Shown here: positions 1-42,604 of the stretch, piece by piece
Numbering within the stretch: the stretch's first letter is position 1
Layout of the letters: each line of letters begins with the position of its first letter
DNA from: a virus
Lineage: Duplodnaviria > Caudoviricetes
IMG/VR virus record: IMGVR_UViG_3300027921_000010
Location: 1 to 42,604 of that record
Direction: 5' to 3' (one strand)
Length of the DNA stretch: 42,604 nt
Program-made: the position numbers and the translations under genes
The notes under the pieces: generated by a model
Told to the model about the DNA's origin: nothing
Databases searched by the model: none
What the model saw: the letters and a program-made list of their open reading frames with translations, nothing else

Positions 1-2
1 AC

Positions 3-56
3 CAACAGCAAGCCCCGCAAGCTGGCGCCCCGGCCGCTCCGCCCTGGGCTAAGTAA
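3..56 (+). CDS. C-terminal tail of the DUF669/SSB-like gene that begins at 42105 (wraps across the window ends)
   Basis: Frame 3 reads QQQAPQAGAPAAPPWAK* (TAA 54-56). It has the same P/A/Q-rich composition as the open-ended ORF at 42105..42604. Confidence 0.8.
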   Translation, partial: QQQAPQAGAPAAPPWAK

Positions 57-59
57 CGA

Positions 60-87
60 AATCCCCTCCCCGAGAGGGGAGGGGATT
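60..87 (+). terminator. 12-bp perfect hairpin with GAGA tetraloop (terminator-like or RBS-sequestering)
   Basis: AATCCCCTCCCC-GAGA-GGGGAGGGGATT directly after the stop at 56. No long U-tract; the 3' arm contains the GGAGG upstream of ATG 92. Confidence 0.55.
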
Positions 88-91
88 ACCT

Positions 92-325
92 ATGCAATCC
101 AGAATTGGTTCAATTATCGAGGGCCTTGCCAACATAACTATGGGCTTCGGCATAGCCCTGGCTAGCCAGATGCTTATCTTTCCGCTGTATGGGGTTCACC
201 TATCCTTACAAGACAACGCTTGGATAACGCTGTGGTTTACCTTCATATCCTTGGCACGCGGTTATGTTCTACGGCGCGTCTTCAACGCCATTACCGTCCG
301 GAGGCTCCGTGCTCATAGCAACTAA
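92..325 (+). CDS. Small conserved phage membrane protein (two hydrophobic segments)
   Basis: 77 aa, GGAGG upstream. The pattern QSR..S.IE...N...G......Q..IFP..G...S...N..I...FT..S..R.Y..RR.F is one I recognise from phage hypothetical proteins. Confidence 0.7.
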   Translation: MQSRIGSIIEGLANITMGFGIALASQMLIFPLYGVHLSLQDNAWITLWFTFISLARGYVLRRVFNAITVRRLRAHSN

Positions 326-1223
326 GACCCTTGAGGCCATCGAGAAGGCTATGTATGCCGATCAGGGGGCTTCATTCCGCGGCCACCTGGGCCGCCTTAC
401 GCCACTGGCCGCGGACGCCTACTCGACCAAAGAAGATCTGTGGCGCGATCACCTTGGCGCCTCCCTAATCGGGCGCGAATGTGGACGCGAGCTTTGGTAC
501 AGCTTTCACTGGGCAACCGAGAAGCGATTTGACGGCCGCATGCTTCGTCTCTTCAATCGTGGTCATCTTGAGGAACCCCGCTTCATAGCTCTTCTGACCA
601 TGATAGGGTGCTCAGTTTGGCAGGTCGATGAAAACGGGAAGCAGTTCCGTATCGGTGACCACAACGGACACTTCGGGGGATCGATGGATGGGGTTATTCA
701 GGGCCTCCCCGATATCCCAGATCAACCCGTCCTTGGAGAGTTCAAAACTCATAACGCCAAGTCCTTTGAAAAGCTGATCTCCGAAGGCGTCCTGAAGGCC
801 AAGTGGGAACACTTCATCCAGATGCAAGTGTATATGGGAAAGAACTCTCTGACCTGGGCGGCCTATTGCGCGACCAACAAAGACACCGACGCCATCCACA
901 TCGAGCTCGTCCAGTTCGACCAGCTCCAGTACCAGCGATACTTAGACCGTGCCGGGATGATTATCGCTGCGACCTCCCCGCCTCCACGTATCAATGAAAG
1001 CCCGGGATGGTTCAAATGCAAGTTCTGCGACCAGAAAGATGTTTGTCATAATGGGGCCACGCTAGCGCGTAATTGTCGGACGTGCCATTGGTCCCGGGTC
1101 GCTGAGAAAGGTGCCTGGGCGTGTGTCCATGAGGATACCTTGGAACCTTACGGGCCTACCAACATTTCCAAAGAGATGCAGAGAACTGGGTGCAAACGTT
1201 ACGAGCCACTGACTAACAAATGA
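309..1223 (+). CDS. Cas4-like / PD-(D/E)XK exonuclease
   Basis: HLGAS.IG..C, GS-DG and E-FK catalytic motifs, QMQVYM, and C-terminal CKFC...C and CRTC clusters. Start moved from 264 to GTG 309 (GAGG upstream). Confidence 0.85.
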   Translation: MLIATKTLEAIEKAMYADQGASFRGHLGRLTPLAADAYSTKEDLWRDHLGASLIGRECGRELWYSFHWATEKRFDGRMLRLFNRGHLEEPRFIALLTMIGCSVWQVDENGKQFRIGDHNGHFGGSMDGVIQGLPDIPDQPVLGEFKTHNAKSFEKLISEGVLKAKWEHFIQMQVYMGKNSLTWAAYCATNKDTDAIHIELVQFDQLQYQRYLDRAGMIIAATSPPPRINESPGWFKCKFCDQKDVCHNGATLARNCRTCHWSRVAEKGAWACVHEDTLEPYGPTNISKEMQRTGCKRYEPLTNK

Positions 1224-1927
1224 AAATAGCTGTCTTATTTGATGGAGCCGGTCTGGCCCGCCTAGGCCTAGAACAGGCTGGGCATACTTGTATTGGGGTG
1301 GAGCTAGACCCAATTAAGCATCACCTGTCGCTCTTTGTGGGTAGTGGTAATAGTCTACTAGCGGACGCTAAAGACTTCACCTTAGAAGGCTTCGATGCTG
1401 TTTGGGCGTCGCCGCCGTGTCAACAGCGCAGTCAAGCCAGAACGCAAGGTGCCCCAAAAAGTGCCTATGCCGAAGACCTAGTTGAGTGGAGTCTGGCTAT
1501 ATCGACCGACGTCCTGTGGGTAGAGAATGTGCTGGCGGCCCTACCCCACTTCGGCGCGTTATACAACGCAGCCCAATTCCTGGAGGTCCCTATTCAGTGT
1601 CGAAACCGCATAATGGGGGGACGCTACCGACCTCCCGGGGTGTTTAGGCCATATCAAAGGGCACCTTCTGGGGTCTGCCCCGCCATCACCGCAACGGAGT
1701 ATAGAGGCTGCGCCAGCGACCACCGAAGGGCCTCCCGCTTCTATGGTCGCAGATTAACCTTGGAGGAGTGCGCCTACCACCAAGGCTTCAGTATACCACC
1801 CGAGTGGTCTAGCGTTCCGCCTTGGTTCAACGGAACCGCCGTGGCTTGGCGGAACCAACTATATGAGGCCGTAGGAAATGGTGTTCCGGTCTATATGGCC
1901 AAAGCCTTTGGCGAGGCCTATAAATGA
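1220..1927 (+). CDS. C5-cytosine DNA methyltransferase (compact)
   Basis: Motifs in canonical order: I LFDGAG, IV SPPCQ, VI ENV, VIII QCRNR, IX RRLTLEECAYHQGF, X VGNGVP. ATGA overlaps on both sides. Confidence 0.9.
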   Translation: MKIAVLFDGAGLARLGLEQAGHTCIGVELDPIKHHLSLFVGSGNSLLADAKDFTLEGFDAVWASPPCQQRSQARTQGAPKSAYAEDLVEWSLAISTDVLWVENVLAALPHFGALYNAAQFLEVPIQCRNRIMGGRYRPPGVFRPYQRAPSGVCPAITATEYRGCASDHRRASRFYGRRLTLEECAYHQGFSIPPEWSSVPPWFNGTAVAWRNQLYEAVGNGVPVYMAKAFGEAYK

Positions 1928-3531
1928 TCCTCCGAGACTACCAGATCGCTGCGGTGCAAAGCATCTTCGAGTATTTCGCAGACGGCGGTAAAGGCAACCC
2001 TATTGTCGCACTGCCCACGGGCACAGGTAAGTCTGTGGTTATCGGGGCGTTCATCAAAGAGGCCCTCCAAACCTATCCAGGCACGCGGGTTATGAAGCTG
2101 ACCCACGTCAAGGAACTAATCGAGCAGAACTTTGAAAAACTCCTTGCCGTCTGGCCGACGGCTCCGGCCGGTATCTACTCGGCTGGCCTGGGTCGCAAGG
2201 ATACCGGACACCCAATCTTGTTTGGCGGCGTCGGTACGGTGGCCAGAGGTACCTCCAAGATGTTCGGCCGCATAGATCTACTCATTATTGATGAGTGCCA
2301 CTTGGTATCCCCCAAAGAGATGACCATGTACCAACAAGTCATCAAGGGGCTTAAAGAGGTCAACCCATATCTCAAGGTCATCGGCTTCACGGCTACGCCC
2401 TATCGCCTGGGCCATGGCATGCTAACCGATGAAGGGGGCCTCTTCACTGACCTGTGCTTCGACTTGACACGTATGGAGGCCTTCAATTGGATGCTCCAGC
2501 AAGGTTACTTGGCCCCTCTAGTACCTCGCCGGACGTCCATGGAACTAGACGTTTCAGGCGTCCGTACTCACGGTGGTGAGTACAGGCAAAATGAGCTGCA
2601 GGAAGCGGTCGACCGCGAGGAGATCACATACCGAGCCATCCAAGAGGTCTTAGCCTACGGGGGAGACCGCGAACATTGGCTTGTCTTCACCTCCGGGATT
2701 GAACACGCTATCCACGTTACCGCCATGTTAGAGGCCCTGGGCGTCGCCGCCACTTGCGTCCACTCCAAGATGTCCAACGGAGAGCGCGATGCGAACATCC
2801 TAGACTTCAAGTCGGGGAAGTATCGGGCCATGGTGAACAATGGCATATTGACCACAGGCTTCGATTTCCCGGGCATCGACTTGATTATTATGCTGCGTCC
2901 GACGCAGTCCCCGTCGCTGTGGGTCCAGATGCTGGGGCGGGGAACTCGTCCATTCCCGGGTAAGGCTAATTGTCTGGTCCTAGACTTCGCCGGTAATACC
3001 AAACGACTTGGACCAATCAACGATCCAGTGTTGCCACGGCGTAAGGGCAAGGGGCCAGCTGGCCAGGCCCCTATTAAGGTCTGCGAAGCGTGCGGTACCT
3101 ACAATCACACCAGTGCGCGCTTTTGTGCCCACTGTGGAGCCGAGTTCCCGCGCCAAGTTAAGATCCGAGATCATGCGGGTACGGACGAGCTGATCAAGAC
3201 CGAGGAAGTAAAAACCGAAATTTTCAAGGTCGACCGAGTCATCTACGCCGAGCACCGTAAAGAGGATCGCCCACCTACTATCCAGGTCAGCTACTTCTGT
3301 GGTCTTCGCATGTTCAAGGAGTGGGTGTGCCTTGAACATGGCGGCTACGCTAGCAAGAAAGCCCGGGATTGGTGGCGGGACAGAGCCTTAGACGAGCCAC
3401 CAGAAACCGTTGCCGAGGCCATGCAAAGTCTAGATATACTGCGCCCACCGAGCCACATCCGAGTATGGCTAAAGCCGAAGTACGACGAGGTTTTGGCCTA
3501 TGATTACACCAACACCGCCTTTGGAACCTAA
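1924..3531 (+). CDS. SF2 DEAH-type helicase, RadD/YejH-like, with Zn finger
   Basis: LRDYQ, Walker A PTGTGKS, DECH, TAT, TTGFD, QMLGRGTR, CEAC..CAHC. Confidence 0.93.
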   Translation: MILRDYQIAAVQSIFEYFADGGKGNPIVALPTGTGKSVVIGAFIKEALQTYPGTRVMKLTHVKELIEQNFEKLLAVWPTAPAGIYSAGLGRKDTGHPILFGGVGTVARGTSKMFGRIDLLIIDECHLVSPKEMTMYQQVIKGLKEVNPYLKVIGFTATPYRLGHGMLTDEGGLFTDLCFDLTRMEAFNWMLQQGYLAPLVPRRTSMELDVSGVRTHGGEYRQNELQEAVDREEITYRAIQEVLAYGGDREHWLVFTSGIEHAIHVTAMLEALGVAATCVHSKMSNGERDANILDFKSGKYRAMVNNGILTTGFDFPGIDLIIMLRPTQSPSLWVQMLGRGTRPFPGKANCLVLDFAGNTKRLGPINDPVLPRRKGKGPAGQAPIKVCEACGTYNHTSARFCAHCGAEFPRQVKIRDHAGTDELIKTEEVKTEIFKVDRVIYAEHRKEDRPPTIQVSYFCGLRMFKEWVCLEHGGYASKKARDWWRDRALDEPPETVAEAMQSLDILRPPSHIRVWLKPKYDEVLAYDYTNTAFGT

Positions 3532-3532
3532 C

Positions 3533-3736
3533 ATGGAACCCAACCACCTTAAATCTGAAGCGTCTGACCTCCTTCACCGTGAACTTGTCAACAATTTTAT
3601 AGTGAAGTCCTGCCTTAACTGTCTCGGCTTCGACCAGAAAGTGGAAGTCTGCCTTTTCTACGTGGGTAGTCCCCGCCCGCCCGCCCCGGTGATTGTGTTT
3701 GGTTGCTCCTCTTGGGAACTAGATATCCCGTTCTAA
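3533..3736 (+). CDS. Small Cys-rich protein ending in DIPF
   Basis: ATG 3533 follows the helicase stop at 3531. CLNC...C...C motif; C-terminus WELDIPF. Confidence 0.75.
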   Translation: MEPNHLKSEASDLLHRELVNNFIVKSCLNCLGFDQKVEVCLFYVGSPRPPAPVIVFGCSSWELDIPF

Positions 3737-3765
3737 AATATTTTTCAAAAAGATGTGATTTCGTG

Positions 3766-3794
3766 TTGACTCCCGGCTGCTTAGATTAGACAAT
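3766..3794 (+). promoter_or_regulatory. sigma70-like promoter
   Basis: TTGACT-17 nt-GACAAT with an AT-rich upstream tract, ahead of AAGGAG and ATG 3853. Confidence 0.65.
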
Positions 3795-3852
3795 TTGGTC
3801 ATGGATCGAAACAAGCAACAACCCTAAACCTCAACAGCCAAGGAGATTTAAG

Positions 3853-4284
3853 ATGACCACCACAACCACGAAGACCTACTCGACCGCTTCCAATGCTCGC
3901 CGCGCCGCGAAACAAGCGGGTCTCACTCTCGACCTGGTCGAGATCCTGAACGACGGTTTCAGCGTTGGTCGCAAGTTTTGGTTTCAAACCATTCCAGTCG
4001 AAGACGTAACGGGTGGTGAACACTTTCACAGTGTTACCGAGGAAGAGCACGCTGCTCACCGCGGAGAAGTCCCCAACAAATCCACAATCGAGCGCCCCTG
4101 CCAACGAGTCTGGATCATCGCCGACGACATGCTGGTGGCCAACCCCAGCGTCAAGCGCAAAGACGTGATGGCGGCCTGCGTCGCAGCGGGTGTCGCCTTC
4201 TATACGGCACGCACCCAGTACCAGCAGTGGATAGGCGTTCGCAAAGAGATGGCTGCCCGCGAAGCCGCGGCTAAATCCAAATAG
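3853..4284 (+). CDS. Hypothetical protein, paralogue 1 of the RVW..AD...TA.TQY..W family
   Basis: Strong RBS (AAGGAG). C-terminal domain is shared with the next two ORFs. Confidence 0.8.
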   Translation: MTTTTTKTYSTASNARRAAKQAGLTLDLVEILNDGFSVGRKFWFQTIPVEDVTGGEHFHSVTEEEHAAHRGEVPNKSTIERPCQRVWIIADDMLVANPSVKRKDVMAACVAAGVAFYTARTQYQQWIGVRKEMAAREAAAKSK

Positions 4285-4298
4285 CCGCATAACTTGCC

Positions 4299-4322
4299 GT
4301 GACCCCGAAGCCTAGGGGTCAC
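4299..4322 (+). terminator. Intergenic hairpin
   Basis: GTGACCCC-8 nt-GGGGTCAC; no U-tract. Confidence 0.4.
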
Positions 4323-4348
4323 CGTCCAAACGACTCTAGGGGAACAGA

Positions 4349-4912
4349 ATGAAATATCTTCTACTTGACGTTACAACTCCTGAAACCAGATTGTTGCTGG
4401 TTGCGAAGGATATGGCCTCAGTCGTGCTGTGTGGGCGCATGGCCAAAGCCAAAGGCCTCAAAGTCATAGCTCCTCCGCTGGAGGGCCGGGCTTTTGCCAA
4501 GTTGGAATTGCTCCCATTGCAATATCTTTACTGGAATACTTTCCGGGAAGCCCCGTCAGATAACTACGCCACACTGGTGGCCGATTGCAAAAGGATGTTT
4601 GAGGCTATCCCGGTCGATGGCACCTCACTCCGAGAATTGGAGGCGGAGGTCGCACGTCTTTGCCCCGATACCCCGGCCACAACGGCGTCCACTGCGAAGC
4701 AACCTAAGGCCGATGGGGGTAGCCCCTCGACCCCGAAGTCAGGCTCCATAACCGGCCGCGTCTGGGCGATAGCCGACACCCTGTGGCAATCTAGCGGGGT
4801 AATGCCCGACCGCAAGGCCGTCATGGCAGCTTGCGAAGCCAAAGACATCAATCCGTCCACAGCCTCCACCCAGTACGGGAAGTGGAAGGCATCAAGCTTA
4901 GTACCAAAGTGA
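4349..4912 (+). CDS. Hypothetical protein, paralogue 2
   Basis: C-terminal PKSGSITGRVWAIAD...TASTQYGKW. Confidence 0.8.
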   Translation: MKYLLLDVTTPETRLLLVAKDMASVVLCGRMAKAKGLKVIAPPLEGRAFAKLELLPLQYLYWNTFREAPSDNYATLVADCKRMFEAIPVDGTSLRELEAEVARLCPDTPATTASTAKQPKADGGSPSTPKSGSITGRVWAIADTLWQSSGVMPDRKAVMAACEAKDINPSTASTQYGKWKASSLVPK

Positions 4913-4914
4913 TC

Positions 4915-4978
4915 TTGACCCAAAGAAGTTAAGCGAGTAGTATCTCTTCATGGACGCGGTGTCCATGAAGAGATACTA
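4915..4978 (+). promoter_or_regulatory. sigma70-like promoter overlapped by an 18-bp perfect inverted repeat
   Basis: TTGACC(4915)-17 nt-TAGTAT(4938). Inverted repeat TAGTATCTCTTCATGGAC-GCGGT-GTCCATGAAGAGATACTA at 4938-4978. Confidence 0.7.
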
Positions 4979-4999
4979 ACCATCTGATAGGAGCCAATC

Positions 5000-5389
5000 A
5001 TGGCAAAGAAGAAACCCGAAGCAACTAAGAAACCCGAAGTCAACACGGTCCCCACTCCGGCCCCTACACTGACCCCCACTCCGACCCCCGAGAAGGTTGG
5101 GCAGCCGACGGCTAACGGCGTCACCCGCCCGAAGTCGGGCACGATCTGCGGTCGCATCTGGGAGATGGCAGATGCGTTGTCGGCCACTATCGGTGTGCCG
5201 GCCGACCGCGCCTCAATCCTGGAGCAGGCCAAGATTGAGGGCATCAATGATGCCACAGCTGCTACCCAGTATGGCAAGTGGTGCAAGTTCTACGGTGTCA
5301 CCAAGCCGCACGCTGAAAAAGCGGCTGCCGAGGTGGTCGAGGAAGCGGCTGCCGAGGTGGTCGAGGAAGCGGCTGCCGAGGTGGTCTAG
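5000..5389 (+). CDS. Hypothetical protein, paralogue 3 (Pro/Thr linker, acidic repeat tail)
   Basis: AGGAG RBS; PKSGTICGRIWEMAD...TAATQYGKW; AAAEVVEE repeats. Confidence 0.85.
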   Translation: MAKKKPEATKKPEVNTVPTPAPTLTPTPTPEKVGQPTANGVTRPKSGTICGRIWEMADALSATIGVPADRASILEQAKIEGINDATAATQYGKWCKFYGVTKPHAEKAAAEVVEEAAAEVVEEAAAEVV

Positions 5390-5395
5390 GAAGCG
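5321..5395 (+). repeat. 24-bp tandem repeat x3 (AAAEVVEE)
   Basis: GCGGCTGCCGAGGTGGTCGAGGAA at 5321, 5345 and 5369; the third copy has GAG changed to TAG. Confidence 0.95.
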
Positions 5396-5420
5396 TAAAT
5401 CCCTTCTGGCTGTTGGGATC

Positions 5421-5446
5421 GGGGCTCTCTAGGGAGCCCCTCTTTT
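5421..5446 (+). terminator. Rho-independent terminator
   Basis: GGGGCTCT-CTAG-GGAGCCCC followed by TCTTTT. Confidence 0.75.
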
Positions 5447-5486
5447 GCCCAATGTTCTATCTAATCACTTAGCATATTCCAATTTT

Positions 5487-5495
5487 TGATATAAT
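5487..5495 (+). promoter_or_regulatory. Extended -10 promoter of the que operon
   Basis: TGaTATAAT about 25 nt upstream of the queE start, with a CAGGAG RBS. Confidence 0.65.
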
Positions 5496-5520
5496 AGGGT
5501 TCCCCTTTCAGGAGAAAGCG

Positions 5521-6228
5521 ATGAACAACCAGTCTATCGAAAAGTATCAAAACCGGAAGCTACTGGATGTCCACAGTATCTTCTATACCATCCAAGGTGA
5601 AGGCCCATTCAGCGGCACCCCCGCGGTGTTCATTCGCCTGGCGGGCTGCAACCTCCAGTGCCCGTTCTGCGACACCGACTACTCCAGCGCCCGTTCTACG
5701 ATATCCCTGGCAGGGGTAGTCGATATAGTCAGGGGCCTTCGCCCATCGGGATTAGTCGTTATCACCGGAGGGGAACCCTTCCGCCAGAATATTAGCCCCT
5801 TATTAGACCGGCTAGTTGACTACGGCTTCTACGTCCAACTAGAAACAAACGGAAGTCTTGAACCGTGGCTAGACCATGACCGCCTTGGAATAAACCTCAG
5901 TGATCGCTTTGGGGTCTACATCGTCGTTAGCCCCAAGACCCCGAAAATTCATCCAGAAGCACACCGTGTAGCTCACGCCTACAAATACGTCTTGTCAGCC
6001 GACAGCATAGCAGACGACGGCCTCCCGACAGTAGTTCTAGGCCACGGGCGAACGCAGGTGGCCAGGCCTACCCAATATTCTGTTGGAACTACTCCAGTCT
6101 ACCTCTCTCCAATGGATTCCGGGGATCCATCAGTCAACGTAGCCAATGTCCAAGCCGCGGTAAAATCTTGCTTAGAGAACGGCTATATTTTCCAACTGCA
6201 AATTCATAAACTGATTGGGGTCGAATGA
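5521..6228 (+). CDS. queE: 7-carboxy-7-deazaguanine synthase (radical SAM)
   Basis: IFYTIQGEG, RLAGCNLQCPFCDT, TGGEP, ETNG, VSPK, QIHKLIG. Confidence 0.95.
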   Translation: MNNQSIEKYQNRKLLDVHSIFYTIQGEGPFSGTPAVFIRLAGCNLQCPFCDTDYSSARSTISLAGVVDIVRGLRPSGLVVITGGEPFRQNISPLLDRLVDYGFYVQLETNGSLEPWLDHDRLGINLSDRFGVYIVVSPKTPKIHPEAHRVAHAYKYVLSADSIADDGLPTVVLGHGRTQVARPTQYSVGTTPVYLSPMDSGDPSVNVANVQAAVKSCLENGYIFQLQIHKLIGVE

Positions 6229-7034
6229 TGCATAGAGCCCTTGTAATCCTTTCTGGTGGGCAGGATTCCACCACCGCCCTGTTCTGGGCTAAGAACGTGT
6301 TTGATGAGGTTCACGCTATCACCTTTGATTATGGACAACGCCATAGCCTGGAAATTGCGTCGGCCTTGAAGGTGGCCGAGCTGGCTGGAGTAGAAAGCCA
6401 TGAACTGATCTCCGTTCCCAAGATCTTAAAGTCTACTTCTCCCCTCACCAATCCGGACGCCCAGTTGGAACTTTATACCAACGCTAGGCAGATGGACAAG
6501 GCTATCGGGAGCCGCCGAGAAGCAACCTTTGTCCCAATGCGTAACGCCTTGTTCCTCACCATCGCAGCCAATCGAGCGGAGGTGGCTGGTATAGGGAATC
6601 TAGTCATTGGGGTCTGCCAGATGGACAACGCCAATTATGATGACTGCCGGGGAGCCTTCATCGAAGTTGCGGAAGCTTATGTCAACTTTGCTCTTGGCCA
6701 CGACCATCGTGGCACGCCGGAAATCGTCATTCACACCCCTCTGTTGTATAAGTCAAAGGCCGAGACAGTCACCCTGGCTGCGAAACTGCCAGGGTGTTGG
6801 GAGGCCTTAGCCCATACACATACCAGCTACGATGGCAAATATCCCCCGACCGATATGAACCATGCCAACGTACTGCGGGCCGATGGCTTCGAGAAGGCGG
6901 GGTTTCCAGATCCGCTGGTTGTGCGAGCCGTACACGAGGGTTTGATGCCCTGGCCCGCAACCTATAATTATGACGAGGTTAGCGGGCGCAACCGGGCTAA
7001 AGCGGAAGAGGAGGCTCAAAGTGATCACAGCTGA
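6225..7034 (+). CDS. queC: 7-cyano-7-deazaguanine (preQ0) synthase
   Basis: SGGQDS PP-loop, FDYGQRH..E, TFVPMRN, YDDCR, TPL...K. C-terminal Zn cysteines are absent. Confidence 0.93.
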   Translation: MMHRALVILSGGQDSTTALFWAKNVFDEVHAITFDYGQRHSLEIASALKVAELAGVESHELISVPKILKSTSPLTNPDAQLELYTNARQMDKAIGSRREATFVPMRNALFLTIAANRAEVAGIGNLVIGVCQMDNANYDDCRGAFIEVAEAYVNFALGHDHRGTPEIVIHTPLLYKSKAETVTLAAKLPGCWEALAHTHTSYDGKYPPTDMNHANVLRADGFEKAGFPDPLVVRAVHEGLMPWPATYNYDEVSGRNRAKAEEEAQSDHS

Positions 7035-7479
7035 ACGCCACCACGACATATCCTGCGGACACCGAGTAGTCGGCCACGAATCGAAGTGCCGCCACCTGCA
7101 CGGCCACAACTACCGCGTGCATTTTACAGTAGCCGCTGAATACCTAGATGATATCGGGCGTGTCATGGACTTCTCGGCGATCAAGGAACTCCTTTGCGTG
7201 TGGCTGGAGGACAACTGGGACCATAAGTTTCTGGCTTTTGAAGCGGACCCCGTGATGAGAGCTATCTACGCGCAGGCTAAGAGCTGTGCGCAGGCTGAGG
7301 ATGGATTGACGCTGGTGGAATCCATTGTCTTTGTGCCTTTCAACCCAACAGCCGAGAATATGGCTCAGTACCTTGTTGAGGTTATAGGTCCCCAGCAACT
7401 TTGGGCTACCGACGTCACTCTGATCAAGGTAGTCATCGAAGAAACCCGCAAGTGTTCTTGCACTTTTGAGAAGGACTAA
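7021..7479 (+). CDS. queD: 6-carboxy-5,6,7,8-tetrahydropterin synthase
   Basis: H...C..LHGHNY, DF..IK, WDH, NPTAENMA, EET. Start moved to GTG 7021 (GAGGAGG upstream). Confidence 0.95.
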   Translation: MITAERHHDISCGHRVVGHESKCRHLHGHNYRVHFTVAAEYLDDIGRVMDFSAIKELLCVWLEDNWDHKFLAFEADPVMRAIYAQAKSCAQAEDGLTLVESIVFVPFNPTAENMAQYLVEVIGPQQLWATDVTLIKVVIEETRKCSCTFEKD

Positions 7480-7486
7480 TCTTACC

Positions 7487-8503
7487 ATGAGCGAAAGACT
7501 CAATCATAACGACGTGATCGACCTGGCCTCCATCTTAGCTGGCGAGGCACACTCTCTGGGGTTTGGTCCGAAGGTGTTTCCGATACCGCGAGGCGGAGTC
7601 CCTGCCGCCTACGCCGTACTGGCGGCCGCGGGTCACTTTCAACTCACCCTCGACCCTGAAGAAGCCGACTTCTTCGTAGACGACATCATCGATTCCGGAA
7701 CCACCATGCGCAAGTGGTGTGATGAATTCCCCGGGAAGCCTTTCCTCGCCTTAATTGACAAAACCTCCTCCGATTGCCCATGGAAAGGCAAGTGGGTTGT
7801 GTTTCCGTGGGAAAAGGAACCCACGGAGGTGGAAGACGACTCTATTGTCTCGACCATCCGCAACCGTATGGAGCGCGTAGGGGCTCCCTACTTCGCCAAT
7901 GACTGCATTGCACCCTTCATCTTCTCAAATGAGAGGCATCTCCTCCAGCTAGAGGTGGAACAGCGAGTGGAGCATCTCCTCCGCGGCCTACTGATTGACG
8001 TTGACCGCGACCACAACACCCAGGATACCGCCAAGAGGGTTGCCAAGATGTACCTGAACGAGGTCTTCAAAGGACGCTACCACCCAGCTCCGAAGATCAC
8101 GGACTTCCCCAATGCGAAAAACCTGGACGAGATGTACGTCACCGGACCAATCACAATCCGCTCCGCTTGTAGCCACCATCTGGTGCCGATAGTCGGCCGC
8201 TGCTGGATCGGGATCATCCCGGGAGAGCGGGTCATCGGCCTGTCCAAGTTCAACCGGCTAGTCGACTGGATCGCTTCACGTCCACAAATCCAAGAAGAGA
8301 TGGTCGTCCAGATTGCCGATTACGTCGAGAATCGGGTTGCCCCTGAAGGCCTCGCTGTGGTTATTGAAGCTACCCACCTCTGCATGACTTGGCGCGGGGT
8401 TAAGGAGCCGGCCGAGGCGGCAATGACCACAAGCGTCATGCGGGGCTCCTTCCGAACCAAACCGGAGGCCAGGGCAGAATTTATGGCTTTGGTGAAGAAA
8501 TAA
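7487..8503 (+). CDS. folE: Fusion of an N-terminal purine phosphoribosyltransferase-like domain and GTP cyclohydrolase I
   Basis: N-terminus has PRGG, PRPP-binding FVDDIIDSGTT and WVVFPWE. C-terminus has DTAKRVAKMY, SACSHH, GLSKFNR, QIQEE, HLCMTWRGV. Start at ATG 7487. Confidence 0.93.
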   Translation: MSERLNHNDVIDLASILAGEAHSLGFGPKVFPIPRGGVPAAYAVLAAAGHFQLTLDPEEADFFVDDIIDSGTTMRKWCDEFPGKPFLALIDKTSSDCPWKGKWVVFPWEKEPTEVEDDSIVSTIRNRMERVGAPYFANDCIAPFIFSNERHLLQLEVEQRVEHLLRGLLIDVDRDHNTQDTAKRVAKMYLNEVFKGRYHPAPKITDFPNAKNLDEMYVTGPITIRSACSHHLVPIVGRCWIGIIPGERVIGLSKFNRLVDWIASRPQIQEEMVVQIADYVENRVAPEGLAVVIEATHLCMTWRGVKEPAEAAMTTSVMRGSFRTKPEARAEFMALVKK

Positions 8504-8570
8504 GTTGAATTAGTTGGTGGGGTGATTTATGATTAGGTCATTCCCACCGACTAAGGAGTTAGACATGACC
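8504..8570 (+). promoter_or_regulatory. Repeated expression leader, copy 1 (promoter, inverted repeat, RBS, ATGACC)
   Basis: TTGAAT-17 nt-TATGAT; TAGTTGGTGGG...CCCACCGACTA; TAAGGAG; near-identical to 8874-8940. Confidence 0.8.
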
Positions 8571-8759
8571 AAGGCCGAAAAACAAGCTATCGCCAAAGCT
8601 GCGATAAAAATGTCCGAATTGATAACTGAGTTCGGAAGGGATAATTGCGGGGTGGACGCATGGCAGCGTGGGCATGATTTGCCGCGTGGTGTCAAGTACG
8701 GTTTTTACTGTACCCGTGGGGCGGGATTCGTGACATGTTTCGTGAGGCCCGCCTCATAA
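8565..8759 (+). CDS. Small hypothetical protein (moron-like)
   Basis: TAAGGAG RBS before ATG 8565; own promoter and a downstream hairpin. Confidence 0.75.
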   Translation: MTKAEKQAIAKAAIKMSELITEFGRDNCGVDAWQRGHDLPRGVKYGFYCTRGAGFVTCFVRPAS

Positions 8760-8767
8760 CAGCAACG

Positions 8768-8807
8768 TGGTGCGGCCCGGCGCCTCGCCGCTGGGTACGC
8801 ACTATTT
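8768..8807 (+). terminator. Terminator-like hairpin
   Basis: GTGCGGCCCGGCG...CGCTGGGTACGCAC followed by TATTT. Confidence 0.5.
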
Positions 8808-8814
8808 CCCATAC

Positions 8815-8865
8815 TGGGACAAGTACCTCACGGACGGGGCTGGTCGCCCGCGCATCCGAGTTCAT
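8815..8865 (+). pseudogene. 17-codon fragment of a dpdA homologue
   Basis: Translates to WDKYLTDGAGRPRIRVH, identical to dpdA 9669-9719, with 10 third-position differences. Confidence 0.85.
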
Positions 8866-8873
8866 GAAAAAGG

Positions 8874-8940
8874 GTTGAACTAGTTGGTGGGGGTGGTGAT
8901 AATCTAATCATTCCCACCCACTAAGGAGTTCGACATGACC
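8874..8940 (+). promoter_or_regulatory. Repeated expression leader, copy 2
   Basis: TTGAAC-17 nt-GATAAT; GGTGGG...CCCACC; TAAGGAG; ATGACC. Confidence 0.8.
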
Positions 8941-9159
8941 TACGAAGAAAAAGCCAAAGCTGCAGCCCAACAACAAGCCTCTATTGGGGATTCATGCGGC
9001 TTAGATACGAATATCTACGGGGAATTCACGCTCGGCATATATGATACGTCAGTTAAGCCAGCGCAGTACTTTCAGCTTAAGTATAAGTCGGCCGAAGCCG
9101 CACGCAACGCAGCTAAGAACTTCGGCTTTGTTAAAGTTTTTGATCGTATTAGGGAATAA
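8935..9159 (+). CDS. Small hypothetical protein
   Basis: Strong RBS; TAATG overlap with dpdA. Confidence 0.75.
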   Translation: MTYEEKAKAAAQQQASIGDSCGLDTNIYGEFTLGIYDTSVKPAQYFQLKYKSAEAARNAAKNFGFVKVFDRIRE

Positions 9160-10103
9160 TGAAGCTATACATCGCTGGGATCTATACCTCCAATTTCAAA
9201 ATTGGGGGTTCCCTCTACAATCGCTTGACGGACGGGGAAAAGGCCCTCCGTCACAGCGTGTCCTGCGTCCTGGAATCCTACCACTACATCGGGCGCCAAT
9301 CGTATGTTGACGCCCTGCGGACCGACAAGCAAAAGGTGTTCTTAGACTCGGGGGCCTTCTCGGCCTTCACCAAGGGCATCGAAGTCGACCTCCCCGCCTA
9401 CTGCGAGTATGTCAAGCGGAACATTGACATCATTGAGCACGTTGACGGCGTCCCATTAGCGTCGGTCCTGGACGGTATTGGTGATCCCCTGAAGACCTGG
9501 CAAAACCAGCAGGCTATGGAGCGCCTTGGCGTTCGGCCGCTGCCTTGCTTTCACTATGGTGAAGATGAACGATACCTTGAGTGGTATCTGGCCAATTATG
9601 ACTACATCACCCTGGGAGGCATGGTACCCATCTCGACCAAAGACCTTTTGATCTGGCTAGATCGCATCTGGGACAAATACCTGACCGACGGGGCAGGGCG
9701 ACCCCGTATCCGCGTTCACGGGTTTGGTCTCACTGCATATGTCTTGATGCAACGCTACCCGTGGTTCTCCGTTGACTCATCATCCTGGGTCCAGCAGGCG
9801 GCTAACGGCAACATCGTCTTGACCGACTATCGCTTTGGCTCGGTGATCTACCTCCCAGTTTCGGACAAGAGCCCTACCCGTCGCCAAGATGGGCGCCACA
9901 TTGACACTATGACCGAGATCGAGCGGGGACTTCTATGGGAGCACGCCAAGAAGTCCGGCTCGAATATTGAGCGCCTGAAGGCCGAGTACGTGAGTCGCTG
10001 GTGCTATAATATTGCCAGCTACGACAAGCTCGGGAAGATCCTGACCGACTTGACCAAGACCTTCAAGGCCGACCAGCAAGACCTATTTCAAGGACTCTTA
10101 TGA
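9159..10103 (+). CDS. dpdA: DNA-guanine transglycosylase (TGT-fold, DpdA family)
   Basis: FLDSGAFS, LDGIGD, PCFHYGE, LGGMV, VHGFG, SVDSSSW; clustered with folE/queDEC. DpdA subtype not assignable by eye. Confidence 0.88.
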   Translation: MKLYIAGIYTSNFKIGGSLYNRLTDGEKALRHSVSCVLESYHYIGRQSYVDALRTDKQKVFLDSGAFSAFTKGIEVDLPAYCEYVKRNIDIIEHVDGVPLASVLDGIGDPLKTWQNQQAMERLGVRPLPCFHYGEDERYLEWYLANYDYITLGGMVPISTKDLLIWLDRIWDKYLTDGAGRPRIRVHGFGLTAYVLMQRYPWFSVDSSSWVQQAANGNIVLTDYRFGSVIYLPVSDKSPTRRQDGRHIDTMTEIERGLLWEHAKKSGSNIERLKAEYVSRWCYNIASYDKLGKILTDLTKTFKADQQDLFQGLL

Positions 10104-10279
10104 TGGAAAGCTACCTGCTAGGCCAACGAGTAATCCTGAATGGTAAGGAAATTGGGACCGTAGTAAAACCGGAAACTGGGGGGACCCATTTTGGACTGTG
10201 GGTGTACTCCCCATCTAAAGGATACGCTAGTGACTACGCCCTAACATCGGTGAAACCTTTACCCGGCGGGCAGCTATAA
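10100..10279 (+). CDS. 59-aa hypothetical protein (not in the ORF track)
   Basis: MMESYLLGQRVILNGKEIGTVVKP...PGGQL*. ATGA overlap with dpdA and TAATG overlap with the next gene; fills the gap exactly. Confidence 0.75.
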   Translation: MMESYLLGQRVILNGKEIGTVVKPETGGTHFGLWVYSPSKGYASDYALTSVKPLPGGQL

Positions 10280-11229
10280 TGCTTGACTCCCTTCGCTTCG
10301 TTCAAGGCGCTGTGGCTAAGAAGGACTTTGTGCCGGCCCTTACTCACTTCCAGATCAAGGATAAGTTTATCCTTGGCTTCAACGGGATGCTGGGACTGCG
10401 AAGCCCTATAGCCCTTGACCTGGACGTCAACCCCAAGGCCATCCAGCTCATCAAAGCCATTCAGACGTGCAAAGACACCATTCAACTGAACCTCACACCG
10501 GCTAAGCGCCTGTCGGTGAAATCCGGAAAATTCAAGGCCCTGATAGACTGTATTGAGGGCGATTACCCGGAGATTGTTCCGGAGGGTGTTGAGATCCAAG
10601 TGAGGGGCGATCTGCTTCATGGGTTGAGGGTCCTGGCCCCTTTCATTGCAGACGACGCTTCCAGGCCCTGGGCTCGGGGTATCCTTCTCCGCGGTCAATC
10701 GGGCTACGCCACCAACAATATCGTAGTCGTGGAATACTGGCTGGGCTATGATTTTCCGGTCGCGTTGAACATCCCCAAAGCCGCAGTGATGGAGCTCCTC
10801 CGCATTGGAGAAGAGCCTATCATGCTGCAAGTAGCCGAAGGTAGCGTCACCTTTCATTTCCCCGGAGATCGCTGGCTGCGGTCGCAAACGTACACGACTG
10901 AGTGGCCTGCCGTCCACTCGATCCTCGACCGACCGTCAACTCCAATTCCCATTCCAGAGGGTATGTGGGAGGCGATTGAAAGTCTGCTCCCGTTTGTCGA
11001 TGAACAAGGGCGCCTGTACTTCTCAGACGGCACTATAACCACAGGCCATGGTGAAGGGGCAGGGGCTGCAGTAGATGTCCCGGCCATCAAGGCTAAAGGA
11101 TGCTTCAATGTCGCTCAGATCCAGTTGCTTAAAGGGGTGTCCGAAACACTAGATTTGACCGGGTACCCAGGGCCTTGCGCCTTCTTTGGGGATCGCTTGC
11201 GCGGGGCCATAGTTGGTATTCGGAAGTGA
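10279..11229 (+). CDS. DNA polymerase III beta-subunit-like sliding clamp
   Basis: 316 aa. N-terminus L..VQGAVAKK..VPAL.H, then DYP and SRP..RGI segments like DnaN; directly upstream of polA. Confidence 0.75.
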   Translation: MLDSLRFVQGAVAKKDFVPALTHFQIKDKFILGFNGMLGLRSPIALDLDVNPKAIQLIKAIQTCKDTIQLNLTPAKRLSVKSGKFKALIDCIEGDYPEIVPEGVEIQVRGDLLHGLRVLAPFIADDASRPWARGILLRGQSGYATNNIVVVEYWLGYDFPVALNIPKAAVMELLRIGEEPIMLQVAEGSVTFHFPGDRWLRSQTYTTEWPAVHSILDRPSTPIPIPEGMWEAIESLLPFVDEQGRLYFSDGTITTGHGEGAGAAVDVPAIKAKGCFNVAQIQLLKGVSETLDLTGYPGPCAFFGDRLRGAIVGIRK

Positions 11230-13202
11230 GGACTGACTCCATAGGCATGTTCTGGCATGATGAGCCTGTGGCTAGGAGAGGGGAGAAGGTCCAACGGAAC
11301 CAACCGCCTATCCCGGACACCGGCTGGCTCCCACCGATTTATTTCCCGGACCTATCCTCCGCCGCGTGCATCTCAGTCGACTGCGAGACCTATGACCCCG
11401 AACTGATTGATCATGGGCCTGGCTGGGCTCGGGGTAAGGGTCATATTGTCGGGGTGGCAATAGGTGTGCCGGGGGGCCATCGCTGGTATTTCCCGATGCG
11501 CCACACCATTGAGCCAGAGATGAATCTCCCCCCTGAACGGGTACTTACCTGGCTCGCGGACACGCTCGGTAACGCGCGTCAACCAAAGGTAGGGGCCAAC
11601 CTCCTATACGACGTTGGATGGCTCGCCCATGAGGGTGTCCGCGTGTGTGGGGAGCTAGTGGACGTCCAGTACGCCGAAGCTTTATTAGACGAGCGGGCCG
11701 AGGTCGCCCTAGAGGTCTTAGGTCAGAAATACCTAGGAGAAGGCAAGCATTCCAACCTTCTCTATCAGTGGTGCTCGGACTTCTATTGCGGGGCTGCCAA
11801 TCATAATCAGCGGGCGAACATCTACCGAGCCCCGCCAAGACTGGTCGGCCCTTACGCCGAAAGAGACGCCGATCTGCCCCTGCGAGTGGCCGCGGTGATC
11901 TTTCCGAAGTTGGTGGCGGAAGGACTTCTTGACTTATTCCGGATGGAATGTGCCTTGATTCCACTGCTGGTAGCTATGCGGATGGCCGGGGTATCCGTCA
12001 ACATCGCCCGGGCCGAGGAACTCCGCGATACCCTTGCCAAGCGTGAGGCGTTGGAGGTCGAGAAGCTGACGGCCCTAGCTGGCTCCCGTGTGGATATTAA
12101 CTCCGCCGATAGCCTAGCCAAGGTGTTCGACCGGGCAGGCCTGACTTACAACAAGACGGTTAAAGGCAAGCCCAGCTTCACAAAAGATTTTTTGAAGGCC
12201 GTGGAACACCCGATTGCCGACAGCATCCGCGAGATCCGCAAGCTGTCCAAGCTGCGCGGCACCTTTGTCGAATCCTACATCCTCAATTCGCATGTCGATG
12301 GCAAGGTCTATGGCCAATTCCACCTACTGCGTGGCGACGAAGGCGGCACCCGTTCTGGCCGCCTATCTAGCTCGACGCCGAACCTGCAGAACCTCCCAAG
12401 CCGAGATGACGAGCTGGCCCCACTGGTTCGCGGTCTCTTTATCCCGGACGCTGGACACTTTCAGTGGCGCAAGTACGACTACAGCCAAATCGAGTATCGC
12501 TTTCTGATTCACTTCGCTGTCGGGCCGGGCTCGGACGAGATTCGGGCCTACTTCAACATCCACCCAGATACCGACTACCACGACCGGACGCGCGATCTGG
12601 TCCACGAAGAAACAGGCATCCTCCTGGACCGTCGCCCTATCAAGAACATCAACTTCGGCTTGATCTACGGCATGGGCGTCGACAAACTGTCTCGGGGGCT
12701 TGGCCTCACGCCAGCGAAAGGGAAGGAACTGTTCGCCGCTTACCACAGGGGCGTGTCCTTCGCCAAACCGACCATGGACGCCTGTTCGGAGGAGGCTTCC
12801 TCGACCGGAATCATCACGACTATCCTAGGCCGCAAGTCTCGTTTCGATCTGTGGGAGCCAGGCGGCTGGGATAGGGAAACCATCGCCTTGCCCTACGAGA
12901 AGGCTATCCTCAAATACGGAAACATTCGGAGGGCCTACACGCACAAGGCCCTTAACCGGCGCTTACAGGGATCGTCCGCCGATTTACTCAAGAAGGCCAT
13001 GCTAAGGTGCTGGGAGGACGGAATCTTCGCAGAAACAGGCGTTCCGCGCCTCACGGTCCATGACGAGCTCGATTTCAGCGACCCAGGCGGAAAAGACGAT
13101 GCTTTCCGCGAGATGCAGCGAGTTCTTGAAACAACCATTCCCTTACGCATCCCGGTCAGGGCAGATGGTGAAGTCGGGCCAGACTGGGGCCACGTCAAAT
13201 AA
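11226..13202 (+). CDS. polA: Family A DNA polymerase with 3'-5' exonuclease
   Basis: ExoI DCET, ExoII NLLYD, ExoIII YAERD; GRLSS..PNLQN; motif A DYSQIE; motif B KNINFGLIYG (Phe at the 762-equivalent position); motif C VHDEL. Start GTG 11226 (GTGA overlap). Confidence 0.97.
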   Translation: MRTDSIGMFWHDEPVARRGEKVQRNQPPIPDTGWLPPIYFPDLSSAACISVDCETYDPELIDHGPGWARGKGHIVGVAIGVPGGHRWYFPMRHTIEPEMNLPPERVLTWLADTLGNARQPKVGANLLYDVGWLAHEGVRVCGELVDVQYAEALLDERAEVALEVLGQKYLGEGKHSNLLYQWCSDFYCGAANHNQRANIYRAPPRLVGPYAERDADLPLRVAAVIFPKLVAEGLLDLFRMECALIPLLVAMRMAGVSVNIARAEELRDTLAKREALEVEKLTALAGSRVDINSADSLAKVFDRAGLTYNKTVKGKPSFTKDFLKAVEHPIADSIREIRKLSKLRGTFVESYILNSHVDGKVYGQFHLLRGDEGGTRSGRLSSSTPNLQNLPSRDDELAPLVRGLFIPDAGHFQWRKYDYSQIEYRFLIHFAVGPGSDEIRAYFNIHPDTDYHDRTRDLVHEETGILLDRRPIKNINFGLIYGMGVDKLSRGLGLTPAKGKELFAAYHRGVSFAKPTMDACSEEASSTGIITTILGRKSRFDLWEPGGWDRETIALPYEKAILKYGNIRRAYTHKALNRRLQGSSADLLKKAMLRCWEDGIFAETGVPRLTVHDELDFSDPGGKDDAFREMQRVLETTIPLRIPVRADGEVGPDWGHVK

Positions 13203-13224
13203 TTCTAAAAAGTTACGATTTGGT

Positions 13225-13260
13225 GGTGTCTCTTTGGATTGGACACCCTATAATCTAATC
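13225..13260 (+). promoter_or_regulatory. Putative promoter of the accessory region
   Basis: TATAAT at 13249 followed by CTAATCA (as at 8904); GGTGTC/GACACC inverted repeat upstream; weak -35. Confidence 0.5.
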
Positions 13261-13283
13261 ACCCTAACGCACCGGAGAACGAA

Positions 13284-13568
13284 ATGACCGACGAAAAAGT
13301 TACTGTTATTGCGACCCCTAAGGATGCCATCAAGCTTCTGAAACGCCAGCGCGGAAAGGGCATGGCCCTGTTCATAAGCGTTGGCCAACTCGCCCCTATC
13401 GAAGGTGAGGAAGGGCGGGTGTTCCCTATCCTTGGCAACGTCCGTGTTACCCTGGGAGCCGCGGTGAGATTTATCGAGGGAGCCTACAGCGAGACCCTGG
13501 CCGCTCGCGGGGCTCGCATCCGGGTCACGACCTGGGGAAAGTGCATCTTTATTGGAGACGCAGCATGA
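13284..13568 (+). CDS. Hypothetical protein
   Basis: GGAG RBS; 94 aa. Confidence 0.75.
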   Translation: MTDEKVTVIATPKDAIKLLKRQRGKGMALFISVGQLAPIEGEEGRVFPILGNVRVTLGAAVRFIEGAYSETLAARGARIRVTTWGKCIFIGDAA

Positions 13569-13720
13569 AAAGAGACGCCCTTGTAGCCTTTTTGAAGGAA
13601 CTCGGCTGGGCGGTCGACAAGTACGGCCACCTTCAGAAGACCATCGGCCCGAAGAAGTACCGGGTCCCGCTGCAAGCGATAGTTAGATTTGGAGGATTGA
13701 CAAATGAAATGGGAAATTGA
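13565..13720 (+). CDS. 51-aa hypothetical protein (not in the ORF track)
   Basis: ATGA overlap; MKRDALVAFLKELGWAVDKYGHLQK... Confidence 0.65.
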   Translation: MKRDALVAFLKELGWAVDKYGHLQKTIGPKKYRVPLQAIVRFGGLTNEMGN

Positions 13721-14006
13721 CTCGCGGGAATATGCCCGTGGGGAAGTGCTCTATCTTGGCCCGTGGCAAGTCGGCGGCGCGCATTACGACGGAACGACAG
13801 CAAAAACCGCAAAAGACAAATACCGAGCGACTTGCGATCTACCTGGGATTGGCCGACTTGGGTTGTACGAAACGCGCGAACTGGCAAAGCAGCGCGTAGA
13901 AAAGGCGGTGTGGTCATGGCTGGATAAGCTGCCACATATGAATTTAACACGCCAGGGAGTAGATTGTATAAATCACCCTGGAAAAACCATCTACGAGGAA
14001 AAATAA
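13704..14006 (+). CDS. Hypothetical protein
   Basis: GGAGG RBS; 100 aa. Confidence 0.75.
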   Translation: MKWEIDSREYARGEVLYLGPWQVGGAHYDGTTAKTAKDKYRATCDLPGIGRLGLYETRELAKQRVEKAVWSWLDKLPHMNLTRQGVDCINHPGKTIYEEK

Positions 14007-14204
14007 ATGAGTGCTATACCGCTTTTGATCGCTTTTGTCTTCATCGTGCTTATGGCTGTAGTGGGTCAAGGCGATTATGAGGAAGCCAAGGCCCAGGAAA
14101 AACGTTATTGTCAAATGGTGGCCGCTGGGTATTGGCCGGATTACCTTGCCACCTATAGTACTCAGTGCCTGAAAGCATCTGGCCGGGTTCCATGCAACAA
14201 TTGA
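14007..14204 (+). CDS. Small membrane-anchored phage protein
   Basis: N-terminal hydrophobic helix, then G.GDYEEA....YC.MV..G.WPDY. Confidence 0.75.
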   Translation: MSAIPLLIAFVFIVLMAVVGQGDYEEAKAQEKRYCQMVAAGYWPDYLATYSTQCLKASGRVPCNN

Positions 14205-14309
14205 GCACCGAAGGCGTCTGATGGGTGCGCGGATTCATCGCGGCGGGTGGGTAGTTTCGCCCGTCCGCGTTCTGCTAGATTTACGATTGATATTCTGGAT
14301 TGGATAACG

Positions 14310-14528
14310 ATGACCCGAGTTGAATTGAACGAGGGCAGCTATGCGTTTGTGCTGGCCCAGGTGGCACTGCTGAACTGCGAGGTTGCAGGTATGCAAGCCG
14401 AGAACCAGCATCGCATGAACTGCGGACTGTCGATTGCCTACGGCGCCGCCGAGTTCGCTGGCGTGCGCCAGCAGTACGAGGCACTGATTGGCAGCAATGA
14501 AATTCTGAACATGGTCGGGCGTGCATGA
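14310..14528 (+). CDS. Hypothetical protein
   Basis: ATG 14310 within track ORF 14247..14528; GM.AENQHR..CG.SIAY motif. Confidence 0.65.
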   Translation: MTRVELNEGSYAFVLAQVALLNCEVAGMQAENQHRMNCGLSIAYGAAEFAGVRQQYEALIGSNEILNMVGRA

Positions 14529-14644
14529 ACATCTGTTTGTCCGAGAAGCGTAACCCGTTCTCGCGTTGCCACAACAATCGTGACCACAACAATGGATTGC
14601 AACACGCTGCGGATGCTATCCGGGCGCGCCCAACGCCAGTTTAA
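14525..14644 (+). CDS. 39-aa hypothetical or remnant ORF running into the attC-like site
   Basis: ATGA overlap with the upstream gene; ends ADAIRARPTPV*. Confidence 0.4.
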   Translation: MNICLSEKRNPFSRCHNNRDHNNGLQHAADAIRARPTPV

Positions 14645-14709
14645 GCGGGCGCGGCGATTAACGAAGGCGAGCCGGCATGTTGCCGGTCCGCTCGATGAGC
14701 TTGTTGGGC
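14628..14709 (-). mobile_element. Integron attC-like recombination site 1
   Basis: Minus strand: R'' GCCCAAC-5 nt-L'' CATCGAGC ... L' GCTTAAA-5 nt-R' GTTGGGC; 82-bp imperfect palindrome. Confidence 0.7.
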
Positions 14710-14737
14710 ATGACAACGCAAAATAAACGTTACTTAT

Positions 14738-14757
14738 TTATATCCAATGGATATAAT
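14738..14757 (+). promoter_or_regulatory. -10 box within a palindromic operator-like site
   Basis: TTATATCCA-A-TGGATATAA overlapping TATAAT (14752-14757); CAGGAG RBS before ATG 14800. Confidence 0.6.
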
Positions 14758-14799
14758 AGAGTCATGTTCAACAAGGCGCGAAGCCCACAGGAGTAGATC

Positions 14800-15117
14800 A
14801 TGACAGACTCATCGACCTTTACAGTAGTGCTTGCAGACGAGCAAATTCCCCGTGGGGTGTATCGCCCACGGAATTTGCTGTCCGAGGGGTTTTACCGAGT
14901 CACATCGATAGTGGAGGGACTTTCGGAAAGTCTCCCGCCCTGCCTGCGGGGGCTGTACAGGGACGGCGTGATCGTCCCTGGCCAAGTACTGTTTTTCCGT
15001 CTGTGTACAGACACAGACTACACCCCAGCTGGGAGTAATGACGGAATCAGGGACTCTGGAAGTTCCCATACGACCGAATACCGTAGGTATTTCGGCGACG
15101 AAAATGAATACAAATGA
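14800..15117 (+). CDS. Hypothetical protein (cassette cargo)
   Basis: AGGAG RBS, own promoter, lies between the two attC-like sites. Confidence 0.7.
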   Translation: MTDSSTFTVVLADEQIPRGVYRPRNLLSEGFYRVTSIVEGLSESLPPCLRGLYRDGVIVPGQVLFFRLCTDTDYTPAGSNDGIRDSGSSHTTEYRRYFGDENEYK

Positions 15118-15254
15118 CCAACGCCACCAGCATCAAAGTGGCAACGGTGGGAGGGACAGTCCCGCCGCACGACGGAAATCCCGTATGCCCACTGGACGCT
15201 TTTTTGCTGATGGTTGGCGCACACCCGGAAATGAAAGGGGTGCCCAACGTCTAG
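15114..15254 (+). CDS. 46-aa hypothetical ORF ending inside the attC-like site
   Basis: ATGA overlap with 14800..15117; MTNATSIKV...KGVPNV*. Confidence 0.45.
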   Translation: MTNATSIKVATVGGTVPPHDGNPVCPLDAFLLMVGAHPEMKGVPNV

Positions 15255-15307
15255 GGTAACCGGCAAGCCGGCATTTTGGCTTGTCCGAGTTGACCCGATT
15301 GTTGGGC
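15242..15307 (-). mobile_element. Integron attC-like recombination site 2
   Basis: Minus strand: R'' GCCCAAC-AATCG-L'' GGTCAACT-CGGACAAGCC-loop-GGCTTGCC-L' GGTTACC-CTAGAC-R' GTTGGGC. 66 bp, canonical 5/6-nt spacers, extra C at L'' position 4. Confidence 0.8.
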
Positions 15308-15329
15308 ATGACAACTTAGGAGAATGGAA

Positions 15330-15488
15330 ATGGAAATTGGAACTGTAATAGCGGTTGCTGGTGTATGGCTGTTCGTCGGGTTGCTTGGAAAGAGCGATAC
15401 CGTGCCGGCACATGGACTGCTACTCGGAATAGTTGTTGCGTTTACGGTTACGGTGTTCCTCGCGTGGCTCCTCGCGGGGCTGGCATGA
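15330..15488 (+). CDS. 52-aa two-TM membrane protein (cassette cargo; not in the ORF track)
   Basis: AGGAG RBS 7 nt before ATG 15330; MEIGTVIAVAGVWLFVGLLGKSDTVPAHGLLLGIVVAFTVTVFLAWLLAGLA*. Confidence 0.7.
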   Translation: MEIGTVIAVAGVWLFVGLLGKSDTVPAHGLLLGIVVAFTVTVFLAWLLAGLA

Positions 15489-15489
15489 C

Positions 15490-15510
15490 GCCCAACGCAA
15501 CTTAGCCGAC
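15490..15510 (-). mobile_element. Candidate attI-like site or truncated attC
   Basis: Minus strand GTCGGCTAAGTTGC-GTTGGGC: same R core as both attC sites, with no R'' partner seen upstream. Confidence 0.4.
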
Positions 15511-15552
15511 ATTTGTCCGGTAATCTGCTCTGCGACAGATTACCGGACAAAT
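15511..15552. terminator. 17-bp perfect inverted repeat at the convergence of the two arms
   Basis: ATTTGTCCGGTAATCTG-8 nt-CAGATTACCGGACAAAT between stops at 15488 (+) and 15559 (-). Confidence 0.65.
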
Positions 15553-15558
15553 TACATG

Positions 15559-15723
15559 CTATTGGATGATCCTCCGGACGATCCCCGGCGAGGTGTGGCA
15601 GTGCGCCGTGAAGTATACGGCCTGCTCCCGGCGTTCGTACTTCACGTACTCGCATTGCTGGGCGGTAGGCATGGCAGAGCAGCCGGCGAGCAGGCTCAGT
15701 AGAAGGGCAGTCAGGGTCTTCAT
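15559..15723 (-). CDS. Small lipoprotein (possible spanin component)
   Basis: MKTLTALLLSLLAGC signal peptide with lipobox; AAGGA RBS; start 15723. Confidence 0.7.
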   Translation of the reverse strand: MKTLTALLLSLLAGCSAMPTAQQCEYVKYERREQAVYFTAHCHTSPGIVRRIIQ

Positions 15724-15890
15724 TTGGGGTTCCTTGTGGACTGAAATCGAAACCATAGAGCGGAGATCATACCGCCCAGGGCTATGGTGGTGTTGGTCAA
15801 GCATTCCGTGTCGATCTGGTAGCCCAGGTCATTCGCTAGGGTAGCTACCAGGCTGACCAGGATGGATAGGTAGGTTCGATAGCCTTGCAT
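15720..15890 (-). CDS. Holin-like two-TM protein
   Basis: MQGYRTYLSILVSLVATLA...IALGGMISALWFRFQSTRNPK with a basic C-terminus; at the end of the late operon. Confidence 0.6.
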   Translation of the reverse strand: MQGYRTYLSILVSLVATLANDLGYQIDTECLTNTTIALGGMISALWFRFQSTRNPK

Positions 15891-15892
15891 GG

Positions 15893-16126
15893 TCAGGTTC
15901 CAATAAACAGTAGGCTGTCGCGGTCGCACTCAATCTCCATCAGCACAGCCAGCGGGGTAAAATTTACGCAGTCACCCTGCGCTTTCACCTTACCAAAAGA
16001 ATAACGCTTGGTAGGTACGGAACAACTATAGTCTTCTACCGGGGGCTTATCATGCCATTTAACCGTGTTTTTATCACAGTTTCTGCAGCGCGGACAGATG
16101 GAGTTCACCATTGCGTCTATGTTCAC
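15893..16126 (-). CDS. Cys-rich hypothetical protein
   Basis: Overlaps the upstream stop; CPRCRNC...C...C; no lysin motif. Confidence 0.55.
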   Translation of the reverse strand: MNIDAMVNSICPRCRNCDKNTVKWHDKPPVEDYSCSVPTKRYSFGKVKAQGDCVNFTPLAVLMEIECDRDSLLFIGT

Positions 16127-16335
16127 TTGATACCTCTTACCACTCCATAGGTAGAAATACCTATCAGGATTACAATAATGCCCTTCCAGACAAGCCCCCA
16201 GAATCCGCGTCCAAGGTTGAGGTAGAAACGGTTGGCGAGGCGACGCTCCATCTCGTTGGCTAGGGCCTGTACGTCAGCGTCGGTCAGTGCTCGTGACCGA
16301 CGCTCATCGAGTTGGTGTTGCTGAATGCGTGTCAT
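16123..16335 (-). CDS. Small membrane protein (holin/antiholin candidate)
   Basis: GGAGG RBS; C-terminal TM helix; downstream of the tailspike. Confidence 0.7.
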   Translation of the reverse strand: MTRIQQHQLDERRSRALTDADVQALANEMERRLANRFYLNLGRGFWGLVWKGIIVILIGISTYGVVRGIK

Positions 16336-16487
16336 GCTGCCTCCGCGTAAACTGAAATATATTTAGCTCCTGCTCGGCGGAAGTGCTCGCGCAACAGCAC
16401 CCAGGGTATCCAGCGATAGACACTGGCAAGGGCGGTCTCGCAGTCGCAGGGAAAGCGAATGACAAAGTGCAAATGGACGTAGGTCAT
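16332..16487 (-). CDS. 51-aa hypothetical protein
   Basis: ATG 16487 overlaps the tailspike stop (ATGA); its own stop overlaps the next start. Confidence 0.55.
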   Translation of the reverse strand: MTYVHLHFVIRFPCDCETALASVYRWIPWVLLREHFRRAGAKYISVYAEAA

Positions 16488-18262
16488 GGTTCGAAGCTGA
16501 TCGTGCCGCCGTTTATGGATGACACCTCCCATGCACCGGCTACGGTGCATACCAGTTCAACGCATGTCCCTTGCGTATTAAGGGATAGGTACTTCCCGCC
16601 TCCCCCGGCCGTTCCTGCGTTACGGATTACGTCTGTGCCATTCGGAACTACGCGTATCGCATAGGTGACGTTGTTACGAGTAAATCTGTAGTTCAGACCC
16701 GCTGCTGCTACCGGGAGAGAAAAAGTGACAATCGACGCCGCGCTATTGTTCGTAAAAACATACCCATAGTCCGAGGTCGTGACTGTGTAGTCGCCCGTCT
16801 TGGTAACAATATTTTTCTTCTGCAAGATGTACGTAGAGGCTACAAGCCCGCCGCCGCTGTGCCTAGTCAGGTTAACGTCACTGACCCCTGATCCTGACCC
16901 CCAAAACATCCCGCCGCTATTGTTTAGTTGAAAGCGGTAGTAAGCATCACCGCTAGCCTTACCCTGCAGGGTGGTCGATCCGGCACTTTGCAGACTGTCG
17001 GTGAGAGCGTCGCGCAGGTATGTCCCGCGAAGCGCCGCTCCAATCAACTCCATCCATTTGGTCAAGACACCATTGGCATTGTCTATCATAAAGACGTTGC
17101 CGGCGTTATTGATCCCTGCACCACTAAAGTCTGTGGCCTGATTAAAGCGGGTACCGTAAAACTGCGCACCTTTTGTAGTCGCGTCTATGTTGACACCACC
17201 AGATGTATTAGACTCAACCCACCCACCAAACACCGACAATGCCTGATTTATGCAAGTCGTCAGCTTGTAAGCATAGCCACCATTGGTTTCCACTGACGTC
17301 CCGGTAACATTGATGCCCTTGCAGTTCACAAGATTAAACCCGTCACCAGTGTTCGCAGATACCTGGCCACCGATGAAATTATGTACGTTAGCTCGGCTGT
17401 CTGGATTTACGTCTCCGTCTATCTTTACACCAGCGCCACCATTGTTCTTCGACACTAGATTCACGTAGGTATTGTAATAAGTTCCATCGCCCGTAATACC
17501 TTTGATGCTAAGTCCATCCGAAGTACATCCCATGATAAATAGCGAATGCAACTCCGCGTTATTTGCGCCGTTATGATACCAGCCATTTGCCGCCACGCTA
17601 TTACCATTCAAGCGTAATCCTCCGACAACTGTTACACCGTCGGCAGTATTGGTAATTATCGGCGCAGGCGTGGCGCCAAACTTGAACTTGAGTATTGAAC
17701 CATACGAACCAGTAATCCGCTTCACCGCGCTATTCGTTATCCCAGTGACAATGTACGTGCCATCAGGAAAATCAATACAATCTGCGCCACTGTCAAACGC
17801 CGCCTGAACGGCCGTCGTCACGTCAAGCGCTTCCGCGCCAGCCTGCACGTCAGTGATTTCGGCCGCAGTCATGAAGTCAAAGGCGCTCACGGACTCACGC
17901 AATTTGGCTTGCAACGTGGTTGCCACAGCGCCTGTCCCTGCCGGAGTATAACCTATAGCATCGGCTCCTTCTGCTCCGACCTCTGGTACAGACCAGACTA
18001 AGCGACCGTGGACATCCCGTACTAGCATGGAGCAGCTGGTTCCGGGAATATATACACGTGCAGGGCTTCCATTGCGCACGAGATAACCCTGTTGCGTGCG
18101 AATTGGCTGTGCCGCAGGGGTCGTGAGTTCTTTGTCCCAATAAACCGATACGGGAGAAGTCTCGGGGTTTAACCCAGCAACACCGATGTAAACGCTACCA
18201 GCGTCTATTGGTTCGCCCCTCAAATCACATATATATTGGAATGGGATGACTACTGCAGACAT
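16484..18262 (-). CDS. Tailspike with P22-like head-binding domain and beta-helix body
   Basis: N-terminal PFQY..D..GEP..AG.VYIG....NP....V.VYWD......AAQPIRT..GY; pectate-lyase-like DVT.AVQAA..FP.GTY; Asn/Gly-rich repeats. Confidence 0.88.
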   Translation of the reverse strand: MSAVVIPFQYICDLRGEPIDAGSVYIGVAGLNPETSPVSVYWDKELTTPAAQPIRTQQGYLVRNGSPARVYIPGTSCSMLVRDVHGRLVWSVPEVGAEGADAIGYTPAGTGAVATTLQAKLRESVSAFDFMTAAEITDVQAGAEALDVTTAVQAAFDSGADCIDFPDGTYIVTGITNSAVKRITGSYGSILKFKFGATPAPIITNTADGVTVVGGLRLNGNSVAANGWYHNGANNAELHSLFIMGCTSDGLSIKGITGDGTYYNTYVNLVSKNNGGAGVKIDGDVNPDSRANVHNFIGGQVSANTGDGFNLVNCKGINVTGTSVETNGGYAYKLTTCINQALSVFGGWVESNTSGGVNIDATTKGAQFYGTRFNQATDFSGAGINNAGNVFMIDNANGVLTKWMELIGAALRGTYLRDALTDSLQSAGSTTLQGKASGDAYYRFQLNNSGGMFWGSGSGVSDVNLTRHSGGGLVASTYILQKKNIVTKTGDYTVTTSDYGYVFTNNSAASIVTFSLPVAAAGLNYRFTRNNVTYAIRVVPNGTDVIRNAGTAGGGGKYLSLNTQGTCVELVCTVAGAWEVSSINGGTISFEP

Positions 18263-18263
18263 A

Positions 18264-20123
18264 TCATTCTCCTAACACATGGCGAACTTTCGCCTTCAAG
18301 CGTGCGTTTTTGATGTATCTAGTTATGAGCATCACGGGAACTGGCGCGCCAGCAGTACCCGAGATAGCTACGTCTACGAGACCGGCCAGAACAGTGGCGG
18401 TGTTGCTCGTGTTAACGGCTCCTGGTGGGGTGGTAAGAACATCTTTGGCGATGTCGTTGATCACCCTCAGCTTCTCAGCACCTTTGTTGCCGAATATGTA
18501 ATCCAGCTTCCCGGAGCGATCGAGTTGGGTGATTACACGATCGAGTTGGGTCGGTGATACAATTCGATTGCCCTGATGATCCTGGGTTACACTACTCAAA
18601 ACCTTGTCCTTGATGTGTCGGATAACACCGCCCTGTAGTTCTCGCCAAGCTTGCTTGCCATTCTCGCCTTCAGTATGGAGTAAGCGACGAACCTGACGCA
18701 TGGAATCTAATGAAGTTGAAGGCTCAAGTATAACCTTATTCAAGACATGCTCCAAAGCGATGGCGCGCTCCTCTGTTCCGCGTTTGTCATGGAGTAGATG
18801 CTTTATGACTGGAATATTTTCGTAGTCGTGTCCGTAGCGCCTACGAGCGTTGCGAGCTTGCTTGGCCAGATTACCGCCCAGCCCTTCAGTAGCGTCATCC
18901 ACTAACCTTTTAAGTTGGCCCCCAAAGTTTATATTAGTCGGTGTTAGATCAGCGTCAATGCCGGCGTTCAAATTGCGACGGAATATCTCAGCTATTTCCA
19001 AGGTGACTGGCGCGGCCACAATACCGCCAGCGCCGTCATCAGCAAAGACGCCAAGTTGCCTCCCCTTCAATTCGGCAAAAGGAATAACTTTGGCCAGGGT
19101 TCCTTCAGGACTATGAGAAGTCAAGAAGGCGGCAACATCACTGAGAACTACCGGGGCCTCCAATTCCCCTCTCTTTTTGGCCTCTCTATAGAGCGTCCGA
19201 ATCTTCACCTTATCCCGAGCTGCACGATCTCGCAAGGCATGTCCAACCGCTTCACCTATACCTCGCAAACTTGCAGTCTCAGCACCGGTCTCATCAAGAA
19301 ATTGATCGAGCACTTGGCTAAAGTGCTTTTGCTGATTTCCAAATCTCTCACGAATAGGCTCTCCTACTTCAGGCAACTTGGCGGTCTCGCGCTCAAAACG
19401 GGTTTCGTCAAATCCTCGAGTAGCTTGGCCTTTAGTCAGGGCTTTATCGCCAACAAAACCGAGCTCCGAGGCCTTCTCGCGGCGGAGGGTTGCCATGTCC
19501 ACACCCATAGCACCGGCGCTTCCCATTGTCCCGGCGGTTGGGGGCGGTGACTTAGGTAACACGCGCTGGCGAATAGCGGAGGTCGCCTTAGCGGTTTGCG
19601 TCGCAACTTGACCCGTTACTTGGCGCCCTAGATGGGCTGCTTGACGGGCGCCAAAGGACAACATTCCGAGTTCAGCCGTGAGCGGGGTGACCGGAAGGAT
19701 TTGATGGAGGGCGTCGCCAATGGCGGCGGCTTGCTGCTGACCCTGTTCGGTGCGAGGAGAGCGGGTTAAAGCCCGGGCACCCTTCACAGCCTCTTCTTCG
19801 ACCATCTTCACTGCGTCCTGGGTGCCGAACTCCCCGGAAAGGATTTGCTCCGCCAGACCTTTTAGCGTACCGCCAACCATGCCCGCTGCTCCGGTAGTCA
19901 GGCCGGTGACAAAGGTAGCGCCTGCTTCGGCGGTGCCGATTGCGCGGTCTACTATGGACGGGCCTTCCGATTGGTCTGTTGGAGGTACTTGAGTCCCGGG
20001 GATCAAATTGGCCTTGCTACCTCGGGCTTGGATAATGGCTGCCGCCAAGATGCGCGCAGCGTCCATGTCACCTGCGGCATCGGCATTAACTAAGGCCTCT
20101 TCAAGTTGATCTAGTGTGGCCAT
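18264..20123 (-). CDS. DNA ejection/transfer protein (position of P22 gp16)
   Basis: Large Ala/Gly/Arg-rich helical protein; third of three genes before the tailspike; TAATG overlap gives start 20123. Confidence 0.65.
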   Translation of the reverse strand: MATLDQLEEALVNADAAGDMDAARILAAAIIQARGSKANLIPGTQVPPTDQSEGPSIVDRAIGTAEAGATFVTGLTTGAAGMVGGTLKGLAEQILSGEFGTQDAVKMVEEEAVKGARALTRSPRTEQGQQQAAAIGDALHQILPVTPLTAELGMLSFGARQAAHLGRQVTGQVATQTAKATSAIRQRVLPKSPPPTAGTMGSAGAMGVDMATLRREKASELGFVGDKALTKGQATRGFDETRFERETAKLPEVGEPIRERFGNQQKHFSQVLDQFLDETGAETASLRGIGEAVGHALRDRAARDKVKIRTLYREAKKRGELEAPVVLSDVAAFLTSHSPEGTLAKVIPFAELKGRQLGVFADDGAGGIVAAPVTLEIAEIFRRNLNAGIDADLTPTNINFGGQLKRLVDDATEGLGGNLAKQARNARRRYGHDYENIPVIKHLLHDKRGTEERAIALEHVLNKVILEPSTSLDSMRQVRRLLHTEGENGKQAWRELQGGVIRHIKDKVLSSVTQDHQGNRIVSPTQLDRVITQLDRSGKLDYIFGNKGAEKLRVINDIAKDVLTTPPGAVNTSNTATVLAGLVDVAISGTAGAPVPVMLITRYIKNARLKAKVRHVLGE

Positions 20124-21493
20124 TACCAACTACCCGTAGCGCCAGAAGGCTTGTTTGGTACATACTTGTTAACTAGATCATCAACTTTCCTCGACCCACC
20201 AGCGGCTGGGGTGTCGGGGACCGTGTTTGGTACGCCATAACGATTAGCCACGTTCTTGCGAGCCTTGAGGATCAGACGCTGGGCCTCTCGCACGTTCATC
20301 ATCAGTTGCTTCGGGGACTGCTTCAGACTGAAATTCTGGAGAGCCGATTGGAGCTTTTTGCCTTCGGCATCGGATAGTGCGCCCATGCCTTTAATGTTCG
20401 GGATCTGCGCCAAGAACGATTGGCTGCCCAAGGTTTCGACTAGCTGTTCAAAGTCGGCCACGTCACGCTGCATCGTTGGTAATAGGCTGTCTACTGGCCC
20501 GGTCGCTGCGCGGGCTAACGCCGTAAAGTCCGTCGGTTCCCCGGTTTTTGGATCAACTGCAGCCACGCCCATTTTGAGAATCCGGTCGGCAGTATTCAAC
20601 ATGTTGTCCATGTTGGTGTACGCAGATTCGATATCAGCGGCTTTAGTGCGGACTATCTCGTCGCGCTTCAACTTCATTTCGTCGATCCTCAGGCCAAGTT
20701 CTTGGCGCTTCAGTGTGTTGCCTTCGCGTGCCAAACCGGCGTTAGCGGCGGCTATCCTGGTATTCTCCTTGTTAATCTTCACATCCTCTTGAATCTTGTA
20801 GATGTCCCAACCCTTCTTTTCCAGCTCCTTGACGGCATTCGACTCAGCATACTTGGAGTCCACGGCGGCTTTGCTAGCCTTGGACTGGGCTTCGGACAAT
20901 TCGGCCGGGGCCTTTGCGGCGTTGCGCTGCTCGTTCTGGAGATGGGTGAAGGACTCTATATACTTCTCCGGGCCCGTGGTGGCCGCGAGCATAAGTCCTG
21001 TGGACGTCAGGGCCGTGCTCGGGTTGATCGCCATAGTCTCGGCTATCACTTTAGCTGTCTTGGCTTCTTGTTCCATCCCGGAGTTAGCATAAGCCTCCGA
21101 CTGCTCTAGCAGCAACTTCTGGGCCATCTCGTGGTTACCTGATAGCTGCGCGGCATGCACTTGGGTCGCTTGCTGAATGCGTGTTTTCTGTTGCTCTGGG
21201 CTCGCGATGTCATAGCCGCGCTTGAAATGCTCGCTAAGCTGCGGATATTTCATGATCATGGATGCGAACATAGCGGGTGACGGATTCTTCGACGCCTGAG
21301 CCAAGTCGGCCTGCATCAACTTTATCTGTTCAGCTGCCCGCTGTTTATCGGCCAGGGCTAGGGTATTAGCTTCCTGCGTCTGGCGCTGAAGGTCAAGCTG
21401 ACCTTTCATCTGGGCAAAATTAAGCCCCTGCTGGACTCCTTGCATTACAGAGGCGCTCGGGTCCGGGAGCATGTAGTTGAACGGCTGCGGCAT
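20123..21493 (-). CDS. DNA ejection/transfer protein (position of P22 gp20)
   Basis: Gln/Ala-rich coiled coil; KGMGALSDAEG.KL motif; synteny. Confidence 0.7.
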   Translation of the reverse strand: MPQPFNYMLPDPSASVMQGVQQGLNFAQMKGQLDLQRQTQEANTLALADKQRAAEQIKLMQADLAQASKNPSPAMFASMIMKYPQLSEHFKRGYDIASPEQQKTRIQQATQVHAAQLSGNHEMAQKLLLEQSEAYANSGMEQEAKTAKVIAETMAINPSTALTSTGLMLAATTGPEKYIESFTHLQNEQRNAAKAPAELSEAQSKASKAAVDSKYAESNAVKELEKKGWDIYKIQEDVKINKENTRIAAANAGLAREGNTLKRQELGLRIDEMKLKRDEIVRTKAADIESAYTNMDNMLNTADRILKMGVAAVDPKTGEPTDFTALARAATGPVDSLLPTMQRDVADFEQLVETLGSQSFLAQIPNIKGMGALSDAEGKKLQSALQNFSLKQSPKQLMMNVREAQRLILKARKNVANRYGVPNTVPDTPAAGGSRKVDDLVNKYVPNKPSGATGSW

Positions 21494-22134
21494 CAGAACA
21501 CCTTCAAGGCTTTAAGCGTGGCGACATTGCCGATTGACTGGCCTACTTGGCCCCAAGCTTGGGCCTGGCCTGCTCCAGCTGCGAGGGCGCTTCCGGCCTG
21601 GGCGGAACCAATCTGGCCGAGCAAAGTTGCGATGTCCGATCCCTGCTGCTGGGCAGCGGACGCCTGCCCCGCCGCCGAAGCTTGGCCTAACCCAGATATT
21701 TGACCGAGCTTTCCGAACTGCGATTCAATCAGTTGGCTAAGGAGTTGAGGACGGAACTGGGCTAAGGCCCCTTGAAGATTGCCGCCGCGAAGACCACCTG
21801 TAGCGGAGGCGTTCTGGAGCAGAGCGTTCTCACCTTGCTGTTGAAGCATCTGGAACTGGGGGGATTGCTCCAAGGTAGAAATTGCCGCCGTTTGCTTGTC
21901 AGTACCACCTAGTCCGATCAGGTTCTGTTGGGCCAGAAGAGAACCCTCGCCGGCTTTGGAGTAAGGGGCGAGCAGCGCCTTAATGGCGTCAAACTGGCGC
22001 CGTTGCTCGGCAATACCCGCTTCACTGGCCTGGGTTTGAGCCCCGGCCGCGGTCTCCGCCGCACTACTTTGGGCGTCGGAGGCCATCATCCCGGACACGA
22101 TGGAACCACCTACTACGGCGACGGCTACCCACAT
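21493..22134 (-). CDS. DNA ejection/transfer protein (P22 gp7-like)
   Basis: Gly/Ala/Gln-rich; A.ATGGLRGGN...AL motif. Confidence 0.8.
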   Translation of the reverse strand: MWVAVAVVGGSIVSGMMASDAQSSAAETAAGAQTQASEAGIAEQRRQFDAIKALLAPYSKAGEGSLLAQQNLIGLGGTDKQTAAISTLEQSPQFQMLQQQGENALLQNASATGGLRGGNLQGALAQFRPQLLSQLIESQFGKLGQISGLGQASAAGQASAAQQQGSDIATLLGQIGSAQAGSALAAGAGQAQAWGQVGQSIGNVATLKALKVF

Positions 22135-22580
22135 AACAAGGTTCCTTCTTTGGGTTGGTTGTTCACGTCATACAGCGCGGCTGAATCAGGATACATTAGC
22201 TCCTCCTCCAGGCCTTCGGTTGAGGTCTTAGTTGTCTTGTGGATGTTGAGGGCTATCACATCGGTCAAGGCTACCACTAGACGCTTGGTGCCTTCACTGG
22301 AAGGTATTACATCCCCGGGTTGGAGTAGATAATCTCGACCCTGGCCCATGACAAGAAGCTTGCCACTACACCCAATCAGAAAGTGGTCCGTCTTATGCTC
22401 TTTCCCCACTATGACCGTACCGGCCGGGATGAACATGTGGCGGCAGTAAAGTCCGGCCACAAAGAGATGTTTTGTGGACATCCCAGACGCTTGAGGGAGC
22501 TGGGCAAGCTCTTCCTGGGCGTCTACCACTAATTGGCGTGGGACTGGGTGAAGGGTATCTCGAACAGCCACAGGTAACAT
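22125..22580 (-). CDS. Cupin-fold protein
   Basis: H.F..GLY.R.M.IPAG...VG..H...H.....G pattern; GGAG RBS. Confidence 0.7.
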   Translation of the reverse strand: MLPVAVRDTLHPVPRQLVVDAQEELAQLPQASGMSTKHLFVAGLYCRHMFIPAGTVIVGKEHKTDHFLIGCSGKLLVMGQGRDYLLQPGDVIPSSEGTKRLVVALTDVIALNIHKTTKTSTEGLEEELMYPDSAALYDVNNQPKEGTLLCG

Positions 22581-22602
22581 CTCTACTCCACGGTAGGAAT
22601 TA

Positions 22603-22672
22603 GAGCCGCTGGCCGCTCGAAGATCTCAGCGTTGGTGAACCCATTATAGGCTGGGTTCTTGGGCCTTGTAAA
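22603..22672 (-). promoter_or_regulatory. Promoter and pseudoknot-capable leader of the ejection-protein operon
   Basis: TTTACA-18 nt-TATAAT on the minus strand. Leader CGCTG-agatcttc-GAGC-ggc-CAGCG-GCTC. Confidence 0.55.
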
Positions 22673-22685
22673 CCCAAAGTGATCC

Positions 22686-23021
22686 TCAGGTAATCTCTCT
22701 CCCGGAGGCGCTGATGGTGAGGGAGGTGGCAGCCCCGGCTAGTGTGGAGATAAAACCACCGGGCTCCAGCGTTTGACCCACCAATTCAGGGCAGGTGTAG
22801 CACTCCCCGGTGGCGATAGGCTTATCATCGATGATCAGATTAGCCGCCCCAGCCGATCCCGCACTGGCCACGAGGTTAACCGCGAAGGTCACCGCCCCGG
22901 CCGTAGTATTGGTTACAGTGAACTTGTCAATGATGGTCTTGCAATTGGTGGCCGTATATTGTGTCGTCTGGGCGTTTTCGGCTTGCTTGCGCGGGATGAT
23001 ATTCTTAACGGTTACAGTCAT
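22686..23021 (-). CDS. Putative virion protein
   Basis: AGGAG RBS; beta-rich 111 aa in the tail cluster. Confidence 0.7.
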   Translation of the reverse strand: MTVTVKNIIPRKQAENAQTTQYTATNCKTIIDKFTVTNTTAGAVTFAVNLVASAGSAGAANLIIDDKPIATGECYTCPELVGQTLEPGGFISTLAGAATSLTISASGREIT

Positions 23022-23030
23022 GGTGTTCTC

Positions 23031-23570
23031 CTACCAAGCCGGGATGTAGCGCGAAGTCCCGTTGTCATCAATAGCCACCCACTTAGTTGGATTACCAGCG
23101 GATGGCGCGTTTGTAAGTGTGCCGAGCGCGGCGGCGGCACCGTCACTAAGGGGCACCGATGTAGCAATCAAAGTAGCCTGGTTTCCAGTTAGTGCGGCTG
23201 TGATAAGCCCACCAGAGATAGCTACGCTATCGGCTTGCTGGTGACCGAGGCTTCCGATTACCACAGGTGGGGCGAGGTTATCTTCCACCGTCTGGATTAC
23301 TCCCGAAACAAGTGCGTCATCGGACGGGTAAGCGCACTCCTTGGATGTGGCTAAGGCCAGCATTTCCAGCGCGTCGGCAATACGCCGAAGTTCATCCAGG
23401 GCTTGTAGAGATGCTGAGCGGGCGTTTTCTGCTGCCATGGAAACTTCGTAAAATCCATCCTGCACAATTGGGTCAACCACCTTAAACAACATCTCGAATT
23501 GTTTGATGGCTTGTGGGTCCTTTAGGAAAGATGCCAACTGAGCACGGGTGATGTGAAGGCGCTCGGTCAT
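23031..23570 (-). CDS. Putative tail protein (position of the P22 tail needle)
   Basis: Directly downstream of the gp10-like gene; helical N-terminus; function from synteny only. Confidence 0.6.
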   Translation of the reverse strand: MTERLHITRAQLASFLKDPQAIKQFEMLFKVVDPIVQDGFYEVSMAAENARSASLQALDELRRIADALEMLALATSKECAYPSDDALVSGVIQTVEDNLAPPVVIGSLGHQQADSVAISGGLITAALTGNQATLIATSVPLSDGAAAALGTLTNAPSAGNPTKWVAIDDNGTSRYIPAW

Positions 23571-24967
23571 ACGTTCAAGCCTTCAATCCTAGCTTCCAAA
23601 CGGGCAATTGACAAGAAGGCGTTGCTATCCCCTCTGAATCGTTGAATGCGCCAGTTTCGCATGGCTCCCTGCTGGACCCATAACAAGCGCCTATTCCGTT
23701 CCCCCTGCCTACCAGACCGAATGAATTTCTCCTGACTCCAAGTTTCGCCGTCATTGGAGTAGGCGGTGCTGATGCGTGGATCGGCGCCAAGCGCTACGCG
23801 GCCTGGGAGACATACTAGTTCCAGGTCATGAACGATGGCCCCTAGCCCGACGTTGTAGACGATAAGTGTGCCGAACTCCCAGCGGACCACATCTCCAAAG
23901 TGGTGGCTAGTGGAGTCATCCAAGTAGCCGACAGAGAAGGACTCTGAGTCCCCAATAAGCCACTTGTTATAGCACCACACTAAGTCCTTAGCGCGATAGG
24001 CGGAGAAGCCATCGACTGAGCTGGTTAGGGTGAACCAGACAGGTTCCCCAAGTACTTGTGAAGCGGCGGCGTCGTAAACCAGGGTCCGATCTTGAAGGCA
24101 AATCCATAGATGCTGATGGGACTTGCTACTGCGATCCTCTAGGACAACCTCAGACAATCTCTCCTCGGTGTAGGCTTGGAGAAGAGTATCAATCTCCTGA
24201 GTGCTGATCTTGGCCGAGGTGGCATTGATACCTAAGTAAACGCCGGGAGTTTCCTTTTTACCGCTACCAAGAAAGGCGATGGCATCCATGAATACGCATG
24301 AGGCGTGGGTACCGACGGACCCTTTGTTAATCTGAGCCCCTTCAATACGTTGGAATGGAAAGAACTCTCCGCCCACATTACTGAAAACCTCGATAGTGTA
24401 CCGGTTGACAACATACACTTCATTGCGGAGTTCTATTACGGAATTAACCGGGTCTGGGTCAGATTCGGAACTCCCATACTTCAAGGGGTTCACCGACAGC
24501 GGGTCATTCAACTCAGTAACCACAAGGGATGTCCCGTCGGTGGTCATGAAGTAGCCAGCGACCCAGCAGAAGTCAACCACGTTACCCAGGTCGGTATCGG
24601 TAACCTGCGTCAGCGTAGTTCCATCCCAGTAGAATAGATTCCCACCAGATGCAATAGCGAGACGATCAAAGGAGTAGTCAAATATAACCCGGCCGCTTCC
24701 ACCGACTGCGCCCAGTATAGTTACTGAACCGCCTTCAGCCACACTAACTAAGTTCGGCCCCATAACGCGGTAACAGGCCCCATTCCAGTTAATCCCTCCG
24801 CGGCTAATGCCGGGTCCGGTACCGTTGACCACGGTTCCTTCGGCTGGGCGCAGGTAACCCTTACTGATGCCGTGTTCTTTAGGGACTGGTACTAGATTGA
24901 TGGGGTAGGAAACTCGGAAGTCTGCTACTCCGTCCGTATAGATGCCATTGAGGATTGGGATTTGCAT
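23567..24967 (-). CDS. Packaged-DNA stabilisation / tail hub protein (P22 gp10-like)
   Basis: 466 aa; P.N.VP.P.....S.GYLR; S.ES.PD; beta-propeller-like repeats. Confidence 0.88.
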   Translation of the reverse strand: MQIPILNGIYTDGVADFRVSYPINLVPVPKEHGISKGYLRPAEGTVVNGTGPGISRGGINWNGACYRVMGPNLVSVAEGGSVTILGAVGGSGRVIFDYSFDRLAIASGGNLFYWDGTTLTQVTDTDLGNVVDFCWVAGYFMTTDGTSLVVTELNDPLSVNPLKYGSSESDPDPVNSVIELRNEVYVVNRYTIEVFSNVGGEFFPFQRIEGAQINKGSVGTHASCVFMDAIAFLGSGKKETPGVYLGINATSAKISTQEIDTLLQAYTEERLSEVVLEDRSSKSHQHLWICLQDRTLVYDAAASQVLGEPVWFTLTSSVDGFSAYRAKDLVWCYNKWLIGDSESFSVGYLDDSTSHHFGDVVRWEFGTLIVYNVGLGAIVHDLELVCLPGRVALGADPRISTAYSNDGETWSQEKFIRSGRQGERNRRLLWVQQGAMRNWRIQRFRGDSNAFLSIARLEARIEGLNV

Positions 24968-25342
24968 TTAGAAAGCGACAGGCGTTAAGCTGTCCTCCTG
25001 CACAATAACTTTCAGACCACACGCAGCAATCGCGTCTTCCCTCTGTCCTTGTTCAAACAGCTTTGCATTCGTGCAGTAGTTTTGCGCCAGCTCAAGTGGA
25101 ATGCCAGCAGTCGCAGCAAGCGCAGCAGGTGTGGCAGTGAAGTACTGCACCTTTGCCAAGAAGTCATCCGAGCACGGTGCGCCAGCCAGATAGTGCGTTG
25201 TAGGCGCATTGCCTGTTTCGGACAGGGCAACACTGTAAATATACAAATCTGATTGATTCCCGGATAGCGCGACTACGATTTGGCTTGCAAGCGGCACAAG
25301 CGCAACCGGAACCACGCTGTAGATGTAGTGAGTGGGGATCAT
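24968..25342 (-). CDS. Hypothetical protein coupled to the LamG-like gene
   Basis: ATGA overlap with 25339..27159; its stop abuts the gp10-like start. Confidence 0.7.
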   Translation of the reverse strand: MIPTHYIYSVVPVALVPLASQIVVALSGNQSDLYIYSVALSETGNAPTTHYLAGAPCSDDFLAKVQYFTATPAALAATAGIPLELAQNYCTNAKLFEQGQREDAIAACGLKVIVQEDSLTPVAF

Positions 25343-27159
25343 ATTGTCACCCCATTCTTGCTACCGAAGTAGCGCTCTACAACTATTGCTTCTGCTTCCG
25401 TCATTAGCGCAGGGCAAATCATGCCGGCTGAGAATGGGCCGCTCGACCAGCCGAACGCGACTATAGCTGAACTTTTCATTCCCCCGATTGCCACTCCGGC
25501 GCTAGCTGTGTCCGATGTGTTTCCGCTGCTTGGCAGTGTAGCTTGAGCGTAGTTAACTCCATTAGTGCGCGCATTAAATACGCCGGCAGCGTAATTTACC
25601 CTGCTTGATGCAACCAGCCGTAAGTTGTTGGAACTTACCGTTGCGCGTAACGTTACGCCATCCGAGTCAAGCCTGCGCACTGCGGCTGTATATATTTGTG
25701 AGCTATCCTGGCGTAAGCCTACACGATCAATAGTGTAAATAGCTGTGCCTACAGACAAGCGATATCTTTCACTCGTTGCTAACTCCTGCTGTGCAACAAC
25801 CATCGTAGCACCAGCAACATTGCGCAAGATGCCTAATGCGGAAGAAAGATCATAGAAAGTTGCGGCTCCGTCGCCATCGAGGTAGTGGCTTGTCGGGCGA
25901 TAGACATTTGCTGCGGCGGGATTGAACTCCGCTACAGGAGTTCCAGCCCCAGTGGCGTTATTCCAAATCTTGACGTAGTAGATTTTGCCGTTGAATGTGT
26001 TGGCCCCTGTAACCAGAGCACCACTCAAAAGTGGGTTCGCTGAATCCGTAGGCGCAAGTAATAGACTTATGTCTTTCGTGGTTCCGAGTTGCGTCCAGGA
26101 TAACCCGTCTACTGAAGTCTCGAAGATCGCTGTTACGCCGCGTACCACCTTAACCCGCACCCATCCAGTTGCACCATCAGCGAAAGGAACGGCTACCGTA
26201 GAATCTGACGACTGCAAAACTGTAGCTGAATACCACTGTATGTTGAGCGTGCCATTTGTGTTCAGCGAAAGACTTAATTCTCCGGAATCGCTCGCTAACT
26301 TAGAACCTAGTCCCTGCTTTGTAGCAGGGGTCCAATCTACAGCATTGACTTTTGCCTCAATCGTGTAGTCGCCGACAATACTCAATGCAGCAGAATCAGG
26401 CGTACTTGCATAGTTGCTGGCTACCCCAGAACAGTTCAAATAGGGAACACCGTCCGTATCCCACGCAATCCCGCTTCTCGCGGCAATATGCGTTCCTAAG
26501 AACGACCAGGTTTCTCCGGTTGTAGGAGAAACCATAGGTGCACGATTGAGGTTCCTACGCAAGATCATCGACGCAGCGGAAGTGCCCGCTACCGCGTTAT
26601 GGCCGAGGACTTCTTTGATTGAAATTGAATTAAACGTCACCGTCTCGCCAATGAGTGCCGCTGCTAGGTAGAAAACTACATTCGTTGCGACCGCAGGTAT
26701 ATACCTGACAACACTGTCAGATACGGCATTACCGAAATTGGCAGTCACAGTTCTCGAATTTGTATTACCACTCCACGAGAGTTCTACCCGATACAACTTT
26801 CCAATTGTAAAAACCCCGGTTTTTTGCAGGCCAAAGCTGCCATTGACAGTGGAAGTGAGGGTGGCCGGCAGAACTGGGGAGCCTGTGGAATTATAATTTA
26901 CAAATGCAGGCGCAATCTCAGGTCCAAGCTGTCCTTTATACCGCTCATCCAGCAAGACCTTGACCAACGAACCTTCTACGGCAGGTGTGCCAGCCACGTC
27001 CTGCCAGCATGAGGATGGGCTAGGTAGCCAGTAGGGCGCGCTGTACTTTGCGGCTATGGCGGCGACAGCACGCTGAGCCGCATTAGCGACACCCGGCCAG
27101 ATAGAACGGCTCTCGGGTGTTGGCCAGATAGAGCGACGCGGTATTGCCACTAGACTCAC
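25339..27159 (-). CDS. LamG/concanavalin-A-like virion protein (second receptor- or carbohydrate-binding protein)
   Basis: YASTPDSAALSI.GD.TIE...DW and FNGKIYYVKIW segments; Ser/Thr/Gly/Ala-rich beta protein; start GTG 27159 (GTGA overlap). Confidence 0.7.
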   Translation of the reverse strand: MSLVAIPRRSIWPTPESRSIWPGVANAAQRAVAAIAAKYSAPYWLPSPSSCWQDVAGTPAVEGSLVKVLLDERYKGQLGPEIAPAFVNYNSTGSPVLPATLTSTVNGSFGLQKTGVFTIGKLYRVELSWSGNTNSRTVTANFGNAVSDSVVRYIPAVATNVVFYLAAALIGETVTFNSISIKEVLGHNAVAGTSAASMILRRNLNRAPMVSPTTGETWSFLGTHIAARSGIAWDTDGVPYLNCSGVASNYASTPDSAALSIVGDYTIEAKVNAVDWTPATKQGLGSKLASDSGELSLSLNTNGTLNIQWYSATVLQSSDSTVAVPFADGATGWVRVKVVRGVTAIFETSVDGLSWTQLGTTKDISLLLAPTDSANPLLSGALVTGANTFNGKIYYVKIWNNATGAGTPVAEFNPAAANVYRPTSHYLDGDGAATFYDLSSALGILRNVAGATMVVAQQELATSERYRLSVGTAIYTIDRVGLRQDSSQIYTAAVRRLDSDGVTLRATVSSNNLRLVASSRVNYAAGVFNARTNGVNYAQATLPSSGNTSDTASAGVAIGGMKSSAIVAFGWSSGPFSAGMICPALMTEAEAIVVERYFGSKNGVTI

Positions 27160-27470
27160 GCTACAGCCCCAGCATAGGACAGAGTGGCGATATTGTCCCA
27201 TACGTTGTCAAACCGGGCATCTCCGTCGGCCCAGGCTGTTTCCGTTTCGTCCGTCTTGGTTCGCCAGATTTGCCAGATGGCCGCGGAGGTGCTCCGAGTA
27301 CCGGAAGCAGGCGTTCGGCCGTAGTAAGAATAGTTGCCAACCGTCGCCTTCACCTCGGTGTATGCGGTGGCTTGGGTGTGATCAACCGCCACCAAAACTT
27401 TGGCGTAGCTGGCATCAGGCATTTCACGAAACAGCACTGGTAAAGCCATTTCACTTTTGAGAGTGTCCAT
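27156..27470 (-). CDS. Hypothetical virion-associated protein
   Basis: GGAG RBS; Y.G.......S.A.WQI.R....WADG...F.NVWD....L.Y pattern. Confidence 0.7.
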   Translation of the reverse strand: MDTLKSEMALPVLFREMPDASYAKVLVAVDHTQATAYTEVKATVGNYSYYGRTPASGTRSTSAAIWQIWRTKTDETETAWADGDARFDNVWDNIATLSYAGAVA

Positions 27471-27480
27471 TTCTTACTCC

Positions 27481-27945
27481 TTAGCCCACACGATACCAAG
27501 AGGATGTCGGGGCGTCGTATTTCATGGTGAAAAAGGCGTTGGCCGTAAGGGCTGCGGGTTCGCCAGTCACAGCAGTTGCCCCGTTACCGTCCACCGTCAG
27601 TGTGGTGACTGCCTGGGTACAATTCACGAGGATCGTCTGTCCATCCACCGCCTGTCCCACGCTGGGTAGTACGATGGTGCCGGCCGCGTAGCCAGCCACT
27701 GGTGTCAGGATCAGGTGGGTATTGCTCGGCGCGTCGTCAATGGAGACGCTGAAGCCCGAGGCCGAGGGAGCGGCGTACTGGGTAATAAACGGAGCGCCGA
27801 CCGTGAAGTCCAAGTTAGCTTGGAGATACGCAAGCAAGACGCTGATAGCAGCTTTACGGGCATCACCTGCCGCGGCTGAGTATAGTGGAAGCTGATCCCC
27901 TGAGGCCAATGAAGCTACTGCGGAAAGCTGATTGATGGTTGGCAT
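27481..27945 (-). CDS. Putative virion structural protein
   Basis: GAGG RBS; Thr/Ala-rich; ends W.RVG. Confidence 0.75.
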   Translation of the reverse strand: MPTINQLSAVASLASGDQLPLYSAAAGDARKAAISVLLAYLQANLDFTVGAPFITQYAAPSASGFSVSIDDAPSNTHLILTPVAGYAAGTIVLPSVGQAVDGQTILVNCTQAVTTLTVDGNGATAVTGEPAALTANAFFTMKYDAPTSSWYRVG

Positions 27946-27953
27946 TGCAGTCC

Positions 27954-28430
27954 TCAGATGAAATCGAGTACGCCGTCAGGCCCAGTCTTGAGCGGATCGG
28001 TCGGTGGCGGCATGAACGGGTTCTGGATACCTCGGGCCTTGTTGCCAGCCCCTACCGGCAAAGTGCCGGGTACTTGCACCTCTATTGGGTGTGCGGCTTT
28101 GCTGAGGAGGACTTGATACCCCTCCTTGGCGGCAGCTTTGGTGTCCACAGAGGGTGTCTTACCGAAGCTTGGGGCCAGGCGCAAAGCCAGATTCAGGAAG
28201 ACGGTCTCGGTCGCGGCATCTGGGAGGTTACTGTCGTCATCAAGGTTACTGAGTTCCGGAGAAGAGATTGGGTAGCCAAGGCGGATGCCCTTGCCATCCC
28301 ATACCCCCATCAGGGTGTCCAGCCGACGTAATGCCGACTGAAGTTGTTCCGGCTCCAGGTCAAAGACATAAGCAGCCAACCCGAGTTCCTCAAAGGCTTG
28401 GACCACGAGCTGGCGCTTAGTCCACCCCAT
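27954..28430 (-). CDS. Head-to-tail adaptor (P22 gp4-like)
   Basis: MGWTKRQLV..A.EE.GL, AL..LD..M..W...GI.LGY, NLA.RLAP..G, P.GAGN; start ATG 28430. Confidence 0.85.
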   Translation of the reverse strand: MGWTKRQLVVQAFEELGLAAYVFDLEPEQLQSALRRLDTLMGVWDGKGIRLGYPISSPELSNLDDDSNLPDAATETVFLNLALRLAPSFGKTPSVDTKAAAKEGYQVLLSKAAHPIEVQVPGTLPVGAGNKARGIQNPFMPPPTDPLKTGPDGVLDFI

Positions 28431-28431
28431 G

Positions 28432-28656
28432 TTAGGCCTTCTTCCAAGGCTGTGACGGGGTGACAGGGGCCTTCGCCTTGACGGAGGGCTTAGGCGAAGG
28501 GACAGGCGAAGGAAGCGCCCTGACCTCGCCCGTAGCCCCCAATGCTTCGGGGACAGAGGCGTGCCACCCCTTCGCAAGGAGGTCATCATGCTCCTCCTTG
28601 GTCTCGGCCAGGGTATGAACCGAGGCCGAGCGGTAGACGAGACGGGGGAAGTCCAT
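28432..28656 (-). CDS. Small hypothetical head-region protein
   Basis: FP..VY...L..GW motif with a basic Pro-rich tail; tight packing with neighbours. Confidence 0.7.
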   Translation of the reverse strand: MDFPRLVYRSASVHTLAETKEEHDDLLAKGWHASVPEALGATGEVRALPSPVPSPKPSVKAKAPVTPSQPWKKA

Positions 28657-28658
28657 GA

Positions 28659-29261
28659 TCAGGTGTTGGACAGCGAGTAGGTGATGAAGGTATCCGCCGC
28701 AGTCTTACGAGTGCGGAAACGTCCAGCTTTGCCAGCAGCCACAACCATGTTACCCACCACCGTATGACCAGAAGCCGCGGCGGTAACGGTGAAGGCGTTG
28801 GCGCCGGTGGTGATGACCGACCAATCGAAGGCGTCGCCGATAACCATGGTAGTGGCCAAGTCCATGACCGCCCCGGTCGGAAGGGTACCAGCTACCGCCG
28901 CCGCCGTGGTGGAGGTGACGATATTGGCCAGGATTGCTGCGGCGGTCAGGGCGCCGGTGGCGTCCAGAGCGACAGGAGCGCCTTGGTAGACGGCACTTTC
29001 CAGCGGGCTCTTGATTGCGGCAGCGGTGCCGATGTCATACTCCACGGGAGCGAAGCCCGCTTCGATGGTGGCGGTGCCCGCAGCGGAGAAAGCTGCCGTG
29101 GTGGCCATGCCGCCGTCAATGTTGATGAGGCTGGTGAGGGACGAGGGGATTGCTGGATAGCCGGTAAGCTTCACCACGTCGACAGGGCCTTTGCTGTAGA
29201 CTGCGATCTTGGCGGAGGCCGGTACTGCGATGGTGACCTTGCCGAAAGGATAAACGCGCAT
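28659..29261 (-). CDS. Putative capsid decoration / minor head protein
   Basis: AGGAG RBS; Ala/Thr-rich; immediately after the coat gene. Confidence 0.65.
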   Translation of the reverse strand: MRVYPFGKVTIAVPASAKIAVYSKGPVDVVKLTGYPAIPSSLTSLINIDGGMATTAAFSAAGTATIEAGFAPVEYDIGTAAAIKSPLESAVYQGAPVALDATGALTAAAILANIVTSTTAAAVAGTLPTGAVMDLATTMVIGDAFDWSVITTGANAFTVTAAASGHTVVGNMVVAAGKAGRFRTRKTAADTFITYSLSNT

Positions 29262-29288
29262 GCTTGGTACTCCTATGAGTGTCTAAAG

Positions 29289-29346
29289 ATCAGGGGCCGA
29301 AGCCCCTGAGTCGATTAGGGGCCGAAGCCCCTGAGTCGATTAGGGG
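29289..29346 (-). terminator. Tandemly duplicated (25-bp unit) UUCG hairpins after the coat gene
   Basis: AGGGGCCGAAGCCCCTGAGTCGATT at 29292 and 29317; each reads GGGGC-TTCG-GCCCC on the minus strand. Confidence 0.8.
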
Positions 29347-30611
29347 ACCTGATTGAACAGGAGGATGCCGGTCATCTCGGGCTGCTTGTTGTTCACCCCG
29401 AAGCGCACGTCCAGCCGGTACTTGGTCTTGAAGGTGTTAATGTCGAAGAACTTCGTCCAGACAATTTCCAGGCCTTGGTCAGTGGTTGCGCGGAGGACGT
29501 TCACACCGGCATCCGTCGGCATCGCATAACGGCCGGGGATGATTTCGATTGCGTCTTTGTGCCAAAACGGATTGACCTGGGCGGCGTCGATATTCAGGAA
29601 CACGATGGCAGAGTTGGCGGCTTTGGTGTTGATGATACAGTTCTTGTACTGGAGTTCGGCGTCGGTACCGCCTTGGCCAGTGATCATCGGAGGGCTGATG
29701 GTCATGGTCGTGGCGGAGTCCACACTGATAACCCGGAAGGTCTTCAGCTGGCCGGTGTCGCCCTTGGTGATGTGATGCACCGCGTTCAGACCAGCCACCG
29801 TGAAGGCGTCGCCCGCAGCCACGTTGGTCGTGGAGGAGATGGGGATCGTCTGGTAGCGATTGTCCACGTTGGACATCTCGCCGGTCGCTGCCACTCGGGT
29901 CGAGACGGGGACGTGGTAGTTGGCGGCGGCGTCCAGGGTCGACATGGTCAGGCCGGCACCACCAGCAGCGGCAGCCAAGCGGATGGCGTAGTCGAGCTTG
30001 TAGGTGTCGAAACTGGCGACGGTGCCGACAAAGGCTTTTTCGTAGGCGCTCAGAACCTTGGAGTTATCCAGGGTGCGGGAGGCCAAGTTGGCGGCCATGC
30101 CGTTGTAGTCGCGGGTGTTTAGAGCCAGGTAGCGATCCGAACCCATGATGCCCTGCTCGTTCATGATGGCCTCGCACAGAGCGACGTCATCGAAGCCGGT
30201 AGCGGCGACGGCACGCGGAACGATCAGGGTGCCTTGCAGCGAGGCGACGTTCATCACAGCGACGTTGATGTCACTGGCCAGCTTCTGACGAGCGGCTTTG
30301 CCGAGACTCTTCTCCTGGATGGCATCACGGAGTTCGGTCGCAGTCATGATCCACGGCACGGACTTGCTGTAACCGATAGTGGCCGGAACCGAGAGTTCGG
30401 TGAACTCCTGGAAGTTGGCCGTCTGGTCAACACCATCATAAGACTGGGCGATGTAGGGCATCGGACGCCACATTACGTCGTTGGTACGCTCCATCGTGAC
30501 CTGATCGGGGGAGTAAATGCTGACGTTGTTGGACAGAATGAGAGCGTCATGGAAACCCTCTTGGATGTCCTCGAACGCTACACGCTCTTCTTTGTTGAAC
30601 TCATTCGCCAT
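29340..30611 (-). CDS. Major capsid protein (P22 gp5 coat family)
   Basis: 423 aa; N.F.KEE.V.FE...EGF, WRP.PYIA, insertion domain with VDNR and K.TGQ..TFRV, R.D..FGV..KQPE..G. Confidence 0.93.
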   Translation of the reverse strand: MANEFNKEERVAFEDIQEGFHDALILSNNVSIYSPDQVTMERTNDVMWRPMPYIAQSYDGVDQTANFQEFTELSVPATIGYSKSVPWIMTATELRDAIQEKSLGKAARQKLASDINVAVMNVASLQGTLIVPRAVAATGFDDVALCEAIMNEQGIMGSDRYLALNTRDYNGMAANLASRTLDNSKVLSAYEKAFVGTVASFDTYKLDYAIRLAAAAGGAGLTMSTLDAAANYHVPVSTRVAATGEMSNVDNRYQTIPISSTTNVAAGDAFTVAGLNAVHHITKGDTGQLKTFRVISVDSATTMTISPPMITGQGGTDAELQYKNCIINTKAANSAIVFLNIDAAQVNPFWHKDAIEIIPGRYAMPTDAGVNVLRATTDQGLEIVWTKFFDINTFKTKYRLDVRFGVNNKQPEMTGILLFNQVP

Positions 30612-30630
30612 GATTGGCTCCTATATAGAT

Positions 30631-31470
30631 TTAAGAAGCCGCGCGCTTTTGCCGCTTATACGCGGTGACCTTGGTGTAGTCACCAGTCTTCTCGGCATCG
30701 GCCCGCAGCCGTTCAAGTTGTGAGTCCGTCCCAGACACTGACTGGCCGGAGCCGGTCGGAATCTTCTCGGGCGGGGGTACTGCCTTGCGGTTGGTCACTT
30801 TCAATTGGGTCTCCAGTTTTGCAATCGCAAAGGCAAACTTTACGGTGTCAGTGATGGCGGAGAGTTCTTTCGCCTTCTTCGGGTTCTTGCCAAGTGCGTA
30901 AATCACAAGAGCAGGGTTCTCAGCCCCTTTGACAACAATCCCCTGCTGGACCACATTGAACAACTCCTGGGCGGTTGCTTCCGCTTCGTCGTAGTCCTTC
31001 ACCTTCAACGCCGCTTTCGCAGTTCCGTAGGCGTCCAGCCTGGCTTGCCAGTCTTGTTGAAGCTTCTGATCCTCTGCGGCGACTTTGGCCTTGTTGGCCT
31101 CCACAGCGCGCTTCTGATCGTGCCACTTCGTCAGCTCTTCCTCGAACTTGTCCGCATCATAGTCGAAGTCCTCTAGTTTCGGCTTCGCACCCAGCACGAC
31201 CGGATTTGTCTCAGCCTTGGTGGTGGTAAGCTTTTCCTTCAGCTCTCGATTCTCGCGTACCAGCTCGCGGTGATTTTTACGCAGCTCCCGAACCCACTCA
31301 GGCGCAGCTTTCTCTTCATCTTCGGGAGGTGGCGCTTCCTCCCCGATGGTGACCACAACCTCTTCAGCGTGTTCCTCGCTGGCTCCAGAATCCTCATTCT
31401 GGGTTTCGTCCAGCTTGGCGTCGGCTACTTCGGTTGCAACACCTTCAACTACTCCTGCCTCTTGGTCCAT
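30631..31470 (-). CDS. Scaffolding protein
   Basis: Acidic N-terminus, coiled coil, KP.LED.DYD, basic C-terminal helix; directly upstream of the coat gene. Confidence 0.85.
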   Translation of the reverse strand: MDQEAGVVEGVATEVADAKLDETQNEDSGASEEHAEEVVVTIGEEAPPPEDEEKAAPEWVRELRKNHRELVRENRELKEKLTTTKAETNPVVLGAKPKLEDFDYDADKFEEELTKWHDQKRAVEANKAKVAAEDQKLQQDWQARLDAYGTAKAALKVKDYDEAEATAQELFNVVQQGIVVKGAENPALVIYALGKNPKKAKELSAITDTVKFAFAIAKLETQLKVTNRKAVPPPEKIPTGSGQSVSGTDSQLERLRADAEKTGDYTKVTAYKRQKRAAS

Positions 31471-31486
31471 CTGACGCTCCGTATAA

Positions 31487-31554
31487 ACTCACCCTTGAAC
31501 GGCGGGCGGGTACCGTATAACCCCAGTGTATTCCGTGATAAGTCATCAGGTCAA
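31487..31554 (-). promoter_or_regulatory. Promoter and pseudoknot-capable leader of the scaffold/coat genes
   Basis: TTGACC-18 nt-TACACT. Leader ACGGT-acccgccc-GCCGT-tcaa-gggtgagt before the GGAG RBS. Confidence 0.55.
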
Positions 31555-31570
31555 CAAGGTGGGGAAATAT

Positions 31571-33265
31571 TTATTGATCCTTCGCTTTCTTAAACAGGCG
31601 CTGCAGAGCCTCCACCTCTGTGTTGGTCAGATACTCTTCGCCCGTCAGCTTGGCGCCATGCTTCTCAAGGGTCTTCAGTTCGGTCTTGTTGAAGGTCTGG
31701 CTTGCCCTCTTCATCTGGGCATTGGCCAAGTCGCCCACATCCGAGAAGTTACCGTTGCGGATGAAGTCCTGGATGAATGGAACATATTCATCCTTTGGCG
31801 CGCTGTTCTTGGCCCCTTTGATCTGCGTGATACTCAGCTTGCCCACTCCTTTTTTTTCGGCCAACTTCAGGTACAAATCAGGCTCATTCTCCTGTAAGTA
31901 TTTTTGCAGCACATAAGGCCGTGCGTCATTTCTGAACCGTTCCCAAACTGCTAGTGGCACGTCCTGCTTGTTCCAGTATTGGGCTGACTTAGGTTCGCCG
32001 ACCTCAATCGTCACGTGTGGCTTACCGGCCTTGTCGCGCAGGGTGTATAACTGAACCTTCCCATCACGGGCAGCTTGCAGGCCGCCAAGACCATAGGTAC
32101 CCTCTGAGGCGTAGCCGCCGACTGAGTGGCCCATGGTGTCACCTTCATATTTCACGGCATCTTGGAACGGCTTATCGTCACCCTGATGCTTCAACTCCAT
32201 CCACTTCAGGCCTTTCTCGTTAGGCTGGCCACCACCGTGGCCAGGTACCGTCTGGTACTCTTTGTGCGATAAGGTAGCCGCGTTGTTAGCAATGACTTTG
32301 TTGGCCTCGGCCAGGTTATCAGCGCGCCACTTGTTGATGTCGGCCACGCGGCGGACGGCCTTCTCCACCGACAGGTTTTTCATCTGGTCAGGCGAGAGTT
32401 GCAAAGCGCGAGGCAGCCCAGACTCGGGGTTCAGGGCATTGGAGAGTTCGTCGGTTAGGTGGCGGAAGCCGAGCTTGTCTAAGTTGCGTGGGTCGATGCT
32501 GATAGCGAAGGCATCCCCATACTCGTTCCCACCTTTGTGGATACCAATGGCGTTGTCGGACAAACCTTCCCAGCTCATCCCAAGGTCCGAAGTAGCCTCC
32601 CCCATAGGCTTCTGACCAAGTTCTTGTCGCCGCCCGTAGAGCAGGCTGTTGAAGCTACCGGGTTCATCTGGCGCAAAGTGCAACACCCCTTGATCGGCGA
32701 GCTTGCGAAGCTCATCATCCGGCGACGCCATCCGAGTCTTCACGTACTTGGTGAGGGGGCCGGCCACCCAATCATCTATGGCGAATGTGCGCTTTGCATT
32801 TTCAACCGCACGGTCAGTCATCCCGGAGAATGTCTCAACCCCTTCGCGTTCAACACCTAGAGCACGTTGTAGTGGTCTCAACACGTCCTCCACACTGCCC
32901 GTCAGCCAGTTGCCGCCCTTCGCTTTAATCACACCCATAGCCGCAGGGAGCATAGCCATCCCTTTGCTGGCCAGGGCGGGGACCGCTTCGATGCCACCAC
33001 CTGGCACTAGCAGCGAAGCCATGAACTCCAGCATCGGATCACGGGCCTCGGATACCAAGCCGGCATTCTGCATCTTCTGGCCTATCCACTCGGAGCCAAG
33101 TACCGGCTTCTCCACATCGTAGCCGAAGGGCTTCATGACCATCGCGGTCAAGTCGACCGGGCCGCCAAAGACCGCGGCAACTGCGCGGTAAGCGAGGTCT
33201 CGTCCTGAAGGCTTCGGCTTCTCGATCTTGTTCAGTACATCATCCCTGACGTTCATTCCGGCCAT
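31571..33265 (-). CDS. Large hypothetical protein with a PcfJ-like C-terminal domain
   Basis: YEG..MGH.VGGY ... Y.LRD..G.PHVTIE ... QIKG..N..P; sits between portal and scaffold. Confidence 0.6.
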   Translation of the reverse strand: MAGMNVRDDVLNKIEKPKPSGRDLAYRAVAAVFGGPVDLTAMVMKPFGYDVEKPVLGSEWIGQKMQNAGLVSEARDPMLEFMASLLVPGGGIEAVPALASKGMAMLPAAMGVIKAKGGNWLTGSVEDVLRPLQRALGVEREGVETFSGMTDRAVENAKRTFAIDDWVAGPLTKYVKTRMASPDDELRKLADQGVLHFAPDEPGSFNSLLYGRRQELGQKPMGEATSDLGMSWEGLSDNAIGIHKGGNEYGDAFAISIDPRNLDKLGFRHLTDELSNALNPESGLPRALQLSPDQMKNLSVEKAVRRVADINKWRADNLAEANKVIANNAATLSHKEYQTVPGHGGGQPNEKGLKWMELKHQGDDKPFQDAVKYEGDTMGHSVGGYASEGTYGLGGLQAARDGKVQLYTLRDKAGKPHVTIEVGEPKSAQYWNKQDVPLAVWERFRNDARPYVLQKYLQENEPDLYLKLAEKKGVGKLSITQIKGAKNSAPKDEYVPFIQDFIRNGNFSDVGDLANAQMKRASQTFNKTELKTLEKHGAKLTGEEYLTNTEVEALQRLFKKAKDQ

Positions 33266-35303
33266 TATTCATCTCCTTGCGCGTAGATTGGACCAACGAA
33301 GCCGCGTCCATTGCCAAGCGACTATCCCCTTCGTCAATATCGGACAAGATCTGCATCGTCTTGGCCTGAGTCTCGTCCGCTTTGGCAATCGTGAGGACGG
33401 TGTCAGCCTTGGCCTTAGCACCACGGGCGTCTTCCGCTGCTGCGGCTGACTGGAGGTACTGGTCATTCGGACTCGGCTTGGCGTTAGCTTTCTCTTCTTC
33501 CATCTGCGCCTTCTCGTCCTCAGTCGGCTTGACCACACCCATGCGGAGCAGCCTCATGCGGAAGTAATCGCGGACCTCGGAGATGCCCTCACCTTCCATG
33601 TTCAGCATGGCCATGGCGCCAAGAACTTGCTTGGTCTCGGGGTCGTCTGTGATTGCCGCCATACCAGTCAAGGCGCGGACGGTGGAGGCGCGCTTACTCG
33701 CGCTGCTCGGGCCAACGTCCACGAACACATCCAAGGCCGCTTCGGCTACGTTGTTCTCATTGACGATCTCGCCGGTGTCGGGGTTAACTTTGGGGCGCAG
33801 TAGCTCGACCGAGTCCACTTCGCCCTGGGGCCCGACAGTCTTCATCCGACGCTTCGGCTCGACAAATACGTCCTTGGCCATGGACAACCAAATCTCCCCC
33901 GAGCGTTTGACGGCTTTGCTCATGTTCGACATGTAGATGAAGGTCTGCATGTCGAGCTTGTTCTGGATTAGCTCCACGGCCTTGCCGGATACGTTGGCTT
34001 GGAGCTCCTCGCCCGCCTGCTGGTTACCGAGTAGGTCTTGCATATCCTGCTCAGTGATTTGGAGCAACGCTGCCATGGCTGGGGGGAGCTGCGGGGGCTT
34101 GGTGTAGCCGATAGGGCCGCCGACCATCTGCTGGCCGTTGGCGTCCGTGATTGGGTTCAGCAAGAGGTAGGGGTAATTCTTGACGTTGTCTTCGGCCCAC
34201 ATCAGTTGGTGTCCAGCTACCTGCTCCGGGGTCAGAATGGGTTTCTCGACTGAGGAGAGGGCACTGAGTTCGCCGAGCTTGGACAGCTGCATGTTCTTCA
34301 AGCGCTGGGCATCAGTGGCCAAGCGAACGTGACCCATGCAACGCTCCACGTTGTCAACAAACCAACGCTTACCAAAAACCATAACAATCGGGATGCACTT
34401 ACCCGCGATATACCCGCAGTCTTCCAAGATCTTGGAGCCCGACATCAGGTACTTGTGAACGCGCTTCACCTTCAGCTTCTTTTCACGCACCTTACGGTAG
34501 CCTGTGGCCACCAAGCGTTCTTCCAATTCATCATCAGCATCGAAGTCGCTATCCAGGAAGCGTTCTTCCTCTCCATCCATACTGACCCAGACATGGGCGA
34601 TCTCGCGCTTCTCCTCCACATCGTACATCTCGGCGATGTAAACAGCATCCGGAGTCGACCAATCAAACTCGCTTTGGTGAATATCCTTGGGCCAGGATGC
34701 CGGGTCATCGTCGTACTCGTCACGGTAAGCCTCAGGTGTCACGGATGTGAGCACATAGCATCGCTTGGCGTCAGATTTGTCTTGGCGCTTGGCCCCAAGG
34801 TCGAAGAAGACACAGGAGTCAGCGTCGAAGATAGGCTCAATACGAATGCGCTGGCGCTCGTCCTCTGGGTCTTCGTCATCTTCATAGGTTGTACGCAGAC
34901 GCCATGCGCCAATACCGCCGCCGACCGCTTCTTCAAAAGCGTTGTCGTAGGCTTCTTGCGCCCAGCTGTCTTGCTCATCAGCGCGGTACAGACCGTTACA
35001 AGTATCGGAAAGCTGGTCCGCCTTGCTACCATCCTTCGGCGTGAAGTCGACCGTGATACGGTTGTTCCGATACTCATTGAAGATCCGGATCACTGAAAGG
35101 TGGATCTTGTTGACCTCGAACTTCGGCTTGTTTTCGAACTGATCACCAAGAGGGCCTTCCCACTGTGCACCCGCGATAGAGTAGAAGCGGCGATCCTTCA
35201 GGCACTGGAGTCGCTCGTCACGCTGCGCTGCCTGAATCTGGTCGAACTCTTTGAGGGCATCTGCGTGAACCTTGGCAAAGCGTGCGATTTTTGTTATAGC
35301 CAT
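33240..35303 (-). CDS. Portal protein (P22-like)
   Basis: 687 aa; D..F....G.QW, N.I, GG.GAWR, IPIV..FG, GH.R...D.QR..N, helical C-terminal barrel; follows terL. Confidence 0.93.
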   Translation of the reverse strand: MAITKIARFAKVHADALKEFDQIQAAQRDERLQCLKDRRFYSIAGAQWEGPLGDQFENKPKFEVNKIHLSVIRIFNEYRNNRITVDFTPKDGSKADQLSDTCNGLYRADEQDSWAQEAYDNAFEEAVGGGIGAWRLRTTYEDDEDPEDERQRIRIEPIFDADSCVFFDLGAKRQDKSDAKRCYVLTSVTPEAYRDEYDDDPASWPKDIHQSEFDWSTPDAVYIAEMYDVEEKREIAHVWVSMDGEEERFLDSDFDADDELEERLVATGYRKVREKKLKVKRVHKYLMSGSKILEDCGYIAGKCIPIVMVFGKRWFVDNVERCMGHVRLATDAQRLKNMQLSKLGELSALSSVEKPILTPEQVAGHQLMWAEDNVKNYPYLLLNPITDANGQQMVGGPIGYTKPPQLPPAMAALLQITEQDMQDLLGNQQAGEELQANVSGKAVELIQNKLDMQTFIYMSNMSKAVKRSGEIWLSMAKDVFVEPKRRMKTVGPQGEVDSVELLRPKVNPDTGEIVNENNVAEAALDVFVDVGPSSASKRASTVRALTGMAAITDDPETKQVLGAMAMLNMEGEGISEVRDYFRMRLLRMGVVKPTEDEKAQMEEEKANAKPSPNDQYLQSAAAAEDARGAKAKADTVLTIAKADETQAKTMQILSDIDEGDSRLAMDAASLVQSTRKEMNNGRNERQG

Positions 35304-35305
35304 GG

Positions 35306-36646
35306 CTAACTCCGTTTGAAGTGGTTGATGGTTGGAATATTGTTGACCACAGGTCTCTTCGTGGTTGCCTTCAGGACGCCCGGGAACAAGGCAGTCAGCA
35401 CCCAGATCAGCGCGTCTGCTCGGTTAGGGCTTCTCTCCCCTACGTAGCCAGCGGTGGTGAAGGAAGAAAGCTCGTCTTCTAGCTCTCGAAAGTGTCCTAC
35501 ATGCCGGACCTTGCCCTGTTCATACAGGGCTGAGATTGGTTCGGCACGGACAGCTTTGCCGCGCGAAGCTGTGACGGTCAAAAATGGCGTTCTTGGGCGC
35601 GCCGTCTGGACGACGTGGTTAACCATCGCCCCGCCGTAGTTGATCTCACCCACCACGATGTCCGCCTCGTTACGGTCGAAAGCCTGGCCTACCACGCTGC
35701 CCCAGGTCGCCGGTCCAGCCTTGAGGGTCAGGTCCTCAAGCACGTAGCAGTTGCCGTCGGTACCGAGACCGGCTACACATATGCCAATCTCGTCGTTGTC
35801 GGCGTTGTTCTCGTCGCCGCTACCAGAGGGGTCCACGCCAATGGCTATGCGGACCATGTCAGGTAGCTCACCGCCCTGATGTCGCCACTTGTCGATGGTC
35901 TCATCCAGGAACAGTTGGTTCGGATTGGCGTCAGCAAACTCCCCAATCAGGAAACGCTTTTGTAAGCGAGAGCTCAGCCCTTGTAGGGTGTCCAGGTAAC
36001 CCGCGGCGAGGTTCTCTTCGTTGTCCTTGGGATTCATCTGGAAGCTGACGTAGTTGTCCGGGTCTTTCAAGGGCAACCGAGTATCGGGGTCAATCTTTTT
36101 GACAAAGACTAGGTAAGTCCAGTGAGCTTTGTTCGGGGGATTGCAGTCGTAGAACATGCGTGGCACGAGGGGGATATCTTCGCAGCCACGAATCTTGGCC
36201 ATAGCAAACTGAGCCAGACGAGTCACCACCATGTTGCGCCCGTGCCAAGGAATCTGACTGCACTCGTTCAGGTAGATGGTGGCGTATTCATTACCCAAAA
36301 TCTTCTCTGTGCGCTCCTTGTCATCCAAGCCGCCAAACCAAACCTCCGAGCCATTTTCAAAGGCTACAAACCAATCGGACTTGGATAAACGCCACGGCAC
36401 ACCGGGGAAGGCAAGCTCCATAACCTTGGGAAAGGTGTCGAAGATGATGGACGACTTGATGTGGTTGAAGCGGAAGCGCAGGATGCAATGGCGACTGTTC
36501 GGGGCCTTGAGAGCCCGCATGACCACACCGCGCACGTATAGGAATGTCTTACCAGACCGGGAGCCACCAAACAGGATGGAGTGGGTTGCTTTCCCGGACA
36601 GCACGTCCATTGCTGCAACCTGCTTGATGGTCAGGTGAAAGGTCAT
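35306..36646 (-). CDS. terL: Terminase large subunit
   Basis: Walker A GGSRSGKT, Walker B variant IYLNE, CNP, nuclease GVDP, E.N.GG, K..RAEP, SP.R.DA. Confidence 0.93.
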   Translation of the reverse strand: MTFHLTIKQVAAMDVLSGKATHSILFGGSRSGKTFLYVRGVVMRALKAPNSRHCILRFRFNHIKSSIIFDTFPKVMELAFPGVPWRLSKSDWFVAFENGSEVWFGGLDDKERTEKILGNEYATIYLNECSQIPWHGRNMVVTRLAQFAMAKIRGCEDIPLVPRMFYDCNPPNKAHWTYLVFVKKIDPDTRLPLKDPDNYVSFQMNPKDNEENLAAGYLDTLQGLSSRLQKRFLIGEFADANPNQLFLDETIDKWRHQGGELPDMVRIAIGVDPSGSGDENNADNDEIGICVAGLGTDGNCYVLEDLTLKAGPATWGSVVGQAFDRNEADIVVGEINYGGAMVNHVVQTARPRTPFLTVTASRGKAVRAEPISALYEQGKVRHVGHFRELEDELSSFTTAGYVGERSPNRADALIWVLTALFPGVLKATTKRPVVNNIPTINHFKRS

Positions 36647-36876
36647 TCACCCAGCTCAATGCGACGTTTAGCCAAGCCGAGCATCATGTAGGTCATCGGG
36701 GCGGGCTCTGCACAGCGGCCAATTAGACCCAGGCCAATATCTCCGCCCGCAACTTCTACGATCCACGCAAGGCGGTGAACGTCACCCAGGGCGCCAGACT
36801 CGATCTCGTCGGCCAGACGGCGCAAGGCTCCTGGCACGTCGTCCAGCTTTGAGCCGGGGAACTTTACGAGATTCAC
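36643..36876 (-). CDS. Hypothetical protein
   Basis: Overlaps both neighbours by 4 nt; D....LR.LAD.IE.G motif. Confidence 0.7.
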   Translation of the reverse strand: MNLVKFPGSKLDDVPGALRRLADEIESGALGDVHRLAWIVEVAGGDIGLGLIGRCAEPAPMTYMMLGLAKRRIELGE

Positions 36877-37421
36877 AGCGCCTGATCCTGAGGAGAGGCC
36901 ACCACAAACACTGTGGCTTCCTTCTTGCCGTCCGGGGTTGTCTGCGCCACCTTAGTCGGCATGTCCAGGCCAAGCATCTTGGCCCGGCGCTCCATGACGC
37001 CCAGGGCTTTGGAGACCGCCGCTAGTACCGGCCCCGCATCCTTCAGCTTGTATGTCTTGATGTTTCCCGTTTCAGGATCGATAAGCGGAACACCTTTCTC
37101 ATCGTCAATGGTGTCACGCACTATTTCACCAGACGATACCAAAGGATGAAAGGCATGAAGAACAGCCATGACTTCCTTCTCCAGACGATCCAGCTTTTGG
37201 CTTTCCATCTTGCGGAGGTCTTCGACATTGTCGATGACGATAGTCTTCAGTGCACTCTGGAGACATTTCTTGATGTAGGTGTCGCTGTAACCGAGCTCCC
37301 GGGCAATGTGTGCTGGAAGCATGCCGTCGCGGCGCATAGCCAAGACCTTGGCCTCAAGGTCGTGCCTTGCGGGGGAGTAAGCATTCGTCTCCTTGCGGTG
37401 TTTAGTTCCAGGCGGCGGCAT
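36873..37421 (-). CDS. terS: Probable terminase small subunit (HTH)
   Basis: N-terminal HTH (MR..G....IA.ELG.S); ERRAK.LGLD.P.K; upstream of terL. Confidence 0.7.
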   Translation of the reverse strand: MPPPGTKHRKETNAYSPARHDLEAKVLAMRRDGMLPAHIARELGYSDTYIKKCLQSALKTIVIDNVEDLRKMESQKLDRLEKEVMAVLHAFHPLVSSGEIVRDTIDDEKGVPLIDPETGNIKTYKLKDAGPVLAAVSKALGVMERRAKMLGLDMPTKVAQTTPDGKKEATVFVVASPQDQAL

Positions 37422-37497
37422 GATTCATTAGGTGATTGGACAATGCCCGAGTTTACCACAGGCTCGCGGGTCTTTCCAGCGCCTATTGTGATCCCCG

Positions 37498-37629
37498 TCA
37501 GTCGTCGTACTCTCGCCAGAAGTGGTCGACCTCTTGATAGTCCTTCTTGATCAACCAGACGGCCAGCGCCCCGCAGGCGAAGCTAATACCGTACAGTATA
37601 TGGGGCAGGTAGTCAATAAAGGTATTCAT
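37498..37629 (-). CDS. 43-aa single-TM protein (not in the ORF track)
   Basis: ATGA overlap with the resolvase stop; MNTFIDYLPHILYGISFACGALAVWLIKKDYQEVDHFWREYDD*. Confidence 0.6.
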   Translation of the reverse strand: MNTFIDYLPHILYGISFACGALAVWLIKKDYQEVDHFWREYDD

Positions 37630-38045
37630 CGCATCACCTCTTCAGTAAGACGCTTCTCAAACCAGATTATGAACGCTTCCATGCTAATCTCACCCGGCAT
37701 TGTGATGACCGACTTCGACAGCTTTAGACTTACTCTGAGCCGAACGGACCATGCCCTACGGCTCTGCCTATAGAACAACACGGGAACACGATCTTTGCCT
37801 GCCTGTCGCACTGTTTGCAACCACCAGCTACTCACCTGTAGCGTCTCGTGATGCTTCACCTCCGGAGCCAACCAATCCAAGCCAGCAATATCGTAGCCGC
37901 CCTTATGACTCTGTGTCAAATTCCGTTCCAAAGAGATTAGCTCTTTTCCGGCAGCCTGATACACCCTAGTGACCACAGGCTGTAACAACTTCACAATCTC
38001 GCGTTCTGCTCTCTTGCCTTTATCCAGGCTACTCTTCCCAGCCAT
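37626..38045 (-). CDS. Holliday-junction resolvase-like PD-(D/E)XK nuclease
   Basis: KGKRAERE, GGYDI, EVK, WW.Q...QA, P.L.YRQ....W. Confidence 0.8.
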   Translation of the reverse strand: MAGKSSLDKGKRAEREIVKLLQPVVTRVYQAAGKELISLERNLTQSHKGGYDIAGLDWLAPEVKHHETLQVSSWWLQTVRQAGKDRVPVLFYRQSRRAWSVRLRVSLKLSKSVITMPGEISMEAFIIWFEKRLTEEVMR

Positions 38046-38059
38046 CTCTATCTCCTAGA

Positions 38060-38300
38060 TTAACCACCTTTAATCGGGGTTATCGAACAATTTGAATTAG
38101 ATTCTCTTGTATTATCAATTACTTACTAAGGTTTAATAAATTTAAGGGGGGTACATATATAAATACGCCTTATTCCGATCCATCTTTTCCGTCTTATTAC
38201 CTTATAATTAGGGTTAAACTTTCAAATGGCGATTAGTCGTTAGTAATCAACGAGTTAACCCGTTAAAACGCCCTAAAACCCGGGCGATCTACATTAACTT
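38060..38300. other. AT-rich non-coding tract (candidate replication origin or late control region)
   Basis: About 260-nt gap, visibly much more AT-rich than the genome, directly downstream of the primase-helicase gene. Confidence 0.5.
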
Positions 38301-38306
38301 GGATAC

Positions 38307-40487
38307 TCACCATCCAGTCCCGATTCCATAGGCTACTCCAGAATACTGGAACTTCTCCATTAGTTTCTGTCTAGGCACCTCTTGCAACATCCCCGAGTCC
38401 ATCATGGCTTGAAGGGTCTTCTTGATCGCTAGAGTCGCCCCTAACCGATCTGTCCGGAAGCTGGACAACGTGGCTGTCCTCTGTAACATGTGGGCGTAGG
38501 GAATAATCCTCGCCTTAATCAGCGGACCATATCGCTTCTTAACGGCTGGTGCCGGGTCTTTCAAGTACTGTTCGATGGCCCGTTTCAGGTCGTGGAATTG
38601 CTTACCATCGCCCTGGCCCACGTCACCCTCTTGGAAGCGCGAGGACACCCGTGTGACATCGCTGACAATGAAGTCGATGGCCCACTGGGCCAGGTCGGCG
38701 GTGACGGTCGGGTTATGGGGGTTGACACCGACGGCGAGGAGGGCGGCGAGCTTGAGGGCCTTGAGGTGGGCTCGGTTCCACAGCTGGGCTTCAACGTCCA
38801 GCCTAGTTCCATTTATCTCCTTATCAACTCGGGCATCGAAATTATCCAGTAATGCGAGGCTGTGGCTATCGAGCTGGACTGGAGCACAGACTCCGTTGTT
38901 GGACGTTGTAAGGCTGATTGTGACTAGGTCGGCGAAGCACTGGATTAGCCGAGCAGGCGGAGGCTGATTGGCGTTCCTATTGCGAGGTGGTCGATCCCCC
39001 CGGTACTCCATGATCGTGAAACGCGGAATAAGACCTTCAGCGATATGGCTGGCGTCGAGCCCATCGAAGAAGGCCTCAGGAGTCGACTCGCCTAGAATGG
39101 TGACATTTGGAGCCTGAACAACTTTAGTATTTTTCTCGGTGTCGCTGTAGACCGAAGAGCGTAGCATGCGGTTCCACCCAGACTTGGCGTAAAGATCCAG
39201 AAGAACCTTACGCAGCATTATCTGGGCGCTATTGGCTCGGTGGTCGCTAAGCTGCTGAAGGGTGAGGCCAAACTCTCCTAGGACCGAAACGAAACAGGGC
39301 CTCTCATTCAGCACCTTGACTAGGGCCTGGCCTGACGCGAAGGCGGCGGGACCGAGGAACTGGTCCACCATAGGTATTTGCGGACGAGTGGCGGCTATGA
39401 GGTTTTCAATACCGGCTTGCGCTCCCTCCTTGCCGGCTCCGGTGCGTGCCAACAAAACAATATATTGGTTGAGTCCCGTTCCGGAGATGTTGTAGCTTCG
39501 GCCGCAGACGCCAGCGCAGAGGGCAATAGCGGCAGCGAGAGCGATCTCCGGCACAGGGCGCACAGCCGTCCGGTAAAAGAAGAGGGCCATCTCGCCCACT
39601 AGTCCAGGAGGGAACGCGACCGCAGAAAGGCTAGCGGGTTCTACGCTGATCGGAGTGGCGGTGACTAACTCCGCATTAGCCACGAGGGCGGAGAGGTCGA
39701 CTGGGGGCGGTTGCTGGGCGCGTATCTTACCCAGGGCGAAGTTCAGATAGGTGTTGTTCTTAATTGCCTTCTCCCGCTTGCCAAGCGCAGACATTCGAAA
39801 CAGGCGCCGGACTTGTTCGTTGTCCTGGGTGTAGTAGGCCAGGATAGCGAGGAGGGCAAAGTCGGCCTCCGACTGACTTGGGTAGTCGGAAAAGTCCCCA
39901 CTACATAAGCTGTTGAATTTGTCGGAGTTGCTAGCTCTCATCGCCATGGCCAAGACTTCGTCATCGGACTGGATCGAGACCCCGTTAGTGAGATCGACTG
40001 TGGGCGCTGGCTTCATTTCCCCGTAAAGGATGTCCAGTAAGGGCTGGTGATCGTTGATGGGCGAAGGCCGGACGACATCTCCGGTGCAGATCATATACCT
40101 CTCGGAGGAGTAGACCTCAACATTATCACGGTGGACGCCAAACGGGAGTCGGCCCTTGACAATAATATGATACCCACGCCCGCTGGTGGAACGCTCGGTA
40201 TAGCTGTCGAACGCGGTCAGTATTTTCTGGTGCCGACCCCATTGCTCTTCAGTCAGCGGCTTCTCGGGTTTGTTATCCAGGTCTATGATTGTGAACGGAT
40301 CCCAAGGGGCTAACACAAAACCAACATGAGCAAAGCCTGTTCGACACGCCTCTTCAAAGGTGGCCCAAGTAGCCGGATCGGTAACGCTGGCGGCTTGGCC
40401 AGTGCGTGGGTTAATTGGGATTCTATTTGAACCGGCCACTACCCATTGTGGGAGGGTACGGAGTTCCACCGGAATATTATTAAGCAT
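38307..40487 (-). CDS. Primase-polymerase / helicase fusion
   Basis: N-terminal IP.EL....QWV, IDLD, YTE.S.SG.G.HI, E.Y...RY...TG; SQSEAD.AL; C-terminal P-loop ARTGAGKE; start ATG 40487 (GAGG RBS). Confidence 0.88.
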   Translation of the reverse strand: MLNNIPVELRTLPQWVVAGSNRIPINPRTGQAASVTDPATWATFEEACRTGFAHVGFVLAPWDPFTIIDLDNKPEKPLTEEQWGRHQKILTAFDSYTERSTSGRGYHIIVKGRLPFGVHRDNVEVYSSERYMICTGDVVRPSPINDHQPLLDILYGEMKPAPTVDLTNGVSIQSDDEVLAMAMRASNSDKFNSLCSGDFSDYPSQSEADFALLAILAYYTQDNEQVRRLFRMSALGKREKAIKNNTYLNFALGKIRAQQPPPVDLSALVANAELVTATPISVEPASLSAVAFPPGLVGEMALFFYRTAVRPVPEIALAAAIALCAGVCGRSYNISGTGLNQYIVLLARTGAGKEGAQAGIENLIAATRPQIPMVDQFLGPAAFASGQALVKVLNERPCFVSVLGEFGLTLQQLSDHRANSAQIMLRKVLLDLYAKSGWNRMLRSSVYSDTEKNTKVVQAPNVTILGESTPEAFFDGLDASHIAEGLIPRFTIMEYRGDRPPRNRNANQPPPARLIQCFADLVTISLTTSNNGVCAPVQLDSHSLALLDNFDARVDKEINGTRLDVEAQLWNRAHLKALKLAALLAVGVNPHNPTVTADLAQWAIDFIVSDVTRVSSRFQEGDVGQGDGKQFHDLKRAIEQYLKDPAPAVKKRYGPLIKARIIPYAHMLQRTATLSSFRTDRLGATLAIKKTLQAMMDSGMLQEVPRQKLMEKFQYSGVAYGIGTGW

Positions 40488-40494
40488 TACTACC

Positions 40495-40701
40495 TCACAG
40501 GAGAGGGGTTTTTGTGAGGTGCTCGTAAAGGTATTGCACCCGATTGACCGACGGGTTGCGGAACCGGCCTGAGGCAAACTTCTTCAGCCAGTAGAAAGAT
40601 ATGTCCGTTTCAGCGCTAATTTTGATGAGATCGACTCCATCCAATAAAAGGCCAGTCCGCCTCATTAGACTCAAGGGTTGATCATAAGTTGCCTGTTTCA
40701 C
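40495..40701 (-). CDS. Small HTH (Cro/XRE-like) DNA-binding protein
   Basis: I...T.I...WL.KF..G...NPSVNRVQ.LYE.L; AGGAG RBS. Confidence 0.8.
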   Translation of the reverse strand: MKQATYDQPLSLMRRTGLLLDGVDLIKISAETDISFYWLKKFASGRFRNPSVNRVQYLYEHLTKTPLL

Positions 40702-40732
40702 CGCTTTCTCCTAAGTGGGTGTGGGTAGGTGG

Positions 40733-40814
40733 ATTATATATAGGGGGACCCAATCCTCCAACCTTCAAAGGGAACATTATAGGGATTGTCAGTACTGGAG
40801 ACCGCCGATATAAT
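40733..40814. promoter_or_regulatory. Divergent sigma70-like promoters
   Basis: Plus strand TTGTCA(40786)-17 nt-TATAAT(40809). Minus strand TTGGAG-17 nt-TATAAT (40761..40733), plus a second minus-strand TATAAT at 40781..40776. Confidence 0.75.
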
Positions 40815-40840
40815 GGGACTCCCTACGATAGGAGCTGCAC

Positions 40841-41251
40841 ATGGACTACGATGAACGCATGAGACTGCTACAAAGCTGGAATACCGCGGTAGTGCAGGTG
40901 GAGGCTTGCAGGCCGCTGATTGCCCAGGAGCAGGAACTCCGTAAGGCCGTCATGGCTGAGTTCTTCCCCACTCCCAAAGAAGGGGTCAACAACCTCGACA
41001 TGGGCCAGGGCTGGACGCTCAAGGGCACCTACAGGATCGACCGCAAGGTGGACGAAGCGGCTCTCCCCGCGGTCAAGGAGCAGCTCCGCGAACTCGGGGT
41101 CAACGCGGATACCGTGGTCAGATACAAACCCGAAGTCGCCACCACCATTTACAAGACCCTCTCAGATCAGGCCCGTCGGGTCTTCGACACCGTCCTGACC
41201 ATCAAGCCTGGGAGCCCGACTGTCGAACTCATCCCTCCGAAGGATGTGTAA
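40841..41251 (+). CDS. Conserved phage protein of the recombination module
   Basis: AGGAG RBS; E..LR...F..P.EG.N...G..LK....R..D...KP...T.KPG.P; TAATG overlap with the ATPase gene. Confidence 0.8.
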   Translation: MDYDERMRLLQSWNTAVVQVEACRPLIAQEQELRKAVMAEFFPTPKEGVNNLDMGQGWTLKGTYRIDRKVDEAALPAVKEQLRELGVNADTVVRYKPEVATTIYKTLSDQARRVFDTVLTIKPGSPTVELIPPKDV

Positions 41252-42081
41252 TGAGTATCCTTTCGCAGGTCAATCACTCGCAGCATCGAGTCGGTATCCG
41301 GGCGGTGATTGCCGGGATCGAGAAGGTGGGCAAGACGACGCTCGCGTGCTCGGCTCCGCGAGTCCTGCTGGTGCCACTGGAACAGGGCTTCTCCGGGGTA
41401 TCGGTGATGAAGACCCCGATGCTGGAATCCTTCTCCGACGTCATTGCCTTGCTGGACGAAGTCATCGCCACTGGCCCGGCCTTTCCCTACAGCACGCTAG
41501 TATTCGACTCGGCCACGGCTTTGGAACGCTTGATCCATGACGGGGTCTTGCGAGCTGATCCGGTCTACGCCAAGGGGAACAAGAAGGGACTTACCATGGA
41601 GTCTGCCCTGGGCGGATATGGCAAAGCGTATCAGTTCGCCAATGAGCAGTTCGCCACCTTCTTGCAACGCTGCGACTGGCTCGCAACCAACATGGCCGTC
41701 AACATCGTTCTGACCTGTCACGTCTTTGCCGCCAAGGTCATTGACCCCGCCTTCGGGGAGTATGATACCTGGGACTTGCTCCTCCATTCCCCGAAGAACC
41801 AGAAAGCCTACGGCAAGCGCGAGATGCTTACCCAGTGGGCGGACTTGGTGGGCTTCTTGCATGAGCCACTCTTCGTCGCCGAAAGCGACAAGACGCAGCT
41901 CAAGAAGGGTATTTCAACAAACAAGGGGCGTATACTAGCGGTCAATCGGACGCCCGGCTACGTCGCCGGCAACCGGTACGGTGTGGTCAACGACATCTCA
42001 ATACCGAAGGAAAAGAGCTGGAATCCGCTCGCACAAGAGATATATAATTCTTGTGGGGCTGATTTTTTCAACCGGGATTGA
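41251..42081 (+). CDS. AAA_24 / Sak4-like ATPase
   Basis: GIEKVGKTT, E.G, TLVFDS, GGYGK.Y, H, W.D.VGF, AGNRYG. Confidence 0.88.
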   Translation: MSILSQVNHSQHRVGIRAVIAGIEKVGKTTLACSAPRVLLVPLEQGFSGVSVMKTPMLESFSDVIALLDEVIATGPAFPYSTLVFDSATALERLIHDGVLRADPVYAKGNKKGLTMESALGGYGKAYQFANEQFATFLQRCDWLATNMAVNIVLTCHVFAAKVIDPAFGEYDTWDLLLHSPKNQKAYGKREMLTQWADLVGFLHEPLFVAESDKTQLKKGISTNKGRILAVNRTPGYVAGNRYGVVNDISIPKEKSWNPLAQEIYNSCGADFFNRD

Positions 42082-42104
42082 CATCCCAACTAGGAGAAGT
42101 AACC

Positions 42105-42604
42105 ATGGCATTACTTAATTTCGACGCATCACAGGTCGCTCCGGCAACGGCGCTGGACCCCGTACCGGCTGGATGGTATACCGCGATGGTGGTGGAATCG
42201 GAAATGAAGCCGACGGCCGACGGCACTGGCCGCTATCTCGAAATGGTCAACGCCATTATCGAACCGGCCGAGTACGCTGGTCGCAAGGTCTATGATCGCA
42301 TCAATCTGCAGAACAAGAACCCGGTGGCTGTCGAGATCGGCTATAAGACCCTGTCGGCCATCTGCCACGCCGTAGGCATTATCCAGGTCCAGGACAGCCA
42401 GCAACTTCACAATCGTCCCTTCGCCATCAAGGTGTCGCTGCGTCCGGCCGGCCCGGGAGCAGATGGCAAGAACTATGAAGCGAGCAATGATGTGAAGGGT
42501 TACAAGGCTGCCAGCGAGCGCACCAATACCACCCCGGCCCAGGTCGCTCCCCCGCCTCCCGCTGCTCCTCAGTGGGCGCCTCCGGCACAAGCGCAGGTGC
42601 CTCC
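42105..42604 (+). CDS. DUF669-like ssDNA-binding protein (runs off the window end)
   Basis: AGGAG RBS; MALLNFDASQVAP...PVPAGWY...ESEMKPT..G.G.YL...GRKVYDRINL.N.N..AVEI....L.AICHAVG; follows the Sak4-like gene. Confidence 0.88.
   Translation, partial: MALLNFDASQVAPATALDPVPAGWYTAMVVESEMKPTADGTGRYLEMVNAIIEPAEYAGRKVYDRINLQNKNPVAVEIGYKTLSAICHAVGIIQVQDSQQLHNRPFAIKVSLRPAGPGADGKNYEASNDVKGYKAASERTNTTPAQVAPPPPAAPQWAPPAQAQVP

What the first reader, a model, noticed from the sequence alone, without database searches (positions are those of the whole stretch)
8815..8865. Orphan 51-nt dpdA copy with only synonymous differences
Seen: 8815-8865 and 9669-9719 both encode WDKYLTDGAGRPRIRVH but differ at 10 of 17 third positions, with no amino-acid change. 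The copy lies between a terminator-like hairpin and the second repeated promoter, within a possible 38-aa micro-ORF (GTG 8767..TAG 8883, no clear RBS). Inference: it came recently from the functional dpdA of a diverged relative, not from local duplication. It could be a recombination scar, a homology arm for module exchange, a decoy target, or a DpdA-derived peptide. The segment ends at the conserved VHGFG strand.
Basis: partly seen in the sequence, partly recalled or inferred. Interest (0 to 1): 0.7.

Follow-up and report, generated by a model that had tools for sequence, protein, structure and literature searches.

The report
Crossover scar of a replaced dpdA
A phage carries a 51-base piece of a second version of its DNA-modifying gene dpdA, most likely an ordinary leftover scar from a mispaired crossover between two related phages and a later trimming deletion, with no sign of a function of its own.

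Summary
One Logan unitig spans the region with no difference (possibly the source sample). Both ends of the piece can be read. Left: the hairpin before it (8770-8811) is the best match among 85,000 window positions to the leader that precedes a complete dpdA in two sister phages, so a full dpdA likely stood here and lost about 530 nt. Right: its last 12 nt, read one base shifted, give S-E-F-M-K-K-G-stop, a folE C-terminus, directly before promoter P2, as the real folE ends directly before P1. Best reading: a microhomology crossover joined one phage's dpdA to another's folE end, stacking two promoter-ORF cassettes; a deletion then trimmed the old dpdA. Eight differences in 39 nt is typical of two natural dpdA alleles with the same peptide. 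No donor, second copy in relatives, effector or transcript evidence was found. The 38-aa micro-ORF is likely spurious. Ordinary phage mosaicism; low interest.

The parts
7487..8503 (+). folE (GTP cyclohydrolase I with an N-terminal PRTase-like part); ends RAEFMALVKK-stop directly before promoter P1
   Evidence: PHROGs phrog_2197 E 8e-54; sole member of its 90% cluster
8504..8564 (+). Promoter-RBS module P1 (palindromic)
   Evidence: 79-nt repeat with P2, 78%; sigma-70-like boxes 8505-8533; fold z -5.2
8565..8759 (+). ORF64, accessory gene of unknown function
   Evidence: Two homologues at 77-79% (P0002, P0003); no family
8767..8811 (+). GC-rich hairpin (8767-8805) and leader, homologous to the DNA directly upstream of a full dpdA in two sister phages
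   Evidence: Fold z -2.7; best of about 85,000 window positions for the N-terminal extensions of P0128 and P0129; shuffles 4 of 300 and 0 of 300
8814..8854 (+). Relic of a second dpdA allele (codons 171-184), 8 synonymous differences in the first 39 nt
8855..8866 (+). 12-nt overlap that reads as dpdA I-R-V-H in one frame and as folE S-E-F-M in the next; inferred crossover point
   Evidence: Rank 1 of 85,184 on a 12-column folE-tail profile; 15.8 bits against at most 11.6 at the same site of 49 natural dpdA genes
8867..8878 (+). Rest of the inferred second folE tail (K-K-G-stop), the stop overlapping the -35 box of P2
   Evidence: Sequence; four residues after E-F occurs in 10 of 41 folE tails
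8874..8934 (+). Promoter-RBS module P2 (palindromic)
8935..9159 (+). ORF74, accessory gene with no homologue found, AT-richer (45% GC)
9159..10103 (+). Intact dpdA (DNA deazaguanine transglycosylase); 9669-9719 is the segment matched by the relic
   Evidence: phrog_887 E 7e-74; model pLDDT 91.6 with TGT structures as best fold matches; 89-99% to the nine other members of its cluster
8767..8883 (+).
   Evidence: no family; exact sequence not in the protein collection
41251..42081 (+). Sak4-like single-strand annealing protein, a candidate catalyst for the crossover (not shown to act here)
   Evidence: phrog_124 E 1e-22

Best explanation
The 51-mer is a synonymous-only piece of a second dpdA allele, likely a non-functional scar left when a microhomology crossover joined one phage's dpdA to the folE end of a related phage and a later deletion would have removed the rest of the older gene. 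Steps: (1, shown) the folE-dpdA gap is an insertion hot spot for small accessory genes in this phage group; (2, inferred from sister proteins) parent X had folE-P1-ORF64-hairpin-dpdA(A); (3, inferred from the junction sequence) parent Y had folE'-P2-ORF74-dpdA(B); (4, inferred) out-of-register annealing over about 12 nt, where dpdA's R-V-H-G codons mimic folE's E-F-M codons one base shifted, gave folE-P1-ORF64-hairpin-dpdA(A, codons 1-184)-folE' tail-P2-ORF74-dpdA(B); (5, inferred) a deletion of about 530 nt removed the leader end and codons 1-170 of allele A, which would restore genome length and remove the long repeat that could loop P2-ORF74 out. The phage's Sak4-like annealase is a candidate catalyst (untested). 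The differences are synonymous because they built up while both alleles were working genes.
For: Left junction: two sister DpdAs (P0128, P0129; 98% identical to the window's) were called with 23-residue extensions whose residues 2-15 match window 8770-8811 with a minimum of 7 and 5 base changes in 42; these are the best of 85,124 positions (next best 8 and 10; BLOSUM scores); shuffled extensions do as well in 4 of 300 and 0 of 300 trials; the match ends at 8811. The two extensions differ at 8 of 23 residues while the DpdA bodies differ at 0 of 314, so that leader is non-coding. Right junction: profile from 41 distinct folE tails ranks 8855-8866 first of 85,184 (own folE sixth; the intact gene's equivalent 343rd); 15.8 bits against at most 11.6 at this site in 49 natural dpdA genes, and only 7 of 43,874 other dpdA positions reach 10 bits; the site is in the top five of its gene in 9 of 49 genes, so it is a natural look-alike; stop position and adjacency to P2 mirror folE-P1. 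Divergence is ordinary: 46 of 58 pairs of natural dpdA segments with the same 13 residues differ at 6-13 of 39 nt, against 8 here; L004 (62% protein identity) is 35/39 to the relic, closer than the resident gene's 31/39. Mosaic boundary: folE and queC are sole members of their 90% clusters, while dpdA and the clamp have clusters of 10 and 11. Sister DpdAs are themselves mosaic, with blocks of change in 1-98 and 193-314 around a core with 0-1 changes. In many relatives folE abuts dpdA; gaps range from about 0 to 1852 nt.
Against: No DNA of a true sister or of either parent was obtained: the leader match rests on protein extensions, and no folE ending in E-F-M-K-K-G was found (0 hits in viral contigs). 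The folE-tail test was made after seeing the sequence and depends on window width: rank 1 (12 columns), 2 (9), 38 (15), 436 (18); K-K-G lacks the hydrophobic residue that most tails have two places after M; one natural dpdA (L046) matches the 12-mer at 11 of 12, so it could be all dpdA. The hairpin leader is seen in front of B-like proteins, not in front of a known allele A. The pairs are not independent. Singletons in 90% clusters may reflect short sister contigs. The exact 17-mer is rare outside the sister clade (1 of 120 homologues), so allele A must come from a lineage not sampled.
Confidence: 0.72

Rival explanations
1. Still a neutral scar, but by another path: a short foreign dpdA piece (or a pre-formed piece-P2-ORF74 block) was dropped in behind the hairpin of a sister-like locus, and the folE-tail likeness is coincidence.
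For: The hairpin leader is linked to B-like DpdAs in sisters; natural dpdA genes match the junction 12-mer over a suffix of 8 or more bases in 6 of 48 cases; a 5-bp inverted repeat spans the left junction.
Against: Leaves unexplained why the piece stops exactly where dpdA mimics a folE end, 8 nt before a promoter that in its twin follows folE directly, and why it lies in the dpdA orientation behind a dpdA leader.
Confidence: 0.17
2. Functional nucleic acid: the P1 transcript yields a hairpin-capped RNA (or the DNA acts as a decoy) whose 51 nt match a competitor phage's dpdA better than the phage's own, for guide, antisense or decoy action.
For: Position behind a hairpin in a transcription unit; closer to some foreign alleles than to self over 39 nt (35 vs 31); no missense change since arrival.
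Against: No exact or near-exact target in the phage, IMG/VR, JGI-metagenome or GTDB scans (best 41 of 51); no second copy in 73 other dpdA loci; sense orientation; no Rfam match at a gathering score; the piece itself is unstructured (z -0.35); no repeat array and no guide-dependent effector among the ORFs scanned; the hairpin is accounted for as a dpdA leader.
Confidence: 0.05
3. A translated 38-aa micro-protein carrying a DpdA-mimicking peptide under purifying selection.
For: The frame is open from 8746 to 8883; 17 of 17 residues kept with saturated third positions.
Against: Its first 15 codons match a leader that diverges freely between sisters (8 of 23 vs 0 of 314); start codon inside the hairpin stem, no Shine-Dalgarno seen; ends inside the promoter; starts in helix 160-175 and ends in strand 185-188 of the model; synonymous saturation is normal for independent alleles.
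Confidence: 0.03
4. Assembly chimera of two co-occurring phages.
For: Run X1 holds a second, more abundant contig with an ORF64 relative.
Against: One unbranched unitig of 9,915 nt, depth 16.9, matches 8300-10150 exactly and no joints are listed.
Confidence: 0.02

Closest known systems
Mosaic junctions in tailed-phage genomes made by illegitimate or homeologous recombination (Martinsohn et al. 2008, PMC2327257; passages seen)
   Same: Novel joint between related phages; short similarity at the joint; a phage annealase is encoded (Sak4 anneals oligonucleotides up to 20% diverged, PMC5928155, passages seen).
   Different: Here the joint is out of register between two different genes (dpdA and folE) and a mid-gene relic survives, so both junctions can be read from one genome.
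Phage dPreQ0 clusters queE-queC-queD-folE-dpdA, e.g. Pseudomonas phage iggy, CAjan (PMC10484667, passages seen; PMC10516641, passages seen) and PSASB_03
   Same: Same five genes in the same order; the paper notes hypothetical genes inserted between them in some phages.
   Different: This phage has a P22-like head and tail, two stacked promoter-ORF cassettes and a dpdA relic between folE and dpdA; the modified base and motif were not measured.
att sites that duplicate part of the target gene with synonymous changes (phage 21 / e14 in icd; recalled, no call)
   Same: A short synonymous-only copy of a coding segment near the intact gene.
   Different: Copy is mid-gene and upstream, not the displaced 3' end; no integrase among the ORFs scanned; excision between the copies would destroy dpdA.
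Diversity-generating retroelement template repeats and viral mini-CRISPR spacers (recalled, no call)
   Same: An intergenic copy of part of a gene next to a hairpin.
   Different: Differences are not adenine-specific; no reverse transcriptase; no flanking short repeats; no exact protospacer found.

Membership tests
Recombination scar (mosaic junction) | Sequence on each side traces to different parental arrangements | tested here: met
   Left side matches the dpdA leader of sisters; right side matches a folE tail before a promoter; cluster membership changes across the joint
Recombination scar (mosaic junction) | Short similarity at the joint | tested here: inconclusive
   12-nt dual-reading overlap, rank 1 of 85,184, but post hoc and width-dependent (ranks 1, 2, 38, 436); parents not found
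Recombination scar (mosaic junction) | Not conserved in relatives | tested here: inconclusive
   No second copy in 73 other loci (69 with one copy, 4 truncated; redundant records included), but none is a close sister; P0128/P0129 go from hairpin straight to a full dpdA
Recombination scar (mosaic junction) | No function of its own | not testable with these tools
   Needs RNA-seq, Ribo-seq and a deletion mutant
Phage DpdA / dPreQ0 cluster (for the intact gene) | queE, queC, queD, folE, dpdA in order | tested here: met
   PHROGs hits for all five
Phage DpdA / dPreQ0 cluster (for the intact gene) | TGT-like barrel fold | tested here: met
   Model pLDDT 91.6; best PDB matches are tRNA-guanine transglycosylases, E 2e-5, TM 0.54
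Phage DpdA / dPreQ0 cluster (for the intact gene) | 7-deazaguanine present in virion DNA | not testable with these tools
   Needs LC-MS/MS or nanopore signal
DGR template repeat | Differences confined to template adenines | tested here: not met
   1 of 10 differences at A in the copy, 3 of 10 at A in the gene; 3 and 1 of 10 at T
DGR template repeat | Reverse transcriptase nearby | tested here: not met
   None among ORFs scanned (33 + 21 against PHROGs, 30 against Pfam, overlapping sets); many ORFs have no family
Viral mini-CRISPR spacer / guide RNA | Flanking repeats and a matching protospacer | tested here: not met
   No short repeat pair around the piece; no Rfam hit at gathering score; best natural match 41 of 51
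att site with gene-replacement segment | Integrase and a recombination product that restores the gene | tested here: not met
   No integrase family hit; recombination between the copies leaves 144 of 314 codons
Homing-endonuclease scar | Endonuclease gene in or beside the target in some relatives | tested here: not met
   0 of 20 ORFs picked from folE-dpdA gaps of relatives hit an endonuclease family in Pfam; 18 of 20 had no family

The most novel reading that the evidence does not exclude
The scar has been put to use: transcription from P1 yields a hairpin-capped 50-nt RNA (or a DNA decoy) carrying a rival phage's dpdA sequence, different enough at wobble positions to spare the phage's own gene, and acting with ORF64 to block or divert a competitor's DNA-modification gene.
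Probability: 0.05. Interest if true: 0.7.

Novelty: new member of a known kind. Interest (0 to 1): 0.2.

Why it matters
As a neutral scar it matters little, but it is an unusually legible snapshot of how phages stack accessory cassettes and swap a DNA-modification gene: it points to a frame-shifted likeness between dpdA's V-H-G codons and folE's E-F-M end as a ready-made crossover point in these clusters. The side finding that sister DpdAs swap blocks around an invariant core gives a direct way to map which part sets the modified motif (GA versus GA/GGC in the two phages with a known motif, PMC10484667).

Tried and rejected
Donor search: blastn of 8760-8935 against 50,697 phage records gave only weak dpdA hits, 81-89% over 35-43 nt; degenerate peptide patterns gave 3 loci in IMG/VR, all ordinary dpdA genes ending L/V-K-V-H, 0 in JGI metagenomes, 0 in GTDB genomes. 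Promoter motif scan: 7 hits, all unrelated to the window. Hairpin and folE-tail patterns in IMG/VR: 0 hits each. ORF64 and ORF74: no usable relatives with DNA (L032 has no similarity to the window); atlas hits all under 0.9. No RNA holder listed; X5, guessed to be RNA, lays on the relic only through an ordinary dpdA of another phage. Runs X2-X5 hold single short pieces, near-identical only inside dpdA 9332-9765, with no cover of the insert; X6 and X7 laid nothing: too thin to use as evidence. One search had an off-by-one error in the folE-tail test and was redone. The first regex returned no relatives and was redone. PDB sequence search for DpdA: 0 hits. No tRNA genes. Paper searches for dpdA with truncated/duplicated, small RNA/guide and phage gene remnant/recombination scar listed nothing on a dpdA remnant (listings only; subscription journals mostly missing; no supplements were read). 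Rejected: local duplication with neutral decay, DGR template, att site, homing-endonuclease scar, homology arm.

Full report
Setting. The window is a 42,604-nt virus record (94% complete) with a P22-like head and tail and a queE-queC-queD-folE-dpdA cluster. The gene at 9159-10103 is a DpdA: phrog_887, E 7e-74, a confident model (pLDDT 91.6) and tRNA-guanine transglycosylases as best fold matches. In Pseudomonas phage PSASB_03 folE abuts dpdA. Here 655 nt lie between them: promoter P1, ORF64, a hairpin, the 51-mer, promoter P2 and ORF74. Among 74 loci with a dpdA hit (the window's own and redundant records included) the folE-dpdA gap runs from about 0 to 1852 nt and holds unrelated small ORFs; 0 of 20 picked ORFs hit an endonuclease family. 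A paper on phage iggy also notes hypothetical genes inserted in these clusters (PMC10484667, passages).

Observation. Confirmed: same 17 residues, 10 differences in 51 nt, all at third positions; p about 1e-6 to 5e-6 for neutral decay of a local copy; the only such gene-fragment copy among the 40 best six-frame self-hits. One 9,915-nt unitig of run X1 matches 8300-10150 with no difference; X1 may be the source sample.

Is the divergence odd? No. Among 48 distinct natural dpdA segments, 58 pairs share the first 13 residues exactly, and 46 of those pairs differ at 6-13 of 39 nt (pairs are not independent); the copy and the gene differ at 8. L004, only 62% identical in protein, is 35 of 39 to the copy. 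The full 17-mer is rare among distant homologues (1 of the 120 best hits) but is the sister-clade sequence (7 of 8 full-length sisters compared). So the copy comes from a working dpdA allele of an unsampled lineage. No exact donor was found.

Left junction. Two sister DpdAs, P0128 and P0129 (98% to the window's gene), were called with 23 extra N-terminal residues. Residues 2-15 of these extensions match window 8770-8811, the hairpin directly before the copy, with at least 7 and 5 base changes in 42. These are the best of 85,124 window positions (next best 8 and 10; also top by BLOSUM62); shuffled extensions do as well in 4 of 300 and 0 of 300 trials. The match stops at 8811. The two extensions differ at 8 of 23 residues while the DpdA bodies are identical over 314, so this is non-coding leader. 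In those sisters the hairpin is followed after eight codons by a complete dpdA. The simplest reading is that a complete dpdA once stood behind this hairpin and lost about 530 nt, by chance in frame with the hairpin's GTG, which produces the 38-aa micro-ORF. This step is inferred from proteins; I could not obtain the sisters' DNA.

Right junction. Read one base shifted, 8855-8878 gives S-E-F-M-K-K-G-stop, the stop overlapping the -35 box of P2. The real folE ends A-E-F-M-A-L-V-K-K-stop directly before the -35 box of P1. A profile from 41 distinct folE tails ranks 8855-8866 first of 85,184 window positions, above the window's own folE (sixth), with the intact gene's equivalent at rank 343. With other column sets the rank is 2 (9 columns), 38 (15) and 436 (18): likeness starts at 8855, as a crossover there would predict, but the test is post hoc. 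The 12-mer scores 15.8 bits; the same site in 49 natural dpdA genes reaches at most 11.6, and 7 of 43,874 other positions reach 10; the site is in its gene's top five in 9 of 49 genes; four residues after E-F is the tail length in 10 of 41 folE genes. Against: K-K-G is an atypical tail, no such folE was found, and L046's own dpdA matches the 12-mer at 11 of 12. Two of the ten differences (R185, H187) lie in this overlap and may come from folE.

Mechanism. Shown: the two copies, the hot spot, the twin promoter modules, the leader match, the dual-reading 12-mer. Inferred: parent X (folE-P1-ORF64-hairpin-dpdA allele A) and parent Y (folE'-P2-ORF74-dpdA allele B) crossed over out of register at the 12-mer, stacking both cassettes and leaving a truncated allele A; a deletion then removed its first 170 codons. 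That would restore genome length and remove a 550-nt repeat through which P2-ORF74 could loop out; what remains has no exact run above 9 nt. In keeping with a mosaic boundary, folE and queC are sole members of their 90% clusters while dpdA and the clamp have 10 and 11 members; dpdA is 97-99% identical to most sisters and the clamp 90-93%, so the intact gene may be the newcomer. Short sister contigs could also explain the singletons. The genome encodes a Sak4-like annealase; Sak4 of HK620 anneals oligonucleotides up to 20% diverged (PMC5928155, passages), and illegitimate and homeologous events are reported to contribute similarly to phage mosaicism (PMC2327257, passages). Its role here is untested.

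Rivals. Homology arm: recombination at the copy would leave 144 of 314 codons. Peptide: the frame is leader + relic + promoter, the start sits in the stem, and the piece runs from mid-helix to mid-strand. Guide or decoy: no target better than 41 of 51 and no second copy in 73 other loci, no Rfam match at a gathering score, no effector among scanned ORFs; but no close sister DNA and no RNA data were available, so it is not excluded. DGR template, att site and homing scar fail their defining tests (see membership). The icd att-site, DGR and mini-array comparisons are recalled, not from calls.

Novelty and score. A new instance of a known kind, a mosaic-junction scar. Searches listed no paper on a dpdA remnant (listings only); the scan's own index showed nothing on this feature and one ordinary dpdA cluster in another genome. 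Confidence: scar by this path 0.72, scar by another path 0.17, functional RNA or decoy 0.05, peptide 0.03, artefact 0.02. Interest 0.2.

Noticed in passing
window 9159-10103 with P0005, P0006, P0127-P0133: Sister DpdAs are mosaic: core 99-192 has 0-1 changes, while P0133 differs at 20 of residues 1-98, P0132 at 27 of 193-314, and P0006 at both (18 and 27). One read in X3 switches to a P0133-like sequence at 9332. The swapped blocks are candidates for the DNA-motif specificity determinants.
   Followed up: partly
window 8504-8564 and 8874-8934; weaker relatives at 40762 (minus strand) and 13250: The promoter modules are long imperfect palindromes spanning -35 to the ribosome-binding site (fold z -5.2 and -4.3), which could be operators or cruciforms; similar modules occur elsewhere in the genome.
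   Followed up: partly
run X1, record 2 (1,319 nt, depth 64) laid on window 8601-8674: A second, more abundant element in the same sample encodes an ORF64 relative and does not lay on dpdA; ORF64 looks like a mobile accessory gene with few known relatives.
   Followed up: partly
window 10100-10279: A 59-aa ORF between dpdA and the sliding clamp is the sole member of its cluster; a 1,593-nt sister contig listed for both a dpdA C-terminal piece and the clamp seems too short to hold it, so this is probably a third accessory insertion.
   Followed up: no
window 7487-7950: folE carries an N-terminal phosphoribosyltransferase-like part (phrog_8995, E 5.5e-6).
   Followed up: no
window 3853-5389: Three adjacent paralogous small proteins share an R-x-W-x-x-A-D ... 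T-Q-Y-x-x-W motif (phrog_7864/18634), also seen as paralogues in L001-L004, L009 and L019.
   Followed up: no
window 1220-1927: A DNA cytosine-methyltransferase-like gene (phrog_116) beside the deazaguanine pathway, suggesting two modification systems.
   Followed up: no
window 4929-4990, 15511-15552, 29288-29337: Long intergenic inverted repeats and a 25-nt tandem repeat with internal hairpins, probably terminators or regulatory sites.
   Followed up: no
L070:196-513: An ORF in a relative's folE-dpdA gap has a weak N-glycosylase/DNA lyase (AGOG) hit, E 0.0035, below the family cut-off.
   Followed up: no

Follow-up and report, generated by a model that had tools for sequence, protein, structure and literature searches.

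How does a phage that encodes no integrase come to hold integron cassettes, and by what means could such cassettes be gained or lost? Integrons are regarded as bacterial devices, and many integron cassettes are reportedly anti-phage, according to two 2024 preprints (10.1101/2024.07.02.601686 and 10.1101/2024.07.02.601719). The question was raised by a linear virus record of 42,604 bases (CheckV completeness, 94%), which was analyzed over its whole length and is called the window here. A preliminary description of the window had noticed two attC-like elements and had proposed that the phage uses the integron integrase of its host. We considered in turn whether the elements are attC sites, what they enclose, where related sites occur, and which history would best account for the locus.

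RESULTS

Position of the array in the phage genome

A PHROGs scan of 54 proteins of the phage identified portal, capsid, terminase, primase, and family A polymerase, together with a Sak4-like annealing protein, a Cas4-like exonuclease, a RusA-like resolvase, and 7-deazaguanine genes; the phage is likely a lytic podophage. No integrase was detected by PHROGs among these proteins, and PF00589 had no match in the six frames of the whole record, which bears out the earlier statement that no tyrosine recombinase is encoded in the window. The array lies at the end of the plus-strand early block, where this block meets the minus-strand late genes. The last late gene on its strand (15559..15804, minus) appears from its signal sequence to encode a lipoprotein-like product, and no family match was obtained for it in Pfam- and PHROG-type searches.

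Several other features of the genome were recorded. Positions 5521-10103 hold a 7-deazaguanine DNA modification set (QueE, QueC, QueD, GTP cyclohydrolase, and a TGT-like protein), which probably serves in anti-restriction. A 79-nt direct repeat (78%) at 8504-8582 and 8874-8952, a portion of which recurs at 13250-13272, carries a hairpin and a ribosome binding site (RBS) ahead of short early genes and may be a phage promoter element. Perfect hairpins were seen between genes at 4938-4978 (18 bp) and 60-87 (12 bp), the whole genome containing three perfect hairpins of at least 12 bp, and a 24-nt tandem repeat (5311-5395) closes ORF 5000-5389.

Two attC sites on the minus strand

The two elements had been placed at 14628-14709 (site 1) and 15242-15307 (site 2), each bounded by GCCCAAC...GTTGGGC, and these coordinates proved exact: GCCCAAC starts at 14628, 15242, and 15490, and GTTGGGC starts at 14703 and 15301. 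When all 42,604 bases were searched for RYYYAAC...GTTRRRY pairs (at most 1 mismatch; separation of 40-160 nt), only these two elements were found. The attC architecture claimed for them on the minus strand was also recovered, with cores, 5-nt and 5/6-nt spacers, and L''/L' boxes. By an architecture score of our own, site 2 reached 20.5 and site 1 reached 18.0, and sites scoring at least 18 occurred at 0.025 per shuffled window (40 shuffles). A hairpin at 8874-8934 was rejected as an attC candidate, its score of 16.5 being at chance level.

An attC covariance model run on both strands had been named in the preliminary description as the means of checking its reading. We built such a model ourselves instead of using that of IntegronFinder and trained it solely on 54 attC sites from bacterial genomes; since these were chosen by a pattern shaped on the family of site 1, they are independent of the window in sequence and not in kind. 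On the minus strand the model gave 51.9 bits for site 2 and 37.6 bits for site 1, compared to 8.9 and 7.4 bits for the two elements on the plus strand and no more than 10 bits elsewhere in the genome. Both elements are therefore attC sites, with the minus strand as their top strand. The extra unpaired stem bases that had been claimed for site 2 were present as G16/A20/T24 on the plus strand, and site 1 had unpaired G16/T23 on that strand. In the Vibrio VCR2/1 site, G16, T20, and T24 are unpaired and G16 sets the strand, as described in the accessible part of the source (PMC2727003); because the unpaired bases of site 2 fall at the VCR2/1 positions, the plus strand is the bottom strand.

Two attC sites are the threshold for a CALIN in the accessible text of the relevant preprint (10.1101/2022.02.28.482270). 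Here the two neighboring sites lie 532 bp apart, with no integron integrase nearby (no PF00589 match in a record that is 94% complete). Compared with a complete integron, intI was absent, the genes had the wrong orientation, and an attI could be recognized where cassettes enter the array, by homology only and in truncated form. The locus is thus a true phage CALIN plus an attI and does not pass as a complete integron.

Site 2 is intact and site 1 is probably a hybrid

The L box of site 2 (top strand minus; 15242..15307) formed six of seven pairs, with a predicted pairing probability of 0.84-0.97 for the six, and its bottom strand is predicted to fold into a recombinogenic hairpin. Site 2 was 95% identical over 62 nt to an integron site of bacterial genome G288. 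Among viruses, the exact site-2 pattern had zero matches in IMG/VR, while the right-arm pattern matched 49 loci, mostly by chance, none of which held a full copy of site 2. Searches of the site sequences against plasmids and GenBank phages gave chance matches only.

The L boxes of site 1 (top strand minus; 14628..14709) were mismatched, with 4.5 of 7 pairs. Comparison with 239 collected attC sites showed that its left arm is that of L164, identical over 25 nt, and that its center and right arm are closest to those of L013, the switch of type occurring at a shared 5-nt word near 14652-14656. The attC of L013 itself forms all 7 L-box pairs. The modeled pairing probability of the outer L pairs was at most 0.06 in site 1 (0.90-1.0 in L013) and that of the inner pairs was about 0.6, so that a weak fold is predicted for site 1. 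Judging by these arms, site 1 is probably a hybrid of the L164 and L013 types joined in mid-site, for which the simplest reading of its origin would be a deletion between two adjacent attC sites. A crossover inside an attC body is not a product of the G|TT reaction of IntI. The L013 locus (2800-4130; G007) belongs to a complete 46.8-kb phage without a tyrosine recombinase, and three inverted attC sites, one being the parent type of site 1, lie at its early/late junction.

An attI-type site at the entry end

The third R core, identical to the others, was found where the preliminary description had put it (15490-15496). Its reading as a broken attC was rejected, as it had no match to the attC model but did match a hidden Markov model (HMM) of attI. 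This HMM was built from 28 intI-upstream regions of a bacterial family that includes Thiobacillaceae, with the window left out of training. It gave a single match in the genome (15483-15549; 17.6 bits; E, 2.6e-5), which coincides with the entry end of the array and has the right sense; on 25 shuffles nothing reached 5 bits. A position matrix (22.7 bits versus 3.4) was dropped as proof of an attI and replaced by the HMM, because its training sites had been chosen by their likeness to the window. The attI-type site (15490..15552, minus) has the core G|TT at 15496/15495, an L box, and accessory boxes, of which one is full and the second is cut inside, leaving half. Exact blocks of 14, 13, and 12 nt are shared with locus L604. 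The piece faces the last late gene, whose stop is 6 nt away, and by its sequence it would function as an attI docking site.

A perfect 17-bp inverted repeat (15511..15552), one of the three perfect hairpins of the genome and built from the attI boxes, stands at the early/late junction. It may act as a terminator; a terminator scan made no call there. Elsewhere, a degenerate third-core pattern had no match in IMG/VR, and a search with a loose core pattern gave largely chance matches. Among 400 viral and relative loci, the sole attI HMM match, a weak one (10.3 bits; E, 0.2), was in L143, at the entry end of an inverted array with 11 model matches. In L143 (620-5386), a phage array, at least 11 cassettes are inverted, and among their attC sites is a type that also occurs in the chromosomal integron of genome G117.

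Two cassettes with inverted genes

Crossover at G|TT yields the two units that had been proposed, of 614 bp (14634-15247) and 248 bp (15248-15495). The latter, cassette A (15248..15495), occupies the first position and consists of attC site 2 and an inverted gene (15324..15488, plus) for a 54-amino-acid protein with two hydrophobic stretches, predicted to be a membrane protein. The RBS of this gene lies directly past site 2, and its stop is 1 nt short of the attI core. The protein had no match in Pfam, PHROG, or the Atlas, and the search returned only its own record. In cassette B (14634..15247), attC site 1 is followed by an AT-rich leader and by two inverted open reading frames (ORFs). The first (14800..15117, plus) is RBS led and encodes 105 amino acids; the protein has a single true homolog, 82% identical over its full length, and no family or fold match was found for it in Pfam, PHROG, or the Atlas. 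The second (15114..15254, plus; 46 amino acids) overlaps the first at ATGA, runs into site 2, and forms a singleton cluster. The AT-rich stretch at 14720..14760 (plus), in which TATAAT is seen at 14752-14757, could speculatively be read as an internal promoter; a sigma-70 scan made no call in it.

The L169 cassette shares its head and its tail with cassette A but encloses an unrelated gene. Cassette A and the L169 cassette (3040-3310) each have the same 7-nt word just inside both ends, so that in the circular form a direct repeat would flank the attC; these words may reflect the way in which cassettes of this kind arise.

The coding part of each unit begins right after R'', and the three genes at 14800-15117, 15114-15254, and 15324-15488, all RBS led and on the plus strand, run opposite to the usual sense of cassette genes. 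None of the minus-strand ORFs of the cassettes was RBS led, and they were rejected as genes. Both cassettes are codirectional with phage genes. The same orientation prevailed in viral loci, where the RBS rule classed 97 sites as inverted, 6 as canonical, and 35 as unclear (138 sites, 72 loci); in bacterial loci the respective counts were 5, 37, and 74 (116 sites, 56 loci). Under a longest-ORF rule the inverted, canonical, and unclear sites numbered 42, 18, and 78 in viral loci and 9, 70, and 37 in bacterial loci. These counts are those of one pattern family under one simple ORF-plus-RBS rule, with a few bacterial sites taken on both strands and with flanks shorter than 250 nt left out. Phage cassettes of this kind are mostly inverted and bacterial ones are not. 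The orientation of the genes, the attI likeness of the third core, and the poor L-box pairing of site 1 had gone unmentioned in the preliminary description.

Possible remnants to the left of site 1

Just before the RBS and start of ORF 13704 (13704..14006, plus), a probable lone R''-L'' attC arm was found at 13663..13688 (minus). Its 15.3 bits are the third best value in the genome and are marginal, as the maximum over 20 shuffles was 14.9. ORF 13704 probably once was a cassette gene. Two close homologs of it (P0005 and P0006), compared as proteins only, end in PN, which is compatible with CCNAAC, and the window copy diverges there; the ORF had no relative in viral contigs and two weak phage matches. 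Farther right, a hairpin at 14241..14271 resembles the central stem of the L034, L143, and L153 attC sites, agreeing with L143 at 28 of 31 nt. The attC model gave it 8.8 bits (E, 4.3), which is not significant, and a decayed attC site is a possible reading. At 13249-13286, TATAAT is followed by a core-like CCCTAAC and then by a leader resembling the L191 cassette leaders (25/27 nt), perhaps another old insertion point.

Kindred sites in bacterial integrons

When site 2 was used to query 401 genomes of one betaproteobacterial order, 3 matches were obtained, the best being in G288. The family set of G288 comprised 222 genomes, including a Thiobacillaceae genome, and an IntI query at E <= 1e-80 was matched by 141 of them. 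At the 30 best intI loci, a conserved site preceded intI by about 150 nt or, in some loci, by about 250 nt, and in 14 of these loci attC sites followed beyond this attI site on the expected strand. Contig C31 of G288 carries housekeeping genes and an intact IntI (TIGR02249, 473.5 bits versus a cutoff of 265). On this contig the 95%-identical copy of site 2 heads an inverted DUF551 gene; two further cassettes are found alongside, one likewise inverted and the other a canonical ankyrin cassette. The inverted cassettes are separated from the attI by an IS91-like transposase and a second recombinase. At L558 (1250-3735; G288:C31), the IS91-like transposase and the second tyrosine recombinase sit exactly at the attI core.

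With site 2 and cassette A as the query, 7 of the 222 family genomes matched, in all cases inside the attC and leader. Three more bacterial arrays (L564, L565, and L568) held inverted genes headed by a site-2-type attC, and in 2 of the 30 intI loci (L589 and L598) the first cassette past attI is seemingly inverted. Phage origin is shown for the DUF551 gene only, because none of the four other inverted bacterial-array genes was matched in a PHROG search. One other match, in G059, is a prophage; in L561 (2500-4400; G059:C53) this prophage has inverted cassettes between head genes, one of them a DNA methyltransferase. The comparison of the cassettes with bacterial integrons that the preliminary description had suggested uncovered a 95%-identical copy of site 2 and neither cassette A nor cassette B.

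Mobility and relatives of the locus

Cassettes A and B were absent from every other phage and bacterium searched, and positions 13200-16500 had no match in GenBank phages. The joints expected from excision (14633/15248 and 15247/15496) were not seen in the contigs of the presumed source biofilm sample, an assembled form in which rare variants drop out. In biofilm run X1 many other contigs carried site 2, and the summed contig depth was about 4,100 over site 2, compared to 16-17 for the phage; the contigs with site 2 are other molecules, and since the sample may be the source of the window, they are not independent of it. Homology to other biofilm contigs started at 15242-15246 in 9 cases, with the opposite ends, among those listed, leading into ATG-bearing leaders. 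An X1 joint at 14657/15246 (side, 26 nt) was rejected as an excision product, as it fits a different molecule with the left arm of site 1. The locus was not covered in runs X2 and X3.

An all-against-all comparison of 92 attC-bearing loci, the window region included, yielded three pairs that share a whole gene (L170/L175, L048/L206, and L153/L169). In each pair the homology ceases at the next core, and one partner has no attC behind that core. Such bare-core ends are the pattern that would be expected from insertion at an attI or attG site. One gene was found with different attC bodies in L153/L169 and in L199/L229, and these mismatches, together with hybrid site 1, show exchange other than that of IntI.

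Of 25 polymerase relatives fetched, the 20 closest were scanned; 19 were without an attC, several of these sequences being too short for a firm answer. Few genes were found at the junction in eight relatives that were mapped across it. The polymerase relative L431 had a single attC, which agreed with the window in region and in sense. Since the relatives mostly lack attC sites at the junction, the array is a lineage-specific addition.

DISCUSSION

The explanation that we favor, and hold to be reasonably probable, is that the IntI of the host adds cassettes at an attI that the phage has captured, that early transcription from the far end reads their genes, and that older positions decay by deletions in attC stems. 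The phage would have acquired a piece of host attI, roughly 63 bp long, where its early genes end, and the host IntI would insert cassettes there during infection. Cassette B would have entered earlier than cassette A, because A adjoins the attI. Because the bottom strand of the attC sites carries the genes, early transcription entering at the far end would read them, and the head of each gene would be formed by an attC and its short leader. The same cassettes, once excised, could land in the array of the host, where the integron promoter would not read them. Deletions in the attC stems, through slippage or the Sak4-like annealing protein, would erode the older positions and may account for hybrid site 1 and for the remnants left of it. 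The exit of cassette B would require hybrid site 1 to fold well enough, and this folding is predicted to be poor. The favored explanation is supported by the covariance-model and attI HMM matches, by the G288 array and the inverted genes of other bacterial arrays, by the three pairs whose homology ceases at a core, and by the recombination of lytic-phage attC sites by IntI1 (PMC9892861). Against it stand the lack of an excision joint and of further copies of the cassettes, the exchange seen at site 1 and in two locus pairs, the cut in the second box of the attI, and the transposase and recombinase that intervene between the attI and the inverted cassettes in G288. The phage host is presumed here from the likeness of the sites only. 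The original proposal that the phage uses a host integron integrase thus stands as the best-supported route, but movement of cassettes A and B was not seen.

A more far-reaching version is possible, though we regard it with some doubt: a two-way exchange between lytic phages and host integrons, in which host IntI loads, at an attI captured at the end of an early operon, inverted cassettes that only phages express, and host arrays store these silently at their first positions. If this were true, the bacterial integron would double as a common library of phage accessory genes; in a bolder variant, host arrays would transcribe the stored cassettes as antisense RNA against phage early genes.

Three other explanations were weighed, and they and the favored one are not fully exclusive. 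The locus could be an integron piece, an attI with a few cassettes, that a single illegitimate recombination event brought into the phage; it would since have been decaying, IntI no longer acting on it. The truncated attI, hybrid site 1, the mere remnants farther left, and the lack of an excision joint in the biofilm-sample contigs all accord with this, and CALINs have been proposed to be degraded integrons in the accessible text of one preprint (10.1101/2022.02.28.482270). We nevertheless judge it unlikely, since site 2 and the core and L box of the attI are intact and near their bacterial copies, and since a copied host block would be expected to be mostly canonical, whereas both cassettes are inverted and codirectional with the phage genes. 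Less likely again is that the attC repeats act mainly as homology blocks for phage recombination between coinfecting phages, IntI having only seeded them. Such recombination would suit the Sak4-like, Cas4-like, and RusA-like proteins that are encoded, the mid-site hybrid at site 1, and the two locus pairs with the same gene and different attC bodies. It leaves the retained attI without explanation, however, and it is at odds with the three pairs in which a shared cassette stops at a bare core that is followed by unrelated DNA and with bacterial integrons whose first position holds an inverted cassette of phage type.

The sites might also be kept mainly as RNA elements, the hairpins processing or stabilizing the early transcript and the repeat stopping converging transcripts. 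That an RBS closely follows each attC on the coding strand, and that the 17-bp repeat falls at the early/late junction, would fit such roles. We give this explanation the least credence, as site 2 keeps the strand-specific unpaired bases and the cores needed by IntI, as relatives manage without such sites, and as the terminator scan passes over the repeat.

If cassettes do dock at the captured attI and recur in host integrons, then phages exploit an enzyme of the host for accessory genes of their own, and some of the chromosomal-array cassettes whose function is unknown would be phage genes. The locus also names a concrete source for the small orphan genes in variable regions of phages. Moreover, the idea can be tested directly at this locus, where the attI is defined, one attC is intact, the hybrid attC is a natural negative control, and the cognate family of IntI is known.

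Compared with sedentary chromosomal integrons of the G288 family, the phage array has the same attI motif, attC families, and G|TT bounds; it differs in having no intI, a truncated attI, and genes on the bottom strand. Expression would also differ, coming from the far end in the phage array and from a promoter beside the attI in a chromosomal integron. In the accessible part of a study of off-target insertion by Loot et al. (10.1101/2022.09.11.507474), IntI is described as inserting cassettes at positions outside integrons, where a bare core remains, and folded attC sites are described as prone to deletion by slippage. The attG insertions described in that part occur at random GWT, whereas the target here is a recognizable attI homolog.

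Phage attC clusters without an integrase have already been published: Qi et al. (2023) reported 17 CALINs among 10,705 phage genomes, and IntI1 recombined five of six lytic-phage attC sites in Escherichia coli (PMC9892861). The window resembles those CALINs in having at least two attC sites without intI and small cargo genes, and host IntI was proposed for them as well. Neither inverted cassettes in phages nor an attI in a lytic phage came up in our literature search, which did not extend to most subscription journals. The accessible text of PMC9892861 is silent on inverted genes, which its figures or annotation file may show, and it reports attI in temperate or cryptic phages only; the piece found here is a host-family attI. 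When phages of that study were checked, ctTUS972 and PH101 had inverted cassettes and TJE1 had canonical ones, and ctTUS972 is like the window in that its inverted sites lie near the same early/lysis junction. The window differs from the published phage CALINs also in that one of its attC sites recurs, nearly identical, in a bacterial integron and that the other is a probable hybrid.
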